From an archaeon (GTDB taxonomy: Archaea; Iainarchaeota; Iainarchaeia; Iainarchaeales; 1-14-0-10-31-34), in the NCBI GenBank assembly GCA_043819075.1, contig JBDRFE010000002.1, positions 66,253 to 130,252 on the forward strand: 64,000 nucleotides of DNA, read 5' to 3'. Positions 1 to 64,000 of this stretch are shown here, in pieces (positions within the stretch are counted from its first letter, which is position 1; the number at the start of each line of letters is the position of its first letter). A program made the position numbers and the translations under genes. Below the pieces are notes generated by a model. The model saw nothing but the letters and a program-made list of their open reading frames with translations. It made no database searches and was not told the origin of the DNA.

Positions 1-1
1 A

Positions 2-895
2 ACCGCATTCCAGCATCCTTCTCTGGTTAAACCATTTGAATTTTTCATGAATCTTTATTCTCTTCCAAAATACACTGAATTAGACCCCACGTTTCTTGTA
101 TTCATTACTTTTCCATTGTTTTTTGGATTCATGCTTGGAGACGTTGGATATGGAATAGTTACTTTGATTGCATTCTTTTTCTTAAGGGGAAAACTTAAAG
201 GTGAAGGAAAACTTTTAGTTAATTCTTTGATTGTGGCTTCTCTTGCAACAATTTTGTTTGGGTTTGTGTTCGGAGAATTTTTTGGTTTTGAGTTTGTAGA
301 GCACCCCTTGCTTAACAGGGCTCATGACCTGAATTTAATGTTAATGATTTCAATTTTAGTTGGCTTAATCCATATTACTTTCGGCTATATAATTGGCTTT
401 TATAATGTCTTAATCCAGCATGGATTAAAAGAAGCAGTTTATGAAAAAGCAAGCTGGCTTATAATTGAAGCAGGTGCATTGCTTGTTTTAGCTGAAATGA
501 TTTTAGGGTTAATTTCTTTTGGAAACATTTTAGGCGGCATAATGCTTTTTGCAGGAATTGTGTTGTTATTCAAAGGAGAAGGAGTCCAAGGCATAATTGA
601 ACTGCCTGCAATCTTAAGCAATACTTTGTCTTATGCAAGGCTTTTTGCTGTCGGATTGGCGTCAGTTCAGCTGGCATTGATAATCAATAAATTTGCAACA
701 CAGTTCTTCCATCAAGGAGGCATTTTTATTGTTGTTGCAATCCTGATCCTTTTATTAGGGCATTTAATCAATATTTTATTGGGTTTAATCGGGCCTTTCT
801 TGCATTCTTTGAGGCTTCATTACGTTGAATTTTTTGGAAAATTCTATAAAGGTGGAGGAATAAAATACGTTCCGTTTGGGATGGAAAAAAATTAA
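2..895 (+). CDS. atpI: A-type ATP synthase subunit I (membrane a-subunit), C-terminal ~290 aa; the reading frame is open to the window edge, so the gene starts upstream
   Basis: Polytopic membrane protein with the characteristic C-terminal Arg-containing helix region (LSYARLFAVGLAS); sits immediately upstream of the proteolipid gene in the archaeal atpIKECFABD order. Confidence 0.8.
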   Translation, partial: TAFQHPSLVKPFEFFMNLYSLPKYTELDPTFLVFITFPLFFGFMLGDVGYGIVTLIAFFFLRGKLKGEGKLLVNSLIVASLATILFGFVFGEFFGFEFVEHPLLNRAHDLNLMLMISILVGLIHITFGYIIGFYNVLIQHGLKEAVYEKASWLIIEAGALLVLAEMILGLISFGNILGGIMLFAGIVLLFKGEGVQGIIELPAILSNTLSYARLFAVGLASVQLALIINKFATQFFHQGGIFIVVAILILLLGHLINILLGLIGPFLHSLRLHYVEFFGKFYKGGGIKYVPFGMEKN

Positions 896-919
896 TTTTT
901 AATTAAAGGAGGAAAAAAT

Positions 920-1165
920 ATGGTTGAATTAGAATTAGGTTTGATTGCAATTGGAGCAGGAATTGCAATTGCGGGAAGTGCTTTTGCAGCAGCAATAGCA
1001 GAAAAAGAAATTGGAACAGCAGCTGTTGGTGCAATGGCAGAAAAAGAAGAATTATTCGGAAAGGCTTTAATCCTGACAGTAATTCCTGAAACACTAGTCA
1101 TTTTCGGGTTAGTCATTGCAATAATGATTTTAGGCCTGGCTGACAAAATACCTGTAGTGGCATAA
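920..1165 (+). CDS. atpK: A-type ATP synthase proteolipid subunit K (c-subunit)
   Basis: 81-aa, two-helix, Gly/Ala-rich hairpin (GAGIAIAGSAFAAAIAEKEIG ... conserved acidic residue in helix 2); GGAGG RBS upstream. Confidence 0.85.
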   Translation: MVELELGLIAIGAGIAIAGSAFAAAIAEKEIGTAAVGAMAEKEELFGKALILTVIPETLVIFGLVIAIMILGLADKIPVVA

Positions 1166-1182
1166 TCTTTAAGGTTTTTTAA

Positions 1183-1743
1183 ATGTCTTTAGAGAATGTA
1201 ATAAAAGAGATTAATCTCGCAACAGAAAGCAAAGCCAATGGAGTAATCCAGGAAGGAAAGAATTCGGCAAAAGAACTTCTGCAGAAAACAAACGAGAAAA
1301 TACAGAAGTCAAGGGAAAAAACAGTTGTAAAAACAAGTGAAATAATTTCTTCCATGGAAAGAACAGAGATTGCTTCATTAAGGCTTCAGCTGAAAAAAGA
1401 ATTACTGAATGCAAAAAAAGAGATAATTGATTCAGTGTTCGGGCAGGCAAAAAAAGACCTGCAGAATCTTCCGGTAAAAGAAAAAGAAAGAATCCTGAAA
1501 AAGCTTTTGCATAACGGAAAAAAAGAAGTTGAAGCCAGCCATTTTTATTCAAACCAGAAAGACAAGGCACTGGTTTCAAAGCTTTCAGGCCTGAAGTTCA
1601 AGGAAGCAATTGACTGCACAGGCGGTTTTATCCTTGAAAACAATGACAATACAGTCAGTTCAGACCAGACATTTGACTTAATACTGGAAAAAGTTAAGGA
1701 AAAAAGCATTAGCGAGATTTCTTTAAGGGTGTTTAATGAATGA
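1183..1743 (+). CDS. atpE: A-type ATP synthase subunit E (peripheral stalk)
   Basis: 186-aa charged, coiled-coil-like protein in the expected position between K and C. Confidence 0.6.
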   Translation: MSLENVIKEINLATESKANGVIQEGKNSAKELLQKTNEKIQKSREKTVVKTSEIISSMERTEIASLRLQLKKELLNAKKEIIDSVFGQAKKDLQNLPVKEKERILKKLLHNGKKEVEASHFYSNQKDKALVSKLSGLKFKEAIDCTGGFILENNDNTVSSDQTFDLILEKVKEKSISEISLRVFNE

Positions 1744-2645
1744 CTGAAAAAGGTTTTGGGTATTCTTACACTAACACAAGAGTAAGGGTGATGAAATCCA
1801 AGTTAATTGACTCAAACGAGTACCCTAAGCTGTTAAAAATGTCTTTGGACCAGATTGCCCGTTACCTTGGAGAAACAGATTATAAAACAGAAATAGATGA
1901 GTTAGGGGCAACCTATGACAGAGTAAACTTGATTGAATTTGCTTTAAACAAAAACCTTTCAAGCTCTTTCAAGAAAGTCCTGAATTTTTCTTTAAAGGAT
2001 TCAAGGGAGTCAATAAAGCTTTTCCTTGAAAAATATGATTTGCATAATATTAAGACAATTTTAAGGGGAAAACAATCCAAGGAATCAAACAAAGAAATAA
2101 TCTATGACCTGATTCCTGCAGGCGAATTAACTTTTGCATTTCTTTCTGATGCAGTAAAAAAATCCAGTTCAGTTGAAGATGCAATAGAGTTTTTCAGAAA
2201 AACCCCTTATTATGAAACCATGAAAAAAAATTCCTCTAATTTAACTGAAATGGAAGATGAATTGGATATAAATTATTATTCAAAGCTTATTGCGGGAACA
2301 AAAGGAAAAATAAGGTCTTTAATGGTTGAAACAGCTAAATTCACTGATGCATTAAATGAAGCCAGAGCCAAAGAAACAAAAATCCAGTTAAAGACGATTC
2401 TTCCTCAAAAAAAAACTTACAGAAAAAAAATTGAAGTGAAAAGCATTGAGGACTCAAGGATTGAATTCAGGAAAAAAATTGCTTCAGACGGAATAAAACT
2501 GGTTAACAAGTTTCAGAGAAATTCCGCACCGGTAATAGGGTATTTTGTTGCAAAAGAAAACGAGATAACAAACTTAAGGATTATTTCAAGAGGCAAGCAC
2601 TCAGGCCTGCCAATGGAGTTAATTGAAAAACAATTGGTGTATTGA
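1740..2645 (+). CDS. atpC: A-type ATP synthase subunit C (V-type d)
   Basis: N-terminal YSYTNTRVRVMKSKLI matches the A/V-ATPase C/d-subunit signature (Y.Y.NaRvRaMks.LL); 4-nt overlap with atpE. Confidence 0.7.
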   Translation: MTEKGFGYSYTNTRVRVMKSKLIDSNEYPKLLKMSLDQIARYLGETDYKTEIDELGATYDRVNLIEFALNKNLSSSFKKVLNFSLKDSRESIKLFLEKYDLHNIKTILRGKQSKESNKEIIYDLIPAGELTFAFLSDAVKKSSSVEDAIEFFRKTPYYETMKKNSSNLTEMEDELDINYYSKLIAGTKGKIRSLMVETAKFTDALNEARAKETKIQLKTILPQKKTYRKKIEVKSIEDSRIEFRKKIASDGIKLVNKFQRNSAPVIGYFVAKENEITNLRIISRGKHSGLPMELIEKQLVY

Positions 2646-2646
2646 A

Positions 2647-2943
2647 ATGGAAATAGCGGTTGTTGGAACAGATGATTTTGTAACAGGCTTTAGCCTTGCA
2701 GGGGTAAAAAACACTTTTGCAGTGGAAAAAAATTTTGATGAAACAATTTCTTTTGTCCTGGAAAACAAAGAAATTGGAGTCATTGTAGTTGAACAAGAAG
2801 AAATGGATAAAATGAATGTCAAAACAAAAAGAATTTTAGAAAAGCTTATCACTCCGGTTGTAATAACTCTTTCTTCAAAGGGAAAGGAAACGGATTTAAG
2901 GCAATTAATTAAAAGGACGGTTGGTGTGGATTTATGGAAATAG
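2647..2943 (+). CDS. atpF: A-type ATP synthase subunit F
   Basis: [20 protein letters not shown] is the typical subunit-F N-terminus; the ORF-track start at 2623 is probably upstream of the true ATG at 2647. Confidence 0.75.
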
Positions 2944-4677
2944 CAAGAATATACAGAATCTCTGGCCCTGTTGTAATAGCAAAAGGCCTTAATGCAAAAA
3001 TGTTTGATTTAGTCCAAGTAGGCAAAGAAGAATTAATGGGAGAAGTAATCCAGATTGACGGAGACAAAACAACAATACAGGTTTACGAAGAAACATCTGG
3101 CTTAAAGCCCGGAGAACCAGTAAAAAACACCGGCGCACCATTATCAGTTGAATTAGGCCCAGGCATGCTGACCACAATTTATGACGGAATTCAAAGGCCA
3201 TTGCCTGCATTAGTTCAAAAGATGGGCAATTTCATTCAAAGAGGAATAAGTGTTCCAGGCTTAGATAGAAAAAAGAAATGGGATTTCAAGCCAACTGCAA
3301 AAAAAAAATGATTTAGTTGAAGGCGGGGATGTTCTTGGAACAGTTCAGGAAACAAAAAACATTGTTCACAAAATTTTAGTGCCTCCTTTTATTAAAGGAA
3401 AAATAAAAGAAATTAATTCAGGAAACTTTACTGTAACAGACACAATAGCTGTATTAGACAACGGAAAAAAACTTTTTTTAATGCACAAATGGCCTGTCAA
3501 AAAACCCCGTCCATCCAAAGAAAAATTAATGCCTGAAATTCCTTTGGTTACAGGCCAAAGAATTTTAGATTCCTTGTTTCCGATTGCAAAAGGCGGTGCA
3601 GGAAGCATTCCAGGGCCGTTTGGTTCAGGAAAAACTGTTATCCAGCAACAGCTGGCAAAATGGAGTGATGCAGAAATTGTTGTTTACATCGGCTGCGGTG
3701 AAAGAGGAAACGAAATGACTGAAGTTTTAACAGAGTTTCCTGAATTATTGGATGTCAAAACCGGCAGGCCGTTAATGGAGAGAACTGTGTTAATTGCAAA
3801 TACTTCTAACATGCCTGTTGCTGCAAGAGAAGCATCAGTTTACACTGGAATGACAATAGCAGAATATTTTCGAGACCAGGGATTTGATGTAAGCTTAATG
3901 GCTGATTCAACTTCTCGTTGGGCTGAAGCAATGAGAGAAATTTCTTCTAGGTTAGAGGAAATGCCTGGAGAAGAAGGTTATCCTGCTTACCTGGCTGCAA
4001 GATTATCAGAGTTTTATGAAAGAGCAGGCAGAGTAAATGTTTTAGGCCAAAGAAAACAAACTGGTTCTGTTACTGCAATCGGAGCAGTTTCTCCTCCCGG
4101 AGGAGACTTTTCTGAGCCGGTAACACAAAACACTTTAAAAATAACAAAAGTGTTCTGGGCATTGGATGCAAAACTAGCCCAGAGAAGGCATTTTCCTTCA
4201 ATTAACTGGCTTGACTCTTACAGCTTGTATGCAACTCCATTAGAAAACTGGTTTATTGAAAATGTTGCAGAAGACTGGGTTAAAGTCAGAAGGCAGATAA
4301 TGAAAGTTTTGCAGAAAGAAGCTTCTTTACAGGAAATAGTGCAGTTAATTGGTTCTGATGCTTTGCCTGAAAAAGAAAGGCTTACAATGGAAGTTGCAAG
4401 ATTAATTCGAGAAGGCTTTTTACAGCAGAATGCATTTCATGAAGTTGACTCTTATTGTAGTATGAAAAAACAATACGGCATCTTGAAAGGAATTATTTCT
4501 TTTTCAGAGCAGGCTGAAACAGCAGTTGATGTTGGAATTCCAGTTGAAAGTATTATTGGCATGGAATCAAAGTCAAAGCTGACAAAAATTTGTTTAGTTA
4601 AAGAAGAAAATTTTGAAAAAGAAATGAATAAAATAATGAATGAAATGAAGGAGGACTTCAAAAACATTGCAAAATAA
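2934..4677 (+). CDS. atpA: A-type ATP synthase catalytic subunit A, split by a +1 frameshift inside an A10 run (3299-3308); the N-terminal part is 2934-3311, the remainder is in frame +1 from about 3310
   Basis: The N-terminal ORF ([18 protein letters not shown]...) and the downstream ORF ([15 protein letters not shown]...[11 protein letters not shown]-loop...) are contiguous A-subunit sequence; deleting one A restores a single ~580-aa frame. Confidence 0.85.
3299..3308 (+). other. A10 homopolymer at the atpA frameshift site
   Basis: gcaaaaaaaaaatga: the stop at 3309-3311 arises only in the 10-A form; 9 As read through as ...[16 protein letters not shown]. Confidence 0.7.
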
Positions 4678-4709
4678 TTTTGCAATGCTGTCATTTAAGG
4701 GGTGTAGAA

Positions 4710-7700
4710 ATGAAGGAATACAAAACAATTGAAAGAATTGCCGGACCATTAATTTTTGTGAAAAAAACTGACCCAATTGGCTACGGAGAATTAGTTAAAA
4801 TAAAATTATCTGACGGAACAATAAAAAACGGCCAGGTGTTGGATACTTCAGATGACTTAGTTGTAGCACAGGTATTTGAAGGAACATCTTCTATTGACAG
4901 GCAGTCTTCAGTGAAATTCACCGGAGACACAATTAAATTAAAGGTTTCAAAAGACTTGCTTGGAAGAGTTTTATCCGGCTTAGGTGAGCCAATTGATTCT
5001 GGGCCAGAAATTATTCCTGACAAAGAATTAGATGTTGTCGGAGCAGCAATTAATCCTTTTGCAAGAAGCTCTCCAAAAGATTTTGTCCAAACAGGATTAT
5101 CAACAATTGATGCAATGAATACTTTGGTTAAAGGCCAAAAGCTTCCGATTTTTTCCGGTTCAGGTTTGCCTCACAATGACATTGCATTACAGATTGCAAG
5201 GCAGGCAAAAGTTGAAGGAAACTTTGCTGTTGTGTTTGCTGCAATGGGAATAACAAATGAAGAAGCCCAGCAGTTCCAAAGAGACTTTGAAAGAACCGGT
5301 GCACTAGAAAGAACAATAATGTTTTTGAATTTAGCTAACGACCCAGCAATTGAAAGGCTTATTACTCCGAGAATGGCTTTAACTGCAGCAGAATATTTGG
5401 CTTACACTCACGACATGCATGTTCTTGTAATTCTCACAGACATGACAAACTATTGTGTTGAAGGAAAAACTGAAATCTTTCTTAATGACGGGGAAATAAT
5501 CAACATTAAAGACTTTGTTGAATCCCAAACAAAAGGTTCTGATGTTGACATTAGGAGTAAAAATAAGTCTCTTGTTACATGGGATGGCAAAACCCATTCA
5601 ATTAAACAAATTGCAAGAGTGCAAAAACTTCCTTCTACTCAAGAGATGATTGAAGTTATAACCCGTTCAGGAAACAAGTTAACCGCTACCCCAAATCACA
5701 GAATATTATCTGATACGATTTACGGTTTAAGAATGACCAGACTTGATCAACTCAATAAAGGAAGCAAACTATGTTCTGCATCAAAAATCGACGTACAAGA
5801 AAGTGTTCCATCAGTTATAGAACTCATTGATAATAAAACAGCAGTCTTTATGGACAAAAATGTGTTGAACAAAGCCAAGCTCAAGTTAAAGAAAAAATAT
5901 GGTTCACTAATAAAAGCATGCAAAGAATTAGAAATTAATTATTCAAGAGTTACTGATTCAGAGTCTTTCCTGCAAGCAAGTGAACTTAAAAAAATCTCAA
6001 AAGATTTATCAATTGAATTAGTGAGTAGCATTAAAGCTTTATCTAATGTTGGGGGAAAAAGATTTGAAGTTTCTTTTGTTTATCCAAATAAAGAGCTGAT
6101 GTATTGTATGGGATTAGTTGCATCAGACGGTTCAGTAATTCAAAATAAAAAGAAACATATAAGAAGAGTTGATTTTTCAAACAAAAACATTCAGTTAATA
6201 AGCAATTATACTGAAAAAATGAAAAAACTGTTTCCAAACATCAACATAAAAGTATTCAAAAATCAAAACGATGTCAGTATTGCAAGAATTGAAAGCAAAC
6301 CTTTATTTGAAATGGCAAAATCTTTTGGTTTAGCAGAAAAAGATTTCAAACCAATTTTTAAACTTCCTGAAACTCTTATTGCTTCTTTCTTAAAAGGTTA
6401 CTTTGATGGGGACGGAAGCTGTAATATAAATTCAAAACTAATTAAATACACGGCAAAAGAAGAAATAGTTGTTAAAAGACTTAGACAACTTCTAAAAAGA
6501 TTGGGTATTTCTGCCACTACAATAAAACGAAAAAGTGAATCAAGTTACGGAAATTCTTTTGTATGTGATGTTGTTATTAGAGGAAGCACTTTTGTAACAA
6601 AGTTTATTGAAAGAATAGGTTCAGATCATCCTGCTAAAATGAGATTGCTTTCTATTTTAGGGAAAAAGAAAAAAAGAAGAGCTGAATTTGAACACGCTCC
6701 AAGAATATGCGGCAACCTATTAAGATTAATAAGACAGAAATACAAGATAAAACAAACAGAACTAACCAACAGTGGAAGTTTTTCAGAGATTGAAAGAGGT
6801 TTAAAAACTGTAAGTAAAGCCGAAGTTAGAAAGTATATTGCAAAACTTGATAACGTAGTTCCATTAAATGAAGAACTATTAGTTGAATTAAAAAAGCTCA
6901 CTTCAGACAACTTTATCTTAGATCAAATAATTTCAATCAAAAAATTGCCTGCAAACAACCTCTTTGTTTTTGATGTAACGGTTCCGGAAACAGGCAAGTT
7001 TTTAGTTGACACTGGCCTGATAATTTCTAATTGTGAGGCTTTAAGGGAAATTGGTGCTGCAAGAGAAGAAGTTCCTGGAAGAAGAGGTTATCCTGGTTAT
7101 ATGTACACTGACTTGGCTTCAATTTACGAAAGAGCCGGCTTGATTAAAGGAAAAAAGGGTTCAGTAACACAGATTCCAATCCTGACAATGCCAGGCGACG
7201 ATATAACTCACCCAATACCTGATTTAACTGGTTATATTACTGAAGGTCAAATCGTTTTAGGAAGAGAACTGCATATGAAAGGAGTTTATCCTCCGATTGA
7301 TGTTCTTCCATGCCTTTCACGTTTAATGAATGCAGGAATAGGCAAAAAAAACACTAGAGAAGACCATAAAGCTGTTTCAAACCAGTTGTATGCAGCTTAT
7401 GCTGAAGGCCGTTCTTTAAGGGGATTAGTTGCAATTGTAGGAGAAGAAGCCTTAAGCGAAAGAGACAGAAAGTTTTTGAAGTTTGCAGAAGAATTTGAGC
7501 AAAAATTTATTTCACAAGACAAATACGAGAACAGGACAATTTTTGAGTCACTGAATTTAGGCTGGGATTTATTGTCTGCTTTGCCTGCAACAGAATTAAC
7601 AAGAATTGATGATGAGTTAATCGCAAAATACTTGGATAAAAACAAGAGACCAGCGGAAAAAACGCCAGAGGCAAAACTTGACACTTCAAAAGAAATTTCT

Positions 7701-7802
7701 GCTCCAAAAGAAACAAAACTGATTGCAGGAAAAAACAATTCAGGAAACAAGACCAGCAAAAATAATTCAAAAAACGGAAAAAACAAAAAGAAAAAAAAGT
7801 GA
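4710..7802 (+). CDS. atpB: A-type ATP synthase subunit B containing a 526-aa intein; the host protein has an unusual ~60-aa Lys/Asn-rich C-terminal tail
   Basis: Extein sequence is contiguous across the insertion (...[11 protein letters not shown] | [29 protein letters not shown]...); the ATG at 4710 is preceded by an AGGGGTG RBS (the ORF track starts at an upstream TTG at 4680). Confidence 0.9.
5454..7031 (+). mobile_element. Intein with LAGLIDADG homing-endonuclease domain inserted in atpB
   Basis: Begins with Cys ([14 protein letters not shown]), ends ...GLIISN followed by the +1 Cys of the C-extein; LAGLIDADG-like blocks [12 protein letters not shown] and [12 protein letters not shown]; in frame with the host. 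Confidence 0.85.
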
Positions 7803-7810
7803 GCTAAGTT

Positions 7811-8464
7811 ATGCCTGAGATTAAACCTACACGATCTGAATTAATCAAGTTAAACAAGGCAATAAAGTTAGCTACTTCAGGCCATGGTTTGCTGAAAAGA
7901 AAGCGTGACGGCTTAATACAGGAATTCTTTAAAGTCTTGGATGAAGCAAAAAAATCCAAGTCAGAAATGTCAGGCAATTATTCAAAAGCAACCCAAAGCA
8001 TTAACTTAGCCAGAGCAGTTGACGGAACAGTTGCAGTTAAATCCGCTTCACTTGCATTAAAGCATACTGCAAAAATTGAGGTAAAAACAAGGAATGTTAT
8101 GGGGGTAGTTGTTCCAGCAGTAAAATCAGATTATGAGGTAAAGTCTTTTGAAGAAAGAGGTTATGGCTTAATCGGAACATCTTCTTATATTGATGAGGCG
8201 GCAGAACGCTATGAAATTTTATTGAAAAACATTATTGTTGCAGCAGAAATAGAAAACACTTTAAGGAAACTTTTAACTGAAATCGACAAGACAAAAAGAA
8301 GGGTTAATGCATTAGAATTCAAGGTAATTCCCGGAATGAAAAAAAATGCCTCTTTTATCCGCTTGCGTTTAGAGGAAATGGAAAGAGACGACTTATTCAG
8401 GCTAAAAAAAATTAAAGCCAAGTCAAAAAGAAAAGCCGAAGCAAAACAATTAGAAGCAAGCTGA
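7811..8464 (+). CDS. atpD: A-type ATP synthase subunit D (central stalk)
   Basis: MPEIKPTRSELIKLNKAIKLATSGHGLLKRKRDGL is the typical subunit-D N-terminus; last gene of the operon. Confidence 0.85.
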   Translation: MPEIKPTRSELIKLNKAIKLATSGHGLLKRKRDGLIQEFFKVLDEAKKSKSEMSGNYSKATQSINLARAVDGTVAVKSASLALKHTAKIEVKTRNVMGVVVPAVKSDYEVKSFEERGYGLIGTSSYIDEAAERYEILLKNIIVAAEIENTLRKLLTEIDKTKRRVNALEFKVIPGMKKNASFIRLRLEEMERDDLFRLKKIKAKSKRKAEAKQLEAS

Positions 8465-8479
8465 TTTAATCAGTTAAAT

Positions 8480-9313
8480 TTAAATTAATCCTTTCCCTGT
8501 GTTGATTGCCAAGATTCTGGTTTCTTTATTTAACTTAAGCTTAGGCAAAGCTGCAAAAACAGTGGCGGCTGAAGGTTCGCAGTTAATTAACCCTTCAACA
8601 CTTTTCATTGCAGACAAAATTTCTTCGTCTTTTACTTCAATATATTTGTTTCCTTTTTTTAAAGCATCATTAATTTCCTTGGAGTACGGTCTCCAACAAG
8701 TTATCAGTTTGTCTGCAACGCTTTTACTGGAATTCACTCCGACACACACAATCTTAACTTTCATTTTAAGTTTTTTCAGAGCTGAATGGATTCCTAGAAA
8801 CAGTTCTCCGCTTCCCAGAGGGCAAATAATGCAGTCAAGTTTTTTCAGATACTCTTTTTTTAACTCAAAAATAATTTGTTCATTTGCTTTGTGCCATCTG
8901 TTTGTGGCATCCAAAATCTTTTCTTCATTATTTTCTCTTGCAAGTAGCGTGATTTCTTCTGGTTTAAACATTTTTTCAGCCAAATCTGCTTCAATTAATT
9001 TACCGCAGTATTTTTTGAGTTTTTCTTTAATGGAATTTCTGCATTTCTTGTCAACGATTGAAACCACTTTTATGCCTGTTCCTTCCGAGAATTTAGCCAA
9101 AGAATACCCTGAATTTCCGGCAGTAATTAATGCAAGTTTATCTATGTTATTTTCTTTGGCATTTTTGATTATCAGTTCGCTTCTTCTGTCCTTGAATGTC
9201 CCGAAAGGATTTTTGCTTTCATCTTTAATCCACAGATTAGGCAAATTAAATTTTTTGTTTAAGTAAGAAATTTTCAGCAAAGGAGTGTGCCCAACTTCAA
9301 TCATTGTTTTCAC
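8480..9313 (-). CDS. PLP-dependent enzyme, fold type II (threonine synthase/cysteine synthase-like PALP family)
   Basis: HTPLL...KDESKNPFGTFKDRRS matches the TPL...K.E..NPTGSFKDR lysine/PLP motif; ITAGNSGYS glycine loop. Confidence 0.55.
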   Translation of the reverse strand: MKTMIEVGHTPLLKISYLNKKFNLPNLWIKDESKNPFGTFKDRRSELIIKNAKENNIDKLALITAGNSGYSLAKFSEGTGIKVVSIVDKKCRNSIKEKLKKYCGKLIEADLAEKMFKPEEITLLARENNEEKILDATNRWHKANEQIIFELKKEYLKKLDCIICPLGSGELFLGIHSALKKLKMKVKIVCVGVNSSKSVADKLITCWRPYSKEINDALKKGNKYIEVKDEEILSAMKSVEGLINCEPSAATVFAALPKLKLNKETRILAINTGKGLI

Positions 9314-9745
9314 TTATTCCCAAACTTTTTTTCCAAAAGCAGTTTCTTCTTTTCTTTTTTCATCAGGTTTTTTTGGGTTGTAAGCTTTATCCATTACATA
9401 TACAACCAAGGCAGGTTTTTCCCCTAACACTTTGTATCCATGCCATATTCCTGCAGGCACTTTAACTAAAACAGGCTTTTCTTCGCCAAGCAAAAATTCT
9501 TTTATTTCTGTTTTTCCTTTTTTTTCTTCTGCAGTGCAGAATTTTATTTTTCCTTTCACGCAACACACATAGTCTATCTGTTTTTCATGCAGATGCCATG
9601 CTCTTACTACCCCTGAATTGCTTTCAGATACAAGAATCTGCCCGAATTTTCCTTCAAACAATTCATCGTCTTTCCTTAAAAGCTCAAACAAAAAACCTCT
9701 TGCATCCCTGAAAACTTTTAGTTCTTTTGCTTTTTCTTTTCCCAT
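9314..9745 (-). CDS. Cupin-fold sugar nucleotide epimerase/isomerase (RmlC/FdtA-like)
   Basis: 143-aa cupin (RGFLFEL...HLHEKQ...VPAGIWHGY) adjacent to GT2, C-methyltransferase and RmlD-like genes. Confidence 0.5.
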   Translation of the reverse strand: MGKEKAKELKVFRDARGFLFELLRKDDELFEGKFGQILVSESNSGVVRAWHLHEKQIDYVCCVKGKIKFCTAEEKKGKTEIKEFLLGEEKPVLVKVPAGIWHGYKVLGEKPALVVYVMDKAYNPKKPDEKRKEETAFGKKVWE

Positions 9746-9812
9746 AAAAACGCCTTTTATTATTATTTTGCCTTCAAAAACAATTAAATCGCTTTTGTTG
9801 GGTAATTCTTTG

Positions 9813-10769
9813 ATGACCCGCTCGCTATTGTACTCTTTTTTGCTTGGATTAATTATTGCACCGTTTTTTGCCCTGTCAATTGCAGGAATCCTGTTTCATG
9901 CTTTTTTTCCTGATACAAAATTATTTATTCTATCAGTTAATGTTCTTGTCTTTGCCTCGCTTATTTATTTTTTGATTGCAATAGCAATTTTTCTCAGGTT
10001 TTTTGTTTTAATTTCAGTTTTTCCTCTTCCTCCGAGAACAGTCAAATATGACAGCCTTTCAAATAAAAAAATTACTGTCTGCCTGACAGCATACAACGAT
10101 GAAGGCATTATCGGAGACGCAGTAAAAGACTTTAAATCACATAAATTAGTTGACGAAGTAATTGTTGTGGACAACAACTGTTCGGACAACACTGCAGGAG
10201 AAGCAAAAAAAGCTGGTGCAATAATAGTTAAAGAGCCAATCCAAGGCTTTGGTGCTGCTTCAATTCGTGCACTAAAAACCGCTTTACAAAAAGCAAAACC
10301 AAAAAACAATCTGGTTTTGTTTGTTGAAGGCGACCAGACTTTTGTTTCAAAAGACATTGATAAATTTGTTTCGTACATTGATAATGCTGACATGGTTATC
10401 GGAACAAGAACAACAAAAGAATTAGCGACAAAAGACTCTCAGGTTACAAGGCCAATCCAGTACTCTAATTTGTTTCTTGCAAAATTAATTCAGTTAAAAT
10501 ACTGGGGCACTGTTCGTTTAACTGATGTCGGCTGTTCAATGAGATTAATCCGCTGTAATGCATTAGAAAAAACAATTCCGTTGTATTCTGTTACAGGCAG
10601 CGCGTTTTCCCCGCACATGATTGACATGGTTTTAAAAAAAGGCTTCAGGGTAATTGAAATTCCTGTTTACTTCAAAAAAAGAGGCGGTACTTCAAAAGGA
10701 ATTGGCTCTGATTTCATTAAAGGCTTTCCAACCGGCCTGGAAATGATTTGGAATATTTTAACCCAGTGA
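9813..10769 (+). CDS. Family-2 glycosyltransferase (dolichyl-phosphate sugar transferase-like)
   Basis: N-terminal TM helices then VCLTAYNDEG...VVDNNCSDNT...FVEGDQ (DXD-type) motifs; the ORF-track start at 9618 overlaps the divergent cupin gene, so the true ATG is probably at 9813. Confidence 0.75.
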   Translation: MTRSLLYSFLLGLIIAPFFALSIAGILFHAFFPDTKLFILSVNVLVFASLIYFLIAIAIFLRFFVLISVFPLPPRTVKYDSLSNKKITVCLTAYNDEGIIGDAVKDFKSHKLVDEVIVVDNNCSDNTAGEAKKAGAIIVKEPIQGFGAASIRALKTALQKAKPKNNLVLFVEGDQTFVSKDIDKFVSYIDNADMVIGTRTTKELATKDSQVTRPIQYSNLFLAKLIQLKYWGTVRLTDVGCSMRLIRCNALEKTIPLYSVTGSAFSPHMIDMVLKKGFRVIEIPVYFKKRGGTSKGIGSDFIKGFPTGLEMIWNILTQ

Positions 10770-10774
10770 TTTAA

Positions 10775-12031
10775 GTGTTTAAAAAAATTAGTTCTTGCAG
10801 GATATGCAATTCAAAAAACCTTTCAAAATACCTTGACTTAGGTGAAACTCCTTTAGCTAATTCTTTAATCAAGCCTGAAAACAAAAACCAAAAAGAATTG
10901 TTTTTTCCGCTGGAAACGCTTTATTGTTCAGATTGTTCGCTTTCACAGTTAAGCATTGTGGTTGACCCGAAAACAATGTTTTCTGATTACGTTTACCGTT
11001 CAAGTGTTTCAGAAACCTTCAGAAAGCATTGCAGTGAACTTGCAGTTGAACTAAAAAAAAGATTTGAAAAAAATGATTTAAAGGCATTGGATATCGCAAG
11101 CAATGACGGCTGCCTTTTAATGGAATTCAAAAAACACGGATTCAGCGTAATCGGAGTAGAACCTGCAAAAAACATTGCCGTAATAGCAGAAAAAAACAAA
11201 ATTCACACAATAACTGAATTTTGGGGTGAAAAAACAGCAGAAAAAGTCTTAAAAGAATTTAATGGCAAAGCAGATGTAATTACTGCAACAAATGTTTTAG
11301 CCCATGTGGACAAAGTATCAGATTTTGTTTCTGCAATGCATTCAGTTTTAGATGAAAACGGCTTGATTGTAATTGAAGTTCCTAGCGCTGAAAAACTAAT
11401 TGAAGAAAACGAGTTTGACACAATCTATCACGAGCATTTGTCTTATTTTTTGTTAAAGCCTTTAATTGAATTATTTGAAAGGAATTCGTTTAAGGCAGTT
11501 GATGTGGAACAGATTGGAATTCACGGCGGAACAATAAGGTTTTTTGCAGCAAAAAATTCTTCTAAAAGAAAGCCAAATACTAAAGCATTAACTGGTTTTC
11601 TTGAAAAAGAAAACGCCTCGGGATTATATGAATTAAAAACTTATTTGAGGCTTGCAGAAAACACGAAAAAAATCAAGTCAGATTTAACTTCTTTGCTGAA
11701 AAAACTTAAATCAGAAAACAAGTCAGTTGCAGCTTACGGTGCTTCAGCCAAAGGAAGCACTTTGCTTAATTACTGTAACATTGGAACAGATTTCATTGAT
11801 TTTATTGTTGATGACACTCCGGAAAAACAAAACAAGCTTACCCCAGGAAACCATATTTCAGTTTTTCCAAGAACCCGTTTAGAAAAAGAAAAGCCGGATT
11901 TCTTGTTATTGCTTTCATGGAATTTTGCACGAGAGTTCATTAAAAAAACTCCAGAGCACAGGCTGAGAGGCGGAAAATACATTCTTCCAATTCCTGCAGT
12001 TAAAATCATTTCTTCAGAAGATGAGCTTTAA
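10775..12031 (+). CDS. NDP-hexose C-methyltransferase-like SAM methyltransferase (Zn-ribbon N-terminal domain plus class I MTase)
   Basis: N-terminal CRIC...CSDCS zinc-binding domain followed by DIASNDGCLL (SAM motif I) and a C-terminal C-methyltransferase-like domain; architecture of TylCIII-type sugar C-methyltransferases. Confidence 0.6.
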   Translation: MFKKISSCRICNSKNLSKYLDLGETPLANSLIKPENKNQKELFFPLETLYCSDCSLSQLSIVVDPKTMFSDYVYRSSVSETFRKHCSELAVELKKRFEKNDLKALDIASNDGCLLMEFKKHGFSVIGVEPAKNIAVIAEKNKIHTITEFWGEKTAEKVLKEFNGKADVITATNVLAHVDKVSDFVSAMHSVLDENGLIVIEVPSAEKLIEENEFDTIYHEHLSYFLLKPLIELFERNSFKAVDVEQIGIHGGTIRFFAAKNSSKRKPNTKALTGFLEKENASGLYELKTYLRLAENTKKIKSDLTSLLKKLKSENKSVAAYGASAKGSTLLNYCNIGTDFIDFIVDDTPEKQNKLTPGNHISVFPRTRLEKEKPDFLLLLSWNFAREFIKKTPEHRLRGGKYILPIPAVKIISSEDEL

Positions 12032-12891
12032 TGAAAAAAAAAGTTTTAGTAATCGGTGCAAGCGGTTTTCTTGGAACAGCTTTAATGCAAGAGCTTTCAA
12101 AAAAATTCAATGTTATTGGCACTTTTTTTGGGGAAAAAAAGCAGGGCTTGATTGAATTAGACTTAAATAATTCAGTTCAGCTGGATTCAGTCCTGAACTC
12201 TGTTTTCCCTGAATTAATTGTTTTGGCCGCAGCAGAAACAGATGTTGATGCATATGAATTAAAACCTGAAATTTCAAGAAACCAGATTATTTCAGCAAAA
12301 AAAATAGTTGAATACTGTAAAGAAAAAAATTGTTTTCTTGTTTTCATTTCAACTGACGCAGTATTTGACGGAAAAAAAGGAAACTATAATGAAACAGACG
12401 CCCCTAATCCAATCTGTGAATACGGCAGAAACAAATTATCCCTAGAAAAAATAATTTCATCACTGAAAAATTATTTGATTTTAAGAACTTCTGTTCTTTA
12501 TGGTTTGCCTCTTTCTCCTGACAAGTTTATTGGAGGAACAATTCTAAAGCTTTTAAAAAAAGAAAAAGTTTTTGTCGCAGAAGACTGGAAGAGAACTCCA
12601 ACTCTTACAACAGATCTTGCCAAAGCTTTAATTAATTTAACAGAAAAAAACCAAAAAGGATTATTTCATGCTGCAGGAAATTCAAGCCTTTCCTCTTATG
12701 AAACTGCTCTGGCAATAGCAGAGAAATTTAATGTTCCTTCATCTTTAATAGAAAAAATAAAAGGAGATGAATTAAAGCTTCCTGCAAAAAGGCCATTGGA
12801 TTCTTCTCTGAATATTTCCAAGCTTTTGTCTCTTGGAATCAGGATGAGTTCTTTTGAAGAAGGGCTTGAATTCATTCACTCTAATCTTTAG
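12031..12891 (+). CDS. dTDP-4-dehydrorhamnose reductase-like NAD(P)-dependent sugar reductase (RmlD family)
   Basis: [14 protein letters not shown] Rossmann motif, YGRNK catalytic Tyr-x3-Lys, ~286 aa. Confidence 0.65.
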
Positions 12892-15488
12892 TCTTCTATT
12901 CCGTTTTCTGTTACCCTGTAAACTGCTTCTCCGTCTGGAAGTGATGGGCTGTCAACTAATTTTGCAACTCTTTTCTCTGCTTTTGCTTTTCTTAGATACA
13001 ATCTAGTTTTGCTGTTGTGTACTATGAAACCATTTGCAATGTAATTTTCTGTTTCTGGGACACTGATGTCATATAGTGGCAGGTTGTTTTTCTGCTTTTT
13101 AATGCTTGTAACTTTCCCGAAAGAAATTTCTCTGTTCTGAATTGCTTCCATTAATGCTATTTTTTCTTTGTGTTGTTCAGGAATTTCTTTGCTTTTTATT
13201 GTGTTCAAAATCATTTTTAGTTCATGCATACCAATGTATTTGTAGTTTCTAGATTGAATTACCTTGCTTGGATATTTAACTAATTCTTTTAAGAAGCCCC
13301 AAACAACTTTTCTTTCAATTGGAACAGTAACTTTTGCCCTGTTTTCGCTGAATTCTTTTATCCATTTATCAAGTTTTTTTCTTTTATCTGGAGCACTGAC
13401 GCTAATTTCCCTTCCATATTTCACCACATCTTCACTGAATATTTCTAAAGATTGAAATTCTTTTGCTCCGTATTTCAGAATCCTAGATTTTATTCCAAAC
13501 CTTAGCAACAGCATTTGAATTATTTGCAGTATTTCCTTGTCTTTTTGTCCGATACTAATCCTTCTAATGCTTTTGTCAATATGCCCTTCTGCATCAACAA
13601 ATCCTTTAATGAATGCTTTGACAACAGGTTTTGGCGACTGTGTGATTAATGGGATATAATTTTTTTTAATGTAAGAAAACAATTCCCTTATTTCTTTACT
13701 GTTCACACTTAACTGCCAGCAATTTTTGTCTTTAACTTTAGAAAATTTTCCCTCCATATTAAAGACGCTTTTGAACAGTTTTTCATAAGTCTCCAGAACT
13801 TCTTTTCTTGCATCTTTAAACCTTAAACTTCTTTGCTCAAGATTTCCATCACCTAAAAAATAACCAGTCGTTTGTGCAAGTTCTTCAGAGAATGTTTCCG
13901 GAACAGTTAATGGTCTGTGCCTGTAATTTAAAGCAGGTTGTGTTTCTTCTATTATTTCTTCTGCAATTCCTTCATCAAACCCTAAACCAAAAATGCTGTT
14001 CATGTTTTCCATTGAAATTGGTCTGCTTTCATTCAAAGATCTTCTTAAAGACCTTTTATCAAAAGGCATTTCTTCACAAAACTGTTCTCTGGTAAAACCC
14101 CTGTTTTTAATAGTGTTTTTTATTAGTTCAGCGCCTTTCTTGTTGACAATCAAGAATTCTTTTAATTGCATTTTCGGAATTTCTTGTTCACTACTTTCAA
14201 TTTCTATTTTTCCTGCCTGCAACAAGTAGTCATTTTTCTTGATATCTTTTGCTTTTACTTCCCTGACTTCAAATCCATTTAACTTAAAGAATTTGTGGTT
14301 TGGAGAAGCGTTAATTTGATGCCCTGTATCAATTAAATAGCTTTCTTTTATGTCATCTCTTTTTGATTTGCATGAAACAACTGAAACTTTTCCTTTTAAT
14401 TCCTTAAAGTCGGTTGAACAAACAGTTTTTTCTGCGAACTCTTTTATTTTGGTGATCTGCCCATTGCCTGTTTGAATTAATGTATTTGGGTCAAGACAGG
14501 CGTGCCCAACCACATGGCCTCCAATTGGCGCAGTGGGGTCGCCGAATAAAATGTCTGGCCTGGACATTACCTGGTTTGTAACCAGCAAAGCAATGTTGTT
14601 CATTTCAGCTAATTTCATTAAAGTATGCATGTGCTTGTTTAGTTTTTGCTGCCTTCCTGCAAGAGTTCCTCGGCCAATGAATTCTGCCCTGAATTGAGAT
14701 GTTAAGGAATCAACTATTACCAGCTTGATGTTATTGCTTTTAATCATGTCTTCTGCTTTGTCAGCCAAAACCATTTGGTGGTCTGAGTTAAAGGCTCTTG
14801 CAACAAAAATGTTTTTCAAAACTTTTTTTTCATCTAAGCCAAAATGTTTTGCAATGCTTATCACTCTTTCTGGCCTGAAAGAATTCTCTGAATCAATGTA
14901 TAAAACATTTCCATTCAAGCCTCCTTTTTCTTTTGGCAGCTGGGTTGTAACGCATAACTGAAAACACCATTGGGTTTTTCCTGACGCATACTGGCCGTAC
15001 ACTTCTGTAATGCTTTGGGTTTCAATTCCTCCGCCGATTAAGTCATCTAATTCTTTTGAGCCAGTGGTAATTCTTCCGATAATAAGCCTTCTTTCCTGTA
15101 TTTTGTCTGCTGTCTCGTAACCCATTTCAAGTGATTCTCTTGCAGCATTAATTGCTTTTGTTGCAGTTATTTCGCCTAAACCAGCGGCTTCCATTAATTC
15201 TGCTGGAGAAGCAACAGCAATGTTTTCCATTGTCTTGTATCCTGCGCCGATTAATTTTTCAGCTGAAGTTGTTCCAACCCCGGGCAAATCTGAAATGCTT
15301 TTGTATTTTTTTCCTCTGGATTTTTTTTCTTCTGGTTCAGTTGTTTCTTCTTCTGAAGAATCAGTTATTTCTTGTGTTTTGTTTGTTGTTTCTTCAATTG
15401 CTTCTGTTTCTGTTGTGGTTTTGTTTTTCGCCATGATTTCATCTCCTGCATCAAGTTTTTTCAGGCTGTTGTTCTCGGCTGAACTCAC
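12888..15488 (-). CDS. radA: DNA repair and recombination protein RadA, containing a 495-aa intein; acidic/Thr-rich N-terminal extension
   Basis: HhH domain ([18 protein letters not shown]), Walker A (GQYASGKTQ), ...[10 protein letters not shown] | intein | [23 protein letters not shown]...; an alternative start at ATG 15434 (MAKNK...) is possible. Confidence 0.9.
13014..14498 (-). mobile_element. Intein with LAGLIDADG homing endonuclease inserted in radA
   Basis: Starts [13 protein letters not shown], ends ...NGFIVHN followed by the Ser +1 of the C-extein; LAGLIDADG-like blocks [11 protein letters not shown] and [11 protein letters not shown]. Confidence 0.85.
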
Positions 15489-15518
15489 CTATTAACCTGC
15501 GCTGTAAACAATGATTTT

Positions 15519-15557
15519 CCTTTGTTTTTAAATACTTTTCACGCCAGACTGCCGTTG
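15519..15557 (-). promoter_or_regulatory. radA promoter: AACGGCAGTC motif, then TGAAAAG, then TATTTAAAAAC TATA box
   Basis: Reverse complement reads CAACGGCAGTCTGGCGTGAAAAGTATTTAAAAAC; alignable with four other promoters in the window. Confidence 0.55.
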
Positions 15558-15626
15558 ATTTTTAATAGCTTTTTCCCATTTATTCTTTCTTTCACGCACT
15601 AAAAAAGGATTTAATAAGGGGATTAA

Positions 15627-16766
15627 ATGGTGTCAGACAAGTTCAAAGAAATTTCTGCTTCAGAGACTTTAGCCATTAATGCAAAAGCAAATGAGTTAAA
15701 AGAAAAAGGCTTTAATGTAATAAATTTTTCTGTCGGCGAACCGGATTTTAATTCACCTGAAAACGTTAAACAAGCAGGAATTAATGCATTAAAAGAAAAT
15801 TTTACGCGTTATACTGCTGCCGCAGGAATTAAGCCTTTAAAGCAGAAAATAAAAGAAAAGCTTTTGAAAGACAACTCTTTAGATTATTCTCTTGACCAGA
15901 TTGTTGTCTGCAACGGGGCAAAACAAGCCTTATACAATGCTGTAATGGTTTTATGCAATAAAGGAGACGAAGTAATTGTTCCAGCGCCTTATTGGGTGAG
16001 TTATTCTGCAATGGTTTTGCTTGCAGACGCAAAACCTGTTTTTACCTGCAATGAATCATTGAAAATCACGCCGGAAGAATTTGAGAACTCTGTTACAAAA
16101 AAAACCAAAGCACTTTTTTTGAATTCCCCCAGCAACCCGACAGGCTTAATGTACTCTAAAAAAGAATTAGAGGAATTAGCTGAAATTGCAGTCAAAAAAA
16201 AAGTTTTTGTTCTGTCAGATGAAGTGTATGAAAAAATCGTTTTTGATGAAAAACATTATTCTATTGCTTCTTTTAATGACGAAATAAAAGCCTTAACCAT
16301 CACAGTTAACAGCGTTTCAAAATCCCATTCAATGACAGGCTATAGGATTGGCTACACGGCTTCAAACAACGAAATTTCTTCTGCAATGCAAAAAATCCAG
16401 TCGCATTCAACCGGTTCGGCTTGCTCTTTTTCGCAGAAAGCGGCTTTAGCTGCATTTGATTCAGATAAAATAGAGCTGCAAAAACAGGTTCAGGAATTCA
16501 AAAAAAGAAGGGATTTGATTGCAGCACAATTAAAGAACTCAAAAATAAAATTTATTTTGCCGCAAGGAGCATTTTATTTCTTTTTTAATTTAAAGGAAAT
16601 AACAAAAGATGATGTAAAGTTTTGTGCTGATTTGCTTGAAAAAAAGTATGTTGCATTGGTTCCGGGAACGCCTTTCGGCATGAAAGGATACGCAAGAATG
16701 AGTTATGCGTGTTCTTTGGATGAAATAACTGAAGGAATAAAAAGAATAAAGGAATTCGTTCAGTGA
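15627..16766 (+). CDS. Class I pyridoxal-phosphate aminotransferase (aspartate aminotransferase-like)
   Basis: NFSVGEPDF, NSPSNPTG, SKSHSMTGYRIGY (PLP-lysine region). Confidence 0.8.
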   Translation: MVSDKFKEISASETLAINAKANELKEKGFNVINFSVGEPDFNSPENVKQAGINALKENFTRYTAAAGIKPLKQKIKEKLLKDNSLDYSLDQIVVCNGAKQALYNAVMVLCNKGDEVIVPAPYWVSYSAMVLLADAKPVFTCNESLKITPEEFENSVTKKTKALFLNSPSNPTGLMYSKKELEELAEIAVKKKVFVLSDEVYEKIVFDEKHYSIASFNDEIKALTITVNSVSKSHSMTGYRIGYTASNNEISSAMQKIQSHSTGSACSFSQKAALAAFDSDKIELQKQVQEFKKRRDLIAAQLKNSKIKFILPQGAFYFFFNLKEITKDDVKFCADLLEKKYVALVPGTPFGMKGYARMSYACSLDEITEGIKRIKEFVQ

Positions 16767-16820
16767 AGTTTTTCCAAAAAAATAGTTTTTTAATACTATT
16801 TTAATTTATTTGATTATACT

Positions 16821-17120
16821 ATGAAGAAAATTTGCCCTCAATGCGGAATCATTTTTGAAGTTGCTTCAGACCCGGCTTTTTGTTCAGTTAAATGCAAGAA
16901 TCTTTTCCAGCAGCCAGGCTTTTTTGCAGCCAAAGGAAGCGCTGGTTTAAGAGCCAAATCTTTTTGGGAAGACGCCCAGACAGAAGTTTTTAAAGGAAAA
17001 GGAATAAATCCAGTTCAATCTGATTCAAGCCAGCCAAAGTTTGCGAAAACAGAAAAAAAAGAAATTAAAGCACAAGAAACAGAAGACTTTGAAATAATCG
17101 TGGCAAAAAAAAAGAACTAA
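16821..17120 (+). CDS. Small zinc-ribbon protein, function unknown
   Basis: CPQCG...CSVKC four-Cys ribbon, Lys-rich tail. Confidence 0.4.
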   Translation: MKKICPQCGIIFEVASDPAFCSVKCKNLFQQPGFFAAKGSAGLRAKSFWEDAQTEVFKGKGINPVQSDSSQPKFAKTEKKEIKAQETEDFEIIVAKKKN

Positions 17121-17126
17121 AAAAAA

Positions 17127-17789
17127 CTATTTGTTTAATTCAGCCAGAATTGCTTCCCTTAATTTTCCCCAGCTATCCACTTTTTTTCCGTTAACAAAAA
17201 AAGTCGGTGTTCCGCCTACCCCGTCTTTTGTTCCCTGTAAAACCTGTGAATTAATCAAAGAGTCTTTTGTGTTTCCATCCAAGGTTTCAGTGAATTTTTC
17301 TGTATCCAAACCAAGTTCTTCTGCATACTTAATCAAGTCTTCTCTAAGCAAATGATCCTGGTTTTCAAATAACTTGTCATGGTATTCCCAGAATTTTCCC
17401 TGGTCGTTTGCTGCTTCAGCTGCAACAGCTGCCTTAAAAGCAAAAGGATGAATTGAAGTTAAAGGAAAATGCCTGAACTCAAATTTTATCTGGTCACCAA
17501 ATTCATTAATGACATTCTTGCTGTAAGAATAAGCTGCACCGCACGCAGGGCACTGGAAATCAGAGTACTCTATTACAACAACTTTGGCTTCAGGATTGCC
17601 TTTGAATGGCCTTCCGTTATCGGTTATTCCTGTATCTGCATCAGGATGGCCTAATAAATAAAATCCTGTTATTGGTCCGCCAAAAACCAATACCCCTAAA
17701 ACAGCTATAACAAGTATTCCTATAATAATTTTTCCAAAATTATTGTCTTCTTTTTTTGATTCAATTTTTTTTTCTTTCAGTTTACTCAA
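17127..17789 (-). CDS. Membrane-anchored DsbA-like thiol-disulfide oxidoreductase
   Basis: N-terminal TM helix, then a thioredoxin fold with a CPAC active site (DFQCPACG) and the DsbA-like helical insert. Confidence 0.7.
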   Translation of the reverse strand: MSKLKEKKIESKKEDNNFGKIIIGILVIAVLGVLVFGGPITGFYLLGHPDADTGITDNGRPFKGNPEAKVVVIEYSDFQCPACGAAYSYSKNVINEFGDQIKFEFRHFPLTSIHPFAFKAAVAAEAANDQGKFWEYHDKLFENQDHLLREDLIKYAEELGLDTEKFTETLDGNTKDSLINSQVLQGTKDGVGGTPTFFVNGKKVDSWGKLREAILAELNK

Positions 17790-17934
17790 AAAAACACCTT
17801 TTATGTAGACTTTTCCTTTAATATTCTGGCAGGCAAAGATTTAAATTAATAATTTTTTGCTTAGTTTTCGCCCCTTTTTTAATACCATTCTTTTTTATTT
17901 CTTTTTTCATCCAATTTGTACAAGAGTTTTTTTT

Positions 17935-19050
17935 ATGCCTTCAGATAAAATGGTTTTGCCAACAAAACAGATTGCTTTTGCAGTAATAATTATTCTTGCG
18001 CTTTTAGCTGTTTCTTTTTTATGGATTCAGTTTTCTAATTCAGGAAACAACAATTCCGATGACTTGAACACATCAGACAATAATTCTGTTGTTGGCCCGC
18101 ATTTCATTAATTTAACTATTGTAGAAAAAAATGACTGCCTTGAATGCATTTCATTGGATGCATTAGTTACTGCAATAGAAAGCTTTGATGTTAACATTCT
18201 TGGGGTAAAAACAGTTGACGCTGATTCAACTGAAGGAAAAAACTTAATTGCAATGCACAATATTTCAAAGCTTCCCGTGCTTATTGTCAACGGAAGCTTT
18301 CAGGAAACAGACTTACAGCAGGCTTGGTCTGAAATAGGCGATGAATCAAACGGAGTATTAGTATTAAGAAAAGTCTTTCCCCCGTTTTATTCTTTGGAAG
18401 AAAACATGCTTGTAGGAAAAGTAAATTTGCTTGAAATCAAGAACTCTTCTTGTACTGACTGCATTGACTTAAACTTTGTTTTCACTGACTTAAGCCAGTT
18501 AGGCGTATTATTTGAAAGCCACAGAACAATTGAATTTGATTCAGCTGAAGCAAAAGACTTAATTGAATTTTATTTAATTGACAGAATTCCTGTTGTGCTT
18601 TTAGGCGGGGATGTAATTGAATATGATTTCATTACTTCTGTCTGGGACCAGGTCGGAATAATCGATGAAGACGGAACATTTGTTTACAATGAGGCTGTTC
18701 CATACTATGACTTGTTTTCTGGCGAGACAAAAGGATTAGTTGAAGTAACTAAATTAGTTGATGCAAACTGCTCTGATTGCCTTGACGTAAACCTTTTGCT
18801 TCTTCCATTAAACCAGTTTGGGGTAAAAATAACCAAAGAAACAACAATTGATGTTTCTTCTGAAGAAGGCAAAGCTTTAATTGAAAAATATTTAATTCAA
18901 AAAGTGCCTACAATAATTGTTTCAAGCGAGGCAGAAGAATACCTTGCTTTTTTTGTTTCATGGCCTGATCTTGGCTCTCAGGAAGAAGACGGAAAATTTG
19001 TTTTCAGAAACCTGGAAGCAGTCGGCCAGCCGTTCAAGACACTAGAATAA
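17935..19050 (+). CDS. Membrane-anchored protein with three tandem thioredoxin-like CxxC domains
   Basis: N-terminal TM helix, then three ~95-aa repeats each with CxxC (NDCLEC, SSCTDC, ANCSDC) and a downstream cis-Pro-type motif (KLPVLIVNG, RIPVVLLGG, KVPTIIVSS). Confidence 0.6.
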   Translation: MPSDKMVLPTKQIAFAVIIILALLAVSFLWIQFSNSGNNNSDDLNTSDNNSVVGPHFINLTIVEKNDCLECISLDALVTAIESFDVNILGVKTVDADSTEGKNLIAMHNISKLPVLIVNGSFQETDLQQAWSEIGDESNGVLVLRKVFPPFYSLEENMLVGKVNLLEIKNSSCTDCIDLNFVFTDLSQLGVLFESHRTIEFDSAEAKDLIEFYLIDRIPVVLLGGDVIEYDFITSVWDQVGIIDEDGTFVYNEAVPYYDLFSGETKGLVEVTKLVDANCSDCLDVNLLLLPLNQFGVKITKETTIDVSSEEGKALIEKYLIQKVPTIIVSSEAEEYLAFFVSWPDLGSQEEDGKFVFRNLEAVGQPFKTLE

Positions 19051-20295
19051 TTTTTCCAGAACTAATTCTGTTTCCCCTGTAAAAGAATTATTTTTTGTTC
19101 TTGCAAGAAAACTGACTTCTTTTCCCCTGATTTCTTCATTTAATTCTTTTATCAGTTCCTCTATTATTATTTCTTCTGCCCTTGTCTCTATTTCTTTTGT
19201 TGTTTTTCCAATAATTGTTTCAGCTTTTTTTCCGTAAACAATTGCGTTCATTAAAGCGGTTTCATCCTCTAATTCAAATGAAACAACAAGCTTTCTTTCA
19301 GGCTTTAATACCTGCCCGCAGTTTCTGCAGAAAAAACTGTTGTTTTCTTCTTCAAGTTTTTTTCCGCATTCAGGGCACACATTAAATAAAAGCCTGGTTT
19401 TATTCAATCCTTTTATTTTTCCGCTTGCAACAAACTTTTGCCCTGTGCCCGCATTATTCAGTTCGGTTTTTCCGAAAAAATTAATGCATAATTCTTTTAA
19501 TTCTTTTAATGCTGTTTCCTGTAATTCCTTTATTTGAGAGCTTTCAGCTGAATGCAGTTCAATTGCGCCAAAATTTTTTTTTGCGTTAAAGCCTTTTAAT
19601 TCAACGGCTTTCCCTTCAGTTATTTTTTCTTTTGCTTTTTCGTTCCATAAAACCGCATTAATCGCCCCTGTTCCGTCAATTAATTCAATTCTTTTAAGCA
19701 TTCCGTTTTTTCCGTTGGATTCAAATTCTTTTAAAGGGAATTCCTTTAAAACCCTTGCCTGAACTGAAACATTTTTTTCCCATTCCTTTACTTCAGAAAT
19801 ATTTTTTGTTTTTGTTTCAGTTTCTTTTTCATTTATTTTTTCCTTTAATTCCATTACTCCGTTAAACCCTTTCTTTAACTGCAATCTTCCGTTAAATTCA
19901 CCCGCAGAAAACTCTTTTAACTCAATTCTTTTTCCTTCATCTTTTTCGCTTAACATTGTGGTATCATTATTCCATAATACTAGGGTTGCCTCGCCTGTTT
20001 TGTCTTTTATTAAAGCGTTTTTTACTTTGCCTTTTTTTCCTTTTGACTCAAATTCCCTTTCAGGGTAAACTGAAACAATTTCTGCTTTCAGGTTAACTGT
20101 TTCATTGCTTTTTATTTCAGAAATTGTTTTGTATTCCTGTTCTGAGTTAACTCCTGTTTCCCTTGCAATAAGGTATAATGCGGCTTCTTCGTTAAGCATT
20201 CCGGAAAACTTTTTCACTTTTTCCCTTATTTTTTCGTTTAATTCTTTTTCGCTGAGTTTTCCTTTTTCAAGGATTTCTTCCCTTAATTTCTGCAT
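19042..20295 (-). CDS. Replication protein A-like ssDNA-binding protein (multiple OB folds plus C-terminal zinc ribbon)
   Basis: Repeated OB-fold blocks (VNLKAEIVSV..., VSVQARVLKEF...), C4 zinc ribbon (CPECGKK...CRNCGQ). Confidence 0.7.
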   Translation of the reverse strand: MQKLREEILEKGKLSEKELNEKIREKVKKFSGMLNEEAALYLIARETGVNSEQEYKTISEIKSNETVNLKAEIVSVYPEREFESKGKKGKVKNALIKDKTGEATLVLWNNDTTMLSEKDEGKRIELKEFSAGEFNGRLQLKKGFNGVMELKEKINEKETETKTKNISEVKEWEKNVSVQARVLKEFPLKEFESNGKNGMLKRIELIDGTGAINAVLWNEKAKEKITEGKAVELKGFNAKKNFGAIELHSAESSQIKELQETALKELKELCINFFGKTELNNAGTGQKFVASGKIKGLNKTRLLFNVCPECGKKLEEENNSFFCRNCGQVLKPERKLVVSFELEDETALMNAIVYGKKAETIIGKTTKEIETRAEEIIIEELIKELNEEIRGKEVSFLARTKNNSFTGETELVLEKLF

Positions 20296-20332
20296 TACAT
20301 AGTTAACTCCAGAAAACCTTTAATTCCTTTTA

Positions 20333-20992
20333 TTGCCCAGTTATTTAATGCCATTGCTTAATCCAATAAAAAACGTTTTTCTCTTTAAAACAGCCGAATT
20401 TTCCTGTAACTCCTATTTAATCAAAGGAAAACAGAATGTTTTGGTTGATTCAGGTTCTGCTTCCTCAATTCCAGAGCATGTTTTAATGCTCAAAGAACTT
20501 AATTTGAAGCCTTTAGATATTGATTTTGTTTTTCACACTCATGGCCATTACGACCATTTTGAGGCAGACAAAATTTACGGCAATGCAAAAAAGTTCATCA
20601 GCAAAACTGAAGCAGAATTACTTGAAAACAACAGGCAGGAATTTACTAAAAGCAGTTTTTCTTTTGTTCCAGAATTCTCTTTTTTTTCAGAAAACCAATT
20701 GCTTGAATTTTTTCCTTTTGCCTTGAAAGTAATTTTTACCCCGGGCCATTCCAAAGGCTCTGTTTGTTTTTTTGAAGAAAAAAAGAAATGGCTTTTTTCC
20801 GGCGACACTTTGTTCGAAAAAACAATTGGCAGAACTGATTTGCCAAGCTCTTCTTTTGATGAACTAAAAAACTCGATTAAACTGCTTTCAGAACTTGAAA
20901 TAAGTTTTTTGTTTCCAGGCCACGGAAAAATAATTTCCGGAATAAAAGAAAACAAAGAAAACTTTAATTTTATTAATAAAAACTTTTTTTAG
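20333..20992 (+). CDS. Metallo-beta-lactamase fold hydrolase
   Basis: HTHGHYDHF (HxHxDH) motif. Confidence 0.7.
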   Translation: MPSYLMPLLNPIKNVFLFKTAEFSCNSYLIKGKQNVLVDSGSASSIPEHVLMLKELNLKPLDIDFVFHTHGHYDHFEADKIYGNAKKFISKTEAELLENNRQEFTKSSFSFVPEFSFFSENQLLEFFPFALKVIFTPGHSKGSVCFFEEKKKWLFSGDTLFEKTIGRTDLPSSSFDELKNSIKLLSELEISFLFPGHGKIISGIKENKENFNFINKNFF

Positions 20993-20997
20993 CCAGA

Positions 20998-21031
20998 AAC
21001 ACCGGCAGTCAACCATCAAAGCAAATAAAAA
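20998..21031 (+). promoter_or_regulatory. Shared motif AACACCGGCAGTCA plus TATA (AAATAAAAA), 25 nt upstream of the PIN-gene ATG
   Basis: ACACCGGCAGTCAACCATCAAAGCAAATAAAAACAGG. Confidence 0.5.
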
Positions 21032-21053
21032 CAGGCAAAACAAGTTTTTTTCT

Positions 21054-21479
21054 ATGCCTCAAAGAATTTACCTTGACTCAAATGTATTGATTTCTTTGTT
21101 AAGGGATGAAATTGACAAAAGCTTCAGGCTTCTTTCAGCTGAAGCACAGCAGTTTTTTGATTACGCAAGAAAGCATGGCGGCATTCTTGTTTTGTCAGAT
21201 TTGTTTTACAAAGAAATCAAAGACATAATCAAACTGGATAAAAAATCAGTAAATCAGTTTTTCTTTTCAGTTAAAGTATTTTTTGAGGAAACTGAATTCG
21301 CTGAACAAGATTTTAGAGAATCAAAAAAACTAGAATCTTTTGGAGTGCATTATCCTGACTCGCTTCATGCGGCAATTGCAATCAGGACAAAATGTAATTC
21401 TATTGCAACTTTTAATTCAAAAGACTTTAAAGGACTTAGAGAAAAGATTAAGGTTGTTGAACCAAGAGACTTTATTTGA
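21054..21479 (+). CDS. PIN-domain (VapC-like) nuclease
   Basis: IYLDSNVLI N-terminal Asp, conserved acidic positions (DSLHAAIA, FNSKDF); preceded by the shared TCACCGGCAGTC promoter motif. Confidence 0.65.
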   Translation: MPQRIYLDSNVLISLLRDEIDKSFRLLSAEAQQFFDYARKHGGILVLSDLFYKEIKDIIKLDKKSVNQFFFSVKVFFEETEFAEQDFRESKKLESFGVHYPDSLHAAIAIRTKCNSIATFNSKDFKGLREKIKVVEPRDFI

Positions 21480-21762
21480 ATCCTTTTTCTCTCATAAATT
21501 CGTTTGCAATCCTTTCTTTTTCTTTTCTTGGAATTGAAATTGTTTTTCCATCCCAGCCTCTTGATTTAGCTTTTTTTGCCAGTCTTTTTGCAGCAGCCCT
21601 TATGTCGCTTAAATCATCGTTAAGTTTCATTAGTTCAGCTAGCTTTTCCCTTACAGCATCTTTAATGAATTCGCTTCTAGAAGAATACAATTTAGAAGAT
21701 TTAATTACTGTGTCAAGGGTTTTCACATACTCTGAATCCACAGCAACAGTTAATGTTTTCAT
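21472..21762 (-). CDS. Ribbon-helix-helix (CopG-family) DNA-binding protein
   Basis: LTVAVDSEYVKTLD...SRSEFIKDAVREKL is a canonical RHH beta-strand plus helix; convergent with the PIN gene. Confidence 0.55.
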   Translation of the reverse strand: MKTLTVAVDSEYVKTLDTVIKSSKLYSSRSEFIKDAVREKLAELMKLNDDLSDIRAAAKRLAKKAKSRGWDGKTISIPRKEKERIANEFMREKGFK

Positions 21763-21897
21763 ATTACTAACATATGAGTCAAATACTATTTAAATCTTTT
21801 TATTTTGTTTTTTTCCCGCAATGCCTTGTTATTTTAATTTTTTTTCTTTTAAACCATCTTTAAATACTTTTTCCACATAATTTTTGAGTGATTTTTT

Positions 21898-22686
21898 ATG
21901 TTTGAAGAGCATTTTGGCAAAACATTTAAGCGTGTTTTAAAAGAAATTGATGAAAAAAAAGGTTTAGTGTTTTTGGTTATTGACCCTCCTGACCAGTCTC
22001 CTGAAGAAGCAGGAATAATAGCTGAGTTAGCTGAGAAAGCAGGAGTTTCTGCTTTTGCTGTTGGAGGTTCTGTTGGAGCACAAGGCTCTACTTTAGATAA
22101 AACCATTAAAGAAATCAAATCAAATTCTTCTCTGCCTGTCATATTGTTCCCAGGAAATATTGCTACTTTAAGCCCTAAAGCTGATGCAGCTTATTTTATG
22201 TCAATGCTTAATTCAAGGGACCCTTATTTTATTTCCGGGGCGCAGACTGCTTCTTCGCTTCCAATAAAAAAAATGAAGTTAGAGACTATTCCGACTTCTT
22301 ATCTTGTTTTTGAGCCAGGAAAAGCTGTTGGCTGGATTGGCCAGGCTAATTTGATTCCAAGAGATGTTCCATACATTGGGGTGGCAGCTGCTCTGGCAGG
22401 ACAGTTCATGGGCTCTCATTTAGTTATACTTGAATCTGGTTCTGGTGCACCTTCCTGTGTTCCTCCTGAAAACGTTAAAGCAATTGCTTCTGTAATTGAC
22501 ATTCCGATTGTTGTTGCAGGAGGCGTTAAAACCCCTAAACTGGCTTTTGATGCAATTTCTGCCGGAGCATCAATTGTTCATGTCGGTACAGCAATAGATA
22601 ATGTGCATAAAAACAAATCCAAGGCATTAGAGTTAATGAAAGAGTTTGTTGCTTCAGCTGAAAAAGGCGGAAAAAACAGGAACTAG
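21898..22686 (+). CDS. Geranylgeranylglyceryl phosphate synthase (PcrB/GGGPS family)
   Basis: TIM-barrel GGGPS signatures (LVFLVIDPPD, FAVGGS, ILFPGN, VVAGGVKT); archaeal ether-lipid marker. Confidence 0.8.
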   Translation: MFEEHFGKTFKRVLKEIDEKKGLVFLVIDPPDQSPEEAGIIAELAEKAGVSAFAVGGSVGAQGSTLDKTIKEIKSNSSLPVILFPGNIATLSPKADAAYFMSMLNSRDPYFISGAQTASSLPIKKMKLETIPTSYLVFEPGKAVGWIGQANLIPRDVPYIGVAAALAGQFMGSHLVILESGSGAPSCVPPENVKAIASVIDIPIVVAGGVKTPKLAFDAISAGASIVHVGTAIDNVHKNKSKALELMKEFVASAEKGGKNRN

Positions 22687-23567
22687 TTTTTTGCGTTTAA
22701 TTCTTTTATTGTTTCTTTTACTGCGTCTTCAGTTGAATACTTTGCTTTCCATCCCAGTTTATTTATTTTTTCTGTTGAATAATTTCTTTCCCTTACAAGC
22801 CTTTGAATGTATTCATTCCTTAAAATAGAGCTTCCTTTAAAGAAAGCATAAATTCTTGCAAGGAAAACCGGAAGCACTTTAATTTTTTTTTCTATTCCTA
22901 GTTCTTTTTGGATTAAACAATATAAGTTAACAAGTTTTTTTGGCTTTTCTTCTGCCACAATAAATGTCTCGTTTTCTGTTTCAGCTTTCTTTAAACAAAA
23001 AAGTATTGCTGAAACCAAGTCCTTGTAATAGATTACCTGAAAATTATTTTTTCCTTCGCCAATCAACGGAAACCCTTTTTTTATTAATTCAGTTATCTGT
23101 TTCCAGTACTTGTTTGGCCCTAAAACAAGTGCGCTCCGGATTATTGTAATTGGGATTAGCTCCTGGAATTCATTGACTTTTTTTTCTGCTTCAGCTTTTG
23201 TTTTCTCGTATTTTGTTTGTGGATTCAAAGAAGTGTTTTCATCCGCCTGCTTTGTTATGTTTCCCATTACCCCTACTGTACTCAAGTAAATGAATTTTTT
23301 TATTTTGAATTCAACGCATTTCTCTAAAAGCAGTTCAGTTCCTTTTACATTAACTGTATTTAATTCTTCCAGTGTTTTGCTTTCATCAAGGAGTGCTGCT
23401 AAATGAATGACTATTTCAGCTCCCTTTAATGCATCCAAATCTTTTGGGTTCAATAAATTCTGTCCTTTGCTTAAATCAAACTCTATTGTATTATGTTTTT
23501 CTTTTCTCAGCTCTTTTAAAAGCTCTTTTCCGATGAATCCAGCTGAACCAGTTACAAGAATATTCAT
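22683..23567 (-). CDS. NAD-dependent epimerase/dehydratase (extended SDR)
   Basis: MNILVTGSAGFIGKEL Rossmann motif. Confidence 0.7.
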   Translation of the reverse strand: MNILVTGSAGFIGKELLKELRKEKHNTIEFDLSKGQNLLNPKDLDALKGAEIVIHLAALLDESKTLEELNTVNVKGTELLLEKCVEFKIKKFIYLSTVGVMGNITKQADENTSLNPQTKYEKTKAEAEKKVNEFQELIPITIIRSALVLGPNKYWKQITELIKKGFPLIGEGKNNFQVIYYKDLVSAILFCLKKAETENETFIVAEEKPKKLVNLYCLIQKELGIEKKIKVLPVFLARIYAFFKGSSILRNEYIQRLVRERNYSTEKINKLGWKAKYSTEDAVKETIKELNAKN

Positions 23568-23627
23568 TTAATCACTTAAAGTTTAGGTAAAAATCTTATT
23601 ATTAATTTTATTGTATTAAATGCTTTT

Positions 23628-24437
23628 ATGCCTAGGCCTGTGAAGAAAAGAAAGTTAGTTGGTGGAAGAAAACCTTCTTCAAGAACGCCTTTGCTTAGAA
23701 GCCTCCCGGCCAAAAAACCTAAAGCGTATTCACCTCCAACCAAGATGCTTTCTTTGCTTAAAAAAACTCTTTCTGATTGGAGTTCTTTGAAGTTTAGTGA
23801 TTTTAAGTCTTTTTCTTTGCTGTCAGAAAACCAGACTATTTTTTTGTGGGGCAGGCAGCACCCACTAAGAAAAGAGTTTATTTTTGGCAAAGGGCTCGCA
23901 CATCCTTTAGTTTCGCTTTTGGTTGCAAACAAAATTGTTGTTGAAAGAAATAAAACTTTAAAACAAATTGCAATAGAAGCATCTGAAATTCTTTCAAAGC
24001 GCTTTCATAGGCCTTTTAAGTTAAGTGAAAATTTTGTGAATTTAGTTAACAAAATTTTTCGGTTAAGGTCGCGTGAAGAACTGCAAAGAAAAGGAAAATG
24101 GGGCGGGGCAAGAGAAGAATTGTCTGATGCTATGAGAGCATCAATTATTAATGACTTAAAAACTTCTCGCTTGTCAATAAAAAAAATTGCAGAAAAATGT
24201 GGTGTTTCTTGGTTTTCAGTGTATTCACTTGGTGTTAATGAAGAAATCATAAAACCCAAACTAAACGAAAAGAGAGGTGTTAGGGTTCCTTTGGAAAAAG
24301 AAGCTCTTATCAGAAAACTCATTGAACAAGGAGAGCTGAATGATAAGCAGATAGCAGAACAAGCTGGCGTAAGCCATTATACAGTTTATATAAAAAGAAC
24401 AGGAAAAAACTATTACAAGCGCGCATCTTCTGCCTGA
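23628..24437 (+). CDS. Basic protein with two C-terminal helix-turn-helix repeats, function unknown
   Basis: Duplicated IAEKCGVSWFSVYS / IAEQAGVSHYTVYI HTH-like units; basic N-terminus; start uncertain. Confidence 0.4.
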   Translation: MPRPVKKRKLVGGRKPSSRTPLLRSLPAKKPKAYSPPTKMLSLLKKTLSDWSSLKFSDFKSFSLLSENQTIFLWGRQHPLRKEFIFGKGLAHPLVSLLVANKIVVERNKTLKQIAIEASEILSKRFHRPFKLSENFVNLVNKIFRLRSREELQRKGKWGGAREELSDAMRASIINDLKTSRLSIKKIAEKCGVSWFSVYSLGVNEEIIKPKLNEKRGVRVPLEKEALIRKLIEQGELNDKQIAEQAGVSHYTVYIKRTGKNYYKRASSA

Positions 24438-24478
24438 TTAAACATTTATTATTAATTTATTCCTTATAAAGTTAATTC

Positions 24479-25537
24479 ATGCAAAAAGATTTAATTCAGA
24501 TTGACGGCCGCTCTGGCGGGCAATGCCTTAGGACAGCAATTTCTTTGTCTTCTGTGCTGAAAAAGCCTGTTCTAGTATTCAATATTCGTGCAAACAGGCC
24601 TAAGACAGGCTTAGCCCAACAGCATTTAACCGGCTTGAATACTCTGGCAAAAATTTCTCGCGCAAAAGTAAAAGGAAATTTTTTGGGTTCAAAAAAAATT
24701 GTTTTTTACCCAAAAGAACTAAAAGACGGCAATTATTCTGTTAACATCGGCACAGCAGGCTCTATTACTTTATTGTTGCAGTCTTTAACCCTTCCATTGG
24801 TTTTTTCTGAAGCAAAAGCTTCTTTTAAAATTTTAGGCGGAACAGATGTTCCGTTTGCGCCTTCATTTAATTACACAAAAGACGTTTTTTTCCCGTTTAT
24901 TTCTTCTATGGGAGCAAAATTTTCTCTGGATTTGAAGAGAAGAGGTTATTACCCTGAAGGCAAAGGATTTGTTTTTTTCTCTAAGGCTTCATCTAATCTT
25001 CCGTTAAAACCGTTTTATAAAGTTGAACAAGGCAGGCTGAAATTCATTAAAATTATTTCGCATTCAACCGGTCTGCCAAAAGAGGCTTCAGCTAATATGC
25101 TGGCTTCAGCAAAAAAAACCCTTATAGAAAAGCTGTCCCCTGATTTTGAGGAAGTAACTGAATTCAATGAAGCAATAGATGAAAAAGGCGCTGGAATAAC
25201 TTTGATTGCATTTTTTGACGACAAAACAAGAATTGGGGTAAGTGCAGTGCAGGAAAAAAACAAGCGCCCGGGAAAGCTTGCGGCAGAAGAATTAATTAAA
25301 GAAATTGGGTCAAAAAAGCCTGTTGACATGCATTTATCCGACCAGTTAATTCCTTTCATGGCTTTAGCTAAAGGGCATTCAACTCTTGAAACCTCTTGTT
25401 TAACCCATCATACTTTAAACAATATTTCTGTTGCAGAAAAATTCCTTGACATAAAATTTGAGGTAAAAGGAAAAATAAGCGAGCCGGCTGAAATTTCTGT
25501 TGAAGGAATCTCTTTCAGGGGAACAAAAAATGAATAA
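24479..25537 (+). CDS. rtcA: RNA 3'-terminal phosphate cyclase
   Basis: IDGRSGGQCLRTAISLSSVLKKPVLVFNIRANRPKTGL matches the RtcA N-terminal signature. Confidence 0.85.
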   Translation: MQKDLIQIDGRSGGQCLRTAISLSSVLKKPVLVFNIRANRPKTGLAQQHLTGLNTLAKISRAKVKGNFLGSKKIVFYPKELKDGNYSVNIGTAGSITLLLQSLTLPLVFSEAKASFKILGGTDVPFAPSFNYTKDVFFPFISSMGAKFSLDLKRRGYYPEGKGFVFFSKASSNLPLKPFYKVEQGRLKFIKIISHSTGLPKEASANMLASAKKTLIEKLSPDFEEVTEFNEAIDEKGAGITLIAFFDDKTRIGVSAVQEKNKRPGKLAAEELIKEIGSKKPVDMHLSDQLIPFMALAKGHSTLETSCLTHHTLNNISVAEKFLDIKFEVKGKISEPAEISVEGISFRGTKNE

Positions 25538-25703
25538 GCTGTTCACCAAACTAATTGTTTTTCTTTTAATTGCATTGCTTTTGCTTATTTTTTTTCTTTC
25601 AATTTTAGGCTACACTGACATAATTAATTTCTGGATTGCAGCAGTTATTGTGACAGTTTTTGCTTTTGTTGTACTGCCAAAACTAAATAAACAAGTTAAT
25701 TAA
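25500..25703 (+). CDS. Small two-TM membrane protein (hypothetical); a likely ATG start near 25531
   Basis: Hydrophobic 57-67 aa ORF directly after rtcA. Confidence 0.3.
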   Translation: MKESLSGEQKMNKLFTKLIVFLLIALLLLIFFLSILGYTDIINFWIAAVIVTVFAFVVLPKLNKQVN

Positions 25704-26531
25704 TAGTTCAGGGAAAGCAAGGTTAATTAATACTCCTACAAAAATAAATGGCCCGAATTTTGGCAGGTTCCTGTAAACAAATATTTCTTTTATTCCTGCT
25801 TTTTCCAGTTCTTTTTTTTCTTTTTCCCCTAAAATCCCTTTTATCCCTAAATTCAGTTTTTTTATTGTGTTTTTTTCTTCGAATTCAAATGCAATTAATT
25901 CATCTTCTTCCATTTCTTTTAATGGAATTTTTTTGAGGAAAAAATTTTTTTTAATCCCTTTTTCTAATGCAATGAATACAAGTGAAATGCTTAATGGAAT
26001 CATTAAAACAATGATTATTTTTTCCATTCCCATTGAATAAATCAGGAAAAAATAAAACAAAAGCAGTATTCCGATTCCAGCGGCTTTTTTTATTCCTTCA
26101 AGGTTTTCTTTTAATTTAATTCCTTTTCTTGCATACTTTATTGTGTAATATACCCCGTAAAATACAAGTGAGCTTATTCCAGCCCAGATTAATGCGTTTA
26201 ATACAAAAATGTTTAACGGAAATACTCCTGCGTCAAATGGCAGAAGCAGTGCAATCCCGGTAAATAATTTTACGTCTCCTCCGCCGATTTTGCCTAAAAA
26301 ATACATTCCATACCCTAAAACAAAAACCAGTATTCCGACAGAAAAAAGTTCCAAGAACTTTTCAATTGAAATTTCTTTTCCTAACTCAAATAAATTCAAG
26401 AGAATTCCTGCTGCAATCATGGGATAAGTTATTTTGTCAAAAATATATCCTGTCTTGAAATCAGTGTAAGCCCCTAACAGGCTTCCGATTAAAATCACTG
26501 CCTGCCTTAACAATAAAATCATTGTAATCAC
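25683..26531 (-). CDS. Type IV prepilin/preflagellin peptidase (A24 family, PibD/FlaK-like)
   Basis: Polytopic membrane protein with the catalytic-Asp motifs (AYTDFKTGYI and GKIGGGDVKLF = GxGDxKL). Confidence 0.7.
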   Translation of the reverse strand: MITMILLLRQAVILIGSLLGAYTDFKTGYIFDKITYPMIAAGILLNLFELGKEISIEKFLELFSVGILVFVLGYGMYFLGKIGGGDVKLFTGIALLLPFDAGVFPLNIFVLNALIWAGISSLVFYGVYYTIKYARKGIKLKENLEGIKKAAGIGILLLFYFFLIYSMGMEKIIIVLMIPLSISLVFIALEKGIKKNFFLKKIPLKEMEEDELIAFEFEEKNTIKKLNLGIKGILGEKEKKELEKAGIKEIFVYRNLPKFGPFIFVGVLINLAFPELLINLFI

Positions 26532-26800
26532 TTTAAATTAAACAAAGAAAAGGTTAAAAAAGACTGAAACCATTATTTTTTCAGGTAATTAAATGCCTTT
26601 AACAAAAAGAAACATTAAACCGCGTTTTAGGATTGATGAATGGAATTTAAGGAGTTCTGCAGACCAGAGCACCCAAAAGCTTGCAAGAAAGTTCAGTAGC
26701 CAGCCAAGGCATTCGCTGAAAGTGTTCTTGAATATTGCAAGAAGCCATGGCTTTACTGCTTCTGAAGCAATGAAATTGTGGCAAAAAACGCAAAAATAAT

Positions 26801-27331
26801 TTATTCAAAGAATTCTTTGCTTACTATTCCCATTAAAGCCATTAACACAGCCATTTCATTGAATTTTGTGCGGTCAACTTTTCTTTTAGTTAATTCTCCT
26901 ACTGCGCCCTGTTTTTTTCCAATGTCTTTTTCTTTTCCGAATAATTTTGCAAAAGCAGTATTAACATCGTCTTTTCCCTGTAGCAGTAAATAAGTCGCTT
27001 TTTTTGGGTACTTAAATAAAGGGCTTGTTCCGAAAAAAAATTCTTTTCCGTCAAATATTGCTGCAACAGTTATTTCCATGTAATCCAGCCCTGCAGGAAA
27101 ATAATGTATTCCTGATTCAATTCCCACAGAATAATTACAATTGCCTTGCGTGAACGCTTTTTCTGCCCTTGTTTTTGCCCCATTAACTATTTCAATTAAA
27201 TTTAATGGCTGTTCCCTGATTGTAGTTTTAGTTTCAGTTCCTTTTACTTCAACTTTTTTGAAATAGTTTTCAAAAGCATTTTTTACTGCCTTTATTTTTA
27301 CAGGGTTAGCTGAACCAACATTTATTTTCAT
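26801..27331 (-). CDS. Non-canonical purine NTP phosphatase (inosine/xanthosine triphosphatase, YjjX/DUF84 family)
   Basis: MKINVGSANPVKIKAVKNAF N-terminus typical of the ITPase-like DUF84 family. Confidence 0.6.
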   Translation of the reverse strand: MKINVGSANPVKIKAVKNAFENYFKKVEVKGTETKTTIREQPLNLIEIVNGAKTRAEKAFTQGNCNYSVGIESGIHYFPAGLDYMEITVAAIFDGKEFFFGTSPLFKYPKKATYLLLQGKDDVNTAFAKLFGKEKDIGKKQGAVGELTKRKVDRTKFNEMAVLMALMGIVSKEFFE

Positions 27332-27335
27332 TTAA

Positions 27336-28004
27336 TCACCTTTTTTGTTTTTTTTCTATTCTTCTCCTTGTTTCCTGTATTCTTGTTTCTTCTATTTCTT
27401 TTAATCTTTTCCAGACTGTTGCGGTCTGGAGTTTTCTCCTAAAATACTGTAATCCTTTTTTTGTCATTCCGCCTTCAGGTTTTAAATAGCCTTTTTGCAT
27501 CATTTCTTTTTCCCATGCAGGTATTTGTGTTGCAGTTCTTTTTTCTGGAGGAGACGCCCACAACAATAATGTTGCATCTTCTCCGTGGCTTTTGATTAAT
27601 TGTAATGTACTTGCATAACCCTCTTTTTTAGAATCCAAATGTAATGATCTATTAATAGCAGTATCTGCTGTTTCTTCAGGGCTTGCATTTGTGGGTTCAG
27701 TAAAGTTGCTTCTCATTTTCCTGCGTTCCTTTATTTTTTGCTTTTCTATTTTTGGATTTTTCTGGTACCTGTTTCCGTCTGGAAACATTATTAGGTTTTG
27801 GAGGCCGTGCCTTATTTCATGTTCATCTAATTTTTGGTTTCCTGTTAAATGCACTGCGTGACTGGCGGGATCATAGTAACCAAAATAATTTACAAAGTTC
27901 TTGTACTTACGAGGCATCAAATTTTTTACCGGCACCCCTGCTATCTGAGAAAAACGTCTGAAAAGCCTATCAGTGTATGTTTTTCTTCTAACAGGTTTTT
28001 TCAT
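27336..28004 (-). CDS. Hypothetical basic protein with an HExxH motif
   Basis: DEHEIRHG zinc-metalloprotease-like motif; otherwise not recognised. Confidence 0.35.
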   Translation of the reverse strand: MKKPVRRKTYTDRLFRRFSQIAGVPVKNLMPRKYKNFVNYFGYYDPASHAVHLTGNQKLDEHEIRHGLQNLIMFPDGNRYQKNPKIEKQKIKERRKMRSNFTEPTNASPEETADTAINRSLHLDSKKEGYASTLQLIKSHGEDATLLLWASPPEKRTATQIPAWEKEMMQKGYLKPEGGMTKKGLQYFRRKLQTATVWKRLKEIEETRIQETRRRIEKKQKR

Positions 28005-28008
28005 CTTT

Positions 28009-29355
28009 TCACCTGAATTTCACTTTTTTTTGTTTTCCGAATTTTTTCATTAATTTTTCCATTGCACCTTTTTTTTGCAATGCTTCCGGGTCAGACAGTT
28101 TTTTCATCTGCTTGAACATTTTCTTCATTTTCTTGTATTGCTTGATTAATTCTCTTACATCTTCTTCTTTTTTTCCAGAACCTTTTGCTATTCTTAAAAT
28201 CCTTGAATGATTTAATACTTCAGGATCTAATTTTTCTTTTTTTGTCATTGAATCCATTATTTGCTTGAATGAATCCAGTTTTTCTTCACCTAACTGCATT
28301 TGTTCTTTTGGAATCTGCTGGCTTAAGCCCATCATTTCCATTACCTTATTCAATGGACCCATTTTTCTTGCAGCCTTTAATTGCTTGTAAAATACATCTA
28401 AATTGAATTCTTTTTTCATTAATTCTTCTAAGTCAACTTCCTCGAATTCAGTTGCTTCTTTGACTTTTTCCAATAACCCTTGTAAATCGCCGTAACCCAT
28501 GATTCTGCTTAAATACCTTGTTGCATCAAATTCTTCCAAGTCATTCATTTTTTCTCCGGTTCCAATAAAATAAACCGGCGCTTTAGTAATAGAACAGGCA
28601 ATTAATGCTCCTCCTCCTTTGGCTGAACCGTCCATTTTAGTCAAAATTACGCCGTTTACTCCGACGCTTTCATGGAATGCTTTGGTTTGTTTTCCTGCTA
28701 TCTGGCCTATATCTGCTCCCAGTACAAGCAGGGTTAAATCCGGCTTTAAAGCTGAATTAATTTCTTTTATTTCTTTAACTAATTTTTCATCCAAAGAGCT
28801 TCTTCCGGCTGAATCAACGATGATTAAATCAAATTCCCTGAATTTTTTCATTCCTTCTTCTACGACTTTTGCGGCATTTTTTTCTTCTTCTAATCCAAAA
28901 AAAGGCACTTCAATTTTTTCTGACAGCTGTTTTAACTGCTCGAAAGCCGCAGGACGAAAAGTGTCAGCGCAGATTAATCCGACTTTTTTTCCTCTGTTTG
29001 AATAATATTTTGCCAGCTTGCCTGAAGTAGTTGTTTTTCCTGCTCCAAACAATCCAAGCATTAAAATTTTTTCAGGAGTTTTTTCTAATACAGGTTTTTT
29101 TCCGCCTAAAGCTTCTGCTAAAATATCGTAAGTGTTTTTTACAATAAACTCTCTTCTGTTGATTCCTGTTGGAAGGTCTTTGAATGCTGTTTCTTCAATT
29201 CTTTTTGTTAGCTGAAGCACTAATTCTATTTGCACATCAGATGAAATTAATGCTCTCTGAATTTCTTTGCTTACTTCTTTTACTGTATTCTTGTCTAACA
29301 AAGAAGAATTCCTTATTTTTTCCATTGCATTCCTTAACTGTTCGCCTAAACCCAT
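28009..29355 (-). CDS. srp54: Signal recognition particle protein SRP54
   Basis: N domain, G domain (GLFGAGKTTTSGKLA, DTFRPAA), Met-rich M domain (GPLNKVMEMMGL). Confidence 0.9.
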   Translation of the reverse strand: MGLGEQLRNAMEKIRNSSLLDKNTVKEVSKEIQRALISSDVQIELVLQLTKRIEETAFKDLPTGINRREFIVKNTYDILAEALGGKKPVLEKTPEKILMLGLFGAGKTTTSGKLAKYYSNRGKKVGLICADTFRPAAFEQLKQLSEKIEVPFFGLEEEKNAAKVVEEGMKKFREFDLIIVDSAGRSSLDEKLVKEIKEINSALKPDLTLLVLGADIGQIAGKQTKAFHESVGVNGVILTKMDGSAKGGGALIACSITKAPVYFIGTGEKMNDLEEFDATRYLSRIMGYGDLQGLLEKVKEATEFEEVDLEELMKKEFNLDVFYKQLKAARKMGPLNKVMEMMGLSQQIPKEQMQLGEEKLDSFKQIMDSMTKKEKLDPEVLNHSRILRIAKGSGKKEEDVRELIKQYKKMKKMFKQMKKLSDPEALQKKGAMEKLMKKFGKQKKVKFR

Positions 29356-29410
29356 TTAAATCACTTTACAAAATAGTTTCTGAGAGGAAATTAATTAATA
29401 GTTTTGCAAT

Positions 29411-30880
29411 TCATTTAATGATTCTGTCTGTAATGAATTTTGGCGTGAACTCAATTAAATCCTCGTAACCTTGTCCTGTGCCGACAAAAATAACTGGTTT
29501 TTTTAGCTCGCTAACCAAAGAAATTGCTGTTCCGCCTTTTGCGTCAGTATCAATTTTAGTTAAAATAAATCCGTCAAACCCTATTTTTTCGTTGAATTCT
29601 TTTGCCTGCAAAAACAAAGAATTTCCTGCCATTGCCTCGCCTACAAAAATCTTTAAGTCAGGCTTAACTACTTTATCAATTTTTTTGAGTTCATTCATTA
29701 AATTCATGTTAGTGTCCTGTCTTCCTGCAGAGTCAATCAGCACCAAGTCAATGTTTTTTGCTTCAGCTGCTTTTACTGCATCAAATGCTACTGCAGCTGG
29801 ATCGCTTCCATACTGGTGTTTTACTAATCTTACGCCAATTCTTTCAGAGTGCTTTTCAATTTGTTCAATTGAAGCAGCACGAAAAGTGTCTGCTGCCGCA
29901 AGAATAACTGTTGTTCCCTGTTTTTTAAACTTAAATGCAATTTTTGCAATAGAAGTTGTTTTTCCCGCGCCATTTGGCCCTAAAAAAAGTATTACAAAAG
30001 GCTTTTTTGAACTCATTTTTTCTTTGAGGTTAATCTGCGGGGCATCCATTATTCTTTCAAGAATCAATGCAATCTCTTTTTTTAATTCCTCTGAAATGTT
30101 TTTTCCTGAAATCTCTTTTCCGATTAATTCTTTTTTTATTTCTTTCACAATTTTTTCAGCAGTCTGCTGTTCTACATCTGATTCAAGCAAAGCCAGCTCA
30201 AATTCTTCCAAAAAATCTTTTACGTCTTTTTCTTCTATTTTTATTTTTCCTGTGAAAAACTTTTTTATTCCTGAAGTAAGCGAAACTTTTGCCTTTAATT
30301 CTCTTTCCTTCAGCAAATCTGTTTCAGCTTTTTTCTGCGCCCAGGTTTTTTCAAGTTCAGGTTTTCCTGTTCTTTCTTCTGTTTCTTCTTCCTGTTTTTC
30401 CTGAACTTCTCTTCCTGTTTTTTTTTCTTCCAGTTCTTTTTCAATTTCTTCTTCAAATTCTTCTTCAAAAACAGGCTCTGCTTTTTCAGTTAAAGCTTCT
30501 TTTTCAGCTTTTTCTTTTATCTGCCTTTCTTTTTTTTCTTCAAATTCTTTTACTGCTTCTTTTCTTTCCTTTTTTTTCCCAGCATCTTTTTCCAGTTCTT
30601 CTTGTCTTTCTTTTTCCTTTATTTCAGCCAAAACTTCTTTTTCTTCTTCTGTCAAGCCTTCTTCCAGTTCAAGTTCTTCTTCTGCAACAGGAATTTTTTC
30701 TTTTTTTAATTCTTCTTTTAATTCAGTTTCTTTTTCTTCTTTAATCAATTCAATTAATTCTTTTTTTGTTTCTTCAGCAGGCTTGCCTTCTTCTCTTAGA
30801 ACCAGTTCTTCTTTTTTTTCAAGCTTGCTTTTAACTTTTTCTGCAAAAGAATCAATTTTTTTTTTCAGGAAGCCAAACAT
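29411..30880 (-). CDS. ftsY: SRP receptor FtsY with a long acidic/Lys-rich N-terminal domain
   Basis: NG domain (FLGPNGAGKTTSIAKIA, DTFRAAS, TKIDTDAKGG). Confidence 0.9.
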   Translation of the reverse strand: MFGFLKKKIDSFAEKVKSKLEKKEELVLREEGKPAEETKKELIELIKEEKETELKEELKKEKIPVAEEELELEEGLTEEEKEVLAEIKEKERQEELEKDAGKKKERKEAVKEFEEKKERQIKEKAEKEALTEKAEPVFEEEFEEEIEKELEEKKTGREVQEKQEEETEERTGKPELEKTWAQKKAETDLLKERELKAKVSLTSGIKKFFTGKIKIEEKDVKDFLEEFELALLESDVEQQTAEKIVKEIKKELIGKEISGKNISEELKKEIALILERIMDAPQINLKEKMSSKKPFVILFLGPNGAGKTTSIAKIAFKFKKQGTTVILAAADTFRAASIEQIEKHSERIGVRLVKHQYGSDPAAVAFDAVKAAEAKNIDLVLIDSAGRQDTNMNLMNELKKIDKVVKPDLKIFVGEAMAGNSLFLQAKEFNEKIGFDGFILTKIDTDAKGGTAISLVSELKKPVIFVGTGQGYEDLIEFTPKFITDRIIK

Positions 30881-30891
30881 ATTAATCTCAA

Positions 30892-31323
30892 TTATTTTTT
30901 AAATGATTTTTCTGCCTGGGTTATCATCTGGCCTAATGCATTAAGGTTTGCATAGCTTGCTCTCTGCACTTTTTCCAGTTGCTCAAGCTTTTCAATTGTT
31001 TCTTTTTCTCTTTGCTCTATTTCTTCTATTGCCGCAGAGGTTTCTTTTTCTATTATCACGCCTCCGGCCCTGCTTGACTTTACTTTAGTGCTTTTGTCAA
31101 CTAATACATCCAGATAAACTCCTGCACCCAGTGAAACCATTGCTTTTTCGCCTTTCTTTGTTTTTTTTATTGCATTAAGGCTTTCTTTTGCAAACAATAT
31201 TTCTTCCAGAATAGCCTGGACTGAATTAATGCCTCTGTTTGTTTCTTCTAATCTCATTTTTTCCTGTGCAAAAGCAGTCATTATCTGGTTTCCGCTTAAT
31301 ACAACTGATTTTTCTTCTGCCAT
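30892..31323 (-). CDS. pfdA: Prefoldin alpha subunit
   Basis: Coiled-coil / beta-hairpin (VSLGAGVYLDVLV) / coiled-coil architecture; conserved position between rplLX and ftsY. Confidence 0.7.
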   Translation of the reverse strand: MAEEKSVVLSGNQIMTAFAQEKMRLEETNRGINSVQAILEEILFAKESLNAIKKTKKGEKAMVSLGAGVYLDVLVDKSTKVKSSRAGGVIIEKETSAAIEEIEQREKETIEKLEQLEKVQRASYANLNALGQMITQAEKSFKK

Positions 31324-31514
31324 TATTTCACCTTCACTTCTTTTACTTCAATTATTTCAATTAAATTTCTTTTAAGCTTGTTTTTTGAGCCGAACAGGCT
31401 GAAAACCTGTTCTATTGCAGTGTTTTCATTCAATGAATTAACTGTTTTAGAAAAGTTTTTTTCCATTTTCTTGCTTTTTATTTTTCCCTGTACTTCAAAT
31501 AATTTTTTTTCCAT
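31323..31514 (-). CDS. 50S ribosomal protein LX (L18Ae/L20A family)
   Basis: [13 protein letters not shown]...[32 protein letters not shown] resembles the LX family; conserved LX-pfdA-ftsY linkage. Confidence 0.55.
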
Positions 31515-31519
31515 GTTTA
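31493..31519. repeat. 27-bp direct repeat, copy 1 (cttcaaataattttttttccatgttta); identical copy at 31673-31699
   Basis: Exact 27/27 identity, 180 bp apart, flanking element A; includes the rplLX ATG and first 7 codons. Confidence 0.85.
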
Positions 31520-31672
31520 TTCCCCCTCAACCGTCACGCTCGGTTGGTGTGCGTGCACTATCTTCGCTTTTGCTCGATAGAGCTTGCACGGCTTTACACC
31601 GTGCTGTGCTTTTACAGAAGGACTGAGCGCAAGCGAATGTCGTTCTCTGGTGCCAGCTGACAGTGGCAGCTG
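31520..31672 (-). repeat. GC-rich hairpin element (copy A) inserted between a perfect 27-bp direct repeat that duplicates the rplLX start region
   Basis: 153 nt at ~58% GC in a ~30% GC genome; contains GCACGG-TGTAAAG-CCGTGC and CCAACCG-AGCGTGA-CGGTTGG hairpins shared with copies B, C and D. Confidence 0.6.
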
Positions 31673-31699
31673 CTTCAAATAATTTTTTTTCCATGTTTA
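31673..31699. repeat. 27-bp direct repeat, copy 2
   Basis: See copy 1. Confidence 0.85.
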
Positions 31700-32359
31700 A
31701 TCTCTCCTTAAACCTTCATCTATCATGAGCATTTCAGCGTTTGAAGTGTATTCTCCTATTAATACGCCCTTGGAGTTTGCCAGTATGTCGTTTGCCACAA
31801 AAGGGTCACCGTAATTTGCTGTTGAAGGAGCTCCTTTAACTTTAAATATTGATTCGATTTCCTTTAATTCTTTTTCTTTTATTTCAGGATGCACTATAAA
31901 CCCTTTATTGCTTGCAACAATGCATGATCCAACAACTTCACTGTTGGCTATGTTCATTTGCTTTAAATTTACTCCAAGAAAACGCTTTATTTCGCTGAAA
32001 GTTTTTTTTTCAATTAAAGGGCTTGCAATTCCGCCAAAATCGTTCACTGCAACCAGATTCCCTAAAGCAGTTAATCCTTTTACCACTTTTATTTTTATTC
32101 CTTTTTCCTGAAGGAATTCAATTTCTTTTTCCTCTGTTATTTCCGGAACAATAAATCCTTTGCTGTTTCCTTTGACTAAACAGCCAATCAATGAACTGTT
32201 TGCAATGCTTGCCTGCACTACTTCTATTTCAAAAAATTCCTCTATTTTTTCTATTTCTTTTGCGTCAATCTGTACAGGAAACAATCCGATTTTTTCTGTA
32301 ACGCTTGCAAAAATTCCTATGAAAGGGCTCCCTCTCATGGATTTTTTCTGTATATTCAT
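31697..32359 (-). CDS. eif6: Translation initiation factor 6 (aIF6/eIF6)
   Basis: Five-fold pseudo-repeat with recurring IG...N..G..VP units (GSPFIGIFASV, SSLIGCLV, LTALGNLVAVND, SEVVGSCIVASNKG, DPFVANDILANSKG). Confidence 0.85.
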   Translation of the reverse strand: MNIQKKSMRGSPFIGIFASVTEKIGLFPVQIDAKEIEKIEEFFEIEVVQASIANSSLIGCLVKGNSKGFIVPEITEEKEIEFLQEKGIKIKVVKGLTALGNLVAVNDFGGIASPLIEKKTFSEIKRFLGVNLKQMNIANSEVVGSCIVASNKGFIVHPEIKEKELKEIESIFKVKGAPSTANYGDPFVANDILANSKGVLIGEYTSNAEMLMIDEGLRRD

Positions 32360-32365
32360 TTTATT

Positions 32366-32806
32366 TTACTCTTTTTGCTTTCTTTTGAATTCAGCTTTTT
32401 CTGCGTTCAGTTCCTTCTGCCTTTTTTCTTCAAGCTTTCTTATTTTCTCTTTCTCTTTTTCTGCGTCATCTGCTTTTTCTTCTTTTGTTTCCTCTTTTTT
32501 TGTTTCCTTCTTTTTTTCTTTTGCCTGTTTTTCCATTTCCTTTAATTCTTTTCCGCCTTTGAGGAAAACAAACGTTTTTTCGTTTATTTCTTTTAACTGA
32601 ACTTCAATTTTTCTTGGGATTCCAAACATTCCGTTCTCCCAGACTTTTTCGTTTACTTCTTTTGAAATTGAAAACTGGCTTCCCTCCAGCCTTTTATGTT
32701 TTTTAATGAATTTTCTTATTGCATTTATTGCTGCTTTTGCCCTGCCTCTTTTAGGCTTGCTGAACACGCTTTTCAAAGGAATTGTGTAATCTTCTGCCAT
32801 CTGCAA
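32366..32806 (-). CDS. rpl31e: 50S ribosomal protein L31e with a Lys/Glu-rich C-terminal extension
   Basis: YTIPLKSVFSKPKRGRAKAAINAIRKFIKKH matches the L31e core. Confidence 0.75.
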   Translation of the reverse strand: MQMAEDYTIPLKSVFSKPKRGRAKAAINAIRKFIKKHKRLEGSQFSISKEVNEKVWENGMFGIPRKIEVQLKEINEKTFVFLKGGKELKEMEKQAKEKKKETKKEETKEEKADDAEKEKEKIRKLEEKRQKELNAEKAEFKRKQKE

Positions 32807-33013
32807 TCATTTCTCCTTGTTTTTTGATTTTAAATAAAGTTTTCCAAGGTCAACTTGTTTCCAGTGCCTTTTCTGTTTTTTGTTCCAGACTCTTTCCCCT
32901 TTTTTCTGCACAATCCATACAGGTGCATTGGTTAAGCCAGGCCCGATTTTTTTCCTGGCTGAAATCAGGAAATCTTTTTTTTCTTTTTCCTTGTATCTGG
33001 CCATTTTTTTCAC
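32807..33013 (-). CDS. rpl39e: 50S ribosomal protein L39e
   Basis: APVWIVQKKGERVWNKKQKRHWKQ matches the L39e PVW...RHW signature. Confidence 0.7.
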   Translation of the reverse strand: MKKMARYKEKEKKDFLISARKKIGPGLTNAPVWIVQKKGERVWNKKQKRHWKQVDLGKLYLKSKNKEK

Positions 33014-33036
33014 ACCCTTTTTTTTTGAATAATGTT

Positions 33037-33354
33037 TTATTTTCTTTTAATGCTTATTTCTCTTTTTGCTGACAACTGCTCTAACAGTTTTTTGAGTTCT
33101 TTTTCCTGGACTTTTCCCTGCACTTTTCCTGTCTTATAAAGGTAGATAAGGCTTTGTGCTGCCTTCAAATATAATTCCCTGTTAACCAGCCTTACATTTG
33201 ACAGCCTTGCTCTTGCTTCTTCTGCCAGAACAAGCTTCATTGCAGAGTCAATCTGGTTCTCTAATTCAATCTGCCTTTCCTGCTGTTTTATTTCTTCAGA
33301 ATACCTTTCTTTCAGCTCATTTGCTTTTTTTTCCTTTATCTCTTCTGGGTTCAT
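33037..33354 (-). CDS. PDCD5/TFAR19-like double-stranded DNA-binding protein
   Basis: LAEEARARLSNVRLVNRELYLKAAQSLIYL matches the dsDNA-binding-domain family; conserved position between rps19e and rpl39e; the ORF track extends to 33417, a probable ATG is at 33354. Confidence 0.6.
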   Translation of the reverse strand: MNPEEIKEKKANELKERYSEEIKQQERQIELENQIDSAMKLVLAEEARARLSNVRLVNRELYLKAAQSLIYLYKTGKVQGKVQEKELKKLLEQLSAKREISIKRK

Positions 33355-33874
33355 CTTTTTCTTTCCCTTTTTCTTTCTCTTTTGCCGGTTCCTGTGAAAC
33401 AGCTTTTTCTTTTGCAAGAGTCAAATTTTTTTTCTTTTCTGTTTTTGGATGTTCTCTTAAGTAAGCTAAAACGTTTTTAGAGCTCTTATTAAGCAATACA
33501 ATTCCTTTTGTTGTAACAGTTCTTCCTTTTTTTTCTTTTTTTATTAATCCTTCTTTTTCTAGTGCCTGCAGGCAGTTCCTGATTATTTTTCCGCCTGCTT
33601 TAACATGCTTGTGTGGTTTTACTTTCCTGTTTTTTCTTCCGCCATAATAGCTTCTCAAGGATTCTGTTCCCACTGGCCCGTCAAAGTAAATTTTCCTTAA
33701 AATTGAAGCCATTCTGATGTAATACCAGTCTTCTTGTGATGGGCTTCTTTCCCTGTGGGCGCCTGTCTTAACAAAGTCAACATATTCAGGCTGAACTATG
33801 TTCTTGTTTTGCCTTAATTCTTTGGCTATTTCTTGTATTAATTCTGTTCCTGGCACGTCAAATGCTGTGGTCAT
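33317..33874 (-). CDS. rps19e: 30S ribosomal protein S19e with a Lys-rich C-terminal tail
   Basis: VDFVKTGAHRERSPSQEDWYYIRMASILRKIYFDGPVG is the S19e signature. Confidence 0.85.
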   Translation of the reverse strand: MTTAFDVPGTELIQEIAKELRQNKNIVQPEYVDFVKTGAHRERSPSQEDWYYIRMASILRKIYFDGPVGTESLRSYYGGRKNRKVKPHKHVKAGGKIIRNCLQALEKEGLIKKEKKGRTVTTKGIVLLNKSSKNVLAYLREHPKTEKKKNLTLAKEKAVSQEPAKEKEKGKEKDEPRRDKGKKSK

Positions 33875-33979
33875 TAAAATGCCCTCCTCAATAAAAGCAT
33901 AAAAAGCATTAAAATAGCAAATAATAGAGTTAATTTGCTTTATTCTATTACTATTTTATTTAAAAGAATCTTTTTATAC

Positions 33980-34471
33980 TTATTCCTTGCGTTTTTGGGC
34001 TGTTTTTTCAAGCAGTTTTTTTTCAACTGTTTCTGGCACGAACTCTTTTACCCTGCCTTTCAGTGAAACAATTTCTTTTATAAGAGTGGAGTTAATGTAA
34101 AAGTATTTTGGCTCTGTCATTAAAAAAACTGTTTCAATGTTTTCATTCAAGCCTTTATTGACTGTTGACTGCTGGAATTCGTATTCAAAATCGCTTATTG
34201 CCCTTAACCCTCTGATAACAAACCTGTAATTTTTTTGTTTCATGTACTCTGCAAGCAATCCATGCAATACTTCAATTTTAATGTTCTTTTTTTTGCTGAA
34301 CAGCTCTTCAAGCATTTGCTTTCTTTCTTCTAAAGAAAACCAGTTTTTTTTTCTCTTGTTTTCTGCAACCAATACAATTACTTCATCAAACAGTTTTTCT
34401 GCCCTAGAAATTATGTCCATGTGCCCGAATGTAACTGGGTCAAAGCTTCCTGCATAAATCCCTGTTTTCAT
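33980..34471 (-). CDS. coaD: Phosphopantetheine adenylyltransferase, bacterial CoaD type
   Basis: GIYAGSFDPVTFGHMDIISRA closely matches bacterial CoaD ([20 protein letters not shown]). Confidence 0.85.
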   Translation of the reverse strand: MKTGIYAGSFDPVTFGHMDIISRAEKLFDEVIVLVAENKRKKNWFSLEERKQMLEELFSKKKNIKIEVLHGLLAEYMKQKNYRFVIRGLRAISDFEYEFQQSTVNKGLNENIETVFLMTEPKYFYINSTLIKEIVSLKGRVKEFVPETVEKKLLEKTAQKRKE

Positions 34472-35355
34472 TTAATTTCGCCTTTAATTTTATTGCTTAA
34501 ATCATTAATTTTTTCCTGCAATTCCTTTAAAGTTCCATTGTTTTCAACCAAAAAATCGGCTTTCTTTTTTTTCCTTCCTGCAGGCAGCTGGTTTTTTAAT
34601 CTCTTTAAAACCTCTTCTTTTTGCATTCCAAGCTTTTCTTTTCTTTCAATCATTTTATCTTTTTTTGAATAAATCACTAAGATCTTGTCGCATAAATCCT
34701 GCATTCCTGATTCAAACAATAAAGGAATTTCTATTGCAACAAGTTTTTCTCCTCTGGCTTCTTCTTCAAGTTTTTTTCTCACTAAAGGATGAATTAACTC
34801 ATTTAATTCAGCTAATTTTTTCCTGTTATTAAAAACAATTTTTGCGATTTTCTGGAATTCAATTCCATGTTTTGAAACAGCTTCTATTCCAATTATTTCT
34901 TTTAACTCTTCTTTTACTTTCAGCATTTCTTTTTTGGCTATTGTATCTGCATTCAATGCTTTGAAGCCGTTTGATTCAAATTCTTTTAATACAGTGCTTT
35001 TTCCTGTTCCAATGCTTCCAGTAATGCCTAACACAATGCATTCCTTTTTTTTCTCCGGAAAAACTTTTTTTATTTTCCCGCAGTTTTTGCATTTAACCAG
35101 CAAAACCTTGTTTTTTATTCTCACTTCTTTGTCTTTGCTTTCAAGCAATAAAGAAAAACATTTTTTGCAGTAAAGTTTTTTCAGTTCTTTTGGAATTTTT
35201 ACTTTATTCCTCATCCCGATTTTTTTCATTAACTTTAAGTAATCCAAACTTCTTTCAGGATGTTTTTCCCATTCAATTAAAGCAAGGTCCATTAGCCTGT
35301 ACATTCTCTGCAATGCAATGTCTTCAATGAACTTCCTGTTATTTTTTTGCTTCAT
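34468..35355 (-). CDS. Fusion protein: N-terminal RNase P subunit Rpp21/Rpr2 zinc-ribbon domain plus C-terminal dephospho-CoA kinase (bacterial CoaE type)
   Basis: Residues ~1-105: KVKIPKELKKLYCKKCFSLLL...VKCKNCGKI aligns with archaeal Rpp21 ([23 protein letters not shown]...CLECGH); residues ~110-295: VLGITGSIGTGKSTV P-loop and CoaE-like lid; a single uninterrupted 295-aa frame. Confidence 0.7.
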   Translation of the reverse strand: MKQKNNRKFIEDIALQRMYRLMDLALIEWEKHPERSLDYLKLMKKIGMRNKVKIPKELKKLYCKKCFSLLLESKDKEVRIKNKVLLVKCKNCGKIKKVFPEKKKECIVLGITGSIGTGKSTVLKEFESNGFKALNADTIAKKEMLKVKEELKEIIGIEAVSKHGIEFQKIAKIVFNNRKKLAELNELIHPLVRKKLEEEARGEKLVAIEIPLLFESGMQDLCDKILVIYSKKDKMIERKEKLGMQKEEVLKRLKNQLPAGRKKKKADFLVENNGTLKELQEKINDLSNKIKGEIK

Positions 35356-35444
35356 AAAAGAATTAGTGGTTTAATTACTATAAATTAATAACCTATGCAA
35401 AGCATAGGTTGACATTTTTCGGCACTCACGCTCGAAAGCGTGAA

Positions 35445-35515
35445 TGCGCCCACCGGGAATCGAACCCGGACATTGAGCTTGGAAGGCTCACGTCATACCA
35501 CTAGACTATGGACGC
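35445..35515 (-). tRNA. tRNA-Gly (anticodon TCC)
   Basis: GCGTCCATAGTCTAGTGGTATGACGTGAGCCTTCCAAGCTCAATGTCCGGGTTCGATTCCCGGTGGGCGCA: 7-bp acceptor stem, TTCGATT T-loop, anticodon loop CTTCCAA. Confidence 0.9.
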
Positions 35516-35650
35516 AAACGTTTCGCCGTTTGAGCACGAAGCACTATCTTCGCTTTTGGCTCGATAGAGCTTGCACGGCTTTATGCCGTGCTTCGTACCG
35601 CACAGCCGAAACTGTGCCGAGCTTGCTTCGCCAATTGTGCAGACTAATTA
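35516..35650 (-). repeat. GC-rich hairpin element (copy B), immediately 5' of tRNA-Gly(TCC)
   Basis: ~50 nt nearly identical to copy A (AGCACGGCATAAAGCCGTGCAAGCTCTATCGAGCCAAAAGCGAAGATAGTGC); ~58% GC. Confidence 0.6.
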
Positions 35651-35779
35651 CTGTAATAAAAAGTTATTAAACTTTATTTTTTTTGTTTAACACAGAAATA
35701 CTGTTTTAGTCAGCACAAATTAATAACCAATTACAAAGTAATTGGTTGATGTTTTTCGTTTCTCGCGGGCGAAACCGCG

Positions 35780-35925
35780 ATGCGAAGCACATACGGCTTT
35801 ATGCCGCAGCCGTCACGTTCGGCTGGTGTACGCGTACCACGTAAAGTGGTGCTAGCACGGCTTTATGCCGTGCGCCGTCACACTCGCACGGAAGCGAGTC
35901 GGTGCTCGCGCTCGAAGCGCGACGA
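35780..35925 (-). repeat. GC-rich hairpin element (copy C), immediately 3' of tRNA-Gly(GCC)
   Basis: ~95% identical over ~150 nt to the element 3' of tRNA-Arg (copy D), apart from a 56-nt indel. Confidence 0.65.
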
Positions 35926-36145
35926 TGCGACTGCCGGGAATCGAACCCGAGTCCGAAGCTTACTGCACAACTTTTTTAAAAGTTGTATCAAAATGTACGG
36001 CATAAAGCCGTACTGTACTAAAACAATAAGTTTTTGCAAAGCAAAAACCGTTTTTGTTAAACCTTTTTTTGAAAAAGGTTTTTTTGATCAAACTTTTGGA
36101 AAAGTTTGTTGGCAAGCTCCAATTCTACCACTGAACCACAGTCGC
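35926..36145 (-). tRNA. tRNA-Gly (anticodon GCC) interrupted by a ~149-nt intron in the anticodon loop (canonical 37/38 region; intron about 35961-36109)
   Basis: 5' exon GCGACTGTGGTTCAGTGGTAGAATTGGAGCTTGCCA, 3' exon AGCTTCGGACTCGGGTTCGATTCCCGGCAGTCGCA: perfect 7-bp acceptor pairing, GTTC/GAAT D-stem, GGAGC/GCTTC anticodon stem; the intron is AT-rich with palindromic hairpins including GTACGGCATAAAGCCGTAC. Confidence 0.8.
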
Positions 36146-36336
36146 GTAAATAATGATTGAATAGAAATAGTTTTTAAAACTGGGGTTTTTCATCAAATTT
36201 AACCCATTTGTTTTTGCTTGGCTCTAAAGAGATTTTAGAGCATGAAGGGCACTGCCATACTTCAACTTCTTCTTCCCCTCTATGCTCTGTTCTCTGAAGC
36301 AACATTATTGAGCCGCATCTAAGGCATTTCATGCAA

Positions 36337-36594
36337 TCAACTGTTTTTCTGGCATGTCTGCCCTATCTGGCATTTTTCGTGGCATTCAATCCAGTCGCAG
36401 TCTAATTCTCCTGCCTGAATTTGCTGGTCGCAGTTGTTTGCGCATTGCTTTGATATTGCTTTTTGCTTTTGCTGTTCGTCTAAAACTGCTTTTCCTGTTG
36501 TCTGTGCATTGTTTACGCTCCAAAAAACAGCTATGATTAAAACAAAAAACACTACTCCTGCAAAAATCACTGCTCTATACATATTATTCACCAT
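36337..36594 (-). CDS. Small membrane-anchored Cys-rich protein (hypothetical)
   Basis: N-terminal TM helix, 6 Cys in the C-terminal 40 aa (CANNCDQQ...CDWIECHEKCQIGQTC). Confidence 0.35.
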   Translation of the reverse strand: MVNNMYRAVIFAGVVFFVLIIAVFWSVNNAQTTGKAVLDEQQKQKAISKQCANNCDQQIQAGELDCDWIECHEKCQIGQTCQKNS

Positions 36595-36733
36595 TAAACC
36601 CTCCTAAAAGAAAGTAAATAAATAATATTATTCAATGTATTTAATGCTTTTGTTCTGCCTTTTTGAGAAAAAGGCAAGTTGCCAAAAACCATTTTTGCCT
36701 GCGGCAAAAATCAGTTTTACAAAAATTATTTAA

Positions 36734-36805
36734 TTGGGCTCGGGCGGAATCGAACCGCCAGTCTCGACCGTGTAAGGGTCGCATCATACCACTAGACCAC
36801 GAGCC
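36734..36805 (-). tRNA. tRNA-Val (anticodon TAC)
   Basis: GGGCTCGTGGTCTAGTGGTATGATGCGACCCTTACACGGTCGAGACTGGCGGTTCGATTCCGCCCGAGCCCA: perfect acceptor stem, anticodon loop CTTACAC. Confidence 0.85.
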
Positions 36806-36927
36806 CCGCCTTTTCCAAAAGGCAGGTTGCAACTTAATTCCAAAAAGGAATTAAGTGCACACTAAAACCAAAAGTTTTAGTGGTGCCAAAACGCACGGCG
36901 TAAACCCGTGCTGGCACTGTTTTTTAT

Positions 36928-38292
36928 TTACATTACGAGAGTTTTTATTTCTGGTGTTTCCTCTAGTTTTCCTTTTTTTACTCCGACAACATATTTCACT
37001 GAATGGTTTTTTGCTTCATCTAATAGCCTTTTGGTTATTATTCCGTCTAATACAATGGATTCAACTTGTTTTTGTGTTTTTAGCTCTGGAATTAATTCCC
37101 TTATTTTTGTTCTTTTTATTTCACGGCCTTTTTCATCCATTAAAACTGCTTCCATTTTTCCTTTAACTGAATCCATTATTGGATTAAATTTTGTTTTTTC
37201 TTCTTCTGTTGCTGGAAGTGAAAGAATCGGCCTAATTGGATTTTCGTCTGAAAACCTGTTCCTTGGACTGAATGGCCTGATGCTTCTTGAATCAAATGGC
37301 CTTGGCCTTTGTGAATCAAATGTTCTTGGTGAATCAAATTCTCTTGGCCTTTCAAATCCTCTGTTTAATGGTCTTGGAGTTGGGCTAAAGTTATTGCTTC
37401 TCATTTCAGTTCTTGGCCTGAAAGAAGAAGAAAATTTTGGCGGAAAGCTTCTTGGCTTCAAAAAAGTCTGTTTTCTTGCAATGTCTTTTGCCGGAATCCT
37501 TTTCCTTAAAGCCATTGTGATTTCTTTTTTTTGGAGTTCTTCAACTTCTTTTCCGTCCGGAGCTCTTGCAAGAAAATCTATTTTAGCTGAATCCATTAAC
37601 TGTCTTTGGATTAGTTCTCCGCCTCTGTCGCCGTCAGAAAACATTGTGACTGTTTTTCTTTTGCATAATTCTGGAATTGATTCAGGTATTTTTGAGCCAT
37701 TCATTCCTACAACATTTTTTACTCCGTTCCTTAAAAGGTTTAATACGTCTGCTCTTCCTTCAACTAAAATTATTTCTTCTTCTTTTTCTATGTCTGGTCC
37801 TGCGGGAAGCCTTTCAGGTCCCCATGCCTTGATTTCTGATATTCTGGCTGATTCTCTTACTTCTTCTGACATCTCGCCTGAACCAGTGCTTTCCTGCAAA
37901 AATTTTCCTAATAATTCTTTTGCTCTTTTTTTTATTTCTTCTCTTTTGTTTGTCCTAGTGTCCTCTATTTGTTCTACTGCAAACTTTGATTCATATGGGC
38001 CTACTTTTTCAATTGATTCAACTGCTGCTGCAAGAATTGATGTCTGCACCATGTCAAGAGATGAAGGCACAATTAATGAGCCGACGGTTTTTCCGTTTTC
38101 GGGGGACGGAAAAATATCTATTCTGCCGATTTTCCCGTTTTTTTGGAGTTCCCTTAAGTCAAGGTCTTCTCCGATTAAGCCTTCGCTTTGGCCGAATACT
38201 GCACCGATTATGTCGTGTTTGTCTACCAGGCCCTGTATTTCAAATTTTGCTTTGATGTTGTATTTTACTGTGTTAATGTAAGTTTTTCCCAT
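36928..38292 (-). CDS. dnaG: Archaeal DnaG-type primase (TOPRIM) with an internal RPxFDS repeat insert
   Basis: TOPRIM motifs (ILVEGRADVLNLLRNG, TVTMFSDGDRGGELI); low-complexity repeats FERPREFDSPRTFDSQRPRPFDSRSIRPFSPRNRF. Confidence 0.8.
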   Translation of the reverse strand: MGKTYINTVKYNIKAKFEIQGLVDKHDIIGAVFGQSEGLIGEDLDLRELQKNGKIGRIDIFPSPENGKTVGSLIVPSSLDMVQTSILAAAVESIEKVGPYESKFAVEQIEDTRTNKREEIKKRAKELLGKFLQESTGSGEMSEEVRESARISEIKAWGPERLPAGPDIEKEEEIILVEGRADVLNLLRNGVKNVVGMNGSKIPESIPELCKRKTVTMFSDGDRGGELIQRQLMDSAKIDFLARAPDGKEVEELQKKEITMALRKRIPAKDIARKQTFLKPRSFPPKFSSSFRPRTEMRSNNFSPTPRPLNRGFERPREFDSPRTFDSQRPRPFDSRSIRPFSPRNRFSDENPIRPILSLPATEEEKTKFNPIMDSVKGKMEAVLMDEKGREIKRTKIRELIPELKTQKQVESIVLDGIITKRLLDEAKNHSVKYVVGVKKGKLEETPEIKTLVM

Positions 38293-38384
38293 TAAATAAT
38301 CACCTTTTTATAATTTTGTTTTTTTTAATTTCAGTATGGCCTTGTGCCATACTTTTTGTTACACCTTTTGGAAAAGGTGTAGAA

Positions 38385-38657
38385 TCAGAGTTTCTTGTTT
38401 TTTTCTATTAACTTAATGATTTCTTTTCTTGTTTTGTTTTCAATCATTAATTTCTTGTTTTTTGATTTTAGTCCTTGAATTATTTTTACTTCGGTTTCAA
38501 GAATTTTTTTTAATTCTTTTTCCAACTCTTTGTTTGCTTTGCCTTGAATAGGTTTTTCTTTTGTTTTTATTTCAAGGATGTTATTCCATTCATTGAAACC
38601 CAGGACTTCAAATTTTTTTGAGCCAGGCTTTACATGAACGTCAATTATTTCTTTCAT
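38385..38657 (-). CDS. DUF167/YggU-family protein
   Basis: IDVHVKPGSKKFEVLGFNEW...KEKPIQGKANKEL matches the UPF0235 pattern. Confidence 0.6.
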   Translation of the reverse strand: MKEIIDVHVKPGSKKFEVLGFNEWNNILEIKTKEKPIQGKANKELEKELKKILETEVKIIQGLKSKNKKLMIENKTRKEIIKLIEKNKKL

Positions 38658-38790
38658 TTAAAACTTTTAATTTTAATAATGAATTAAATTTTAATTAAAA
38701 AACTCTAATTCTGTTAAAGATTTAATAAAACAAACGCATATAAATTATTATGTTTAAATCCGCTTTTTGCGGAAAGAACAGGGTTTTTTT

Positions 38791-39195
38791 ATGGCTCACT
38801 ACAATAAAGGCGCTAACGCTGAAAGAGAATTGCTCAGAATAATCTATAATAATGGTTTTGGGTGTGTGAGGATTGCTGGTTCTGGTGCAACAATTTTGCC
38901 TGCCCCTGATATTGTTGCTTTGAGCCCTGAAAAAAAGCTTTCTTTTGAGTGCAAGGCATGGAATTCCAACTACTTGAATGTTTCTATTGAGCAAATGACT
39001 GAATTGATTAAATGGGGTGAGATTTCCGGCACAGAAGTTTTTGTTGCCTGGAAGATTCCCCAAAAAGGCTGGTTTTTTTTGAAGCCAGATGATTTTGCAA
39101 AAAAACCAAAATCTTATGCTATTTCAAAAAAAGATGCTTTTAGGAAATCACAAAACCTTAATGTAATTCTTGGAAAACAGGCCGTATTAAAATAA
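38791..39195 (+). CDS. hjc: Holliday junction resolvase Hjc
   Basis: KGANAERELLRIIYNNGFGCVRIAGSG...PDIVAL...ECK matches the archaeal Hjc catalytic core; the ORF track starts at TTG 38767, the likely ATG is at 38791. Confidence 0.75.
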   Translation: MAHYNKGANAERELLRIIYNNGFGCVRIAGSGATILPAPDIVALSPEKKLSFECKAWNSNYLNVSIEQMTELIKWGEISGTEVFVAWKIPQKGWFFLKPDDFAKKPKSYAISKKDAFRKSQNLNVILGKQAVLK

Positions 39196-39250
39196 ACTTT
39201 TTTTTAGATAGAATTAAATACATCCAATACAACTAATATTTGGGGTAGTT

Positions 39251-39745
39251 ATGCCAGCATTGAAAATCGTTAAAAAAATTGGTACTAACTTAAAAGCAGC
39301 TGTAAGAAGATCTGGTAGAAGCCGCAGAAAACGCAGAGTTGTAAAAGCACGTAAATTTGCATTAAAGTCTAATGCAGATTGGTTATCGTGGGCCTGCGAT
39401 CCTGAAAATCGTAGTTGGTTTTTTAAAGAAGTTAATGATGTGTTGTCTGCTTTTAGAACAATAGAAAAAACAGCAAGGAAACCGCTTTCACAGACTTCTC
39501 ATGTAAGACCATTAAGAAGAAGATTGCTTCCGAAAGTAATTACTGAAATCGACCGTTTTAGCAAGGCTTTTGATTCATTGGCTCTGAAAAAAGCAACTCC
39601 AGATTTAGAAGATTTAGAAGATTTTCCATATGGCATGGGGTCAGCTTCTCTTAAGGAAGGGGCAAAAGCGCTTCTGAAAATAGTTCAGGCTATTGACCAG
39701 AAAAAAGCAGCAGAGTACAAAACACATGCTATTTTTAGGAAATAA
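39251..39745 (+). CDS. Hypothetical basic protein (atypical codon usage)
   Basis: Arg/Lys-rich N-terminus (RRSGRSRRKRRVVKARK); uses CGT/CGC Arg codons, unlike neighbouring genes (AGA/AGG). Confidence 0.45.
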   Translation: MPALKIVKKIGTNLKAAVRRSGRSRRKRRVVKARKFALKSNADWLSWACDPENRSWFFKEVNDVLSAFRTIEKTARKPLSQTSHVRPLRRRLLPKVITEIDRFSKAFDSLALKKATPDLEDLEDFPYGMGSASLKEGAKALLKIVQAIDQKKAAEYKTHAIFRK

Positions 39746-39891
39746 ATTCCCTTGCTTTTAGTTGAATTTTTAACCAACTTTTTTTAGGGTTCTGTCAAGA
39801 ACTCAGTTGATTTCTTGGTTTTTGGTATTTTTGTTAAGTGGCAGTTGATTTTGCAAAGTTTTATAAATAATAAATTCACATTATTTATTTA

Positions 39892-40302
39892 ATGACAAGA
39901 AAAAATAGTTTTAACAGATTTTCTTCGGGCACGAGAAAACACTTGCGTCGTATTAAAGCAACTCCAACTCAACGTGCAAAGGCTCGTGAGCAAGAGTTAA
40001 GAAAACGATTTTTAAAAGTGGTGCAAAACGGCCAAGTTCGTTTTAAAGATGTGGAACAAGTAATCAAACTTAAGCTTAATGGTGTGAAAAGCCCTGCTTT
40101 TAAACGAAAAATTTTAACGCAACTTTTTATGGAATATACCAAATACATGTATAAATTAGGGCGAGATGTAGCTAAGGCAAAAAGAGCATTGGATGCTGGC
40201 AATGGAACACTTGGTAATCTTCAAACATTAGCTGGGTTAGAGATTGCCGCCAGAAAAGCAAAAAATAAAATTGGGCAAAGAATAGATTATTTAAAGAAAT
40301 GA
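39892..40302 (+). CDS. Hypothetical basic protein (atypical codon usage)
   Basis: 136 aa, pI clearly basic, CGT-type Arg codons; not recognised. Confidence 0.45.
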   Translation: MTRKNSFNRFSSGTRKHLRRIKATPTQRAKAREQELRKRFLKVVQNGQVRFKDVEQVIKLKLNGVKSPAFKRKILTQLFMEYTKYMYKLGRDVAKAKRALDAGNGTLGNLQTLAGLEIAARKAKNKIGQRIDYLKK

Positions 40303-40797
40303 TAAAAGAACAAGTTTCAACTCATTGCTTTTTCTGCAACAGCTTTTTTTATTAAGCTTATTCATTTGTTTTTTCCTAACTCTAATTTTATTCCTGTTTT
40401 TTGGGATGGAGTTAGCCATAAGGCTTGGTTTGGGTGGATGAAATTATGTTATGTGCGGTAATCTCTTGTGTGTTTTAAGGATATTGAAAGAATTTTAGCA
40501 TAAAAACACTTTGTTTTTTTAGTTGAATCTTTGCTTTTTTTTCCTGAAAAGCATTGATTTAAAAGCACTTTTTTACCTAATTTTTAGTGCTGTTTTGCGA
40601 ATGAATGTGATTTTTTTAAAGTGGTTTGAATGCAGGTTTTAATGGAAGAATTAATCAGTAAAATTGACTTTTTGTCAAGCAAAGAAAAAGGCATTCGAAA
40701 CAAGATTTTATTGGAAAAAGCTAAAACTAACCTGCAGGAATACAATAAAACAAAAAACCAGATACTGGAATAGTTTTTTTTGTTTACTTTTTTTTTT

Positions 40798-41490
40798 TTA
40801 AGTCTTTGACGCCATGAATAACAGCGCCAGAGCAACCATTATCATTCCAAAAAATATTCCTACTGTCCCTAAATCTGTTACCCCATAAGAGACATTAGAA
40901 AAAGCAAAGTATACTGCCAGAAAACCGAATATTACCCCTGAACCAATCAAAGTAAACCTTAATAACTGTAATTTTTTTGCTGTTCCTTTTAACCTTAATT
41001 CAGTTAAATCCAATTGAGCCATGTCAACTTTTTCATCTATCTGTACAGTTGAATCCTTTATTTTTTGTAGTACTCCGGTTAAAGCCATTATGTTTGAGTT
41101 AACTTTTGTCTGAAAAATGTTTATTTTGCTTAAAAGCATGTCTTTGAATCCTTCTACTTCTTTGTTTGTTTTCTGCTTGTATGAATCCAAGTCATTGCTC
41201 ATTTCCCTCATTAAGTCCTGTGAAATCTTTTTTTCCTCTATTTCGCTTTGAGTTTTAATGTATTTTTTAATCCAAGGCTCTTCTGCCAGCAAATCCTGTC
41301 TTACAATTTTTTTTATTTCTGCTTTAAGCAAGTCAAATGTGTCTGCTTCTGCCAGCAATAAAAGCCTTTTGGCTTGTTCTTCGCTTATCCCTAGTACTTT
41401 TAATTCAGAGACTATTTTTTTTTCGCTTTTGCCTTCTCTGACCATTTTAGAGATTGTTTCTATAATGCTTGCTTCTCTTTGTTCTGGCAT
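40798..41490 (-). CDS. Hypothetical protein: conserved N-terminal ~60-aa domain plus coiled coil plus C-terminal TM helices
   Basis: N-terminal domain ~55% identical to the adjacent gene (IIETISKMVREGKSEKKIVSELKVLGISEEQAKRLLLLAEADTFDLLKAEIKKIV). Confidence 0.5.
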   Translation of the reverse strand: MPEQREASIIETISKMVREGKSEKKIVSELKVLGISEEQAKRLLLLAEADTFDLLKAEIKKIVRQDLLAEEPWIKKYIKTQSEIEEKKISQDLMREMSNDLDSYKQKTNKEVEGFKDMLLSKINIFQTKVNSNIMALTGVLQKIKDSTVQIDEKVDMAQLDLTELRLKGTAKKLQLLRFTLIGSGVIFGFLAVYFAFSNVSYGVTDLGTVGIFFGMIMVALALLFMASKT

Positions 41491-41498
41491 TATTCCAC

Positions 41499-41984
41499 CT
41501 ATAATTTTACCTCTTTAATGTGGCTTTTCTTTTTTTCTTTTTTTATCTGCTCTGATTCAAAATCATATCTTATTCCGTGAGTTGTTTCTGGGTTGCTTAA
41601 TAATTTCATTAATTCCTGCATTTTTTCTTTCTTTTTTTCGGTTTTTTCTTCGTCTTTCATTTTTCCTTCAATTACTTCCCTTAACTCGATTATTTTTTTT
41701 GAAAAAGAATCCTCTACTTTTTTTTCTTCTTCTCTTACAATTTCCACTATGAGTTTCCTGAACAAGTCTTCTTCTTTCTGCATGTCTTCTTTCACTATTT
41801 TCCTGATTTCGTTTTTTAGCAGGGCAAAAGTGTCTGCTTCACCTAATAAAAGCAGTTTTCTTGCCTGGTCTTCTTTTATTCCCAAAGACTTTAATTCGGT
41901 CAGTATTTCTTTTTGCGGCCTGCCTTCTTTGACCATTTTCTCTATTATTTCTATAATGCTTTTTTCTGTTCCCTTTAATTTCAT
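41499..41984 (-). CDS. Hypothetical protein, paralog of 40798-41490 (same N-terminal domain, no TM helices)
   Basis: IIEIIEKMVKEGRPQKEILTELKSLGIKEDQARKLLLLGEADTFALLKNEIRKIV. Confidence 0.5.
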   Translation of the reverse strand: MKLKGTEKSIIEIIEKMVKEGRPQKEILTELKSLGIKEDQARKLLLLGEADTFALLKNEIRKIVKEDMQKEEDLFRKLIVEIVREEEKKVEDSFSKKIIELREVIEGKMKDEEKTEKKKEKMQELMKLLSNPETTHGIRYDFESEQIKKEKKKSHIKEVKL

Positions 41985-42059
41985 TTTCTCACGAATATAA
42001 AAGTGCTTTTATATTAATAAATATTGGTGCCTTTAAAAAAATCAAGGAAAGTTCCTGCT

Positions 42060-42716
42060 TTATGGTTCAGCAGGAACAATGTCTTCGTCAAAAATTTTTT
42101 CTTGCGGAATCACAAAAACCGAGTCATTCACTGAATTCACTTTAATGTTCTTTAATTCCATTGAAATTTTCCCTGCATCTGTTGTGCTTTCGAGTTTCAC
42201 AGGAATGCCGTATTCATCTGAAATCCATGCTTTTGTCTGCAATGGGGTTGAGCCTTCTTCAGAGTAACTGAATTCAATTATTGTTGCCTGTAATCCGTTT
42301 ATTTCTTCTTTTCCTAGTTCTTTCATTGAAACATCTTTTAGTGCCTGTTCAGCTATTGCCTTGAAATCTATTGCACTTGTGTCTGTCGTGGTTTCAGTTT
42401 TATAATAAATGTCTTCTTCTTGGCTGTAATTAAAAGAGTTTGTTCCGTCAAAAATTATTTCAGATTTAAAGCCCATATACTCTGAACTCATTTTGTATTT
42501 ATTGCCTTTCTGCCATACCTGAATTGTTGCAGGCAGTTCTGTTCCGTCCAATGAAAACATTACAGTGTATTCAATGTTGTTGATGTTTTTTGCTTTTGCA
42601 AGAATTTCCTGAATTGTTTGAGCTGAAACTTTTCCTTTTGTTTCAGGCTGCTGAATGCATCCTGCTAAAACAGCCAGTAAAAAAATAACCAGAATTAAAG
42701 CAAGTGTTTTTTTCAT
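42060..42716 (-). CDS. Secreted lipoprotein (hypothetical)
   Basis: Signal peptide with lipobox LAGC, then a beta-rich domain. Confidence 0.55.
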   Translation of the reverse strand: MKKTLALILVIFLLAVLAGCIQQPETKGKVSAQTIQEILAKAKNINNIEYTVMFSLDGTELPATIQVWQKGNKYKMSSEYMGFKSEIIFDGTNSFNYSQEEDIYYKTETTTDTSAIDFKAIAEQALKDVSMKELGKEEINGLQATIIEFSYSEEGSTPLQTKAWISDEYGIPVKLESTTDAGKISMELKNIKVNSVNDSVFVIPQEKIFDEDIVPAEP

Positions 42717-42765
42717 TTAATGCCTCCTTTAACTTCTTAATTAAAGCCCTGATTTCCTTAAAAAA

Positions 42766-43515
42766 TCATGCCCGTATTTTTCCTTTCTGCCAGTCCAGCA
42801 ATAACTGTTTTGATACAGCGTTTAAGTCAGGAATTCCTCCTTTCATTAAGCGTTTTTTCTTTAATGCAATTTCTTCAAGAATTTTTTCCGAGTCATTTAA
42901 TTCTTTTGCCCCAAGCCTTAACAGTTCTTTCGGGTTTTTTTCTTTCAAAAACTCAATTAATTTTATTGCAGCATCTTCCGGATACTCCAATTTTGACGGG
43001 TTTTTTGCTCCAATCAAAACCAGTTCATTTTCGTTTCTTTCCTCAAACGGAATTATTCCAGGTGAATCAATTAACTTGAATTTTCCTGCATTGACTATCT
43101 GCTGGCCTCTGGTTAATCCTGCTGTAATTGAAACCCTCATTTTTTTCCTGCTTAAAGCATTTATTACACTGCTTTTCCCTGTGTTCGGATACCCTATTAC
43201 GCCGACAACATTTCCCTTGTTTTTTGTTTTAATCAGGACAAGCTTTTTTAATTTCATTATCCCTTTTTTTTGCGTTGAAGAAATGAATGCACAGGGAAAT
43301 TCTTTTGAAAGCTCTTTTTTTGTTTTTAATGCATTGTTTTTTGAAACCAAATCGCTTTTATTTAATGCAACAATTAATTGTTTTCCTTTTGCTTTCACCT
43401 GTTTTTCTATTATTTTGTTCCTTGTTTTTTCCGGAAACCTTGCATCCACTACTTCAATTAATACATCAGAATTATCTATTATCCAGTAAACCCTGTCAAA
43501 AAAGCCTTTTTTCAT
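42766..43515 (-). CDS. Circularly permuted GTPase (YlqF/RbgA-like ribosome biogenesis GTPase)
   Basis: G4 (ALNKSDL) precedes G1 (GYPNTGKSS) and G3 (DSPGI): cpGTPase order. Confidence 0.75.
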   Translation of the reverse strand: MKKGFFDRVYWIIDNSDVLIEVVDARFPEKTRNKIIEKQVKAKGKQLIVALNKSDLVSKNNALKTKKELSKEFPCAFISSTQKKGIMKLKKLVLIKTKNKGNVVGVIGYPNTGKSSVINALSRKKMRVSITAGLTRGQQIVNAGKFKLIDSPGIIPFEERNENELVLIGAKNPSKLEYPEDAAIKLIEFLKEKNPKELLRLGAKELNDSEKILEEIALKKKRLMKGGIPDLNAVSKQLLLDWQKGKIRA

Positions 43516-43597
43516 TTAAACCAAAAATACTCTATCTGAATGTAATTAAATAACTTTTATTAACTTTTAACTCTTATTTTCTGTATTAAGTGGTTTT

Positions 43598-43915
43598 ATG
43601 GTTGTGCCAAGAACTTCAAGAACAAGGCCTTTAATCCGCAAGTTTCCAAAAGGAAGCCCAAGATTCAGGGGAAAACAGAATGCTGGCAGTTTATCAAAAA
43701 AACTGTTCACAAAAAAATTTGGTCCTTTAGCTGAAGTAAATCCTGCTATCTTAAGCACTTTAACAGATCTTGCGCAGAGAAATCAAAGGCTGAAAAGGCA
43801 AGGGTTTGATTTGCATTTCAGTGTTTTGCGGGGCAGGCCAATCAACAGACGCGCTTTGAACAGGCTGTGGAAAACCTATCTTTTTTTGAGAAAAAACGGG
43901 TTGAAAACAAAATAA
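43598..43915 (+). CDS. Hypothetical basic protein (low confidence; lies in a 400-bp gap between two minus-strand genes)
   Basis: 105-aa Arg/Lys-rich ORF; no recognised family. Confidence 0.3.
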   Translation: MVVPRTSRTRPLIRKFPKGSPRFRGKQNAGSLSKKLFTKKFGPLAEVNPAILSTLTDLAQRNQRLKRQGFDLHFSVLRGRPINRRALNRLWKTYLFLRKNGLKTK

Positions 43916-43930
43916 GTTTTTTTATAAAAA

Positions 43931-44281
43931 TTAAAGCAGTTTAAGTTTTCCGGTGAACTTATCTAAAATGTTTTCCGGCGCAGGGCCTAATCCGATACAG
44001 GTAATGCTTCCGGGTTCTATTTGAGTCCTTCCTGCATCTTTTATCAGCGCGGCAGGAACTTCTTTTTTTGCTTTCTCAAATAATTCAAGCAATTCTTTTT
44101 CTGATTCAACTTTTAATACAACTTTTTGTGTTCCTGTTTCCCTCCAGTTTTCAACCCATTCAGGAAACTTTGTTCTTGTTTTTTCTAATGCTTCAACAGA
44201 GGCATGAGAGCATTGCGCAGCGGTTTTCCCTTTGCCCATCTTTAAATCAGTTCTAACTATTATTGCCTGCTTGAATTCCAT
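43931..44281 (-). CDS. pth2: Peptidyl-tRNA hydrolase, archaeal Pth2 type
   Basis: KQAIIVRTDLKMGKGKTAAQCSHAS...ITCIGLGP matches Pth2. Confidence 0.85.
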   Translation of the reverse strand: MEFKQAIIVRTDLKMGKGKTAAQCSHASVEALEKTRTKFPEWVENWRETGTQKVVLKVESEKELLELFEKAKKEVPAALIKDAGRTQIEPGSITCIGLGPAPENILDKFTGKLKLL

Positions 44282-44338
44282 GAAAAGAATTAAGCCTTAA
44301 AAGAAATTAAAAACAGATGCCTTGGCTTTTTTTTAAAA

Positions 44339-44428
44339 CTATTTTTTCTTTTTTTTCTTTACCGTTTTTTTTGCCTTAGTTTTTGTTTCTGGCTCGCAAC
44401 AGCATTCACATTCACAATCTGAACCCAT
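44339..44428 (-). CDS. 29-aa Cys-rich peptide (MGSDCECECCCEPETKTKAKKTVKKKKKK), hypothetical
   Basis: ATG-initiated small ORF 10 nt downstream of the 109-aa gene on the same strand; 6 Cys in 7 residues. Confidence 0.3.
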   Translation of the reverse strand: MGSDCECECCCEPETKTKAKKTVKKKKKK

Positions 44429-44438
44429 TTTTATCACC

Positions 44439-44768
44439 TTATGCAACCAATGACTTTAAAGTCAGTTTTTTTGTTACCCCGTTGTTTCCCCATAGTTCTG
44501 CAAAACTCTCTGATTCATCTTTTGCAATCCAAATCTGCCTGTTGGTTGGATGAACATGGCCTTTGTTAGTGTAAGTTATATCGTATTCCACTAAAATCCT
44601 GTCTTTTCCTATCTGAACCAGCTTAAAAACATTTTTTCCGTTGCCGTTTGATTCAAATAAAGCTCCTTCTTCTATTTCAAGCTCTCTTGTCTCGGTTTTT
44701 TTTTGGAAAGGGGGATTCCAGTCTTGTTTTAGTTCTTTTACTTCAATTAATGCCTTCATTTTTACCAC
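44439..44768 (-). CDS. Hypothetical protein
   Basis: 109-aa ORF, not recognised. Confidence 0.45.
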   Translation of the reverse strand: MVKMKALIEVKELKQDWNPPFQKKTETRELEIEEGALFESNGNGKNVFKLVQIGKDRILVEYDITYTNKGHVHPTNRQIWIAKDESESFAELWGNNGVTKKLTLKSLVA

Positions 44769-44827
44769 AAAAAAGAGTATGCGCGTTTAATTAATAATCC
44801 TTTCTCTTTTTGAATTCACGGAAGAAT

Positions 44828-45802
44828 TTAAAAATACTTGATTTTAAGTATTTCAGAGTAAAGGATGAAATCATAGTCTTTGATTATTTCAGAAAATTTT
44901 TCTTTCATTTCTTTTATTATTCCCGTGAACTCTTTGTGAGAGGAAGCAACTAATTCTATTTCAAAGTCTGCAAATCCGATGCTCTGGTCAACATAAATTA
45001 TTCTTTCATGTTCTAATGCAAAGTCAACAAGTTTATTGTATTTTTTCATGTCCTTTAAGTTAAAGTTAACTTTATAGTAATTCAATCCAAATAAGTCAAA
45101 ATTGAATTTTATTCTGAAGCCCTGGATTAAACCCTGTTTTTTCATTTTGTCCAAGGCATATTTTGCCTGAATCGGGGTAATATTGAGTTTTTTTGCGATT
45201 TCGATTGACGGAATCCTTGCATCAGCTGAAATGATTCTCAGGATTTCCCTTTCTTTTTCTGAAATCTTGATTCTTTCTTTTTTTCCTGAAACAATTTTTA
45301 TTCTTTTCTTGTTTTCATGGTTAAGGAAAGCAAGGTTGAACTGGGTTAATTCAGTGTAAACTGAAACATTCATTTTCTGGAACAAATTCCTGTAATTTAG
45401 CATGAATTTTTTCCAGAATTCATTGAATTCAAAAGAATTTTTTGCCCAGATTACAAAACACAAATCGAATTCGCCGCCAATTTTTCCAAGCCACCAGATC
45501 ATTTTGTTTTCGTGCAGGTAATTCATTAATTCGTTTTCCTGTTCAGGGTTAATGTACTGGTACTTTAAATAAACTCTGAACTGTTCAAAGCCAAGCAAAG
45601 AAGTGTCAATTGCAGTGTAATACCCTAAAATGATTTTTTTTTCTTCAAGTTTTTTTATCCTGTAATTCACTGTTCCTGGCTTCAGCCTTGCTTTTTTTGC
45701 CAGCTTGTTAACAGAAATCCTTGAATTCAGGTCAAGCTCAAACAAAATTTCTCTGTCCTTTGAATCCAAGCCGAGTTTAATGAAAACATCATCCAATGCC
45801 AT
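44828..45802 (-). CDS. Tandem Lrp/AsnC-family transcriptional regulator (two HTH_AsnC plus RAM units)
   Basis: Two repeats of an HTH (DREILFELDLNSRISVNKLAKKARL / EREILRIISADARIPSIEIAKKLNI) each followed by a RAM-like domain. Confidence 0.65.
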   Translation of the reverse strand: MALDDVFIKLGLDSKDREILFELDLNSRISVNKLAKKARLKPGTVNYRIKKLEEKKIILGYYTAIDTSLLGFEQFRVYLKYQYINPEQENELMNYLHENKMIWWLGKIGGEFDLCFVIWAKNSFEFNEFWKKFMLNYRNLFQKMNVSVYTELTQFNLAFLNHENKKRIKIVSGKKERIKISEKEREILRIISADARIPSIEIAKKLNITPIQAKYALDKMKKQGLIQGFRIKFNFDLFGLNYYKVNFNLKDMKKYNKLVDFALEHERIIYVDQSIGFADFEIELVASSHKEFTGIIKEMKEKFSEIIKDYDFILYSEILKIKYF

Positions 45803-45891
45803 GTTTAATCAAAACAATAAAAACAATTAAAATATTATCTTTTTGATTAAAAATCTGTTAAAAACTTTTAATAGGCTGATAATGTTAAGTT

Positions 45892-46668
45892 ATGTATATG
45901 ACTGGATTTAATTCTGTTGATTTTGTCTGGGATACTTGTATTGAGTTCCTTTACGACAAGGAACTTTATGCTGAGTCCATTTCCGAATTGCTTAAGGAAC
46001 AGGGTGCAAAAAAAATCCTTGACTGTTCCTGCGGGACAGGGTTTCCGTCAATCCAGCTTGCCAAAAGAGGATTTAATGTAACTGCCTCTGATGCAAGCTC
46101 CAGAATGCTTTCAAGGTTCAGAAAAAACATGGAAAAAGAAAAGCTTTCAATCCCTTTTTTTAAGTTAAAATGGAATAAGCTTGACTCTTTTTTTGATTCA
46201 GGCTTTGATGCAGTGTTGTGCAGGGGAAACTCTCTTCCTTATGCTGTTTCGTGGGAGAAAAATTCAGTTGACCTTGAAAAAGCAAGAAAAGAAATTTTTG
46301 TTTCACTCAAAAACATGTTTAACCTGCTGAAAGAAAACGGTTTTTTGTATGTTGACCTTTCTCCAAGAGAATCTTTTTCCCCTTTAAACACTGTTTTTAT
46401 CCACAAATTCAGGCCAAAAGAAATTGACGGAAAAACTGTTTTAATTGACTGGAAGATAACCCACTTTTTGGATAAAGGAAAGAGAATCTGGAATGCAAAC
46501 CTTCTGGTTAAAGAAACTAAAAAAAATTTTTCTCTGCGTTTTGAAGGCTATCATTTAAGGCACGCTGAACTGCTTTCAATTCTAAAAGAAGTTGGTTTTA
46601 AGAGAATATTTCCTTATGTTGATATTGAAGGGGAAAAAACTTATGATGTTTTTCTTGCATTCAAGTGA
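45892..46668 (+). CDS. Class I SAM-dependent methyltransferase
   Basis: ILDCSCGTGF motif I, DAVLC motif. Confidence 0.65.
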   Translation: MYMTGFNSVDFVWDTCIEFLYDKELYAESISELLKEQGAKKILDCSCGTGFPSIQLAKRGFNVTASDASSRMLSRFRKNMEKEKLSIPFFKLKWNKLDSFFDSGFDAVLCRGNSLPYAVSWEKNSVDLEKARKEIFVSLKNMFNLLKENGFLYVDLSPRESFSPLNTVFIHKFRPKEIDGKTVLIDWKITHFLDKGKRIWNANLLVKETKKNFSLRFEGYHLRHAELLSILKEVGFKRIFPYVDIEGEKTYDVFLAFK

Positions 46669-46674
46669 TGTTTT

Positions 46675-47016
46675 ATGAAATGCTTTCTTAAATCAAAAAT
46701 CCACAGGGCAACAGTAACTGAAGCAAACTTAAATTACATTGGAAGCATTTCAATTGACTCTGCTTTAATGCAGAAAGCAGGAATAGAGGAATTTGAAAAA
46801 GTTTTAGTTTGCAATATAAACAACGGGGAAAGAATTGAAACTTATGCAGTAAAGGCTGAAGCGGATTCAGGGACAATCTGCCTGAACGGGGCAGCAGCAA
46901 GAAAATTCCTTGCAGGGGATTTGGTGATAATCCTTGCATTTGAATATTCAGACAAGCCAGTCAAGCCAAAAATAGTTTTAGTGAATGAAAAAAACGCGTT
47001 TGCTGAATTCCTGTGA
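46675..47016 (+). CDS. panD: Aspartate 1-decarboxylase, pyruvoyl-dependent bacterial PanD type
   Basis: SKIHRATVTEANLNYIGSISID (Gly-Ser self-cleavage site), ICLNGAAAR, GDLVII: close match to bacterial PanD. Confidence 0.85.
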   Translation: MKCFLKSKIHRATVTEANLNYIGSISIDSALMQKAGIEEFEKVLVCNINNGERIETYAVKAEADSGTICLNGAAARKFLAGDLVIILAFEYSDKPVKPKIVLVNEKNAFAEFL

Positions 47017-47018
47017 AA

Positions 47019-47055
47019 ATCACCGGAAACCTGCCCTGAAAACATTTTTAAATTA
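47019..47055 (+). promoter_or_regulatory. Shared motif ATCACCGGAAAC, then CTGAAAA, then TATA (TTTTTAAATT), ~24 nt upstream of the nurA ATG
   Basis: ATCACCGGAAACCTGCCCTGAAAACATTTTTAAATTAAC. Confidence 0.5.
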
Positions 47056-47073
47056 ACAGAACTTGAATCTATT

Positions 47074-48174
47074 ATGAATGTTAATTCCCTGATATCTGAT
47101 GCAGTTACAAGAATAAAAGGCACTGAAAGCAAAAAAAAGCTTACCGCAAAAAAATTAACTGAATTAAAAAAACAAAAATTAACTGCATTCAGTTCCCCTG
47201 AACTGCTTGAAGAAAACTTTTTTTATGAAGTTTCTCCGACAGAATTAAACCATAAAATTGCAGGAACTGACTCTGGTTTTGTCGGCAAAAGAATGCATTC
47301 AGTTGACATAATCTTAATCAAAACTGTTTCAGCAATTTTTTCCTACAAAAAAAACAAGTTAATGAAAACAGAATACTTTCCTTCACCTACAAGTTTTCCG
47401 AAACCATTTATTTCTTCCAATACATTAGAAAACGATGAGTTTTTATGCAACCAGTCTTTGCTGAGGCTGCAGGAAGAAATTTCTTGTTCAAAAAAAGTAA
47501 TCGAAGAATTCAAGCCGGATTACTGTTTTATTGACGGAAGCATTATTCCCCAGTATGCCGACAAGGCAAGAAAAGGCTCTGCATTAAACTCTGATTATTC
47601 TTCTTTAATCAAATTGTTTGAATCATTGTATGAAACAGCTGAAAAAAATTCCTGCAGTTTAATTGCAACAGTAGAAGATTCAAGGGGCTCTAGATTCCGG
47701 AGTATTTTGCAGAAAGAAATACTGGAAAAAAACAATCTGCTTGCATCAAATGAATTAGATTGTTTTTTTGATTCAAGCCTGCTTGATTATTTGCTGTCAA
47801 AAAACCAGAGAAGCTTTTGCTTTAATTACACTTCTTCAATTAAAGAGCATCCTGTGTTAAACGATTTCAGCGAAAAATGGGCTTCAAAGATTAAAGCATT
47901 TTATTTGAAGCCTTCAATGCTTGACAGGCCGTTGAGAATAGAGTTTTTGCATAACGGAAAAAACCTTTCAGGGTACTGCAATGAAATTGCTTCAATTGTT
48001 TTGCCGCTTTCTTCTCTGCACAAAGAATACGCTTATCCAAGTGTTTTGATTGAAGCAGACTTGAGGGCAAGATTAAAGCAGAATGAAGTTGAAATTCTTT
48101 TCAATAAAATCCAGGACAAGCTTGGAAGAGAAAACGCTTTTCTTGCATTAAGAAGGAATTCAAGGCCTTTTTAA
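47074..48174 (+). CDS. nurA: NurA 5'-3' nuclease
   Basis: NurA-domain motifs (IAGTDSGF, CFIDGSI, ATVEDSRGS); sits near herA. Confidence 0.7.
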   Translation: MNVNSLISDAVTRIKGTESKKKLTAKKLTELKKQKLTAFSSPELLEENFFYEVSPTELNHKIAGTDSGFVGKRMHSVDIILIKTVSAIFSYKKNKLMKTEYFPSPTSFPKPFISSNTLENDEFLCNQSLLRLQEEISCSKKVIEEFKPDYCFIDGSIIPQYADKARKGSALNSDYSSLIKLFESLYETAEKNSCSLIATVEDSRGSRFRSILQKEILEKNNLLASNELDCFFDSSLLDYLLSKNQRSFCFNYTSSIKEHPVLNDFSEKWASKIKAFYLKPSMLDRPLRIEFLHNGKNLSGYCNEIASIVLPLSSLHKEYAYPSVLIEADLRARLKQNEVEILFNKIQDKLGRENAFLALRRNSRPF

Positions 48175-48449
48175 TGAAAACAAAACTGTTTTATATAGTT
48201 TGTTATATATTTGCTATAGTGAATTATGTGCCTGAGGTAACTACTATCCAATTAGAAAAAAATGTCGTGGAAAAACTGAAAAAATCAAAAAGGTATTCTA
48301 GGCAGACTTACTCTGAGTTAATCAGCAATATGCTTAAAGCTTATAATTTTCACAGAAACCAGTATGACGAGTTTCTCCACAAAATCCAGCAGGAGAAAAT
48401 GAAAGAATTATGGGACAATGATGAAGATGAGGAATGGGAAAAAGCTTGA
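48174..48449 (+). CDS. Ribbon-helix-helix antitoxin-like protein
   Basis: TTIQLEKNVVEKLKKSKRYSRQTYSELISNML is an RHH beta-strand plus helix; overlaps the downstream MazF-like gene. Confidence 0.45.
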   Translation: MKTKLFYIVCYIFAIVNYVPEVTTIQLEKNVVEKLKKSKRYSRQTYSELISNMLKAYNFHRNQYDEFLHKIQQEKMKELWDNDEDEEWEKA

Positions 48450-48756
48450 AGCCGGAGAAGTAGTTTTAACTCAAATTCAATTTGCAGATTCTTTTGAGAC
48501 AAAAAAAAGGCCTGTGGTTGTTTTGTTTGAAGAATTCACCAATGTTATTGTCGCAGGGATTACAAGCAACCTTGAAATGAAGGGAATTCCTTTGAGCAAA
48601 AAGGAAGGTGCAATAAAAGACAGCGTCATTAAAACAAATTATATTTTTACGACATCTGAAAAAGCGATATTAAAGAAATTGTTTAAATTAAGTAAAGAAA
48701 AAAGAATTATTTTATACAATGAACTAAATCAAAAATTTGAAAAACTAAAAACCTAA
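48418..48756 (+). CDS. PemK/MazF-family endoribonuclease toxin-like protein
   Basis: GEVVLTQIQFADSFETKKRPVVVL...VIVAGITSN matches the MazF/PemK pattern (GDIV.V.F..S.G.E.KRPAVV...VAPITS). Confidence 0.6.
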   Translation: MMKMRNGKKLEAGEVVLTQIQFADSFETKKRPVVVLFEEFTNVIVAGITSNLEMKGIPLSKKEGAIKDSVIKTNYIFTTSEKAILKKLFKLSKEKRIILYNELNQKFEKLKT

Positions 48757-48799
48757 TCAATTAAATTGTTTTCCCATATTATTTTTTTATTGATTTTAA

Positions 48800-49477
48800 A
48801 TGAACAAAAAATTAAAAGTAAAAGCAGTTTTTTTTGATTTATGGAATACTATTGCTTTCACTGACTCAAAAAAAGAGGTTTTCAGGGAAATGCAGATCCG
48901 CTTAGGATTGAATGAATTAACTCATTCACAGTTTTTGCAGGAATGCGAGAACGCAATAATGACAGAAGAATTTGAGTCAATTGACCACTTGAATGCAAGG
49001 CTGTTAAATCATTTTAATGTTCCGACAGGAGAAATTTTGCTTGGAGATCTGGATTTTATGTGGAATCATGCCTTAAAAAACAATAAATTGTTTCCTGAAA
49101 CAATTAAAGCCCTTGAAAAAACTAAAAAGCATTTTAAGACTGCATTAATTTCTAACTGCGAAAACTTTGGCGTTAAATCACTTTCAAAAGATTTTTCTTT
49201 AAGCAATTATTTTGATGAAGTTGTTTTGTCATGTGAAACAGGCTTGTTAAAGCCTAACCCAAAAATTTTTTTGCTTCCCTTGAAAAAACTTAAAATAAAG
49301 CCCCAGGATGCAGTAATGATTGGAGATTCAATGAGAACTGATATGGGCGGGGCAAAAAGGGCTGGGATGAAAACAATTTTAATTGACAGGAAAGGAAAAG
49401 CAAAAGGAAAAAACCTTTCAGTGGATGCAGTAATTAATTCTTTGAATGAACTGCCTGAAATAATCAGCTTCAAATAG
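48800..49477 (+). CDS. HAD-superfamily hydrolase
   Basis: FFDLWNT (motif I DxxxT), SNCEN (motif II), GDSMRTDMGGA (motif IV). Confidence 0.65.
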   Translation: MNKKLKVKAVFFDLWNTIAFTDSKKEVFREMQIRLGLNELTHSQFLQECENAIMTEEFESIDHLNARLLNHFNVPTGEILLGDLDFMWNHALKNNKLFPETIKALEKTKKHFKTALISNCENFGVKSLSKDFSLSNYFDEVVLSCETGLLKPNPKIFLLPLKKLKIKPQDAVMIGDSMRTDMGGAKRAGMKTILIDRKGKAKGKNLSVDAVINSLNELPEIISFK

Positions 49478-49486
49478 TTTTGGTGT

Positions 49487-49521
49487 TTCACCGGCATTGC
49501 ACACTGAAAGCCTTTAAATAA
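49487..49521 (+). promoter_or_regulatory. Shared motif TTCACCGGCATTG, then CTGAAAG, then TATA (TTTAAATAA), ~25 nt upstream of the herA ATG
   Basis: TTCACCGGCATTGCACACTGAAAGCCTTTAAATAACC. Confidence 0.5.
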
Positions 49522-49541
49522 CCTCTAATCATTTTTTGGTT

Positions 49542-51086
49542 ATGGAAGAAAAACAGGAAATCGGCACAGTTATTTCTACAATGGATTCTCCTAGCCCATC
49601 CAAGCTAAGTTTTGTAGTTGACTCAGACAAGCCTGTTCACCGAGGCCAGTTTGTTGAACTGGATTACTCTGAAGGAACATTAATTGCTTTAGTGAACAAC
49701 GTAGTGAAAACAAACCGTTATTTTGAGAGAGCTGATTCAGTAAAAGAATTTGAATCAAATGGTTTAAGCCTCAAAGAACAGTTTCCTACCACTGAATGGG
49801 AATTTTTGATTGCAGAAACAAGACCTTTAGGTGTTTTCACTGAAAGCCTAACCAAGCGCTCTACTTTTCCTCCTTCTCCTGGCATTAAAGTCAGGGTTGC
49901 TTCGGATAAAAACCTGAAAAAATTTTTTGGTTTTGATGAAAAAAACGGATTAAGTCTTGGAAAAGTCGAATACCATGACACTGAAGTAAAAATTAATTTA
50001 ACTAAATTAATGCAAAAGCATGTTGCTGTTCTTGCAATGAGTGGTGCAGGGAAATCATATTTTGTCGGCGTCTTATTGGAGGAACTGCTTGAAAGAAAAA
50101 AAGAGCAGGGAAGGATTGCAACAATAGTGTTAGATGTTCACGGCGAATACGGTTCTTTTTGCGAGCCAACAACAGACAAAAAATTCAAAGACTATTCTTC
50201 TAAAACAAAATTAGTTAATGCAAGAAACATCCGCATCGGCGTATCAAAGCTTTCAGCAGGATTGTTTTCTTCAATTCTTCCGGGTTTAAGCGCTCCCCAG
50301 AAAAGGGATTTAGGAAGAATTATTTTTAAATTACAGCAGAAAATGAAGGAAGGTCTTGGACCGTATTCTTTGAATGACATTAAAAGAGAATTATCCAAAG
50401 ACGAGGAAGTAAAAGATGTAACAGAAAAAGCCTTGAATTCGTGGTTTGCTGAATTAGAGGAACTGAATTTGTTTTCTGAAACAGATTCTCCTTCTTTAGA
50501 GGATTTGGTTGAGCCAGGCAAAATGACTGTAGTTGATTTTTCTGATATAATTCATTTAAAGAAAAAACAGATTATAGTGAATTATTTTGCAAACAAATTG
50601 TTTGCCTTGAGAAGAAAAAAACAGATTCCGCCTTTTTTCCTTGTTCTCGAGGAAGCTCACCAGTTTATTCCAGAGCGAATGTCAAAAGAAGGCGCGATTG
50701 CAAGAAGCATTTTAGAGACAATTGCAAGAGAAGGACGAAAATTTGGTGCGGCTTTATGTTTGATTTCCCAGAGGCCAATTCAGTTAAGCACTACAGTTTT
50801 ATCTCAATGCAATACTCACATCATTTTGCGCATTACAAATCCTTATGACTTAAAGCATATCGGAGAAAGCTCTGAAGGACTAGATTCCCGTTCACTTGAA
50901 ATGATTACTGTTTTAAGAGTCGGAGAAGCATTAATCTTGGGGGAAGCAACAGGCTTTCCATTGTTTTTTAAGGTAAGGAAAAGGCTTTCAGCTGAATCAA
51001 GGCACGAGAAATCAATTGAACAAAGTGCAATAGACTTTGAGGATTCAGCAGATGAAAGAGAAAACGAGGCAAGACAGTTTCTTTAG
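49542..51086 (+). CDS. herA: HerA (FtsK/HerA-superfamily helicase)
   Basis: HVAVLAMSGAGKSYFVGV Walker A, VLEEAHQFIP Walker B; the ORF track starts at TTG 49536, and ATG 49542 lies ~25 nt after the TATA box. Confidence 0.8.
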   Translation: MEEKQEIGTVISTMDSPSPSKLSFVVDSDKPVHRGQFVELDYSEGTLIALVNNVVKTNRYFERADSVKEFESNGLSLKEQFPTTEWEFLIAETRPLGVFTESLTKRSTFPPSPGIKVRVASDKNLKKFFGFDEKNGLSLGKVEYHDTEVKINLTKLMQKHVAVLAMSGAGKSYFVGVLLEELLERKKEQGRIATIVLDVHGEYGSFCEPTTDKKFKDYSSKTKLVNARNIRIGVSKLSAGLFSSILPGLSAPQKRDLGRIIFKLQQKMKEGLGPYSLNDIKRELSKDEEVKDVTEKALNSWFAELEELNLFSETDSPSLEDLVEPGKMTVVDFSDIIHLKKKQIIVNYFANKLFALRRKKQIPPFFLVLEEAHQFIPERMSKEGAIARSILETIAREGRKFGAALCLISQRPIQLSTTVLSQCNTHIILRITNPYDLKHIGESSEGLDSRSLEMITVLRVGEALILGEATGFPLFFKVRKRLSAESRHEKSIEQSAIDFEDSADERENEARQFL

Positions 51087-52060
51087 TGATGTTTTGGTTT
51101 TCTTTTAAGAGTAAGAATGCCTGATTTTTTTTTGCCTCTGCGCCCTGTTTTGTATCTGAATCCAAGCTGGTCAAATACTGCCCTGTGCATTCTGAATCCT
51201 GCTGTTGCAATTCTTTGTTTTTCTCTTGCAATAATACTGTTTTCTTCAGGAGTTCTTTTTTTTGGATCAACCAGCCTTATTTTTCCAATGCTTTTTTTAT
51301 TTTTGGGCATTCCTTTTAATAGTTTTTTATTTTCTACCAGCCTGTTCATTACAACATTTTCAGACGGCGTCATGTATGGAAGAGTTCTCGGGTTTCTTGC
51401 TTCAACTTTTATGTTGTCTGAAGCTGCTGAAACAAGAGTTTCTGCCATGAATCTGAATGCAGATGTCGCTTTTTTGCGCAAACCTAGTTTTGTCAGTGTT
51501 TTGGAAAATTCTTCTATTTCTTTTCTATTAATGCTTCCCTGAAAGTTTCCTATCACTAAAACAGGTTTTCCGTTTTTTGTAAACCTGAACCCTAAATTAA
51601 GTCTGGCTATCGGAAACTTTTCAGTTCCTTCTATTAGGTTTATTGCCAGCATGTTTCCGTCTTCGACACTCTGGCCTAAAGCAAACCTGAATTTTCCTAT
51701 TGTTTTTCCTGAAATTTTTCCCAAGGTTTCTGCAAAATTTTTTAGGACAAACCGCATGTTTGCTTTGTTTGCGCTTGCATCATCTTCATATGTTCTTTTA
51801 TATTGGCGCATAGAAGGAGAATCTGTTATAATCTGTAAACTGTGCCTGATTATTGTTCGAACAACTTCAAGGCTGCTTTTTTTGACTGAATTTAAAATTA
51901 GTTCTGAATCGTTTCTTGAAATTAATTTTGTTTTGTCATGGTAAGTTAAACTATAAAAAACATGTTCAGCAAATTTTTTTGCTTCCTGCCTTGGAATTCC
52001 TGTTTTGTTTAATTCTCCTTCGAATTCTCTTTGGGAAACAAATAATTGTGATTTTGCCAT
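51083..52060 (-). CDS. Hypothetical 325-aa protein with a basic C-terminus, cotranscribed with an upstream RHH gene
   Basis: Long ORF in an AT-rich genome; no recognised motifs. Confidence 0.5.
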   Translation of the reverse strand: MAKSQLFVSQREFEGELNKTGIPRQEAKKFAEHVFYSLTYHDKTKLISRNDSELILNSVKKSSLEVVRTIIRHSLQIITDSPSMRQYKRTYEDDASANKANMRFVLKNFAETLGKISGKTIGKFRFALGQSVEDGNMLAINLIEGTEKFPIARLNLGFRFTKNGKPVLVIGNFQGSINRKEIEEFSKTLTKLGLRKKATSAFRFMAETLVSAASDNIKVEARNPRTLPYMTPSENVVMNRLVENKKLLKGMPKNKKSIGKIRLVDPKKRTPEENSIIAREKQRIATAGFRMHRAVFDQLGFRYKTGRRGKKKSGILTLKRKPKHH

Positions 52061-52100
52061 AAAACAATTGTTTATTTTAAGTTAATAATGCTTCCTTTAA

Positions 52101-52352
52101 TCAAAGCCCTAATTTTTTCAGCCTTGTAATCGGGTCGTCGTTAATGTATTCTTCTAATGCTTTCTCCAATTCATCGTCTTTTTCGTAAGCCAAGCCTGAT
52201 TTTTTTTTCCCGCTCATGTCTTCAATTCTCAGCCTGACGGAATCCCTTACTGCTTCAGTCCGAGAAGCATAAAACCCTTTTTTGACAAGTTTATCAATTT
52301 CCTCTATATCTTTTTTTGAAAAATTAATTAACACAGAAATCCTTGAAGCCAA
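52101..52352 (-). CDS. Ribbon-helix-helix (CopG-family) protein
   Basis: ISVLINFSKKDIEEIDKLVKKGFYASRTEAVRDSVR. Confidence 0.6.
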   Translation of the reverse strand: MASRISVLINFSKKDIEEIDKLVKKGFYASRTEAVRDSVRLRIEDMSGKKKSGLAYEKDDELEKALEEYINDDPITRLKKLGL

Positions 52353-52452
52353 TCAAACCACCAGTAAAACAGAACGCAATCAGAATTAATAAATATATAC
52401 TTTAATACAATCTTTATATATTTTTTATATATTAAGCTGTTTTTTTCAGATT

Positions 52453-52490
52453 TTCACCGGCAGTCATGTGTCTGCTTTTGTTTTTAAACC
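52453..52490 (+). promoter_or_regulatory. Shared motif TTCACCGGCAGTCA plus TATA (TTTTTAAACC), ~25 nt upstream of ATG 52510 of the 495-aa hypothetical
   Basis: TTCACCGGCAGTCATGTGTCTGCTTTTGTTTTTAAACC. Confidence 0.5.
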
Positions 52491-52509
52491 AAAAAAATTT
52501 TCTTTTATC

Positions 52510-53997
52510 ATGCCTTTGCCCAATGCCTTTTATTTATCCAATGCGGAATATGTTGAAGAAAAAAAACGCGTGTGCGTTGAATTTTCTTCTTTGAATGAAA
52601 CCAGACGAATTTCTTTCCCTTTTATTCCATGCATTTTAGTGCATCAAACTCTTTTGGATGAATCACTTAATTCTTTTCTTTCTGATTCAGGAAAAAAAAT
52701 AAGAACAGAAAAAATTGCAAACGGCTTAAAGATTTTTTCTTCTGATTTTTCTCTTTTAAATGAAATTAATTTTCTTTCAGGAAAAAAATGCATTCTGCTT
52801 TCTCCTGAAAGGCAGTTTTTGCTTGAAAAAAACTGGAGTTTTTTTGATGAATTTGAGTTAGGCGGAGAAATAACAAAAAAAGAACTTGAAAAGCTTCCTG
52901 AAATAAAGCTTGATTTTGCTTCTGGCTCTTTAAAGGATTTTGTTTCTGAACTGCTTTCTGTTTCAGACCTTCCTGCAAAAAGCTTTCTTAACAAATTAGT
53001 TCTTTCAAATATTTTGTGTGTTAAGCCTGAACTGCTTTCTGTTTCCAAGCCTGCTTTAACAGATTTTTTCATTGAATCGGTTTTGTTCAAAAACAGTTTT
53101 GCTTTTGTGAAAAAAAACCCTAAATTTGATTCAGGTTTTTCAGGGAAAACTTCTTTTTCTAAACTAAAAGAAGTTGATTTTTCTTTTGTCTGGCCTGTGC
53201 TTTTTTCTTTTCCTTTCCATAATCTTGGTTTTGAATCAATTAATTGTTCCTGCTGCAGGCCTGAAAACCCTGCTGAAAGAAATGTCCTTCCATCATCTCT
53301 TATTGAAGTCAGGTTCATTCAGGATGGAATATACTTTGAATCAACAAACAACGAATGGGGTTCTTTTGTGCATGAAAATTCTTCTGGAAAACAAAAAAGA
53401 GTCAAGAAAATGATTGAATGGAATCTTAGAAGCATTCCTTTGGGCCCTTTTTTCAGAAACGATGTTTTGAGGGTTCCGTTAACTGATGCAGCCAAATTAA
53501 GAGATGAAGGAAAAGTTGTTTTTTTGTCTTCTCATGACCTGCACTGGGCTTGCACTAAAAAAGAGTCTTTTCTGTCTGAAAAATTAAGTGAATTAAACAA
53601 AAAAATTGTTTTTTTTGAAAGAAGGATTAATGAGCTTGAACTGAATTCGGTTAAAGAGAACGGAATTGCTTTTTCTTTGTTTCTTGACGAAGACACTGAA
53701 TTCATTTTTCTTTCAGAGTATAAAAAGGCTTTGAGGCAGCTTTTTTCTTCTGTTCCATTCCAGCTGGCTTCTTTTTCTTCTGCTTTTTTTGATTTTTCTC
53801 TTTCAAATTCAATTAAATGTGTTTTTGCATCTGTTTTAAGCAGGTTCAGGGAGTTTTCTTTGCTGAATTCAAGCGCTTCTTTTGCCCAAAAAAACACTGT
53901 TTTAATTGATTCAGATAATGCCTTGGATTTGCTGTTGGAGTTTTCCAAGTCTGAGGGAATCCCGGTTCCAGAATTAGGGCTTGCGGTAAAGCCATGA
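52510..53997 (+). CDS. Hypothetical ~495-aa protein carrying the repair-type promoter motif
   Basis: The ORF track starts at GTG 52468; ATG 52510 lies ~25 nt after the TATA box; contains a Cys cluster (CSCCRPENPAE); not recognised. Confidence 0.5.
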   Translation: MPLPNAFYLSNAEYVEEKKRVCVEFSSLNETRRISFPFIPCILVHQTLLDESLNSFLSDSGKKIRTEKIANGLKIFSSDFSLLNEINFLSGKKCILLSPERQFLLEKNWSFFDEFELGGEITKKELEKLPEIKLDFASGSLKDFVSELLSVSDLPAKSFLNKLVLSNILCVKPELLSVSKPALTDFFIESVLFKNSFAFVKKNPKFDSGFSGKTSFSKLKEVDFSFVWPVLFSFPFHNLGFESINCSCCRPENPAERNVLPSSLIEVRFIQDGIYFESTNNEWGSFVHENSSGKQKRVKKMIEWNLRSIPLGPFFRNDVLRVPLTDAAKLRDEGKVVFLSSHDLHWACTKKESFLSEKLSELNKKIVFFERRINELELNSVKENGIAFSLFLDEDTEFIFLSEYKKALRQLFSSVPFQLASFSSAFFDFSLSNSIKCVFASVLSRFREFSLLNSSASFAQKNTVLIDSDNALDLLLEFSKSEGIPVPELGLAVKP

Positions 53998-54103
53998 AAC
54001 CTTGCTTTTAACAGCCCTGAAACTGCTTCTTTTTTATTTGTTTTCTTGTACTCTTATTATTGCTATTAACCGCTTTTTTTTATGGCTTTTAATTGTTGTT
54101 TGA

Positions 54104-54316
54104 GTGATTTTTTTGAGTGAATTAACAAGATTTGAAAAAACAAGATTAATCAGTGCAAGGTCTTTTCAGCTGGCTTTAGGCGCACCGCCTATGGTGAAAG
54201 CAGACAAAGACGAGTCAATGATTGATGTTGCAAGAAAAGAGCTTGAAGAAAAAAAGATTCCTTTGGCTGTTGTAAGGTTGTTTCCTTCAGGCGAAAAAGT
54301 TAGAGTTGAACCTTAA
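54104..54316 (+). CDS. rpoK: DNA-directed RNA polymerase subunit K (Rpo6/omega)
   Basis: SELTRFEKTRLISARSFQLALGAPPMV matches [22 protein letters not shown]. Confidence 0.75.
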   Translation: MIFLSELTRFEKTRLISARSFQLALGAPPMVKADKDESMIDVARKELEEKKIPLAVVRLFPSGEKVRVEP

Positions 54317-54325
54317 GGTGATTTA

Positions 54326-54511
54326 ATGGGAAAATCTGTTCCAAAAGGAGTTAAAGTCAAGGCAGAAATCCTGCTGAAAGAAAGCAATGAATTTTCAACT
54401 GATTTTGATAAAAACAAGGAAGTAATTGATTCAATGAAATTAGGGCTTTCAAAAAAAATAAGAAACCTTATTGCCGGATTTATTGTAAGAAAAAAATCAG
54501 TGAAAGACTAG
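54326..54511 (+). CDS. rps17e: 30S ribosomal protein S17e
   Basis: MGK...VKVKAEILLKE...FSTDFDKNKEVIDSM...SKKIRNLIAGFI matches S17e ([27 protein letters not shown]). Confidence 0.75.
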   Translation: MGKSVPKGVKVKAEILLKESNEFSTDFDKNKEVIDSMKLGLSKKIRNLIAGFIVRKKSVKD

Positions 54512-56892
54512 TTAATTGAATTCTTTTTCGGGATAGAGCTTCCTTCGTTTTCTTTGTCTCTTTCTATTTCATAGCAGTCTCCTGAAGCGGCTTTCTCCAT
54601 TTCAGGGTCATGGGTTATTAAAAAAATCTGGTCAACCAACGAAGGTAAATGTTCTTTCATCATTGCACTCAGCTTTATTACCGCATTTTTGTCAAGATTG
54701 TGTGTCGGCTCATCCAGTATAAGCCAGCTTAAATTTTGTGTCAATACAAGGGAAAAAGCTGTCCTGATGCAGATTGCTGCGGCACTTCTTTCTCCTCCTG
54801 AAAGAATTCCTTCAACTCTGGTCCATTTACCGTTTTTTTCTTTTACTTTTATTTCATAATTTCCTTCTTCTATTTCCATTTTAGCTGAAGTAAAGTCTCC
54901 GTAAGGGTAAACCCTATTCCAGACGTCATCCATTGCGTCGTTTATTGTGTCAATCATTTCTTTTCTTAACTCTGACTGGGTTTCATTTAATGCGTTATTG
55001 AATAAAGCCATTCCTGAAACCATTTTTTCCTGTTTTTCCACTTCTTCAATTAATTCTTTTATTTTCTTTTTTTCTTTTTCAATTCTTTCAATGTTTGATT
55101 TAATGCTTTCAATTAATTCGTTTTTGGTTTTAATTTCTTTTTCAATGAATTCAACTGAAGATTTTTTTGCAGAAACAGCCTCTTTTTTTTCGCTGAAAGA
55201 GTTTTCCCTGTAATCAAGCAGGCTTTTTTCTTCTGAGGTTTTTTCAAGTTCTTTTTTCCACTGAATGTATCTGGCTAATTCGTTGAGCAGTTCAATTGTT
55301 TCCTCTGTTTTTTTTATTTTTTCTTCAAGTTCTTCTGGTTTTTTTCCGCTGAATCCGGTTTCAAGTTTTTTTTTCAGTGAATCCTTTTCGCTTATTTTTT
55401 TAATGCATTTTTCTTCTTCTTTTTCTGTTTCTTCAATTTCACTTATTTTTTCCTTTAATGAATCAACAGTGTTTTTTTCTTCACCAAGTTTTTTTATTTC
55501 AGTTTCTTTTTCTTTTGCTGTGTCTTTTTTTGTTTTTACCTCGAAAGCTATTTTTTTTTCGTCTTCTGAAAGCCCTTTGTTTATTATCCTGATTCTTGCC
55601 TGCTCTTTTTCATATGAGTTGATTACTTCAAGCTTTTTTTCCTTGCTTAATTTTGTCGAGCACACAGGGCAGTCTGCTCCTGGTTTGCTTAATTTCCTTA
55701 TATTTTCTTCGAGTTCATCAATTTTTTTTGCGTTAACCGAAAAACCGTTTCCCATTTCATTTAATTCTTTTTCTTTTGCCTCTGCTTCTTCTTTAGCCTG
55801 TTTTAATGCTTCAGAAAGCTTTTTTTCCCTGTTTTCCATTTCAGATATTTTTTCCATTATTTTTTCTGCTGAATCAATTCCTTTTAAAGAATCTTTTTTC
55901 CTGTTTTTTTCTTTTTCAAGGAATTCAAGTTTTTCTTTTTCTGCTTTTATTCCTGCTTCAAGCACGGAAATTTCTTTTGAAATTTTTTCTAACTCTGTTT
56001 TTTGTTTTTTTAACTCCTTCAGCCTTTCTTTTTCTTCTTCCGTGCCTGTTTTTTCCAGTTCGCTTTTCTTTTGCCCGAGCTTTTTTTCTGCTTCAGAGAG
56101 TTTTGATTTTAATTCGATTTCTTTTTCCTTTAATTTAGTGAATTTTTTTTCTTTTCCTTCAAGGGATAAAAGCTCTTTTAATGCTTTTTCCAGCTCTTCT
56201 TTTTCTTCACTGTTTTTTTCCCTGAGGTTGCTTATTTCTTTTTCTTTTTCTTTTTTGATTTCTTCAAGTTCTTTGAGCATGTTTTCATCAATTAATTCAG
56301 AGTTTTTTTTGATTAAGTCTTTTCTGTCTTCAGCCATTCTTTTAATCCTGTTTATTGCTGAAACACTGGTTTTTCTTGCTTTTTCATACCTGTCTAATCC
56401 AAGGATTTCATCAAACTTGTTTTTTCTCTGCATCGGGCTTAATTTAAGGAAGAAATCTATCTGGTTCTGTTCAGAGTAAACTGCTCTTGAGAAAAGGTCA
56501 TAGTTTATTTCAAGTATTTCCTCTATTTTTTCGTTTACATCGCTTGGTTTTGGCCCTGCAATCAGTTTTCCGTCTTCCAATAGTTTTGCCTGATTTGCGT
56601 TTTTTCCCAAAAAAACAGTTCTTTTTACTAAATAGTTTTTGCTGTTGTAATCGAATTCAAGCTCTACTTTTGATTCATCCATCTGATTCGGCTTGTTCAT
56701 TATTATTTCGTTTAAGCTCACTGACTTGGAGTTTAATGCTGGATATGTTCCGAATAATGCAAAACACATTGCCTCGATTACAGTGCTTTTTCCTGCGCCA
56801 ATAATTCCGGTTAAGACATTGGTTCCTTTGCTGAATTCAAGTTCAGAGTTCCTGTGGCTTTTCCAGTTGTAAAGCCGTATTTTTTTTATCAT
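54508..56892 (-). CDS. rad50: Rad50 ATPase (SMC-like, zinc hook)
   Basis: N-terminal Walker A (LTGIIGAGKSTV), long coiled coil with central CPVC hook, C-terminal signature/Walker B/D-loop (LSGGERSAAAI, LILDEPTHNLD). Confidence 0.85.
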   Translation of the reverse strand: MIKKIRLYNWKSHRNSELEFSKGTNVLTGIIGAGKSTVIEAMCFALFGTYPALNSKSVSLNEIIMNKPNQMDESKVELEFDYNSKNYLVKRTVFLGKNANQAKLLEDGKLIAGPKPSDVNEKIEEILEINYDLFSRAVYSEQNQIDFFLKLSPMQRKNKFDEILGLDRYEKARKTSVSAINRIKRMAEDRKDLIKKNSELIDENMLKELEEIKKEKEKEISNLREKNSEEKEELEKALKELLSLEGKEKKFTKLKEKEIELKSKLSEAEKKLGQKKSELEKTGTEEEKERLKELKKQKTELEKISKEISVLEAGIKAEKEKLEFLEKEKNRKKDSLKGIDSAEKIMEKISEMENREKKLSEALKQAKEEAEAKEKELNEMGNGFSVNAKKIDELEENIRKLSKPGADCPVCSTKLSKEKKLEVINSYEKEQARIRIINKGLSEDEKKIAFEVKTKKDTAKEKETEIKKLGEEKNTVDSLKEKISEIEETEKEEEKCIKKISEKDSLKKKLETGFSGKKPEELEEKIKKTEETIELLNELARYIQWKKELEKTSEEKSLLDYRENSFSEKKEAVSAKKSSVEFIEKEIKTKNELIESIKSNIERIEKEKKKIKELIEEVEKQEKMVSGMALFNNALNETQSELRKEMIDTINDAMDDVWNRVYPYGDFTSAKMEIEEGNYEIKVKEKNGKWTRVEGILSGGERSAAAICIRTAFSLVLTQNLSWLILDEPTHNLDKNAVIKLSAMMKEHLPSLVDQIFLITHDPEMEKAASGDCYEIERDKENEGSSIPKKNSIN

Positions 56893-57041
56893 TTAATTTT
56901 ATTTGTGGCTGGAGGTTTTTAAAAAAAGAATTAGTTATGTATAAACAACTTTTAAGAAAAGGTGCAACTCAAAATTTTGTTGTTGTAACAAAATGCAGGG
57001 CATGTGTTTCACTCAGTCCAACTGCCTTTTAAGAAAAGCCC

Positions 57042-57302
57042 TTAGAGTAGGTTCATTCCAATGTTTTCAACAGAGCTTACACCTTTTATTGCGTTTAATG
57101 CCTGCTCTATTTTTTCGGTTATTCCTTCTGTTCCTTTTGCTTCAGTCACTATGGCTATTTTTATTGCTTCCAAGCCGAATGCAATTGGCTCTCTTTTCAT
57201 GTCCCTGAGTTCGCCTAATCTATTTACTTTGTCTTTTATTTCATTTTCTATTCTTTTGATTTCTTCCATGTCTTCTGGTGCAATCCTGTAAATTAAAACC
57301 AT
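57042..57302 (-). CDS. Translation elongation factor 1-beta (aEF-1beta)
   Basis: MVLIYRIAPED...KREPIAFGLEAIKIAIVTEAKGTEGITEKIEQALNAIKGVSSVE matches aEF-1beta; the ORF track extends the start to 57341. Confidence 0.75.
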   Translation of the reverse strand: MVLIYRIAPEDMEEIKRIENEIKDKVNRLGELRDMKREPIAFGLEAIKIAIVTEAKGTEGITEKIEQALNAIKGVSSVENIGMNLL

Positions 57303-57319
57303 TTTTCCCATGCTTTCAC

Positions 57320-57475
57320 CTATGGGCCGACAAAACTGCATTCAATGCATTTGTATTCTTTTGATGTTGACTTACAGTGGTCGCACCTAATTATTTTTGC
57401 GTTCCCGCACTTTGGGCACGGGAATTCAGTGAAATCAAAATTCACTTCTTTATTGCATGAACTGCATAACTTCAT
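57320..57475 (-). CDS. Small zinc-ribbon protein (the aEF-1beta-linked COG2888-like family); not in the ORF track (under 60 aa)
   Basis: MKLCSSCNKEVNFDFTEFPCPKCGNAKIIRCDHCKSTSKEYKCIECSFVGP: two C-x2-C pairs twice, immediately upstream of EF-1beta. Confidence 0.55.
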   Translation of the reverse strand: MKLCSSCNKEVNFDFTEFPCPKCGNAKIIRCDHCKSTSKEYKCIECSFVGP

Positions 57476-57565
57476 TTTAAATACCTCTGAAATTTAGCTG
57501 ACTTTAAGTTTAAATAATCAGTATTACTCAATTATTTCTGTAGTATTATCTTTAAAAAGCTTTTA

Positions 57566-57639
57566 GGACTCGTGGCGCAACCGGACAGCGCAATCCGCTT
57601 CGGACGGATAGGTTGGGGGTTCGAATCCCCTCGAGTTCA
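57566..57639 (+). tRNA. tRNA-Arg (anticodon TCG)
   Basis: GGACTCGTGGCGCAACCGGACAGCGCAATCCGCTTCGGACGGATAGGTTGGGGGTTCGAATCCCCTCGAGTTCA: cloverleaf with TTCGAAT T-loop, anticodon loop CTTCGGA. Confidence 0.9.
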
Positions 57640-57890
57640 TTCGCGCTTTCGAGCGCGAGCACCGACTCGCTTCCGTGCGAGTGTGACGGCGCACGGCTTT
57701 CAGCCGAGCATGCTTCGCTTTCGCGGTTCCGTCCGCGAGCAACGGAGCACGGCATAAAGCCGTGCTAGCACCACTTTACGTGGTGCGCGTACACCAGCCG
57801 AACGTGACGGCTGCGGCATAAAGCCGTATGTGCTTCGCTTTCGTGATTTCGCTTGCGGGTGTAGAGCGATATATCAAGTTATTTCGTTTC
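57640..57890 (+). repeat. GC-rich hairpin element (copy D) immediately 3' of tRNA-Arg
   Basis: ~250 nt at ~58% GC; homologous to copy C (3' of tRNA-Gly-GCC) with a 56-nt indel flanked by a GCACGGC direct repeat; hairpins GCGC-TTTCGA-GCGC, GCACGGC-ATAAA-GCCGTGC, CAGCCG-AACGTGA-CGGCTG. Confidence 0.65.
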
Positions 57891-57917
57891 ACTCAATAAC
57901 TCATTAATATTTTTTTA

Positions 57918-59297
57918 TTATTTCCTTTTAAGGTATTTTGAAAAAAACTCTTTTGCCTCGCCTTTATAGATTTTCTTTAATTTTTTTCCAGAGTAAACTG
58001 AAAATTTTTCTTTGAGCTGTCTTACAAGGAATTTTTTTGGGTTAACCTTGATTTGTTTTTCAATGAATTCTTTTACTGCAGTTTCTGCTTTAATATGCTT
58101 TCTTTTCACTTTTGCATGCAAATGCCCTTTGATTTCTTTTACTTTGTGTCTGCCGTGTTTTTCCCTGAATTTGCTTGCGTGCTCTTTCATTTCACTCGGC
58201 GGGCCTTTAACCATTTTTTCTTTTCCCAGCTGTTTTTCTTTCACTTCAACTAATAAAAGCATTTTTTCTTTCTGGTCTGTCCAGAGCTTTTCATTTAAGA
58301 CAGTGAAATCGTTTTCCTCTAATTCTTTTCTCAGCTTCCTTAAAAACTGCCTTAGCTGGCCGAATGCAACGTCTTCATGGATTTTTTTATAGCCTGTTTC
58401 AATTACTAAAATGTTTTTTCCTGAAATTTTTTTATTGAATTCTTTTTGGGAAAAAATTTTAACTGGTTTTGGAAAAAAGAAATGCATTGAAGGTTTTCTT
58501 AAAAACTCTTTTGCTTTTTCCCTGAATCTTTCATAAACTTCAGGCGAAACTGCTGCTGCAACATTCCTTTTTTCGTCTGTCGGGTCAATGAACACTAAAG
58601 GAAAAGAAAATTTTTTCGCAAGCTCTGCTTCTTTTTTTTTGTTCAGTTTTTCTGTCAGGGAAATGATTTTTTGTGGTTTCCAAGACCAAGCTTTTTTTAG
58701 AGTGTTTTCAAATGACTTGTATTTGATTACAAGCAATTCAGTTAAATAGCCTGAAAACCCCTGTGTTTTTAGTTCTGCTCCATAGCATTCAGTTCCTTTA
58801 AGGAATTTTTTCAGCAGCCGAATTTCGTTTCTGTGTGTTTCTTTTATTTTTTCCTGCACAAAACTTGTATGGAATGGAGTCCTGTCAACTGAAGACAGCA
58901 GTTCTTTTGTACTGCTTATTTTGTATGCAGGAATTAATTCAATTTTGTGGCCTTCTATTTCTGTTTTCACATAAGGGTGCTCGCCAAAATCTATTTCCCA
59001 GTTTTTGCCTGAAATCTTTTTTGCAATCCTTAATCCTTCTTTAATAAATTCTTTTCTTTCAAGTTTTTTGTCAAATAAAATGAATATGTCAATGTCTTTG
59101 TCGCCTTTTAGGTGAGTGTTCCTTGAAAGCGAGCCTGCAAGTATTGCTTCCAGATGCTTTCCCTTGCATTTATTTATTTTTTCCAGTATTTTTTCCGATA
59201 TTTCTTTTTCTTTTCTTATTTCTTCTTCTGATGGGATTACCTTTTCAAGGACCTTTTTTTTTATTTCAGCCATTTTTTGTTTTTTCACAGAAACCAT
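57918..59297 (-). CDS. cca: CCA-adding tRNA nucleotidyltransferase (archaeal class I)
   Basis: GSLSRNTHLKGDKDIDIFILF nucleotidyltransferase motif (GS...DxD), ~450 aa. Confidence 0.8.
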   Translation of the reverse strand: MVSVKKQKMAEIKKKVLEKVIPSEEEIRKEKEISEKILEKINKCKGKHLEAILAGSLSRNTHLKGDKDIDIFILFDKKLERKEFIKEGLRIAKKISGKNWEIDFGEHPYVKTEIEGHKIELIPAYKISSTKELLSSVDRTPFHTSFVQEKIKETHRNEIRLLKKFLKGTECYGAELKTQGFSGYLTELLVIKYKSFENTLKKAWSWKPQKIISLTEKLNKKKEAELAKKFSFPLVFIDPTDEKRNVAAAVSPEVYERFREKAKEFLRKPSMHFFFPKPVKIFSQKEFNKKISGKNILVIETGYKKIHEDVAFGQLRQFLRKLRKELEENDFTVLNEKLWTDQKEKMLLLVEVKEKQLGKEKMVKGPPSEMKEHASKFREKHGRHKVKEIKGHLHAKVKRKHIKAETAVKEFIEKQIKVNPKKFLVRQLKEKFSVYSGKKLKKIYKGEAKEFFSKYLKRK

Positions 59298-59351
59298 TAA
59301 ATATTGTGTTAATTTATTTAATATAGTTGTTGTTAAACAAGGTGTTTTTTT

Positions 59352-60962
59352 TTGGCTAAACTGGAAGAACTTAATTTCAATAAAATAATCAAAACAGAGC
59401 AGGACACTGCAATTGTTCCCATGAAAAAAGAGCTTAACCTGATTGACTCTTATGACTTGATTGAAATCTTTGAGGATTACCCTTCTTATTATTATTTTAT
59501 TAAAAAGCCTCTTCTTTCTGACAGGGAAAAACTTTTTGGTTCGGTGCTTGAAAACATTATTTTAAAAAAAGCTTCAATTCCAGACCTTTCCTCCAAGCTT
59601 GGTTTGTCAAAGGATTTTTTGAATGAACTGAATGACAGCGTAATTCATGAAATTGAGTCACAAAATTTGTTGCATGTTCTTCCAGATGATGAATCGTTTA
59701 ATGTAATAAAAGAATCTTTTTTGTCGCTTGCAAAAAAGCATTTGGATTTCATTGTCCATCCAAGTGAATTAACTGACCTTGTTTTGGGCAGGACAATTGG
59801 TTATGGTTTTTTGTCTAACATGGTGCATGATGACTGGCTTGAAGAAATAATGGTTAATGGCTATGACAAACCTGTTTTTATTTTTCACAGAAAATACGGC
59901 ATGTGTGAAACAAATGTTTTGATTAAAAAAGACGGTTTTATTCAGAGACTGCTTTACAGGATTGCTTCTACGGTAAGCAGGGAATTAACTGATTCAAGGC
60001 CTTTGCTTGATGCAAGGCTTCCTGATGGTTCCAGGGCTAATGCCACTTCGCCTTATGCGACTCCTTTTGGGCCCACACTTACAATCAGGAAGTTTTCTAA
60101 GACTCCTTTAAGCATTATTGATTTAATTAATACTGGGACAATGAATGCAGAGATTGCGGCTTTTTTGTGGGTTATGGTTGAAGGCTTTGGCATTGAGCCA
60201 ATGAACATTATTATTACCGGCGGAAGCGGTACAGGAAAAACTTCTACTTTAAATGCATTATCTGTTTTTGTAAGAAAAGAGGACAGGATTATTACAATTG
60301 AAGACACTTTAGAGCTTCATTTAGGCGAAAGGCAGAACTGGATTCAGATGGAGGCAAGGCCAGAGATTTCTGGAACACAGGAACTGTCAATGGATGACTT
60401 GCTTAAAAATGCTTTGAGAATGCGCCCTGACAGGATTATTTTAGGAGAGGTAAGAGGCCCTGAAGCACAAACCCTGTTTACTGCAATGGATATAGGTCAC
60501 AGCGGATGCATGGGGACAGTGCATTCAAATAACGGAAGGGAATTGATTACCAGATTAAAAAGTGCTCCGATGAATGTTCCTGACATAATGCTGCCTTTGC
60601 TTGACTTGATTGTAGTGCAATACAGGATGCATGCCCCTGGAAAAGGAGTTATAAGAAGAATAACCCAGATATGCGAGGTAAGTAGGATGGATGAACAGAC
60701 TTTGCTTGGAGAACTGTTTGTCTGGAGAAAAGAAGAAGACACAATAAAACAGACTTCAACTCCAGCTCATATTCTTGAAAAGATTGCTGACAGGGCAGCC
60801 AAGACAAAAAAAGATGTGATGAAAGAAATTAAAATCAGGCAGAGAATCCTTGAATGGATGACTTTGAATGGAATTCACTTGAATGCAGATGTACAGAATA
60901 TTATCCAAAAATATTATTATAATTCAACTGAACTGCTTGAACAGGTTTCAGAAGAACTTTAA
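59352..60962 (+). CDS. Type II/IV secretion-family ATPase (archaeal FlaI/PilB-like)
   Basis: Walker A IIITGGSGTGKTS, Asp box, Walker B (RIILGEVRG), His box (GHSGCMGTVH). Confidence 0.8.
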   Translation: MAKLEELNFNKIIKTEQDTAIVPMKKELNLIDSYDLIEIFEDYPSYYYFIKKPLLSDREKLFGSVLENIILKKASIPDLSSKLGLSKDFLNELNDSVIHEIESQNLLHVLPDDESFNVIKESFLSLAKKHLDFIVHPSELTDLVLGRTIGYGFLSNMVHDDWLEEIMVNGYDKPVFIFHRKYGMCETNVLIKKDGFIQRLLYRIASTVSRELTDSRPLLDARLPDGSRANATSPYATPFGPTLTIRKFSKTPLSIIDLINTGTMNAEIAAFLWVMVEGFGIEPMNIIITGGSGTGKTSTLNALSVFVRKEDRIITIEDTLELHLGERQNWIQMEARPEISGTQELSMDDLLKNALRMRPDRIILGEVRGPEAQTLFTAMDIGHSGCMGTVHSNNGRELITRLKSAPMNVPDIMLPLLDLIVVQYRMHAPGKGVIRRITQICEVSRMDEQTLLGELFVWRKEEDTIKQTSTPAHILEKIADRAAKTKKDVMKEIKIRQRILEWMTLNGIHLNADVQNIIQKYYYNSTELLEQVSEEL

Positions 60963-61522
60963 TCATTCAGGCTGAAAGAAAAATTTTTTTTGTAGTCAGG
61001 CCCTTCTGGAAGCAATACTGATTCCATTAAATCAAATTCTTTTGCCTCAATTTTTTCCTCAAAATGAATTTTTTTTAATTTTTCAGCCAGTTCCCTGAAT
61101 TGCATTGAATTCATTTTTTTGTTTCTTGCAATAGTTATATGGGAATTAAACCTGTTGTCTGTAATTTCAAGTTTTGTGCAGATTTTTTCGTGCAGTGCGC
61201 TAATTTCTTTTTCCCCTTCTTTTATTTCAAGGAAAAGCACTCTTGAATTAAAGCTGTTTATTCCTGAAATTACTGCATGAAATTTTTCCTGCTTTATTTC
61301 ATTTATTTTTTCCTTTAATTCATTTATTTTTTCTTCAGGAAAATATCCTAAAAAAAGCAGTGTGATGTGAATGTTTTGTTCTTTTACTGCATTAACTCCT
61401 TGAGGGAATTTTTTGCAGTAGGTTTCAAATATTTTTTTCCTTGTTTTTTCGGGCAGGTTTATTGCAAAAAAAACTTTTTTCAAAGTTTTATCAAAACGCT
61501 TCGCAGAAATTCTTTTGTTCAT
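60959..61522 (-). CDS. RNA 2',3'-cyclic phosphodiesterase / 2'-5' RNA ligase (2H family, LigT/ThpR)
   Basis: Two H-x-T-x motifs (HITLLFLG and HITIAR). Confidence 0.75.
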   Translation of the reverse strand: MNKRISAKRFDKTLKKVFFAINLPEKTRKKIFETYCKKFPQGVNAVKEQNIHITLLFLGYFPEEKINELKEKINEIKQEKFHAVISGINSFNSRVLFLEIKEGEKEISALHEKICTKLEITDNRFNSHITIARNKKMNSMQFRELAEKLKKIHFEEKIEAKEFDLMESVLLPEGPDYKKNFSFSLND

Positions 61523-61572
61523 GCATTCACTTTAATTTTTTTCCCTGTTTTTCAAATTCTTTTGGCTGCAAT

Positions 61573-62172
61573 TCACTTTAATTTTTTCCTTGCGGTTTTT
61601 TCGAATTCCTTGAACTGAAAGTAATTTTTTTCAAGTTTTTTGTTTGCTTTTTCAAGCGCTTTTTCAAGGAATTTTTTTTCTGTAATTATTTCTCCTTTTA
61701 TTTTCACCGGAAAGGCAATTGATTGTGTGCCGATTAATTCTGTAATGAATTTTCCTTCAACTGCAACCATTATTCCTGCTCTCCTTATTCCGGCTGTTTT
61801 TGCGGCTTCAAGGACTTTTTTTGCGTTTTCAAGGCTGTCGGTTCCTAAATGCAGGATAAAAGGGTCTAATTTGAACCATAATTCTTCTTCTGAATTTTGT
61901 TTGTTTATTTCTTTCATTAATTCTTTGAAAGAAATTTTTCTGTGCCATTTTGCGTGAAAAGCTGCTTCTTTTTTGTTTCCTTCTTTGTCAATGTCAAGCA
62001 AAACTATTCTTCCTGCGCAGCTGCTTGAAGTGAAAAAGTTTTTTGTTTTGGAAATAAACCTGCAGAAAGGAATTATCTGGCTGTCTGCTTTCCCTTGTTT
62101 TACTGCATCAAAAAAAGTTTTTTTGTGCCTTTCTTTTACCATTTCAAATCTTGTTTCTTCTTTGGTTTTCAT
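61573..62172 (-). CDS. taw3: tRNA wybutosine-pathway methyltransferase Taw3/TYW3-like
   Basis: SSCAGRI motif (the TYW3 S-x-C-S-G-R-I signature). Confidence 0.65.
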   Translation of the reverse strand: MKTKEETRFEMVKERHKKTFFDAVKQGKADSQIIPFCRFISKTKNFFTSSSCAGRIVLLDIDKEGNKKEAAFHAKWHRKISFKELMKEINKQNSEEELWFKLDPFILHLGTDSLENAKKVLEAAKTAGIRRAGIMVAVEGKFITELIGTQSIAFPVKIKGEIITEKKFLEKALEKANKKLEKNYFQFKEFEKTARKKLK

Positions 62173-62816
62173 ATTTTCATAAACTCCGTTTTTTTTGTTT
62201 TTGTATCAATTAAAGCCGCTCTGTTTTCTTTTACTGCACCAGGATTAATGCAGGTTGTTTTGCCTATTTTTTCTTTTCCAAATGATTCATGGCAGTGGCC
62301 TGAAACACTGAATTCAGGCTCAAACTCTGTAATTATTTTCCTTATCGCATCTGAGCCAATGTGTTTTCCTGAAACATTTTTGTCCAGCAGTGAATTTTTC
62401 GGCGGTGAATGGGTTATCAGAAACACTTTTTCTTTTCCTGTTTCCTGCATTAATTCTTTGAGGCTTTCATATAATTCTTTTTCAGTGAAAATTATTTCGC
62501 CCATGCAGTCTGTTGCCCCGCCAAAACCGATGAAAGTGAATTCATTGTATTTTTCTTTTTTTGAGTGAATGGAAATTCCTTCTTTTTCAAGGAATAAAAT
62601 GCTTTCTTTTGTGTCAAGGTTTCCCGGAATGGCAAAAATTTTTTTGTTAAGCTTTTTTATTTTTTCAATGATTTTTTCTGTTTCTGCCTGTCCGCCGAAA
62701 TTAGTCAGGTCGCCTGCAGCAATCACCAGGTCAATTTCTTTTTTTCCTGCTTCTGACAGCAGTTTTTCAAGGCTTTCTTTTCTTGAATGAATATCGCTTA
62801 AAACCAGTATTTTCAT
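62169..62816 (-). CDS. Calcineurin-like metallophosphoesterase (YfcE/MJ0936 family)
   Basis: ILVLSDIHS, AAGDLT, GNLD, THSPP, GHCHE motifs. Confidence 0.75.
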   Translation of the reverse strand: MKILVLSDIHSRKESLEKLLSEAGKKEIDLVIAAGDLTNFGGQAETEKIIEKIKKLNKKIFAIPGNLDTKESILFLEKEGISIHSKKEKYNEFTFIGFGGATDCMGEIIFTEKELYESLKELMQETGKEKVFLITHSPPKNSLLDKNVSGKHIGSDAIRKIITEFEPEFSVSGHCHESFGKEKIGKTTCINPGAVKENRAALIDTKTKKTEFMKI

Positions 62817-62866
62817 GAATAAACCTTTTTATTTGCTTTGTAAGCAGAATATATTTAGGGAAAAAT

Positions 62867-63661
62867 ATGTTTAATAAGTTTTTTTCGGTTGTTCTGGCAG
62901 TGCTTTTCCTTGTTTCTTTTGCTTCTGGGTTAAAAATCGTTTTTCCTGTTGAAGCAGAAGTTTTAGGGGGTTCTCCAGTTGAATTAGGCAGTGTTTCCCC
63001 TGGGCAGACTTTTGAGCTGATTGTTTTTGATGAAAGATTTGATTCAATTGAATTGCAGGGCAAATTCAGTGACTGGCCGCATGAAACAGAATTTTATGAA
63101 AAAAACACTGCAATAAGGATTACTGTTCCGAAAGAAATTTCTCTTGGAACAAAAAGCATTTCTTTTAAGGCATTTGATTCAAAGAATGAATCTTTAGAAC
63201 AATCTTTTAATGCAGTGCTTAATGTCAGGAAAGACTTATGGTCTGTTAATGTATCTGATTTGGTTCAGGAAACAAGAGTTGATGTTCCGGCAAAGTTTGA
63301 CCTTACTTTTTCTAATGAATCAATTGCAGGGCAAAAAATAATTGTTTTTTCAAGCCTTCCTGTTTTCTGGCTGAACCAGAAAACTTTTGTGCTTGAGCCA
63401 AAATCTGTTTCAAAACAGTTAGTTGTGGTTAATCCAAGGCATTACGGCCAAAGAGAATTTGATTTTGTTTTTGACGCACCTGATTCCAGTGAACAAAAAA
63501 AGTTCAGGGCAAGGCTTTTAATTGAATCAAGCCTTTCAAGCAAGTATTCTTCTCCCGCTTTTGGTTTTCCTTTTTTTACCCCCAGCTTGTATTCTTTTTA
63601 CCTGTTTTCTTCTGGAATTGCGGTTTCCATGCAGTCGCTTCTTGAATTTGTTTCAAAATAA
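62867..63661 (+). CDS. Secreted/surface protein with signal peptide and C-terminal hydrophobic anchor (hypothetical)
   Basis: N-terminal signal sequence, beta-rich body, C-terminal GFPFFTPSLYSFYLFSSGIAVS anchor. Confidence 0.5.
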   Translation: MFNKFFSVVLAVLFLVSFASGLKIVFPVEAEVLGGSPVELGSVSPGQTFELIVFDERFDSIELQGKFSDWPHETEFYEKNTAIRITVPKEISLGTKSISFKAFDSKNESLEQSFNAVLNVRKDLWSVNVSDLVQETRVDVPAKFDLTFSNESIAGQKIIVFSSLPVFWLNQKTFVLEPKSVSKQLVVVNPRHYGQREFDFVFDAPDSSEQKKFRARLLIESSLSSKYSSPAFGFPFFTPSLYSFYLFSSGIAVSMQSLLEFVSK

Positions 63662-63675
63662 TTTCCGTATTTATT

Positions 63676-64000
63676 ATGAGCTTAAAGGATTATTCAAGGG
63701 AAATAATTGAACTTATTTTGTCAGGCAAAATCTCTTCCAAAGAAGAGCTTGATAAAATTAAATTAAAGACTGCGAGAAAGCATTTTTTAGAGGTTTTTCC
63801 ATCCAACCCAGACATTATTTGTTTTGCTTCAGCGAAAGAAAGGCAGAACAAAAAACTGGACTTGCTTTCAATTAAGCCTATCCGTTCATTAAGCGGAATT
63901 GTTTCTGTTGCAATAATGCCAAAGCCTTTGCCTTGCCCTGGCAAATGCATTTACTGTCCTTCAAGCCTTTTGCCTGATGTAATCACCCCAAAAAGTTATA
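63676..64000 (+). CDS. elp3: Elp3-family radical-SAM tRNA modification enzyme, N-terminal fragment (continues past the window; absent from the ORF track because no stop is reached)
   Basis: MSLKDYSREIIELILSG...KPIRSLSGIVSVAIMPKPLPCPGKCIYCPSS matches the Elp3 N-terminus with the CPxGKCxYCP iron-sulfur motif. Confidence 0.6.
   Translation, partial: MSLKDYSREIIELILSGKISSKEELDKIKLKTARKHFLEVFPSNPDIICFASAKERQNKKLDLLSIKPIRSLSGIVSVAIMPKPLPCPGKCIYCPSSLLPDVITPKSY

What the first reader, a model, noticed from the sequence alone, without database searches (positions are those of the whole stretch)
34468..35355. Gene fusion of RNase P protein subunit Rpp21 with dephospho-CoA kinase, within a bacterial-type CoA biosynthesis gene set
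A single 295-aa frame encodes an N-terminal Rpp21/Rpr2 zinc-ribbon domain and a C-terminal bacterial-type CoaE kinase. The Rpp21 domain (KVKIPKELKKLYCKKCFSLLL...CKNCGKI) aligns well with archaeal Rpp21. The CoaE part has the GITGSIGTGKST P-loop and lid. The gene overlaps a bacterial-type coaD (33980-34471) by 4 nt. A bacterial pyruvoyl-type panD lies at 46675-47016. Archaea normally use non-orthologous PPAT, DPCK and aspartate decarboxylase (MfnA-like) enzymes, so this looks like horizontal acquisition of the bacterial CoA terminal steps. The fusion to an RNase P subunit is something I have not seen described. It could be a moonlighting or regulatory link. It could also be a way to retain Rpp21 in a reduced genome.
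Basis: partly seen in the sequence, partly recalled or inferred. Interest (0 to 1): 0.65.

Follow-up and report, generated by a model that had tools for sequence, protein, structure and literature searches.

The report
RNase P subunit fused to CoA kinase
A small group of tiny archaea (Iainarchaeota) makes a single protein joining a tRNA-processing (RNase P) subunit to a bacterial-type enzyme for the last step of coenzyme A synthesis; the fusion is real, old and undescribed, but most likely arose because the two genes became neighbours, not because the two functions are linked.

Summary
ORF 34468-35355 (-) encodes 295 aa. Residues 1-100 are a complete Rpp21/Rpr2 module (Pfam 49.6 bits, GA 29.3). 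Residues 108-285 are a bacterial-type dephospho-CoA kinase (TIGR00152 122 bits, cut-off 65.6). Predicted folds match both: P. horikoshii Rpp21 (TM 0.85) and bacterial DPCKs (TM 0.84-0.86).

It is not an assembly artefact. The same architecture occurs in about 22 protein clusters from independent assemblies, down to ~41-45% identity, all DPANN archaea labelled Iainarchaeum/Diapherotrites. Synteny is conserved. Both halves are under purifying selection, and no conserved internal start codon exists at the junction.

rpp21 sits at its ancestral place in front of the S19e-L31e-eIF6 cluster. The kinase's nearest free relatives lie in bacterial operons. So a bacterial coaE (usually with coaD, coupled by an ATGA overlap) landed behind rpp21 and the stop codon was lost, once.

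The most likely function is two independent jobs in one chain, with the foreign kinase using rpp21's expression signals. A real functional coupling between RNase P and CoA is not excluded.

I could not test whether this is the only rpp21 or DPCK in these genomes, nor either activity. I found no paper describing the fusion.

The parts
34468..35355 (-). rpp21::coaE fusion gene (295 aa)
   Evidence: ORF. Pfam Rpr2 + CoaE. NCBIfam. 100% identical protein P0001 in NCBI, named only 'dephospho-CoA kinase'.
35056..35355 (-). Rpp21 module, residues 1-100: two long helices (7-29, 33-50) plus a zinc ribbon. Zn ligands are C63 (35167-35169), C66 (35158-35160), C89 (35089-35091) and C92 (35080-35082).
   Evidence: Aligns end to end with solved Rpp21 structures 2k3r, 6k0a and 1x0t (E about 1e-9 to 1e-8). 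The four Cys are invariant in 15 family members. AF2 and Foldseek: 2zae_B TM 0.85, rmsd 1.8 A. Coordinates.
35035..35061 (-). Short Lys-rich linker and junction (residues 99-107, FPEKKKECI)
   Evidence: No stop and no conserved start. The V108 codon is GTG in 3 genes and GTT in 5 of the 8 compared. pLDDT about 88.
34468..35034 (-). Bacterial-type dephospho-CoA kinase domain (residues 108-295). P-loop GSIGTGKS at 34996-35019; conserved Asp137 at 34945-34947.
   Evidence: Pfam CoaE 116 bits, TIGR00152 122 bits. Full-length alignment to 1uf9 (E 1.7e-28), 2if2 and 2grj. Foldseek TM 0.84-0.86 to bacterial DPCKs.
33980..34471 (-). Bacterial-type coaD (phosphopantetheine adenylyltransferase), start overlapping the fusion's stop (ATGA)
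   Evidence: TIGR01510 196 bits. The overlap is conserved in the window, L006, L007 and L008; L013 has TTGA.
33317..33874 (-). Ribosomal protein S19e, first gene of the conserved cluster S19e / PDCD5-like / L31e / eIF6 / LX / prefoldin / FtsY / SRP54 that continues leftwards to about 28000
   Evidence: Synteny with the Pfam-annotated loci L001, L003, L013, L015 and L096. The window ORF sequence matches the L096 S19e.
35444..35516 (-). tRNA-Gly(TCC), 88 nt upstream of the fusion's ATG. It is the last gene of a conserved tRNA cluster.
   Evidence: ARAGORN and Rfam. The same tRNA lies 33-335 nt upstream of the fusion in L001, L007, L008 and L003.
46675..47016 (+). panD (pyruvoyl-type aspartate 1-decarboxylase). 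Same pathway, not physically linked to the fusion.
   Evidence: PF02261. A YIGS motif at the expected self-cleavage site can be read from the sequence.

Best explanation
The gene is a genuine, single-origin translational fusion found in a clade of Iainarchaeota (Diapherotrites, DPANN).

**What it is.** The N-terminal 100 residues are the organism's RNase P protein subunit Rpp21. The C-terminal 190 residues are a dephospho-CoA kinase of bacterial ancestry.

**How it arose (inferred from gene order).** rpp21 sat at its ancestral place directly upstream of the S19e ribosomal-protein cluster. A bacterial coaE, in most lineages together with coaD, was inserted right behind it. The rpp21 stop codon was then lost.

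**How it is made (shown).** The kinase now has no start codon of its own and is made only as part of the Rpp21 polypeptide. In most members coaD is translationally coupled to it through an ATGA overlap.

**How it works (inferred).** The two halves do their two original, unrelated jobs. The helical and zinc-ribbon module pairs with Rpp29 and binds the specificity domain of RNase P RNA. The kinase phosphorylates dephospho-CoA made by CoaD. The benefit of the fusion would be expression: a foreign gene uses the promoter and initiation codon of an essential housekeeping gene. The C-terminus of Rpp21 appears tolerant of appended domains.
For: **The fusion is real and old.**
- About 22 clusters from independent assemblies carry both Pfam domains. 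The core group is 64-100% identical to the window protein; the divergent members are about 41-45% identical.
- All fusions form one clade in a CoaE NJ tree: bootstrap 40/60 for all members, 60/60 for the core.
- Synteny is conserved across the clade.

**Both halves are functional.**
- dN/dS is 0.05-0.37 for the Rpp21 half and 0.13-0.50 for the CoaE half.
- The Zn ligands are invariant.
- The residues Samanta et al. 2016 list as critical in Pfu RPP21 are present as A14, Q/E16, R17, L21, A25, Y39, R79, G93 and K97.
- The P-loop and Asp137 are invariant.
- The AF2 model has pLDDT 95.4 with both folds recognised.

**The fusion is obligate.** There is no conserved internal start codon.

**rpp21 is at its ancestral locus.** The closest free Rpp21 (P0123) lies just upstream of S19e. 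The literature states that rpp21 precedes yhbY and ribosomal protein genes (PMC4919917).

**coaE is of bacterial origin.**
- The nearest free homologues (41-45% identity) lie in rpoA-rplQ and polA-fpg-coaE-dnaB contexts.
- It scores 122 bits on the bacterial equivalog, against 24 bits on PRK08356, which I take (unverified) to be the archaeal CoaE-like model.

**The C-terminus of Rpp21 is permissive.** Other Rpr2 proteins carry C-terminal CRM/YhbY, GAF, DUF1122 or LplA-C-like domains.

**The fusion is not a general property of coaE loci.** None of 80 other coaE loci has an Rpr2 neighbour.
Against: - No experiment or transcript data were available.
- I could not show that the fused copy is the only rpp21 or the only DPCK in any genome. 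I also could not show that Rpp29, Pop5, Rpp30 or RNase P RNA exist in these genomes; none lies in the window or in 116 kb of related loci.
- Long retention of a 22-kDa appendage on a subunit of a compact RNP, with a short conserved linker and a fairly confident relative domain placement (pTM 0.76), could also mean the association is itself selected.
- In one sub-lineage (L096) coaD is not adjacent, so a simple 'cassette' insertion is not the whole history.
- No unfused rpp21-coaE intermediate was found.
- dS is near saturation, so the dN/dS values are rough.
Confidence: 0.62

Rival explanations
1. Functional coupling. The kinase domain is an integral part of the RNase P holoenzyme in these archaea. 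It either links tRNA 5' maturation to ATP/CoA status (allosteric regulation by dephospho-CoA, CoA or nucleotide), or it serves as an added structural or RNA-handling subunit.
For: - The fusion has been kept across a clade whose members have diverged to about 41-45% identity, with no conserved internal start, so all kinase molecules are tethered to Rpp21.
- The linker is short and conserved, and the model has pTM 0.76.
- The gene sits directly downstream of a conserved tRNA gene cluster.
- The fusion persists where coaD is no longer adjacent.
Against: - There is no known biochemical link between DPCK and RNase P.
- The architecture is explained by gene adjacency.
- Rpr2 is fused to several unrelated domains elsewhere.
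- The kinase keeps all CoaE hallmarks and is usually translationally coupled to coaD, as expected for a plain pathway enzyme.
Confidence: 0.15
2. The Rpp21 module no longer works in RNase P. It survives as a zinc-ribbon N-terminal tag for the kinase (folding, oligomerisation or generic RNA binding), while RNase P uses another Rpp21 copy or none.
For: - Some archaea (Thermoproteaceae) lack Rpp21 altogether (PMC4919917).
- DPANN genomes are reduced.
- Whether the fused copy is the only one was not tested.
- The NCBIfam RNase P component 4 equivalog cut-off is not reached (49.7 vs 162 bits).
Against: - Residues specific to the Rpp29 interface (A14, E16/R17, L21, A25, Y39) and the basic RNA-facing residues (R79, K97) are conserved, not just the zinc ligands.
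- dN/dS of this half is at least as low as that of the kinase.
- The gene is at the ancestral rpp21 locus, where relatives have their free rpp21.
Confidence: 0.1
3. The C-terminal domain is CoaE-like but is not a dephospho-CoA kinase, as with T. kodakarensis TK1334 and TK2192. It would phosphorylate another substrate.
For: Shimosaka et al. 2019 showed that archaeal homologues of bacterial DPCK can lack DPCK activity (PMC6650551).
Against: - It scores 122 bits on the DPCK equivalog TIGR00152 (cut-off 65.6) but only 24 bits on PRK08356, which I take (unverified) to be the archaeal CoaE-like model.
- It is 35-45% identical to bona fide bacterial CoaE over the full length.
- It is translationally coupled to a bacterial-type coaD.
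Confidence: 0.08
4. Sequencing or assembly artefact: two adjacent genes joined by a frameshift or a lost stop codon in this one assembly.
For: None beyond the general possibility in MAGs.
Against: - The same uninterrupted frame is present in about 22 clusters from different projects and assemblers.
- Eight junction sequences were compared at the DNA level, and none had a stop.
Confidence: 0.01

Closest known systems
Archaeal RNase P protein Rpp21 (P. furiosus PF1613 / P. horikoshii PH1601 / M. jannaschii; PDB 2KI7, 1X0T, 2ZAE, 6K0A)
   Same: - Residues 1-100 align over the whole length.
- Same two-helix plus zinc-ribbon fold (TM 0.82-0.85).
- Same CxxC...CxxC ligands and the same Rpp29-interface and basic residues.
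- Same genomic neighbourhood, upstream of ribosomal protein genes.
   Different: - It carries a 190-residue kinase on its C-terminus instead of ending about 10-25 residues after the second CxxC.
- The loop before the second CxxC is 3 residues shorter.
Bacterial dephospho-CoA kinase CoaE (e.g. T. thermophilus TT1252 1UF9, A. aeolicus 2IF2, E. coli 1VHL)
   Same: Full-length homology (E 1.7e-28), P-loop, conserved Asp and fold (TM 0.84-0.86). Genetic coupling to the rest of the pathway, here coaD.
   Different: It has no start codon of its own and is encoded in an archaeon as the C-terminal half of an RNase P subunit.
Pathway-internal CoA fusions: eukaryotic CoA synthase (PPAT-DPCK, e.g. 2F6R) and archaeal PPAT-arCOG04076 fusions (Shimosaka 2019)
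   Same: A DPCK domain is expressed as part of a larger polypeptide.
   Different: Those fusions join consecutive enzymes of one pathway. Here the partner is an RNA-processing subunit with no known relation to CoA. The archaeal arCOG04076 DPCK is also non-homologous to CoaE.
Other Rpr2-domain fusions seen in the protein library (Rpr2-CRM/YhbY P0183; Rpr2-GAF P0214; Rpr2-DUF1122 P0208; Rpr2-LplA-C-like P0182, P0196, P0236)
   Same: An N-terminal Rpr2 domain with a C-terminal added domain. The YhbY case involves the gene reported to lie immediately downstream of rpp21, which suggests the same stop-loss route.
   Different: The partners differ, and none is a bacterial-derived metabolic enzyme. 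Their contexts were not examined here.

Membership tests
Rpp21 / Rpr2 (PF04032; RNase P protein component 4) | Profile match above the curated threshold | tested here: met
   Pfam Rpr2 49.6 bits against GA 29.3, covering positions 1-90 of the 90-position model. The stricter NCBIfam equivalog PRK03954 is matched (E 3.4e-13) but stays below its cut-off of 162 bits.
Rpp21 / Rpr2 (PF04032; RNase P protein component 4) | Four zinc-ligand cysteines, C-x2-C ... C-x2-C | tested here: met
   C63, C66, C89 and C92 are invariant in 15 fusion sequences and present in the divergent members P0121, P0122 and P0124.
Rpp21 / Rpr2 (PF04032; RNase P protein component 4) | Conserved Rpp29-interface and RNA-facing residues (Pfu A14, E16, R17, L21, A25, Y39, R79, R100; Samanta 2016) | tested here: met
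   The window protein has A14, Q16 (E in most members), R17, L21, A25, Y39, R79 and K97 (Lys for Arg, a substitution the paper calls frequent).
Rpp21 / Rpr2 (PF04032; RNase P protein component 4) | Two-helix plus zinc-ribbon fold | tested here: met
   AF2 pLDDT 95. Foldseek hits: 2zae_B TM 0.85 with rmsd 1.8 A, 1x0t TM 0.82 with rmsd 1.3 A.
Rpp21 / Rpr2 (PF04032; RNase P protein component 4) | Physical association with Rpp29 and RNase P RNA, and stimulation of pre-tRNA cleavage | not testable with these tools
   Needs biochemistry. RNase P RNA and the other subunits are not in the window or the related loci.
Dephospho-CoA kinase CoaE (PF01121 / TIGR00152) | Profile match above the curated threshold over the full domain | tested here: met
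   PF01121 116.4 bits (GA 27), covering positions 2-180 of the 180-position model. TIGR00152 122.2 bits (cut-off 65.55).
Dephospho-CoA kinase CoaE (PF01121 / TIGR00152) | Walker A P-loop GxxxxGK[ST] and the conserved Asp after strand 2 | tested here: met
   G113-S120 (GSIGTGKS) and D137 are invariant in the family. D137 aligns with Asp in 1uf9. The catalytic role of this Asp is from my own knowledge of CoaE structures.
Dephospho-CoA kinase CoaE (PF01121 / TIGR00152) | DPCK fold | tested here: met
   Foldseek hits: 1uf9 TM 0.84, 4i1u TM 0.86, 1jjv TM 0.83.
Dephospho-CoA kinase CoaE (PF01121 / TIGR00152) | [quoted passage not shown] | not testable with these tools
   Caveat: some archaeal CoaE homologues lack this activity (PMC6650551).
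Archaeal GTP-dependent DPCK (arCOG04076, TK1697 family) | Homology to TK1697 / DUF359 | tested here: not met
   No such family appears among the Pfam or NCBIfam hits of the fusion protein. The family is non-homologous to CoaE.
Archaeal CoaE-like proteins without DPCK activity (arCOG01045, TK1334/TK2192) | Best match to the archaeal CoaE-like model rather than to bacterial CoaE | tested here: not met
   NF006226/PRK08356 scores only 24 bits (cut-off 189) against 122 bits for TIGR00152. That PRK08356 represents this arCOG is my assumption.
Bacterial-type PPAT CoaD (TIGR01510), for the neighbouring gene | Profile match above cut-off and better than the archaeal PPAT model | tested here: met
   TIGR01510 196 bits (cut-off 103.3). 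Archaeal-type PRK00777 19.3 bits (cut-off 104).

The most novel reading that the evidence does not exclude
In Iainarchaeota the RNase P holoenzyme physically carries an active P-loop kinase. This kinase would couple tRNA 5' maturation to the cell's CoA/ATP state, or act as a new lineage-specific structural or RNA-modifying subunit. The fusion would then be selected for the association itself, not just for expression.
Probability: 0.12. Interest if true: 0.8.

Novelty: new variant of a known kind. Interest (0 to 1): 0.45.

Why it matters
- **A possible RNase P first.** If the fused copy is the only Rpp21, every RNase P particle in these archaea carries a 22-kDa metabolic kinase. To my knowledge, and in the literature searched here, no archaeal RNase P protein has been reported joined to an enzyme. 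That would give a natural test of how much extra mass the Rpp21-Rpp29 side of the RNP tolerates.
- **An example of how a foreign gene is domesticated.** The case shows how a horizontally acquired bacterial gene can settle in a DPANN archaeon. It lands behind an essential housekeeping gene, loses its own start, and uses the host gene's expression signals.
- **CoA pathway in DPANN.** It indicates that this DPANN clade replaced or supplemented the archaeal terminal CoA steps with bacterial ones.
- **Annotation.** Public annotation names these proteins only 'dephospho-CoA kinase'. Surveys that count RNase P subunits by gene name will therefore score these genomes as lacking Rpp21.

Tried and rejected
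- **Internal translation start for a free CoaE: rejected.** The window has an AGGA...GTG at V108, but the codon is GTT in 5 of 8 genes.
- **Assembly artefact: rejected** by recurrence in independent assemblies.
None of the 80 loci has an Rpr2 neighbour, so it was useful only as a negative control.
- **Genome scan with the Rpp21 half: limited.** It returned only the 4 species-representative genomes that carry the fusion. It was not sensitive enough to reveal a second, divergent rpp21.
- **yhbY between the free rpp21 and S19e in the closest relative (L012): not found.** The 76-aa ORF there has no Pfam match.
- **RNase P RNA: no hit** in the window at gathering or E<=0.1 thresholds, nor in 116 kb of related loci.
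- **Other CoA genes or RNase P proteins in the window: none found** among the ORFs scanned.
- **Exact-protein look-ups** for P0001 and for the window's RadA returned nothing.
- **Literature: no match.** Searches for Rpp21 + dephospho-CoA kinase and for Rpr2 + CoaE found nothing. Neither did the archaeal fusion catalogue PMC11237513 (including its supplements) or the DPANN protein-family paper PMC8204110.
Full report
**1. Observation**

The window holds a 295-aa ATG-initiated ORF at 34468-35355 on the minus strand.

- Pfam places an Rpr2/Rpp21 domain at residues 17-93 (49.6 bits, gathering score 29.3). It places a CoaE domain at residues 108-278 (116.4 bits, gathering score 27).
- NCBIfam agrees for the kinase: TIGR00152, the dephospho-CoA kinase equivalog, scores 122.2 bits against a cut-off of 65.55.
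- 'RNase P protein component 4' (PRK03954) matches residues 3-97 with E 3.4e-13. Its 49.7 bits are below that model's strict cut-off of 162.
- The next gene, 33980-34471 (-), is a bacterial-type CoaD. TIGR01510 scores 196 bits, while the archaeal-type PPAT model scores 19 bits. Its ATG overlaps the fusion's TGA (ATGA).
- ORF 46675-47016 (+) is a PanD, PF02261.

**2. Both halves are complete, by sequence and by fold**

The Rpp21 half:
- The first 100 residues align end to end with the solved archaeal Rpp21 proteins: 2k3r/2ki7 E 4e-9, 6k0a E 5e-9, 1x0t E 2e-8. They also align, more weakly, with yeast Rpr2.
- In that alignment the numbering coincides with P. furiosus RPP21. This allows a direct check of the residues Samanta et al. 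2016 (PMC4919917) single out.
- Zinc ligands: C63, C66, C89 and C92.
- Rpp29 interface: A14, Q16 (Glu in most family members), R17, L21, A25 and Y39.
- Basic surface: R79 and K97.
- All are present, and most are invariant in the family alignment.

The kinase half:
- It aligns over its full length with bacterial DPCK structures: 1uf9 E 1.7e-28, plus 2if2 and 2grj.
- It keeps the P-loop (GSIGTGKS) and Asp137.

The predicted structure:
- The AlphaFold2 model was built on an 86-sequence mixed alignment. It is confident (mean pLDDT 95.4, pTM 0.76).
- It has two long helices and a three-stranded zinc ribbon, followed after a roughly 9-residue Lys-rich linker by the kinase fold.
- Foldseek against the PDB returns bacterial DPCKs for the C-terminal half (TM 0.84-0.86). 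It returns P. horikoshii Rpp21 for the N-terminal half (2zae_B TM 0.85, rmsd 1.8 A).

**3. Not an artefact; a conserved clade-specific architecture**

- A search of 5.8 billion proteins found 16 clusters at 90% identity with both Pfam domains. They are 64-100% identical to the window protein and come from NCBI, JGI, ENA and Logan assemblies. After them, identity drops abruptly to 41% in single-domain CoaE proteins.
- An exhaustive HMMER search with the Rpp21 half alone found three more representatives of about 295 aa: P0121, P0122 and P0124. These also carry both domains and are 41-45% identical to the window protein.
- A profile search added P0270-P0272.
- Named sources are 'Candidatus Iainarchaeum archaeon', 'Candidatus Diapherotrites archaeon', one 'Micrarchaeota'-labelled MAG and unclassified archaea. 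All are DPANN; Iainarchaeota belongs to the kingdom Nanobdellati.
- Eight genes were compared at the DNA level. The junction is open in all of them.
- The only candidate internal start, the codon for V108, is GTG in three genes and GTT in five. The kinase therefore cannot be translated on its own in most members.
- Nei-Gojobori estimates give dN/dS of 0.05-0.37 for the Rpp21 half and 0.13-0.50 for the kinase half. Synonymous sites are close to saturation. Both halves are under purifying selection, the Rpp21 half at least as strongly.
- In an NJ tree of the kinase domain with 45 bacterial homologues, all fusions form one clade: bootstrap 40/60 overall, 60/60 for the core group.

**4. Genomic context and origin**

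- The window is ordinary archaeal chromosome. It contains an A-type ATPase operon, RadA, RPA, GGGP synthase, RtcA, CCA-adding enzyme, DnaG, Hjc, NurA and Rad50.
- The local order is conserved in every related locus: DnaG, small ORFs, a tRNA cluster, then rpp21::coaE, coaD, S19e, a PDCD5-like protein, L31e, eIF6, LX, prefoldin, FtsY and SRP54.
- The literature places archaeal rpp21 immediately before yhbY and ribosomal protein genes.
- The closest free Rpp21 in the library (P0123, 106 aa) lies just upstream of S19e on its contig.
- So rpp21 has not moved. The kinase came to it.
- The kinase's nearest free relatives sit in unmistakably bacterial contexts: rpsD-rpoA-rplQ, and the Firmicutes-like polA-nitroreductase-fpg-coaE-dnaB/dnaI order.
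- coaD is coupled by an ATGA overlap in the window, L006, L007 and L008, and by TTGA in L013. It is separated by short gaps in L001, L003 and L015.
- In the sub-lineage represented by L096 there is no coaD between the fusion and S19e.
- The simplest history is one insertion of bacterial coaE (with or soon joined by coaD) behind rpp21, loss of the rpp21 stop codon, and later local rearrangements.
- I did not find an unfused intermediate. The metagenome scan designed for that was swamped by generic bacterial coaE, and none of its 80 loci had an Rpr2 neighbour.

**5. How it most likely works**

Shown:
- One polypeptide carries a complete, constrained Rpp21 module and a complete, constrained CoaE module.
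- There is no independent start for the kinase.
- coaD is usually translationally coupled.

Inferred:
- The Rpp21 module still pairs with Rpp29 on the specificity domain of RNase P RNA.
- The kinase performs the last step of CoA synthesis.
- The two activities are independent.

The likely advantage of the fusion is expression. A foreign gene inserted behind an essential, constitutively expressed gene acquires its promoter and initiation codon.

Rpp21's C-terminus appears permissive. Other Rpr2 proteins in the library carry C-terminal CRM/YhbY, GAF, DUF1122 or LplA-C-like domains. YhbY is the gene reported to lie immediately downstream of rpp21 in archaea, which points to the same stop-loss route.

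I rate this explanation at about 0.6.

**6. Rivals**

- **True functional coupling, with the kinase as part of RNase P (about 0.15).** It is not excluded. All kinase molecules are tethered, the linker is short and conserved, and the fusion outlives coaD adjacency. There is no positive evidence for it.
- **Rpp21 module retired from RNase P and kept as a tag (about 0.1).** The conserved Rpp29-interface residues and the ancestral locus argue against it. It cannot be closed without whole genomes.
- **CoaE-like domain that is not a DPCK (about 0.08).** Shimosaka et al. 2019 showed such cases in Thermococcus. Here, however, the equivalog score, the identity to bacterial enzymes and the coaD coupling all point to a real DPCK.
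- **Artefact.** Effectively refuted.

**7. Comparison with what is known, and novelty**

- Each half is an ordinary member of a well-known family. The combination is new in the literature I could search. No paper holds both Rpp21 and dephospho-CoA kinase, or both Rpr2 and CoaE.
- The 2024 catalogue of archaeal fusion families does not list it in the text or supplements.
- The 2016 survey of archaeal RNase P proteins does not mention fusions.
- Public records name the protein only 'dephospho-CoA kinase'.
- Known DPCK fusions join consecutive pathway enzymes: eukaryotic PPAT-DPCK, and archaeal PPAT-arCOG04076. This one does not.
- I class it as a new variant of known kinds (a new domain architecture), of moderate interest.

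**8. Limits**

- The window and 116 kb of related loci contain no RNase P RNA and no other RNase P protein. That is expected for such small samples and says nothing about the genomes.
- Whether the fused copy is the only rpp21 and the only DPCK was not testable here. Nor were the two activities, or the steric fit of the kinase on the holoenzyme.

Noticed in passing
window 35780-35927 (-), 35530-35665 (-), 57640-57860 (+): A GC-rich (53-63%) structured element of about 150-200 nt is repeated next to tRNA genes. The copy immediately 3' of the intron-containing tRNA and the copy 3' of tRNA-Arg(TCG) are near-identical apart from a ~56-nt insertion. A partial copy precedes tRNA-Gly(TCC). The element carries the hairpin CGGCATAAAGCCG: 6 exact copies against 0.02 expected. 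Region 35517-35930 folds with z = -7.25. No Rfam family matches. Its nature is unknown; it could be a tRNA-linked small RNA, a processing signal or a miniature mobile element.
   Followed up: partly
window 35926-36145 (-): An intron-containing tRNA gene missed by default ARAGORN and by Rfam's tRNA model (only a weak tmRNA hit). The intron is about 130-150 nt and itself contains one copy of the hairpin above, in the opposite orientation. ARAGORN's intron mode calls it Cys(ACA) with an odd arm. My manual reading is Gly(GCC) with an intron at the canonical 37/38 position, consistent with a tRNA-Gly(GCC) at the equivalent place in L013.
   Followed up: partly
window 35444-36806 (-); L001 8903-9966; L003 8054-9920; L007 6614-7666; L013 3137-6033; L096 6307-9234: A cluster of three tRNA genes (Val-TAC, an intron-containing tRNA, Gly) is conserved directly upstream of the RNase P subunit fusion gene, on the same strand, across the whole clade. 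The gap from tRNA-Gly(TCC) to the fusion's ATG is 88 nt in the window and 33 nt in L001. So the promoter must be very compact, or the mRNA is co-transcribed with the tRNA and released by tRNA processing.
   Followed up: partly
proteins P0183, P0214, P0208, P0182, P0196, P0236 (not in the window): Other archaeal Rpr2/Rpp21 proteins carry C-terminal added domains: CRM/YhbY (53 bits), GAF (37 bits), DUF1122 (98 bits) and a LplA C-terminal-like domain (three representatives, only one above Pfam's cut-off). P0168 has a ~120-residue N-terminal extension without a Pfam match.
   Followed up: no
L013 7477-8004, L015 940-1464; L011 4695-5201: In the divergent fusion lineages a TM1586-type nitroreductase gene abuts the 5' end of rpp21::coaE. 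A nitroreductase of the same Pfam families also lies two genes upstream of coaE in the bacterial locus holding one of the kinase's closest free relatives (polA-nitroreductase-fpg-coaE). This is possibly a coincidence, possibly a trace of the transferred fragment.
   Followed up: no
window 4680-7802 (+) and 12888-15488 (-): Two inteins with LAGLIDADG homing-endonuclease domains. One is in an A/B-type ATPase catalytic-family subunit (1040 aa), the other in RadA (866 aa).
   Followed up: no
window 2934-3311 (+) and 3379-4677 (+): The other large A-type ATPase subunit appears split into two ORFs: a 125-aa N-terminal beta-barrel domain and a 432-aa remainder starting within the barrel-sandwich domain. 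They are separated by 67 nt. This could be a frameshift or sequencing error, a genuinely split gene, or an unrecognised insertion.
   Followed up: no
L096 10891-11546: In the Diapherotrites MAG with the 581-kb contig, the fusion is followed directly by S19e with no coaD between them. That S19e gene was not called in the source annotation.
   Followed up: partly
window 33317-33874 (-): S19e is 185 aa and ends in a long Lys/Glu-rich tail. The L012 homologue is called at 254 aa and the L013 homologue at 235 aa. C-terminal extensions of ribosomal proteins seem common in this lineage.
   Followed up: no

What the first reader, a model, noticed from the sequence alone, without database searches (positions are those of the whole stretch)
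35400..36150. Family of GC-rich hairpin elements abutting tRNA genes, with compensatory stem changes between copies
Four 130-250-nt islands of ~58% GC (31520-31672, 35516-35650, 35780-35925, 57640-57890) sit in a ~30% GC genome. Three of them directly abut tRNA genes: the 3' end of tRNA-Arg-TCG, the 3' end of tRNA-Gly-GCC and the 5' end of tRNA-Gly-TCC. Copies C and D are ~95% identical over ~150 nt, in the same orientation relative to their tRNA. They differ by a 56-nt indel bounded by a GCACGGC direct repeat. Copies A and B share a ~50-nt block (AGCACGG[C/T][A/G]TAAAGCCGTGCAAGCTCTATCGAGC[C]AAAAGCGAAGATAGTGC). Two hairpins recur with compensatory base-pair changes. The first is GCACGGC-ATAAA-GCCGTGC, with variant GTACGGC-ATAAA-GCCGTAC inside the tRNA-Gly(GCC) intron and GCACGG-CGTAAAC-CCGTGC next to tRNA-Val. 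The second is CAGCCG-AACGTGA-CGGCTG, with variant CCAACCG-AGCGTGA-CGGTTGG in copy A. Covariation that preserves pairing argues for a selected RNA (or DNA cruciform) structure, not random GC drift. The spurious GC-rich ORFs the track calls here (35440-35670, 35780-36160, 57552-57757) are a side effect. I do not recognise these as RNase P RNA, SRP RNA, 5S rRNA, C/D or H/ACA sRNAs, or hammerhead ribozymes. They may be an undescribed tRNA-linked structured ncRNA, a processing-signal family, or a small non-autonomous mobile element.
Basis: seen in the sequence. Interest (0 to 1): 0.8.

Follow-up and report, generated by a model that had tools for sequence, protein, structure and literature searches.

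The report
GC-rich hairpin mobile elements near tRNAs
The four GC-rich islands are copies of a previously undescribed family of small, non-coding, multi-hairpin DNA elements that come and go in the AT-rich genomes of tiny DPANN archaea, lodging mostly at the exact ends of tRNA genes and inside tRNA introns, where RNA processing would remove them.

Summary
All four islands are built from one grammar of GC-rich hairpin modules. The canonical unit is about 92 nt: end hairpin, 8-nt tail, 7-bp hairpin with RTAAA loop, TAG, 7-bp hairpin with TTTAY loop, tail, end hairpin. It reads almost the same on both strands. Stems differ freely between copies but stay Watson-Crick paired. Loops, tails and TAG are conserved.

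Rfam has no match. The same grammar occurs in other Iainarchaeota/Micrarchaeota genomes as tRNA 5' leaders, 3' trailers, whole tRNA introns, an inter-tRNA spacer, the 3' flank of RNase P RNA and some protein-gene spacers.

Syntenic relatives show gain and loss. Island A sits between perfect 27-nt direct repeats at a site that is empty in four relatives. Island C is absent from four relatives. The tRNA-Arg trailer ranges from no element to 231 nt. Identical modules sit at non-orthologous sites.

Symmetry on both strands, the absence of G-U intermediates and dispensability argue against a dedicated RNA gene or an essential processing signal.

Best reading: a non-autonomous, palindromic, mosaic mobile DNA family, resembling REPINs and yeast mitochondrial GC clusters. 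The mobilising enzyme and the reason for exact tRNA-end placement are unknown.

The parts
31520..31672 (-). Element A (153 nt). Read on the - strand: end hairpin CAGCTG-CCACTGT-CAGCTG, module IV, class I hairpin GCACGGT-GTAAA-GCCGTGC, AAG, module V (CTATC...GATAG), tail, end hairpin CAACCG-AGCGTGA-CGGTTG. It is inserted after codon 8 of the ribosomal protein LX gene.
   Evidence: Sequence; model R1 match 31528-31626, E=8e-8; site empty in L122, L124, L125 and L126
31493..31519 (.). Proximal copy of the perfect 27-nt direct repeat (CTTCAAATAATTTTTTTTCCATGTTTA on +). It holds the working start of the LX gene (31323-31514, -).
   Evidence: single copy in the relatives
31673..31699 (.). Distal copy of the 27-nt direct repeat. 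It holds the eIF6 stop codon and a second ATG that opens a 55-codon ORF through the element, ending 13 nt before the real LX ATG.
35517..35650 (-). Element B, the 5' leader of tRNA-Gly-TCC: II (GCACAG-TTTCGG-CTGTGC), tail, I (GCACGGC-ATAAA-GCCGTGC), AAG, module V, tail', II' (CAAACG-GCGAAA-CGTTTG). The last G of II' is tRNA G1.
   Evidence: R1 match 35515-35617, 72 bits
35444..35516 (-). tRNA-Gly(TCC)
35372..35443 (-). Trailer module of tRNA-Gly-TCC: class II hairpin TCACGC-TTTCGA-GCGTGA one nt after the discriminator, tail, A-rich run, AT-rich hairpin, GGTTATTAATTT.
   Evidence: The same module follows a tRNA in L050 and L125 but is absent after tRNA-Gly-TCC in L122, L124 and L126
35760..35925 (-). 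Element C, the 3' trailer of tRNA-Gly-GCC: extra class II hairpin, a canonical unit (core 35807-35899), then a partial right half-unit ending in class II hairpin 35763-35780.
   Evidence: R1 match 91.8 bits; absent at the orthologous site in L122, L124, L125 and L126
35926..36145 (-). tRNA-Gly(GCC) with a 149-nt intron (35960-36108). The intron is an AT-rich array of hairpins with one class I hairpin (GTACGGC/GCCGTAC, 35995-36013) and matches the unit model.
   Evidence: R1 match 35968-36053, E=4e-6, GC 0.30
36807..36911 (-). Leader of tRNA-Val: class I-like hairpin (36893-36911) plus AT-rich hairpins ending at tRNA G1.
   Evidence: In L122, L125, L126 and L021 the same interval is one canonical GC-rich unit
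57566..57639 (+). tRNA-Arg(TCG)
57640..57870 (+). Element D, the 3' trailer of tRNA-Arg. It holds two class II hairpins, a first partial unit (57665-57711), a canonical unit (57721-57813) that is 98.5% identical to C, and a terminal half-unit with a G-U-rich class II hairpin (57841-57858).
   Evidence: R1 match 99.7 bits; orthologous trailers range from no element to 125 nt

Best explanation
The islands are copies of a family of small (about 45-nt half-units, about 92-nt full units, up to about 230-nt mosaics), non-coding, GC-rich, multi-hairpin DNA elements. They are gained, lost, duplicated and recombined in Iainarchaeota/Micrarchaeota genomes. This makes them a non-autonomous palindromic mobile-element family.

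Shown:
- The modular grammar and its pseudo two-fold symmetry.
- Stems that vary while pairing, loops, tails and the central TAG stay constant.
- One insertion with a 27-nt target duplication.
- Presence/absence at orthologous sites.
- Identical modules at non-orthologous sites within and between genomes.
- Exact abutment to tRNA position 1, to the discriminator, or to the 37/38 intron site.

Inferred:
- The conserved unpaired motifs on variable stems are what a trans-acting, structure-specific DNA enzyme recognises on hairpin or cruciform DNA, as in REP/RAYT or IS200/IS605 systems.
- New copies arise by insertion at staggered breaks or by template switching, and by ectopic recombination between shared modules.
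- Copies persist mainly inside stable-RNA transcription units because RNase P, the 3' tRNA-processing nuclease (RNase Z) and the splicing endonuclease would cut them out of the transcript. In these gene-dense genomes, such sites are almost the only places where 100-200 extra bases are harmless.
- By landing at 37/38 they create or enlarge tRNA introns.
For: Grammar and covariation:
- Nine canonical units from five or more genomes align over 97 columns. 96.6% of cells pair, 18 of 26 pairs change on both sides, and none changes on one side. 0 of 500 shuffles reach this, and slid controls pair at 20-38%.
- In tests where pairing played no part in selection, 16 distinct fully paired RTAAA hairpins were found against 0.38 expected, and 17 TTYCGN hairpins against 0.67 expected.

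Symmetry:
- Model R1 scores both strands nearly equally, for example L021 at 94.9 and 94.5 bits.

Mobility:
- A lies between perfect 27-nt repeats. In four syntenic relatives the eIF6 stop and the LX start are 1-3 nt apart.
- C is absent in four relatives.
- The tRNA-Arg trailer holds no element, about 55, 125 or 231 nt depending on the genome.
- C and D are 134/136 identical although 22 kb apart.
- The left half of B is 42/45 identical to the tRNA-Val leader of L125, and two of the three differences are a compensatory pair.
- A 29-nt end module is identical in the L122 tRNA-Val leader and the L051 tRNA-Asn intron.
- A 66-nt block is identical next to tRNA-Leu (L029) and tRNA-Pro (L121), with different left modules.

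Contexts:
- Leaders, trailers, introns (L051, L117, L122), an inter-tRNA spacer (L116), the RNase P RNA 3' flank (L069) and protein-gene spacers (L120, L098, L050).

No known family:
- Rfam gives no match.
Against: - No transposase, integrase, HUH/Y1 enzyme or reverse transcriptase is encoded in the 64 kb. The rest of the genome could not be read.
- Only one insertion (A) has a clean target duplication, and 27 nt is far longer than usual for transposases. C and D show no convincing duplication.
- At the DnaG to tRNA-Val interval, four genomes carry a unit of identical architecture that exactly fills the gap. This could equally mean long-term selection for a function.
- The exact abutment to tRNA ends is only explained after the fact, by tolerance.
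- No copy was found in the viral, plasmid or phage collections.
- All data come from MAGs and metagenome contigs, and the loci sampled are few and partly chosen around tRNAs.
Confidence: 0.6

Rival explanations
1. Cis-acting RNA structures of pre-tRNAs. The hairpins would be selected parts of leaders, trailers and introns. They might protect primary transcripts from exonucleases, keep AT-rich flanks from mispairing with the tRNA, or help termination or processing.
For: - Hairpins start 0-3 nt from the mature tRNA ends in many tRNAs and genomes.
- A unit of conserved architecture fills the whole DnaG to tRNA-Val interval in four genomes.
- Class II loops read U-UNCG-N on one strand. By established knowledge, UNCG is an RNA-stabilising tetraloop family.
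- Covariation is strong.
- A unit also follows RNase P RNA.
Against: - Orthologous tRNAs do without them. L124/L131 have no element next to tRNA-Val, tRNA-Gly-GCC, tRNA-Gly-TCC or tRNA-Arg. L130 has none after tRNA-Arg.
- The same unit occurs in both orientations relative to the tRNA (L051 and the window intron against L117).
- Both strands score alike.
- There are no one-sided changes, and G-U equals A-C on the transcribed strand.
- Copies occur away from any RNA gene (A, L120, L098, L050).
Confidence: 0.17
2. Scars of integrase-mediated integration at tRNA genes. The islands would be leftovers (att sites plus remnants) of plasmids or viruses that integrated into tRNA genes and were later mostly deleted.
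For: - Archaeal integrative elements target tRNA genes (PMC3293823).
- L029 carries an orphan tRNA 3' fragment (TTCAAATCCTTCACTCCGCA) at the far end of a unit.
- Class II hairpin plus 8-nt tail has the size of a T-arm plus 3' acceptor strand.
- Three strain-specific insertions in the window have 16-27-nt flanking repeats.
Against: - C and D are not flanked by duplicated tRNA 3' ends. The sequence GTGCTTCGC at their far end is the same next to two different tRNAs, so it belongs to the element.
- Units also abut tRNA 5' ends and fill introns.
- The Rfam tRNA model finds nothing in the islands.
- No integrase gene and no viral or plasmid copy was found.
Confidence: 0.1
3. Hairpins made and kept perfect in place by replication template switching, with resemblance between copies due to a shared mutational process and not to transposition.
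For: - Template switching can create perfect stems, make multi-base 'compensatory' changes in one step and invert loops (PMC8794818, PMC8604942).
- This fits the total lack of one-sided changes.
- It also fits stems that carry the same sequence with inverted loops, ATAAA against TTTAT.
Against: - It cannot explain 134/136 identity between C and D, or 29-66-nt identical blocks at unrelated sites.
- It cannot explain conserved loops and tails, or the A insertion with its target duplication.
- It is more plausible as the process that maintains the stems than as the origin of the family.
Confidence: 0.06
4. A trans-acting small RNA gene family, or guide RNAs co-transcribed with tRNAs, as in dicistronic tRNA-sRNA genes.
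For: The islands are transcribed with tRNAs, judging by their position between promoter-like AT boxes and the tRNA. They are also GC-rich islands in an AT-rich genome.
Against: - No Rfam hit, including C/D and H/ACA families.
- Both orientations occur, presence is variable, and the composition is mosaic.
- No conserved single-stranded guide-like segment is present.
Confidence: 0.04

Closest known systems
REP / BIME / REPIN elements of bacteria (mobilised by RAYT Y1 transposases)
   Same: Both are short palindromic units that form hairpins and are non-coding and dispersed. Both have an inverted-doublet organisation of about 100 nt (REPIN; PMC3116915, PMC3337134) and a mosaic arrangement of units. 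In both, structure is recognised together with a few conserved bases.
   Different: No RAYT or any HUH gene is seen in the 64 kb. There is no GTAG/CGTC head (PMC3733652). The constant centre here is CTAG. Each unit has four separate hairpins whose stems differ between copies. Placement is at tRNA ends and introns, not generic intergenic sites. One 27-nt target duplication is present. The host is archaeal (DPANN).
Palindromic GC clusters of yeast and other mitochondrial genomes
   Same: Both are GC-rich palindromes in a very AT-rich genome. Both have sporadic distribution, indels between close relatives, merger and shuffling of units into new elements, transcription with neighbouring genes, and an unknown mobilising enzyme (PMC4478555).
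   Different: In GC42 the stems are conserved and the loops vary. Here it is the reverse. The putative target duplication there is 2-3 nt (AG), not 27 nt. Here there is strong association with tRNA ends and introns.
[quoted passage not shown]
   Same: Both are small, non-coding, and bounded by inverted end modules. Both show target duplication (element A) and insertion polymorphism.
   Different: The ends are inverted only at the level of motif and structure, not sequence. No parent insertion sequence was found. The duplication is 27 nt, against 2-10 nt in typical MITEs.
Archaeal tRNA introns and disrupted tRNA genes (intron gain by mobile DNA)
   Same: Units occupy the canonical 37/38 site and make up most or all of the intron in L117, L051 and L122. 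A mobile element has been proposed as a cause of tRNA intron gain (PMC3293823).
   Different: That proposal involves a 1.8-kb recombinase-encoding element. Here the inserted DNA is a 45-170-nt non-coding hairpin array that also sits outside the tRNA body.
IS200/IS605-derived palindrome-associated elements
   Same: Both have hairpins with conserved flanking bases as the likely recognition feature.
   Different: That family inserts without target duplication and has like-oriented, not inverted, end hairpins. No TnpA or TnpB is seen in the window.

Membership tests
Any Rfam RNA family (RNase P, SRP, 5S, C/D, H/ACA, Hgc RNAs, ribozymes, group II intron domains) | Match to a curated covariance model | tested here: not met
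   Only three tRNAs reach gathering score in the 64 kb. In the permissive search of 35300-36300, islands B and C give only a 20.7-bit STnc300 match spanning part of C (gathering score 80, E = 5.2), a tail of the tmRNA_permuted match centred on the tRNA-Gly-GCC 3' exon, and an antisense Plastid-ycf2 match ending at 35515, none of them significant. The other chance-level matches lie in the AT-rich intron or over the tRNA itself.
REP/REPIN-RAYT | Dispersed short palindromes, often as inverted doublets that form a longer hairpin | tested here: met
   The canonical unit has two inverted half-units. The L121 unit folds with its two ends paired, z = -6.05.
REP/REPIN-RAYT | Conserved GTAG or CGTC tetranucleotide at the foot of the palindrome | tested here: not met
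   The feet carry tails of the form GNNNCGRG, and the constant centre is (C)TAG.
REP/REPIN-RAYT | A cognate single-copy RAYT (Y1/HUH) gene in the genome | not testable with these tools
   None is found in the 64-kb window or in about 26 kb per relative. Whole genomes could not be fetched.
MITE | Terminal inverted repeats | tested here: inconclusive
   The end hairpins are inverted in loop orientation and tail motif, but their stems differ in sequence.
MITE | Target-site duplication at insertions | tested here: met
   A has a perfect 27-nt duplication, with a single copy at four empty sites. This is seen at one element only and is unusually long.
MITE | Related autonomous element with the same ends | tested here: not met
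   No transposase was found in the sequence available. The strain-specific multi-HTH gene cassette (23613-24438) has no hairpin ends.
Mitochondrial-type GC clusters | GC-rich palindromes in an AT-rich genome, with indel polymorphism and unit shuffling | tested here: met
   compared with PMC4478555
Mitochondrial-type GC clusters | Stem sequence conserved, loops variable | tested here: not met
   The pattern here is the reverse: 18 of 26 stem pairs vary, while loops and tails are constant.
Archaeal BHB tRNA intron | Location at 37/38 of a tRNA gene | tested here: met
   This holds for the intron copies only: the window tRNA-Gly-GCC, L051, L117 and L122.
Archaeal BHB tRNA intron | Bulge-helix-bulge motif at the unit's own boundaries | not tested
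   The predicted fold of a free unit shows 1-nt irregularities and no obvious 3-4-3 motif, but no dedicated scan was run.
Integration scar (att remnant) | Element flanked by a duplicated 3' part of the target tRNA | tested here: not met
   C and D end in the same GTGCTTCGC next to different tRNAs. L029 has an orphan tRNA 3' fragment that does not match the adjacent tRNA.
CRISPR array | Identical repeats at regular spacing with unique spacers | tested here: not met
   No regular repeat-spacer family was found.

The most novel reading that the evidence does not exclude
The elements do not merely survive near tRNAs. They are delivered to the precise sites where tRNA-maturation enzymes cut (before nucleotide 1, after the discriminator, at 37/38). 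Delivery would be either by a structure-guided DNA enzyme that reads tRNA-gene hairpins or through an RNA intermediate joined at processing ends. On this reading they are a living source of new archaeal tRNA introns, long leaders and possibly split tRNA genes.
Probability: 0.15. Interest if true: 0.85.

Novelty: new variant of a known kind. Interest (0 to 1): 0.58.

Why it matters
How archaeal tRNA genes acquire introns, long flanks and splits is a long-standing open question. Here one family of small hairpin elements is seen as a tRNA intron, a tRNA leader, a tRNA trailer and a fresh insertion in a protein gene, with empty sites in close relatives. That makes intron gain by insertion directly testable in a natural system.

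It also extends the class of palindromic 'junk' elements (REPINs, mitochondrial GC clusters) to ultra-small DPANN genomes, which are thought to be streamlined.

On the practical side, these elements explain spurious GC-rich ORF calls, missed intron-containing tRNAs and probable assembly chimeras in DPANN MAGs.

Tried and rejected
- **Rfam.** Gathering and permissive modes found nothing but tRNAs.
- **Genome-collection scan.** The scan with the 19-nt hairpin pattern returned mostly chance hits in GC-rich bacteria. Only about 8 of 110 loci were DPANN.
- **Viral scans.** Two were run. One gave only chance hits in a 62%-GC contig and the other gave none.
- **BLAST of D against plasmids and phages.** No match.
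- **RNA-strand signature (G-U against A-C).** 5 against 5, too few cases to decide and no bias.
- **Target duplications around C and D.** The apparent repeat (GCTTCGCA plus a class II hairpin) belongs to the element or to the original trailer and is not a duplication.
- **The multi-HTH gene as a possible transposase.** It has only HTH domains, no catalytic domain and no hairpin ends. L124 carries a homologue but no GC elements in the 26 kb read.
- **Exact-sequence look-ups of two window proteins to annotate the rest of the window.** Both failed. Pfam scans replaced them.
- **CRISPR-like, group II intron and C/D sRNA readings.** Rejected for lack of defining features.
- **tRNA calling.** ARAGORN with introns calls the window's tRNA-Gly-GCC 'tRNA-Cys(aca)'. 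This was rejected by comparing its exons with those of four relatives.
Full report
**Source and setting.** The window is an AT-rich (34.5% GC) stretch of a DPANN archaeon. It is about 99.7% identical to contig JBDRTA010000015.1 of NCBI assembly GCA_043824355.1 (L111). Its closest relatives are labelled Candidatus Diapherotrites, Iainarchaeum or Micrarchaeota. The region holds the conserved archaeal cluster L31e, eIF6, LX, prefoldin, FtsY and SRP54, with DnaG and an Rpr2-CoaE gene nearby.

**Observation check.**
- The four islands have 52-63% GC.
- B abuts G1 of tRNA-Gly-TCC. C starts 3 nt after the discriminator of an intron-containing tRNA-Gly-GCC. D starts 1 nt after the discriminator of tRNA-Arg-TCG.
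- tRNA-Gly-GCC (5' exon 36145-36109, 149-nt intron, 3' exon 35959-35926) is missed by default tools. Its exons match genes called tRNA-Gly(gcc) in four relatives.
- C and D are 134/136 identical with one 56-nt gap bounded by GCACGGC.
- A and B share the 51/52-nt block.
- The hairpin pattern has 10 matches in the window against none in 100 shuffles.
- The GC-rich ORFs over the islands are antisense to tRNA genes and are artefacts.

**Anatomy.** The islands are built from a small set of hairpin modules.
- Class I is a 7-bp stem (G-Y-N-C-N-N-N) with loop RTAAA, which reads TTTAY on the other strand.
- Class II is a 6-bp stem with loop TTYCGN, followed by an 8-nt tail of the form GNNNCGRG.
- Class III is a CARCYG stem with loop TCACNNT.
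- Two longer-loop hairpins complete the set: IV (CWGGAC-TGAGCGCAGCGAATG-TCSTGC) and V (CTATC-TTCGCTTCGCTC-GATAG).

The canonical unit is about 92 nt: [II or III], tail, I, TAG, I', tail', [II' or III']. The right half is the inverted form of the left half in loops and tails but has unrelated stems. The unit therefore reads the same at motif level on both strands.

The core of C and the second part of D are canonical units. In B and A, module V replaces I'. A also carries module IV.

**Is the structure more than chance?** Hairpins were first picked only by loop motif and GC-rich arms, so pairing played no part in the choice.
- For RTAAA loops, 16 distinct sequences are fully paired against 0.38 expected.
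- For TTYCGN loops, 17 are fully paired against 0.67 expected. Each class has more than a dozen different stems.

In an alignment of nine canonical units from the window, L021, L029, L120, L121, L122, L125 and L126, the results are as follows.
- 96.6% of cells pair.
- 18 of 26 pairs show changes on both sides.
- No pair shows a one-sided change.
- None of 500 shuffles reaches these values.
- Sliding the partners by 1-3 columns drops pairing to 20-38%.

**RNA or DNA?** Several results point away from a strand-specific RNA.
- A covariance model built from the nine units scores both strands almost equally: L021 at 94.9 and 94.5 bits, D at 99.7 and 85.3 bits.
- Both strands of each island fold with similar z-scores.
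- G-U intermediates are absent.
- Among slightly imperfect stems next to tRNAs, G-U and A-C mismatches on the transcribed strand are 5 against 5.
- Units occur in either orientation relative to the tRNA that hosts them. Examples are the window intron and L051 against L117.
- Rfam has no match.

**Distribution.** With filters off, the model hits the 64-kb window at these sites only:
- A, B, C and D (D twice);
- the AT-rich tRNA-Gly-GCC intron;
- the two tRNA-Gly trailers;
- the tRNA-Val leader;
- one weak site at 38298-38380.

Elsewhere the family appears in these contexts:
- as a tRNA-Val leader (L021);
- as tRNA-Leu and tRNA-Pro trailers (L029/L118, L121);
- as all or most of the intron of tRNA-Asn (L051), of a tRNA with a 141-nt intron at 37/38 (L117), and of tRNA-Gly-GCC (L122);
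- as the spacer between two tRNAs (L116);
- just after the RNase P RNA gene (L069);
- as units or half-units between protein genes (L120, L098, L050).

The outer hairpin of a unit typically ends at tRNA G1, often using G1 as its last paired base. On the other side it begins 0-3 nt after the discriminator.

**Gain, loss and movement.** Four relatives with the same gene order (eIF6 70-77% identical; L122, L124, L125, L126 and their companion loci L129-L132) give orthologous sites.
1. In all four, the eIF6 stop and the LX start are 1-3 nt apart. In the window they are 182 nt apart. That gap consists of the 153-nt element A plus a second copy of a 27-nt stretch holding the eIF6 stop and the first eight LX codons. 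This is an insertion with a target duplication. Similarity continues for about 19 more nt at about 70%. The upstream ATG copy opens a 55-codon ORF through the element that stops 13 nt before the real LX start, so LX could still be translated.
2. C is absent at the tRNA-Gly-GCC trailer of all four relatives. L122 and L125 show only one class II hairpin followed by an A-rich run and an AT-rich hairpin. L126 has a hairpin plus about 50 nt. L124 has nothing.
3. The tRNA-Arg trailer is 231 nt in the window. In L129 it is 125 nt and homologous to the first part of D. In L132 it is a decayed remnant of about 55 nt. L130 has no element. L131 has a plain T-run.
4. The interval from two nt after the DnaG stop codon to tRNA-Val G1 is exactly one canonical unit in L122, L125, L126 and L021, each with different stems. 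In the window it is an AT-rich hairpin array, and L124 has no element.
5. Modules recur at non-orthologous sites. The left half of B is 42/45 identical to the L125 tRNA-Val leader, and two of the three differences form a compensatory pair. A 29-nt end module is identical in the L122 tRNA-Val leader and the L051 tRNA-Asn intron. A 66-nt block is identical beside tRNA-Leu in L029 and tRNA-Pro in L121, with different left modules.

These patterns are those of a dynamic, recombining repeat family. They are not those of a fixed functional RNA.

**Mechanism: shown and inferred.** The structure, symmetry, covariation, insertion and empty sites, and module sharing are shown.

Three things are inferred.
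- Because pairing is kept while stem sequence is free, and the conserved positions are the unpaired loops, tails and centre, the selected form is a hairpin or cruciform read by a structure-specific protein. REP/RAYT and IS200/IS605 systems work this way. Replication template switching may also keep stems perfect and flip loops (PMC8794818, PMC8604942).
- New copies appear by insertion at staggered breaks or by template switching (A). They also spread by ectopic recombination between shared modules, which would give the nested and tandem forms of C and D.
- Copies persist in stable-RNA transcription units because RNase P, the 3' processing nuclease and the splicing endonuclease remove them from the RNA. 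In these compact genomes, few other sites tolerate 100-200 extra bases.

No mobilising enzyme was found. The 64 kb encode no transposase, integrase, HUH or reverse-transcriptase domain. The rest of the genome could not be read.

**Main rival.** The chief alternative is that the hairpins are useful parts of pre-tRNAs. The conserved unit at the tRNA-Val leader and the exact abutment to tRNA ends favour this. Dispensability in L124, L130 and L131, use of both orientations and copies away from RNA genes argue against it as the primary explanation. Some copies may still have been co-opted.

**Comparison with known systems.** The closest analogues are bacterial REPINs/BIMEs and the palindromic GC clusters of yeast mitochondria. 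GC clusters are also GC-rich palindromes in an AT-rich genome that turn over rapidly and merge and shuffle, with an unknown enzyme (PMC4478555; PMC3116915).

The differences from those systems are these:
- a four-hairpin pseudo-symmetric unit;
- variable stems with conserved loops, the reverse of GC42;
- no GTAG head;
- a 27-nt duplication;
- an archaeal host;
- the link to tRNA ends and introns.

A mobile element has been proposed to cause tRNA intron gain in Caldiarchaeum (PMC3293823), but that was a 1.8-kb recombinase-encoding element. Literature searches found no description of this family in DPANN.

**Caveats.**
- All sequences are MAG or metagenome contigs.
- Related loci were found through one hairpin pattern or through synteny around tRNAs, so the tRNA association is enriched (about half of independent pattern hits) but not measured genome-wide.
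- E-values from the model are rough.
- The relatives' phylogeny was not resolved, so the direction of some gains and losses is uncertain.

**Verdict.** This is a real, statistically solid and apparently undescribed family. It is best read as a new variant of palindromic non-autonomous mobile DNA that populates tRNA leaders, trailers and introns in DPANN archaea. Confidence in that reading is about 0.6. Interest is moderate to high because it bears on the origin of tRNA introns.

Noticed in passing
window 33030-33037 versus L111 9207-9331 (also L112, L113); window 36817-36891: Three related strains or contigs carry an AT-rich multi-hairpin segment of about 124 nt downstream of the dsDNA-binding protein gene (PF01984), just upstream of the L39e-like gene. 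There the window has only 'aacattattc'. The segment is 96% identical, in inverted orientation, to the window's tRNA-Val leader. This looks like a second, AT-rich hairpin element family that is polymorphic between strains.
   Followed up: partly
window 23613-24438 (ORF 23628-24437, +): An 828-nt segment is absent from L111. It carries one gene for a 269-aa protein with tandem HTH domains and is flanked by an imperfect 25-nt direct repeat of a TATA-like sequence. Homologues (34% identity) sit at different loci in L124 and L126. There is only a weak, sub-threshold resemblance to the CRISPR repeat-binding protein Cbp1 and to transposase HTH domains, and no catalytic domain. It appears to be a mobile single-gene cassette of unknown function.
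   Followed up: partly
window 39786-40533 (ORF 39892-40302, +): A second window-only segment (748 nt) encodes a 136-aa basic protein with no family match. It is flanked by a 16-nt direct repeat with one mismatch. All three strain-specific insertions examined (this one, the HTH cassette and element A) have 16-27-nt flanking repeats.
   Followed up: partly
L112 1300-1420 versus window 35806-36099: In the ENA contig, the tRNA-Gly-GCC 5' exon is followed directly by a half-unit (CAACTG-TTCGCC-CAGTTG...GCACGGCATAAAGCCGT) fused to the end of element C, and there is no 3' exon. Upstream the contig is only 79% identical to the window, while downstream it is 99.5% identical. This is either an assembly chimera at the repeated hairpin, or a real deletion or recombination between two class I hairpins.
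   Followed up: partly
L069 231-613 and 625-717: An archaeal RNase P RNA gene (Rfam 103 bits) is followed within about 40 nt by a unit of the hairpin family. The association therefore extends from tRNAs to another stable RNA gene.
   Followed up: no
L029 220-245 (- strand): An orphan tRNA 3' fragment (T-loop, T-stem and acceptor strand: TTCAAATCCTTCACTCCGCA) sits at the far end of the unit that follows tRNA-Leu-GAG. It does not match that tRNA's own 3' end (14/20).
   Followed up: no
L029 6367-6463 (= L118 4-100): Three tandem 39-nt repeats lie next to tRNA-Ser-GGA. Each contains the class I-type hairpin GTACGGG-TTTAT-CCCGTAC.
   Followed up: no
window 12888-15434 (-) and 4710-7802 (+): The RadA recombinase gene and an A/V-type ATPase catalytic-subunit gene each contain an intein with a LAGLIDADG homing-endonuclease domain.
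   Followed up: no
window 34468-35355 (-): This gene fuses an RNase P protein Rpr2/Rpp21 domain to dephospho-CoA kinase (CoaE). The fusion is conserved in all four relatives and lies directly downstream of the tRNA-Gly pair.
   Followed up: no
L124 6685-6812; L131 (tRNA-Arg): The one relative without GC-rich elements has introns where the others have none. It has a 55-nt intron in tRNA-Gly-TCC and a 12-nt intron in tRNA-Arg-TCG, which ARAGORN mislabels as SeC.
   Followed up: no
window 35698-35760 and 35372-35425; L050 ~230-283; L122 6475-6545; L125 6184-6260 and 6432-6500: A recurrent AT-rich trailer module follows the class II hairpin: AAAAAC-N-TCAACC, a 5-6-bp AT-rich hairpin, then GGTTATTAATTT (TATA-like). 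It is present after some tRNAs and absent after their orthologues. It may double as the promoter of the next gene.
   Followed up: partly

What the first reader, a model, noticed from the sequence alone, without database searches (positions are those of the whole stretch)
35926..36145. tRNA-Gly(GCC) with an exceptionally long (~149 nt) anticodon-loop intron rich in perfect palindromes
The two exon halves reconstruct a canonical tRNA-Gly(GCC), with perfect 7-bp acceptor pairing between pieces 180 nt apart. They are separated by a ~149-nt AT-rich insert at the canonical 37/38 position. The exact junction is ambiguous by one A. The intron carries several perfect palindromes (CAACTTTT-TTAA-AAGTTG, GTACGGC-ATAAA-GCCGTAC, CAAACTTTT-GG-AAAAGTTTG, AAACCTTTTT/AAAAAGGTTT). 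The same palindrome style fills the flanks of tRNA-Val at 36806-36900: GCCTTTT-CC-AAAAGGC, ACTTAATTCC-AAAAA-GGAATTAAGT, CACTAAAAC-CAAAA-GTTTTAGTG, GCACGG-CGTAAAC-CCGTGC. Most archaeal tRNA introns are 12-60 nt. An intron this long, carrying a hairpin module shared with the GC-rich element family, suggests the module spreads between tRNA-associated sites.
Basis: seen in the sequence. Interest (0 to 1): 0.6.

Follow-up and report, generated by a model that had tools for sequence, protein, structure and literature searches.

The report
Oversized hairpin-packed intron in tRNA-Gly
A glycine tRNA gene of a tiny DPANN archaeon is split by a real but unusually long (149-base) intron built from stacked hairpins, and relatives show the intron growing and shrinking (53-203 bases) as hairpin modules, some shared with a repeat family around other tRNA genes, come and go.

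Summary
On the minus strand, 36145-36110 and 35960-35926 splice into a canonical 71-nt tRNA-Gly(GCC). They are separated by a 149-nt, 28% GC intron at position 37/38 that holds five near-perfect hairpins.

The gene is not a pseudogene. Twelve orthologous loci from related Iainarchaeota/Diapherotrites-like DPANN archaea all carry an intron at the same site, 53-203 nt long. The exon halves covary across the intron: 100% of cells paired, with three acceptor pairs showing double changes. More distant relatives have an intronless gene.

The splice signal is a slightly relaxed bulge-helix-bulge. The 4-bp central helix and the 3-nt 3' bulge are conserved. The 5' bulge is 2-3 nt.

The introns are homologous but modular. 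Short forms are 82-85 nt; long forms add hairpins. One module, GUACGGC-UUUAU-GCCGUAC, belongs to a GC-rich hairpin repeat family. That family also sits in the leaders and trailers of all four tRNA genes in the window, in other orthologues' introns, and once inside a protein gene start with a 27-nt duplication.

This is a new variant of a known kind. Its length exceeds the 11-129 nt range given in a 2014 review. Splicing itself, and any function of the hairpins, remain untested.

The parts
36110..36145 (-). 5' exon of tRNA-Gly(GCC): acceptor 5' strand, D arm, anticodon stem 5' strand and loop through A37
   Evidence: Sequence. ARAGORN on the spliced sequence. Identical or covarying in 12 orthologues.
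35961..36109 (-). 149-nt intron at canonical position 37/38 (28% GC)
   Evidence: Intron MFE -46.0 kcal/mol, z = -6.6.
35926..35960 (-). 3' exon: A38, anticodon stem 3' strand, 4-nt variable loop, T arm, acceptor 3' strand, discriminator A73 (no encoded CCA)
36112..36115 (-). 5' strand of the central BHB helix H (tRNA positions 32-35, UUGC)
   Evidence: Pairs with intron positions -6..-3.
35963..35966 (-). 3' strand of helix H (GCAG), followed by the 3-nt 3' bulge U-A|A38
   Evidence: Fully paired in 9 of 12 orthologues, one mismatch in the other 3. Changes are one-sided and mostly keep pairing.
36089..36108 (-). M1: 5' terminal hairpin CAAACUUUU-CC-AAAAGUUUG. Its 5' arm can instead pair with the 3' arm of M5 to form the outer helix h'.
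36059..36081 (-). M2: hairpin AAACCUUUUU-CAA-AAAAAGGUUU
   Evidence: Homologous to the 5' hairpin of the short-form introns.
36029..36049 (-). M3: central hairpin GGUUUUUGC-UUU-GCAAAAACU, the core shared by short and long intron forms
   Evidence: 9 pairs, 100% of cells paired in 5 distinct sequences, 2 pairs with double changes, one G.U on the sense strand.
35995..36013 (-). M4: GC-rich hairpin GUACGGC-UUUAU-GCCGUAC, a member of the dispersed 7-bp-stem / AUAAA-loop hairpin family
   Evidence: Also present in the L007 and L011 introns.
35967..35986 (-). M5: 3' terminal hairpin ACAACUUUU-AA-AAAAGUUGU, abutting helix H
36170..36180 (-). TATA-box-like motif (GTTTTAAAAAC on the sense strand) about 30 nt upstream of the 5' exon
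   Evidence: A/T-rich motif (A/T)TAAAA at the same distance in the orthologues. Promoter role is inferred.
35907..35921 (-). Conserved 3'-trailer hairpin CGCGC-UUCGA-GCGCG, followed by AGCACCGA
   Evidence: The same motif, with covarying stems, follows tRNA-Gly(TCC), tRNA-Arg and the L001/L008 orthologues.
35756..35898 (-). GC-rich multi-hairpin repeat element inserted in the tRNA-Gly(GCC) trailer
   Evidence: 97 nt at 98% identity plus 50 nt at 100% identity to the trailer of tRNA-Arg at 57640-57880. The 50-nt block also covers the trailer hairpin at 35907-35921. Absent from the L001 and L008 trailers.
35725..35747 (-). AT-rich hairpin followed by UUAUUAAUUU: probable end of the transcription unit
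   Evidence: The same hairpin-plus-tail ends the trailers of tRNA-Gly(TCC) and of orthologues.

Best explanation
This is a functional tRNA-Gly(GCC) gene of a DPANN archaeon (Iainarchaeota/Diapherotrites-like). It is interrupted at canonical position 37/38 by an archaeal protein-spliced (bulge-helix-bulge) intron.

Proposed pathway:
1. The gene is transcribed from its own promoter about 30 nt upstream.
2. In the precursor, anticodon-loop bases 32-35 (UUGC) pair with GCAG at the 3' end of the intron to make the 4-bp central helix.
3. The 3' splice site sits in the 3-nt bulge U-A|A38, next to the anticodon stem.
4. The 5' splice site (A37|A) sits in a 2-3-nt bulge. That bulge lies between the central helix and an outer helix, made either by the two intron ends pairing with each other or by the terminal hairpin M1.
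5. The splicing endonuclease cuts both sites, and an RtcB-type ligase joins the exons and probably circularises the intron.

The unusual length has no demonstrated function. Only the base of the intron is constrained. The interior has grown by accretion of hairpin modules:
- AT-rich perfect palindromes, which are the signature expected of replication template-switch mutations.
- At least one GC-rich hairpin from a dispersed repeat family that colonises the discarded parts of pre-tRNAs (leaders, trailers, introns).

Shown: exon integrity and covariation, conserved intron position, conserved central helix, modular homology, and length variation among relatives. Inferred: splicing enzymes, circularisation, promoter, and the neutral or selfish origin of the modules.
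For: The spliced sequence is a canonical tRNA-Gly(GCC).

Twelve orthologous loci all carry an intron at 37/38, with lengths 53, 78, 78, 82, 84, 85, 85, 149, 168, 172, 194 and 203 nt. They were found through synteny with DnaG and Rpr2-CoaE, and through exon searches of genome and metagenome collections. ARAGORN itself calls Gly(gcc) with an intron for L016 and L017.

Across 8 distinct spliced sequences, 100% of cloverleaf cells pair. Three acceptor-stem pairs, which join the two exons, show changes on both sides. Slid controls give 21-47% paired.

Relatives with DnaG at 57-59% identity (L018, L019) have an intronless tRNA-Gly(GCC). The intron is therefore a clade feature, not an assembly artefact.

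Helix H is fully paired in 9 of 12 orthologues, and G at -6 is invariant. The orthologues share a TATA-like motif upstream of the 5' exon only.

The introns align as homologous modules. The central hairpin M3 shows two compensatory pair changes.

The M4 core 15-mer recurs next to every tRNA gene in the window. Other family members occupy other positions of the orthologous intron in L012, L005 and L001.

Literature: DPANN endonucleases carrying the L3 loop are associated with disrupted tRNA genes (PMC5829648). Template switching creates perfect hairpins and inverts loops (PMC8794818).
Against: - No RNA data: splicing is inferred.
- In the window's copy the 5' bulge is 2 nt if A(i1) pairs with U(-7), or 3 nt with one unpaired U opposite. 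Either way it is not a strict 3-4-3 motif.
- In a mini-substrate fold, a competing 9-bp extended stem (-14.6 kcal/mol) beats the BHB conformation (-9.4).
- Three orthologues have one mismatch in helix H.
- The intron sense strand carries two T5 runs and two terminator-like hairpin+T sites. These should cost full-length transcript in an archaeon.
- No endonuclease or RtcB gene was found among the 10 window ORFs tested. The rest of the genome is not available.
- A second, intronless tRNA-Gly(GCC) elsewhere in this genome cannot be excluded.
Confidence: 0.8

Rival explanations
1. The intron is kept long because it hosts a functional RNA. The excised 149-nt piece, probably circular and rod-like, or its conserved central hairpin, would act as a guide, a decoy or a protein-binding RNA. 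The precedent is the box C/D RNA nested in euryarchaeal tRNA-Trp introns.
For: The central hairpin M3 is conserved in short and long forms, with two compensatory changes and a sense-strand G.U. Long-form introns are far more structured than shuffles, z = -3.8 to -6.6. All four informative wobble pairs in module stems are G.U on the transcribed strand. The precedent is described in PMC4090602.
Against: No C box (<=1 mismatch) and no D box in any of the 12 introns. No Rfam family matches. Intron content differs greatly between close relatives (82 vs 194 nt; 53-203 nt overall), and M3 itself is replaced by a different hairpin in L005/L007 and is absent in L001/L017. The covariation support is modest: 17 of 500 shuffles reach it. 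Template switching could also produce it.
Confidence: 0.12
2. The copy is a pseudogene: a tRNA-Gly(GCC) gene killed by insertion of a miniature palindromic element into its anticodon loop, with another gene supplying the tRNA.
For: The insert contains a member of a dispersed repeat family. The BHB is not strict in this copy. The whole genome is not available to check for a second copy.
Against: The insertion site is exactly 37/38 in 12 lineages. The exons stay intact and covary across the insert. The intron-side strand of helix H is conserved. No other tRNA-Gly(GCC) was found in the window or in the DNA read at the syntenic loci.
Confidence: 0.04
3. The hairpins act at the DNA or transcription level, as bidirectional terminators, operators for a dimeric DNA-binding protein, or promoter-proximal elements of the tRNA cluster. 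The intron would merely be one of the places where they are needed or tolerated.
For: YTTTT-loop-AAAAR palindromes and the GC doublet occur in intergenic DNA as well as in the intron. The GC doublet lies 25-49 nt upstream of tRNA-Val in either orientation in different genomes. Terminator-like sites are enriched, 11 against 2.3 expected.
Against: A terminator or operator inside a tRNA gene would be harmful rather than useful. Hairpin sequences and numbers differ freely among orthologous introns. UUCG-type loops and sense-strand G.U pairs point to RNA rather than DNA.
Confidence: 0.08
4. The gene is on its way to being, or already works as, a split tRNA. The 5' half would terminate at the intron's T runs. 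The 3' half would be transcribed separately. The halves would pair through the complementary intron ends and be trans-spliced as in Nanoarchaeum.
For: T5-T7 runs and terminator-like hairpins lie on the sense strand of 10 of 12 introns. The intron ends are complementary.
Against: The halves are contiguous in every genome. The conserved TATA-like motif is found only upstream of the 5' exon. The only TATA-like run near the 3' exon lies too close to it to give a complete half.
Confidence: 0.03

Closest known systems
Canonical archaeal tRNA introns (bulge-helix-bulge, position 37/38)
   Same: Same position. Same 4-bp helix between anticodon-loop bases 32-35 and the intron 3' end. Same 3-nt 3' bulge cut after its second base. 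The exons give a normal tRNA.
   Different: Length is 149 nt here and up to 203 nt in orthologues, against a reported range of 11-129 nt with medians of 12-25 nt (PMC4090602). The 5' bulge is relaxed. The interior is a chain of perfect hairpins.
tRNA-Trp(CCA) intron of Euryarchaeota carrying a box C/D guide RNA
   Same: An unusually long intron at 37/38 whose extra length is structured RNA.
   Different: No C or D boxes in any of 12 orthologues. The isoacceptor is different, and the content is not conserved between close relatives.
[quoted passage not shown] 2010, as summarised in PMC4033280)
   Same: Similar sequences shared among the removable parts of different tRNA genes, implying movement between tRNA genes.
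   Different: There, whole short introns recur at many positions in many tRNAs. Here, sub-intron hairpin modules recur in leaders, trailers and one canonical intron.
tRNA-Thr locus heterogeneity in Caldiarchaeum subterraneum (PMC3293823)
   Same: Co-occurring related genomes differ in the disruption state of one tRNA gene, and mobile DNA is implicated.
   Different: That case involves a 1.8-kb recombinase-encoding element and gene fragmentation. Here the variable units are 20-150-nt non-coding hairpin modules and the gene stays in one piece.
Bacterial REP/BIME/REPIN elements and archaeal MITEs (from general knowledge)
   Same: Short GC-rich palindromic units, often in doublets, dispersed in non-coding DNA, in either orientation, with near-identical copies within a genome.
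   Different: Stems vary while loop and stem length stay constant. The elements are strongly tied to tRNA transcription units. No associated transposase has been identified. One copy has a 27-nt flanking duplication.
Template-switch mutations that create and maintain RNA hairpins (PMC8794818)
   Same: Perfect stems with short loops appearing in one step, apparent multi-base compensatory changes, and loop inversions.
   Different: That work concerns rRNA and microRNA genes. No ancestral reconstruction was done here, so the mechanism is only proposed.

Membership tests
Archaeal BHB (endonuclease-spliced) tRNA intron | Removal of the insert restores a complete cloverleaf tRNA | tested here: met
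   ARAGORN calls the spliced 71-mer tRNA-Gly(GCC). All 21 pairs form in 8 distinct orthologous sequences.
Archaeal BHB (endonuclease-spliced) tRNA intron | Central helix of 4 bp between the two splice sites | tested here: met
   U32.G, U33-A, G34-C, C35-G with intron -3..-6. Fully paired in 9 of 12 orthologues.
Archaeal BHB (endonuclease-spliced) tRNA intron | 3-nt bulge at the 3' splice site, flanked by the anticodon stem | tested here: met
   U-A|A38 between GCAG and GCUUC. NN|A in all 12 orthologues.
Archaeal BHB (endonuclease-spliced) tRNA intron | 3-nt bulge at the 5' splice site, flanked by an outer helix h' of at least 2 bp | tested here: inconclusive
   C36-A37|A1. A1 can pair with U(-7), giving a 2-nt bulge and a 4+5-bp h'. 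Alternatively it stays free with U(-7) unpaired opposite, or the helix is supplied by hairpin M1. A strict h' of 7-8 bp is seen in L009, L013 and L016.
Archaeal BHB (endonuclease-spliced) tRNA intron | Cleavage by the splicing endonuclease and ligation by RtcB | not testable with these tools
   No transcript data. No EndA or RtcB among 10 window ORFs scanned. Only 64 kb of the genome is available.
Box C/D RNA-bearing tRNA intron | C box (RUGAUGA) and D box (CUGA) within the intron | tested here: not met
   No C box at <=1 mismatch and no CUGA in any of 12 introns.
Group I intron in a tRNA anticodon loop | Catalytic core recognisable by covariance model; typically over 200 nt | tested here: not met
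   No Rfam intron family at the gathering threshold or at E<=10 in 35000-37500. The organism is archaeal.
Split tRNA genes (Nanoarchaeum type) | Halves encoded at separate loci, each with its own promoter | tested here: not met
   The halves are 149 nt apart here and contiguous in all orthologues. The conserved TATA-like motif is only upstream of the 5' exon.
Dispersed palindromic repeat (REP/MITE-like), for hairpin M4 and the GC-rich modules | Multiple copies of recognisably the same unit at unrelated sites in one genome | tested here: met
   The 15-mer core has 14 matches at <=3 mismatches against 0.8 expected. 7-bp stem / AUAAA-type loop hairpins sit at 35573, 35855, 35995 and 57746, plus partner hairpins. 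The trailers of tRNA-Arg and tRNA-Gly(GCC) share 97 nt at 98% identity.
Dispersed palindromic repeat (REP/MITE-like), for hairpin M4 and the GC-rich modules | Presence/absence differences at orthologous sites, and target duplication | tested here: met
   An element plus a 27-nt duplication lies at the start of the LX-like gene and is absent in L001. Modules are present or absent in the intron, trailer and leader between L009 and L007.
Dispersed palindromic repeat (REP/MITE-like), for hairpin M4 and the GC-rich modules | A cognate transposase (e.g. RAYT/IS200-type) in the genome | not tested
   Only 18 window ORFs were scanned against Pfam, and none is a transposase. The genome is incomplete here.

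The most novel reading that the evidence does not exclude
The hairpin modules would be a family of selfish, or co-opted, structured elements specialised to live in the parts of pre-tRNAs that are thrown away (leader, trailer, intron). They would move among tRNA genes of Iainarchaeota. The tRNA-Gly(GCC) intron would be their shared landing pad, released after splicing as a stable, rod-like circular RNA of 150-200 nt. That would be a viroid-sized RNA made by the tRNA splicing machinery, with its own biology.
Probability: 0.15. Interest if true: 0.75.

Novelty: new variant of a known kind. Interest (0 to 1): 0.5.

Why it matters
Standard tools miss this gene: default ARAGORN and Rfam do not find it, and ARAGORN with introns mislabels it as tRNA-Cys. 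DPANN genomes would therefore look as if they lack tRNA-Gly(GCC). This is the kind of hidden disrupted tRNA gene suspected in PMC5829648.

The clade offers a natural series of one intron from 53 to 203 nt, which shows how a protein-spliced intron grows. Only the splice-site base is constrained, while hairpins are added, swapped and lost between genomes that are about 91% identical.

It also links intron growth to a repeat family that targets tRNA transcription units. That bears on the long-standing question of how archaeal tRNA introns are gained and spread. It would also make a good substrate set for testing how tolerant DPANN splicing endonucleases are.

Tried and rejected
- Default ARAGORN and Rfam, at gathering and at E<=10, did not detect the gene.
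- ARAGORN with introns gave a tRNA-Cys(ACA) model with a G.U-rich anticodon stem and a 21-nt extra arm. I rejected it in favour of the Gly(GCC) model. The Gly(GCC) model is the one ARAGORN gives for orthologues L016 and L017.
- The exact-sequence look-up of the source contig failed twice, and the source genome is not among the GTDB representatives searched. The rest of the genome, with its endonuclease and any second Gly(GCC) gene, could not be examined.
- Rfam searches of the GC-rich elements found nothing.
- C/D box search: negative.
- Scans of viral contigs for the GC hairpin and the 3' exon gave no hits. The 20-nt AT palindrome gave two hits in viral contigs, which I did not inspect and treat as uninformative for such a low-complexity palindrome.
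- A Pfam scan of 10 size-selected ORFs for EndA/RtcB found none.
- I first read the contig breaks at the exon/intron junction as strain-level intron polymorphism. That reading is weakened, because the two continuations (L009, L007) are only 91% identical downstream. They show co-occurring related lineages with different introns, not alleles of one strain.
- The orientation of M4 (loop UUUAU) relative to the family is ambiguous. It could be a reversed AUAAA hairpin or a forward UUUAC-type partner. I therefore do not rely on it. The unambiguous orientation flip is the doublet upstream of tRNA-Val in L006/L015 versus L001/L008.

Full report
**What is there**

The window is 32-37% GC and archaeal. 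The finding is flanked by DnaG primase, Hjc resolvase and an Rpr2-CoaE fusion. The DnaG protein is 100% identical to one from an NCBI 'MAG: archaeon'. Its closest named relatives, at about 70% identity, are Candidatus Diapherotrites/Iainarchaeum, which are DPANN archaea.

The feature lies on the minus strand. 36145-36110 reads GCGACUGUGGUUCAGUGGUAGAAUUGGAGCUUGCCA, and 35960-35926 reads AGCUUCGGACUCGGGUUCGAUUCCCGGCAGUCGCA. Joined, they give a 71-nt sequence that ARAGORN calls tRNA-Gly(GCC). It has G1:C72, C2:G71, G3:C70 and A73.

The 149 nt between them (36109-35961) are 28% GC. Default ARAGORN and the Rfam tRNA model miss the gene.

They are well above chance:
- The window holds 51 perfect hairpins against 4-16 in shuffles, and 11 of them lie in 35390-36882.
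- The precursor fold has z = -7.2.

**It is a maintained gene, not a wreck**

I recovered orthologous loci in two ways. One was synteny (DnaG ... tRNA-Val ... tRNA-Gly(GCC) ... tRNA-Gly(TCC) ... Rpr2-CoaE). The other was exact searches for the 5' exon in genome and metagenome collections.

Twelve loci (eleven distinct introns; L001 and L010 are identical) carry an intron at the same 37/38 position. The lengths are 53, 78, 78, 82, 84, 85, 85, 149, 168, 172, 194 and 203 nt. A thirteenth locus, L012, runs off its contig 79 nt into the intron. ARAGORN itself calls Gly(gcc) with an intron for L016 and L017.

The eight distinct spliced sequences fill the cloverleaf completely: 100% of cells paired, against 21-47% when partners are slid. 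Three acceptor-stem pairs, whose two sides lie in different exons, change on both sides.

Two more distant relatives (DnaG 57-59% identity; L018, L019) have an intronless tRNA-Gly(GCC). So the intron is a trait of one clade, present in independent assemblies.

**Splice signals**

By the standard geometry, anticodon-loop bases 32-35 pair with intron positions -6..-3. Here UUGC pairs with GCAG (U.G, U-A, G-C, C-G), leaving the 3' bulge U-A|A38 next to the 5-bp anticodon stem.

The helix is fully paired in 9 of 12 orthologues and has one mismatch in the other three. G(-6) is invariant. The variation on the intron side (C/U at -5, A/G at -4 and -3) mostly preserves pairing.

The 5' site is less orthodox. 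C36-A37|A1 is followed by ACAA.CUUUU, which pairs with AAAAGUUGU at the intron 3' end. If A1 pairs with U(-7), the bulge is 2 nt. If it does not, one U is unpaired opposite it. Alternatively the helix is supplied by the local hairpin M1.

In a mini-substrate fold, a competing 9-bp extended stem is 5 kcal/mol more stable than the BHB form. I therefore call it a relaxed BHB. Some orthologues (L009, L013, L016) have a strict 3-nt bulge and a 7-8-bp outer helix. Literature links DPANN endonucleases carrying the L3 insert to disrupted tRNA genes and notes that DPANN tRNA sets are often incomplete with standard tools (PMC5829648). Relaxed BHB-like substrates are accepted by some archaeal endonucleases (PMC12397907).

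**Anatomy and growth of the intron**

The introns are homologous and modular. Short forms (82-85 nt: L008, L009, L013, L016) consist of three parts:
- a 5' hairpin;
- a central hairpin, GGUUUUYRC-UUU-GYRAAAACU;
- a 3' arm that pairs back to the 5' end.

Long forms (window, L011, L005, L007) keep this core and add a new 5' terminal hairpin (M1), a GC-rich hairpin (M4) and a 3' terminal hairpin (M5). L007 carries further insertions. L005 replaces M4 with a different GC-rich piece. L014, at 203 nt, is largely different inside.

The central hairpin shows two compensatory pair changes and one sense-strand G.U in five distinct sequences. That support is modest, since 17 of 500 shuffles reach it.

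None of the 12 introns has a C or D box, and no Rfam family matches. Ten of 12 carry T5-T7 runs on the sense strand. Two of the window's hairpins score as terminator-like. This is an unexplained cost.

**Link to the repeat family**

M4 (GUACGGC-UUUAU-GCCGUAC) shares its 15-nt core with hairpins in the leader of tRNA-Gly(TCC) (35575), the trailer of tRNA-Gly(GCC) (35793, 35857) and the trailer of tRNA-Arg (57749, 57813). Close variants lie upstream of tRNA-Val (36895) and at 31588.

Across all loci these hairpins have a fixed design: a 7-bp GC-rich stem whose sequence varies with perfect complementarity, and a loop AUAAA/GUAAA or its complement. They often come as a doublet separated by 2 nt. 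The doublet lies upstream of tRNA-Val in one orientation in L001 and L008 and in the other in L006/L015.

The trailers of tRNA-Arg and tRNA-Gly(GCC), 22 kb apart on opposite strands, share 97 nt at 98% identity and 50 nt at 100% identity. Orthologous trailers in L001 and L008 lack this element.

One copy sits inside the start of a small LX-like gene, flanked by a 27-nt duplication of the gene start. L001 has the uninterrupted site.

In L012 the orthologous intron begins with a GC-rich piece that matches the tRNA-Val leader of L001. L001's intron has its own AUAAA hairpin.

Between L009 and L007 (91% identical in flanking genes), modules differ in intron, trailer and leader. Two independent assemblies also break exactly at the 5' exon/intron junction.

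The AT-rich YTTTT-loop-AAAAR palindromes are a second class. There are 8 in the window against 0-1 in shuffles, and 6 of them lie in 35967-38381. In other loci they occur in intergenic DNA too.

**Mechanism and rivals**

Best explanation (0.8): an ordinary protein-spliced intron whose interior is free to vary and has accumulated hairpins.

Perfect stems with 2-5-nt loops, apparent multi-base compensation and loop inversions are what replication template switching produces (PMC8794818). The GC-rich modules behave like a dispersed repeat. Both points are inference.

Rivals:
- A functional intron RNA (0.12). The conserved central hairpin and sense-strand wobbles are for it. Rapid turnover and the lack of known motifs are against it.
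- DNA-level roles for the hairpins (0.08).
- A pseudogene (0.04). This is contradicted by exon covariation.
- An incipient split gene (0.03). T runs are for it. Contiguity and a single promoter motif are against it.

**Comparison and novelty**

This is a member of the archaeal BHB-intron class at the canonical site. It differs in three ways:
- Length: 149 nt here and up to 203 nt in relatives, against 11-129 nt in PMC4090602.
- Its hairpin-chain architecture.
- Its traffic with a tRNA-associated repeat family.

The nearest precedents for movement are intron transposition in Thermoproteales (PMC4033280) and the Caldiarchaeum tRNA-Thr locus (PMC3293823). A full-text search found no paper in its top-ranked results that treats tRNA introns in Diapherotrites/Iainarchaeota.

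I rate it a new variant of a known kind, with moderate interest.

**Limits**

- There is no expression data.
- Only 64 kb of the genome is available.
- The endonuclease was not found among the ORFs tested.
- The mobilising mechanism of the modules is unknown.

Noticed in passing
window 35756-35898 (-), 57658-57880 (+), 35517-35645 (-), 36876-36923 (-), 31526-31672 (-): A GC-rich multi-hairpin repeat family in a 34% GC genome, found beside all four tRNA genes of the window. The core is a doublet of 7-bp-stem hairpins with loops AUAAA and UUUAC, separated by UA. Stems covary while loops stay fixed. The copies after tRNA-Arg and tRNA-Gly(GCC) are 98-100% identical over 97 + 50 nt. No Rfam match.
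   Followed up: partly
window 31514-31694 (-): A ~153-nt GC-rich element is inserted at the start of a small LX-like ribosomal protein gene. It is flanked by a 27-nt direct duplication, TAAACATGGAAAAAAAATTATTTGAAG. The downstream copy keeps the ORF intact, preceded by GAGGGGG from the element end. Relative L001 has the uninterrupted site.
   Followed up: partly
window 35907-35921 (-), 35426-35441 (-), 57642-57657 (+): A conserved 3'-trailer motif follows tRNA-Gly(GCC), tRNA-Gly(TCC) and tRNA-Arg 2-4 nt after the discriminator. It is a 5-bp stem that covaries, a loop UU(U)CGA, then AGNNCCGA. The same motif is seen after the L001 and L008 orthologues. It could be a processing or termination signal.
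   Followed up: no
window 35516-35531 (-): The hairpin AAACG-GCGAAA-CGUUU abuts the 5' end of tRNA-Gly(TCC). It is conserved at the same place in L001, L007, L008 and L009.
   Followed up: no
window 34468-35355 (-): A single ORF fuses an RNase P protein subunit domain (Rpr2/Rpp21) to dephospho-CoA kinase (CoaE). The same fusion is called in relatives L001, L016 and L017.
   Followed up: no
window 57918-59297 (-), 60959-61522 (-), 61573-62172 (-): tRNA-maturation genes cluster next to tRNA-Arg: CCA-adding enzyme, a LigT/2'-5' RNA ligase-like phosphoesterase, and TYW3. The CCA-adding enzyme fits tRNA genes that do not encode CCA.
   Followed up: no
L006 end / L007 start; L015 end / L009 start: Two independent assemblies break exactly at the last base of the 5' exon, with overlaps of 141 and 123 nt. 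The contigs that continue carry a 194-nt intron and an 82-nt intron. This points to co-occurring related lineages that share the exon and upstream DNA but differ from the first intron base.
   Followed up: partly
L017 7090-7217: In one relative the neighbouring tRNA-Gly(TCC) also has an intron at 37/38 (55 nt, by ARAGORN). It is intronless in the window and in the other loci.
   Followed up: no
window 35780-36160 (+): A 126-aa ATG ORF runs antisense through the GC-rich element and the tRNA gene. It is almost certainly spurious but could be annotated as a hypothetical protein.
   Followed up: no
window 35725-35747 and 35390-35410: AT-rich 9-10-bp hairpins followed by UUAUUAAUUU end the trailers of tRNA-Gly(GCC) and tRNA-Gly(TCC). 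They score as terminator-like on both strands. The same hairpin-plus-tail is conserved in L001, L007 and L009.
   Followed up: no
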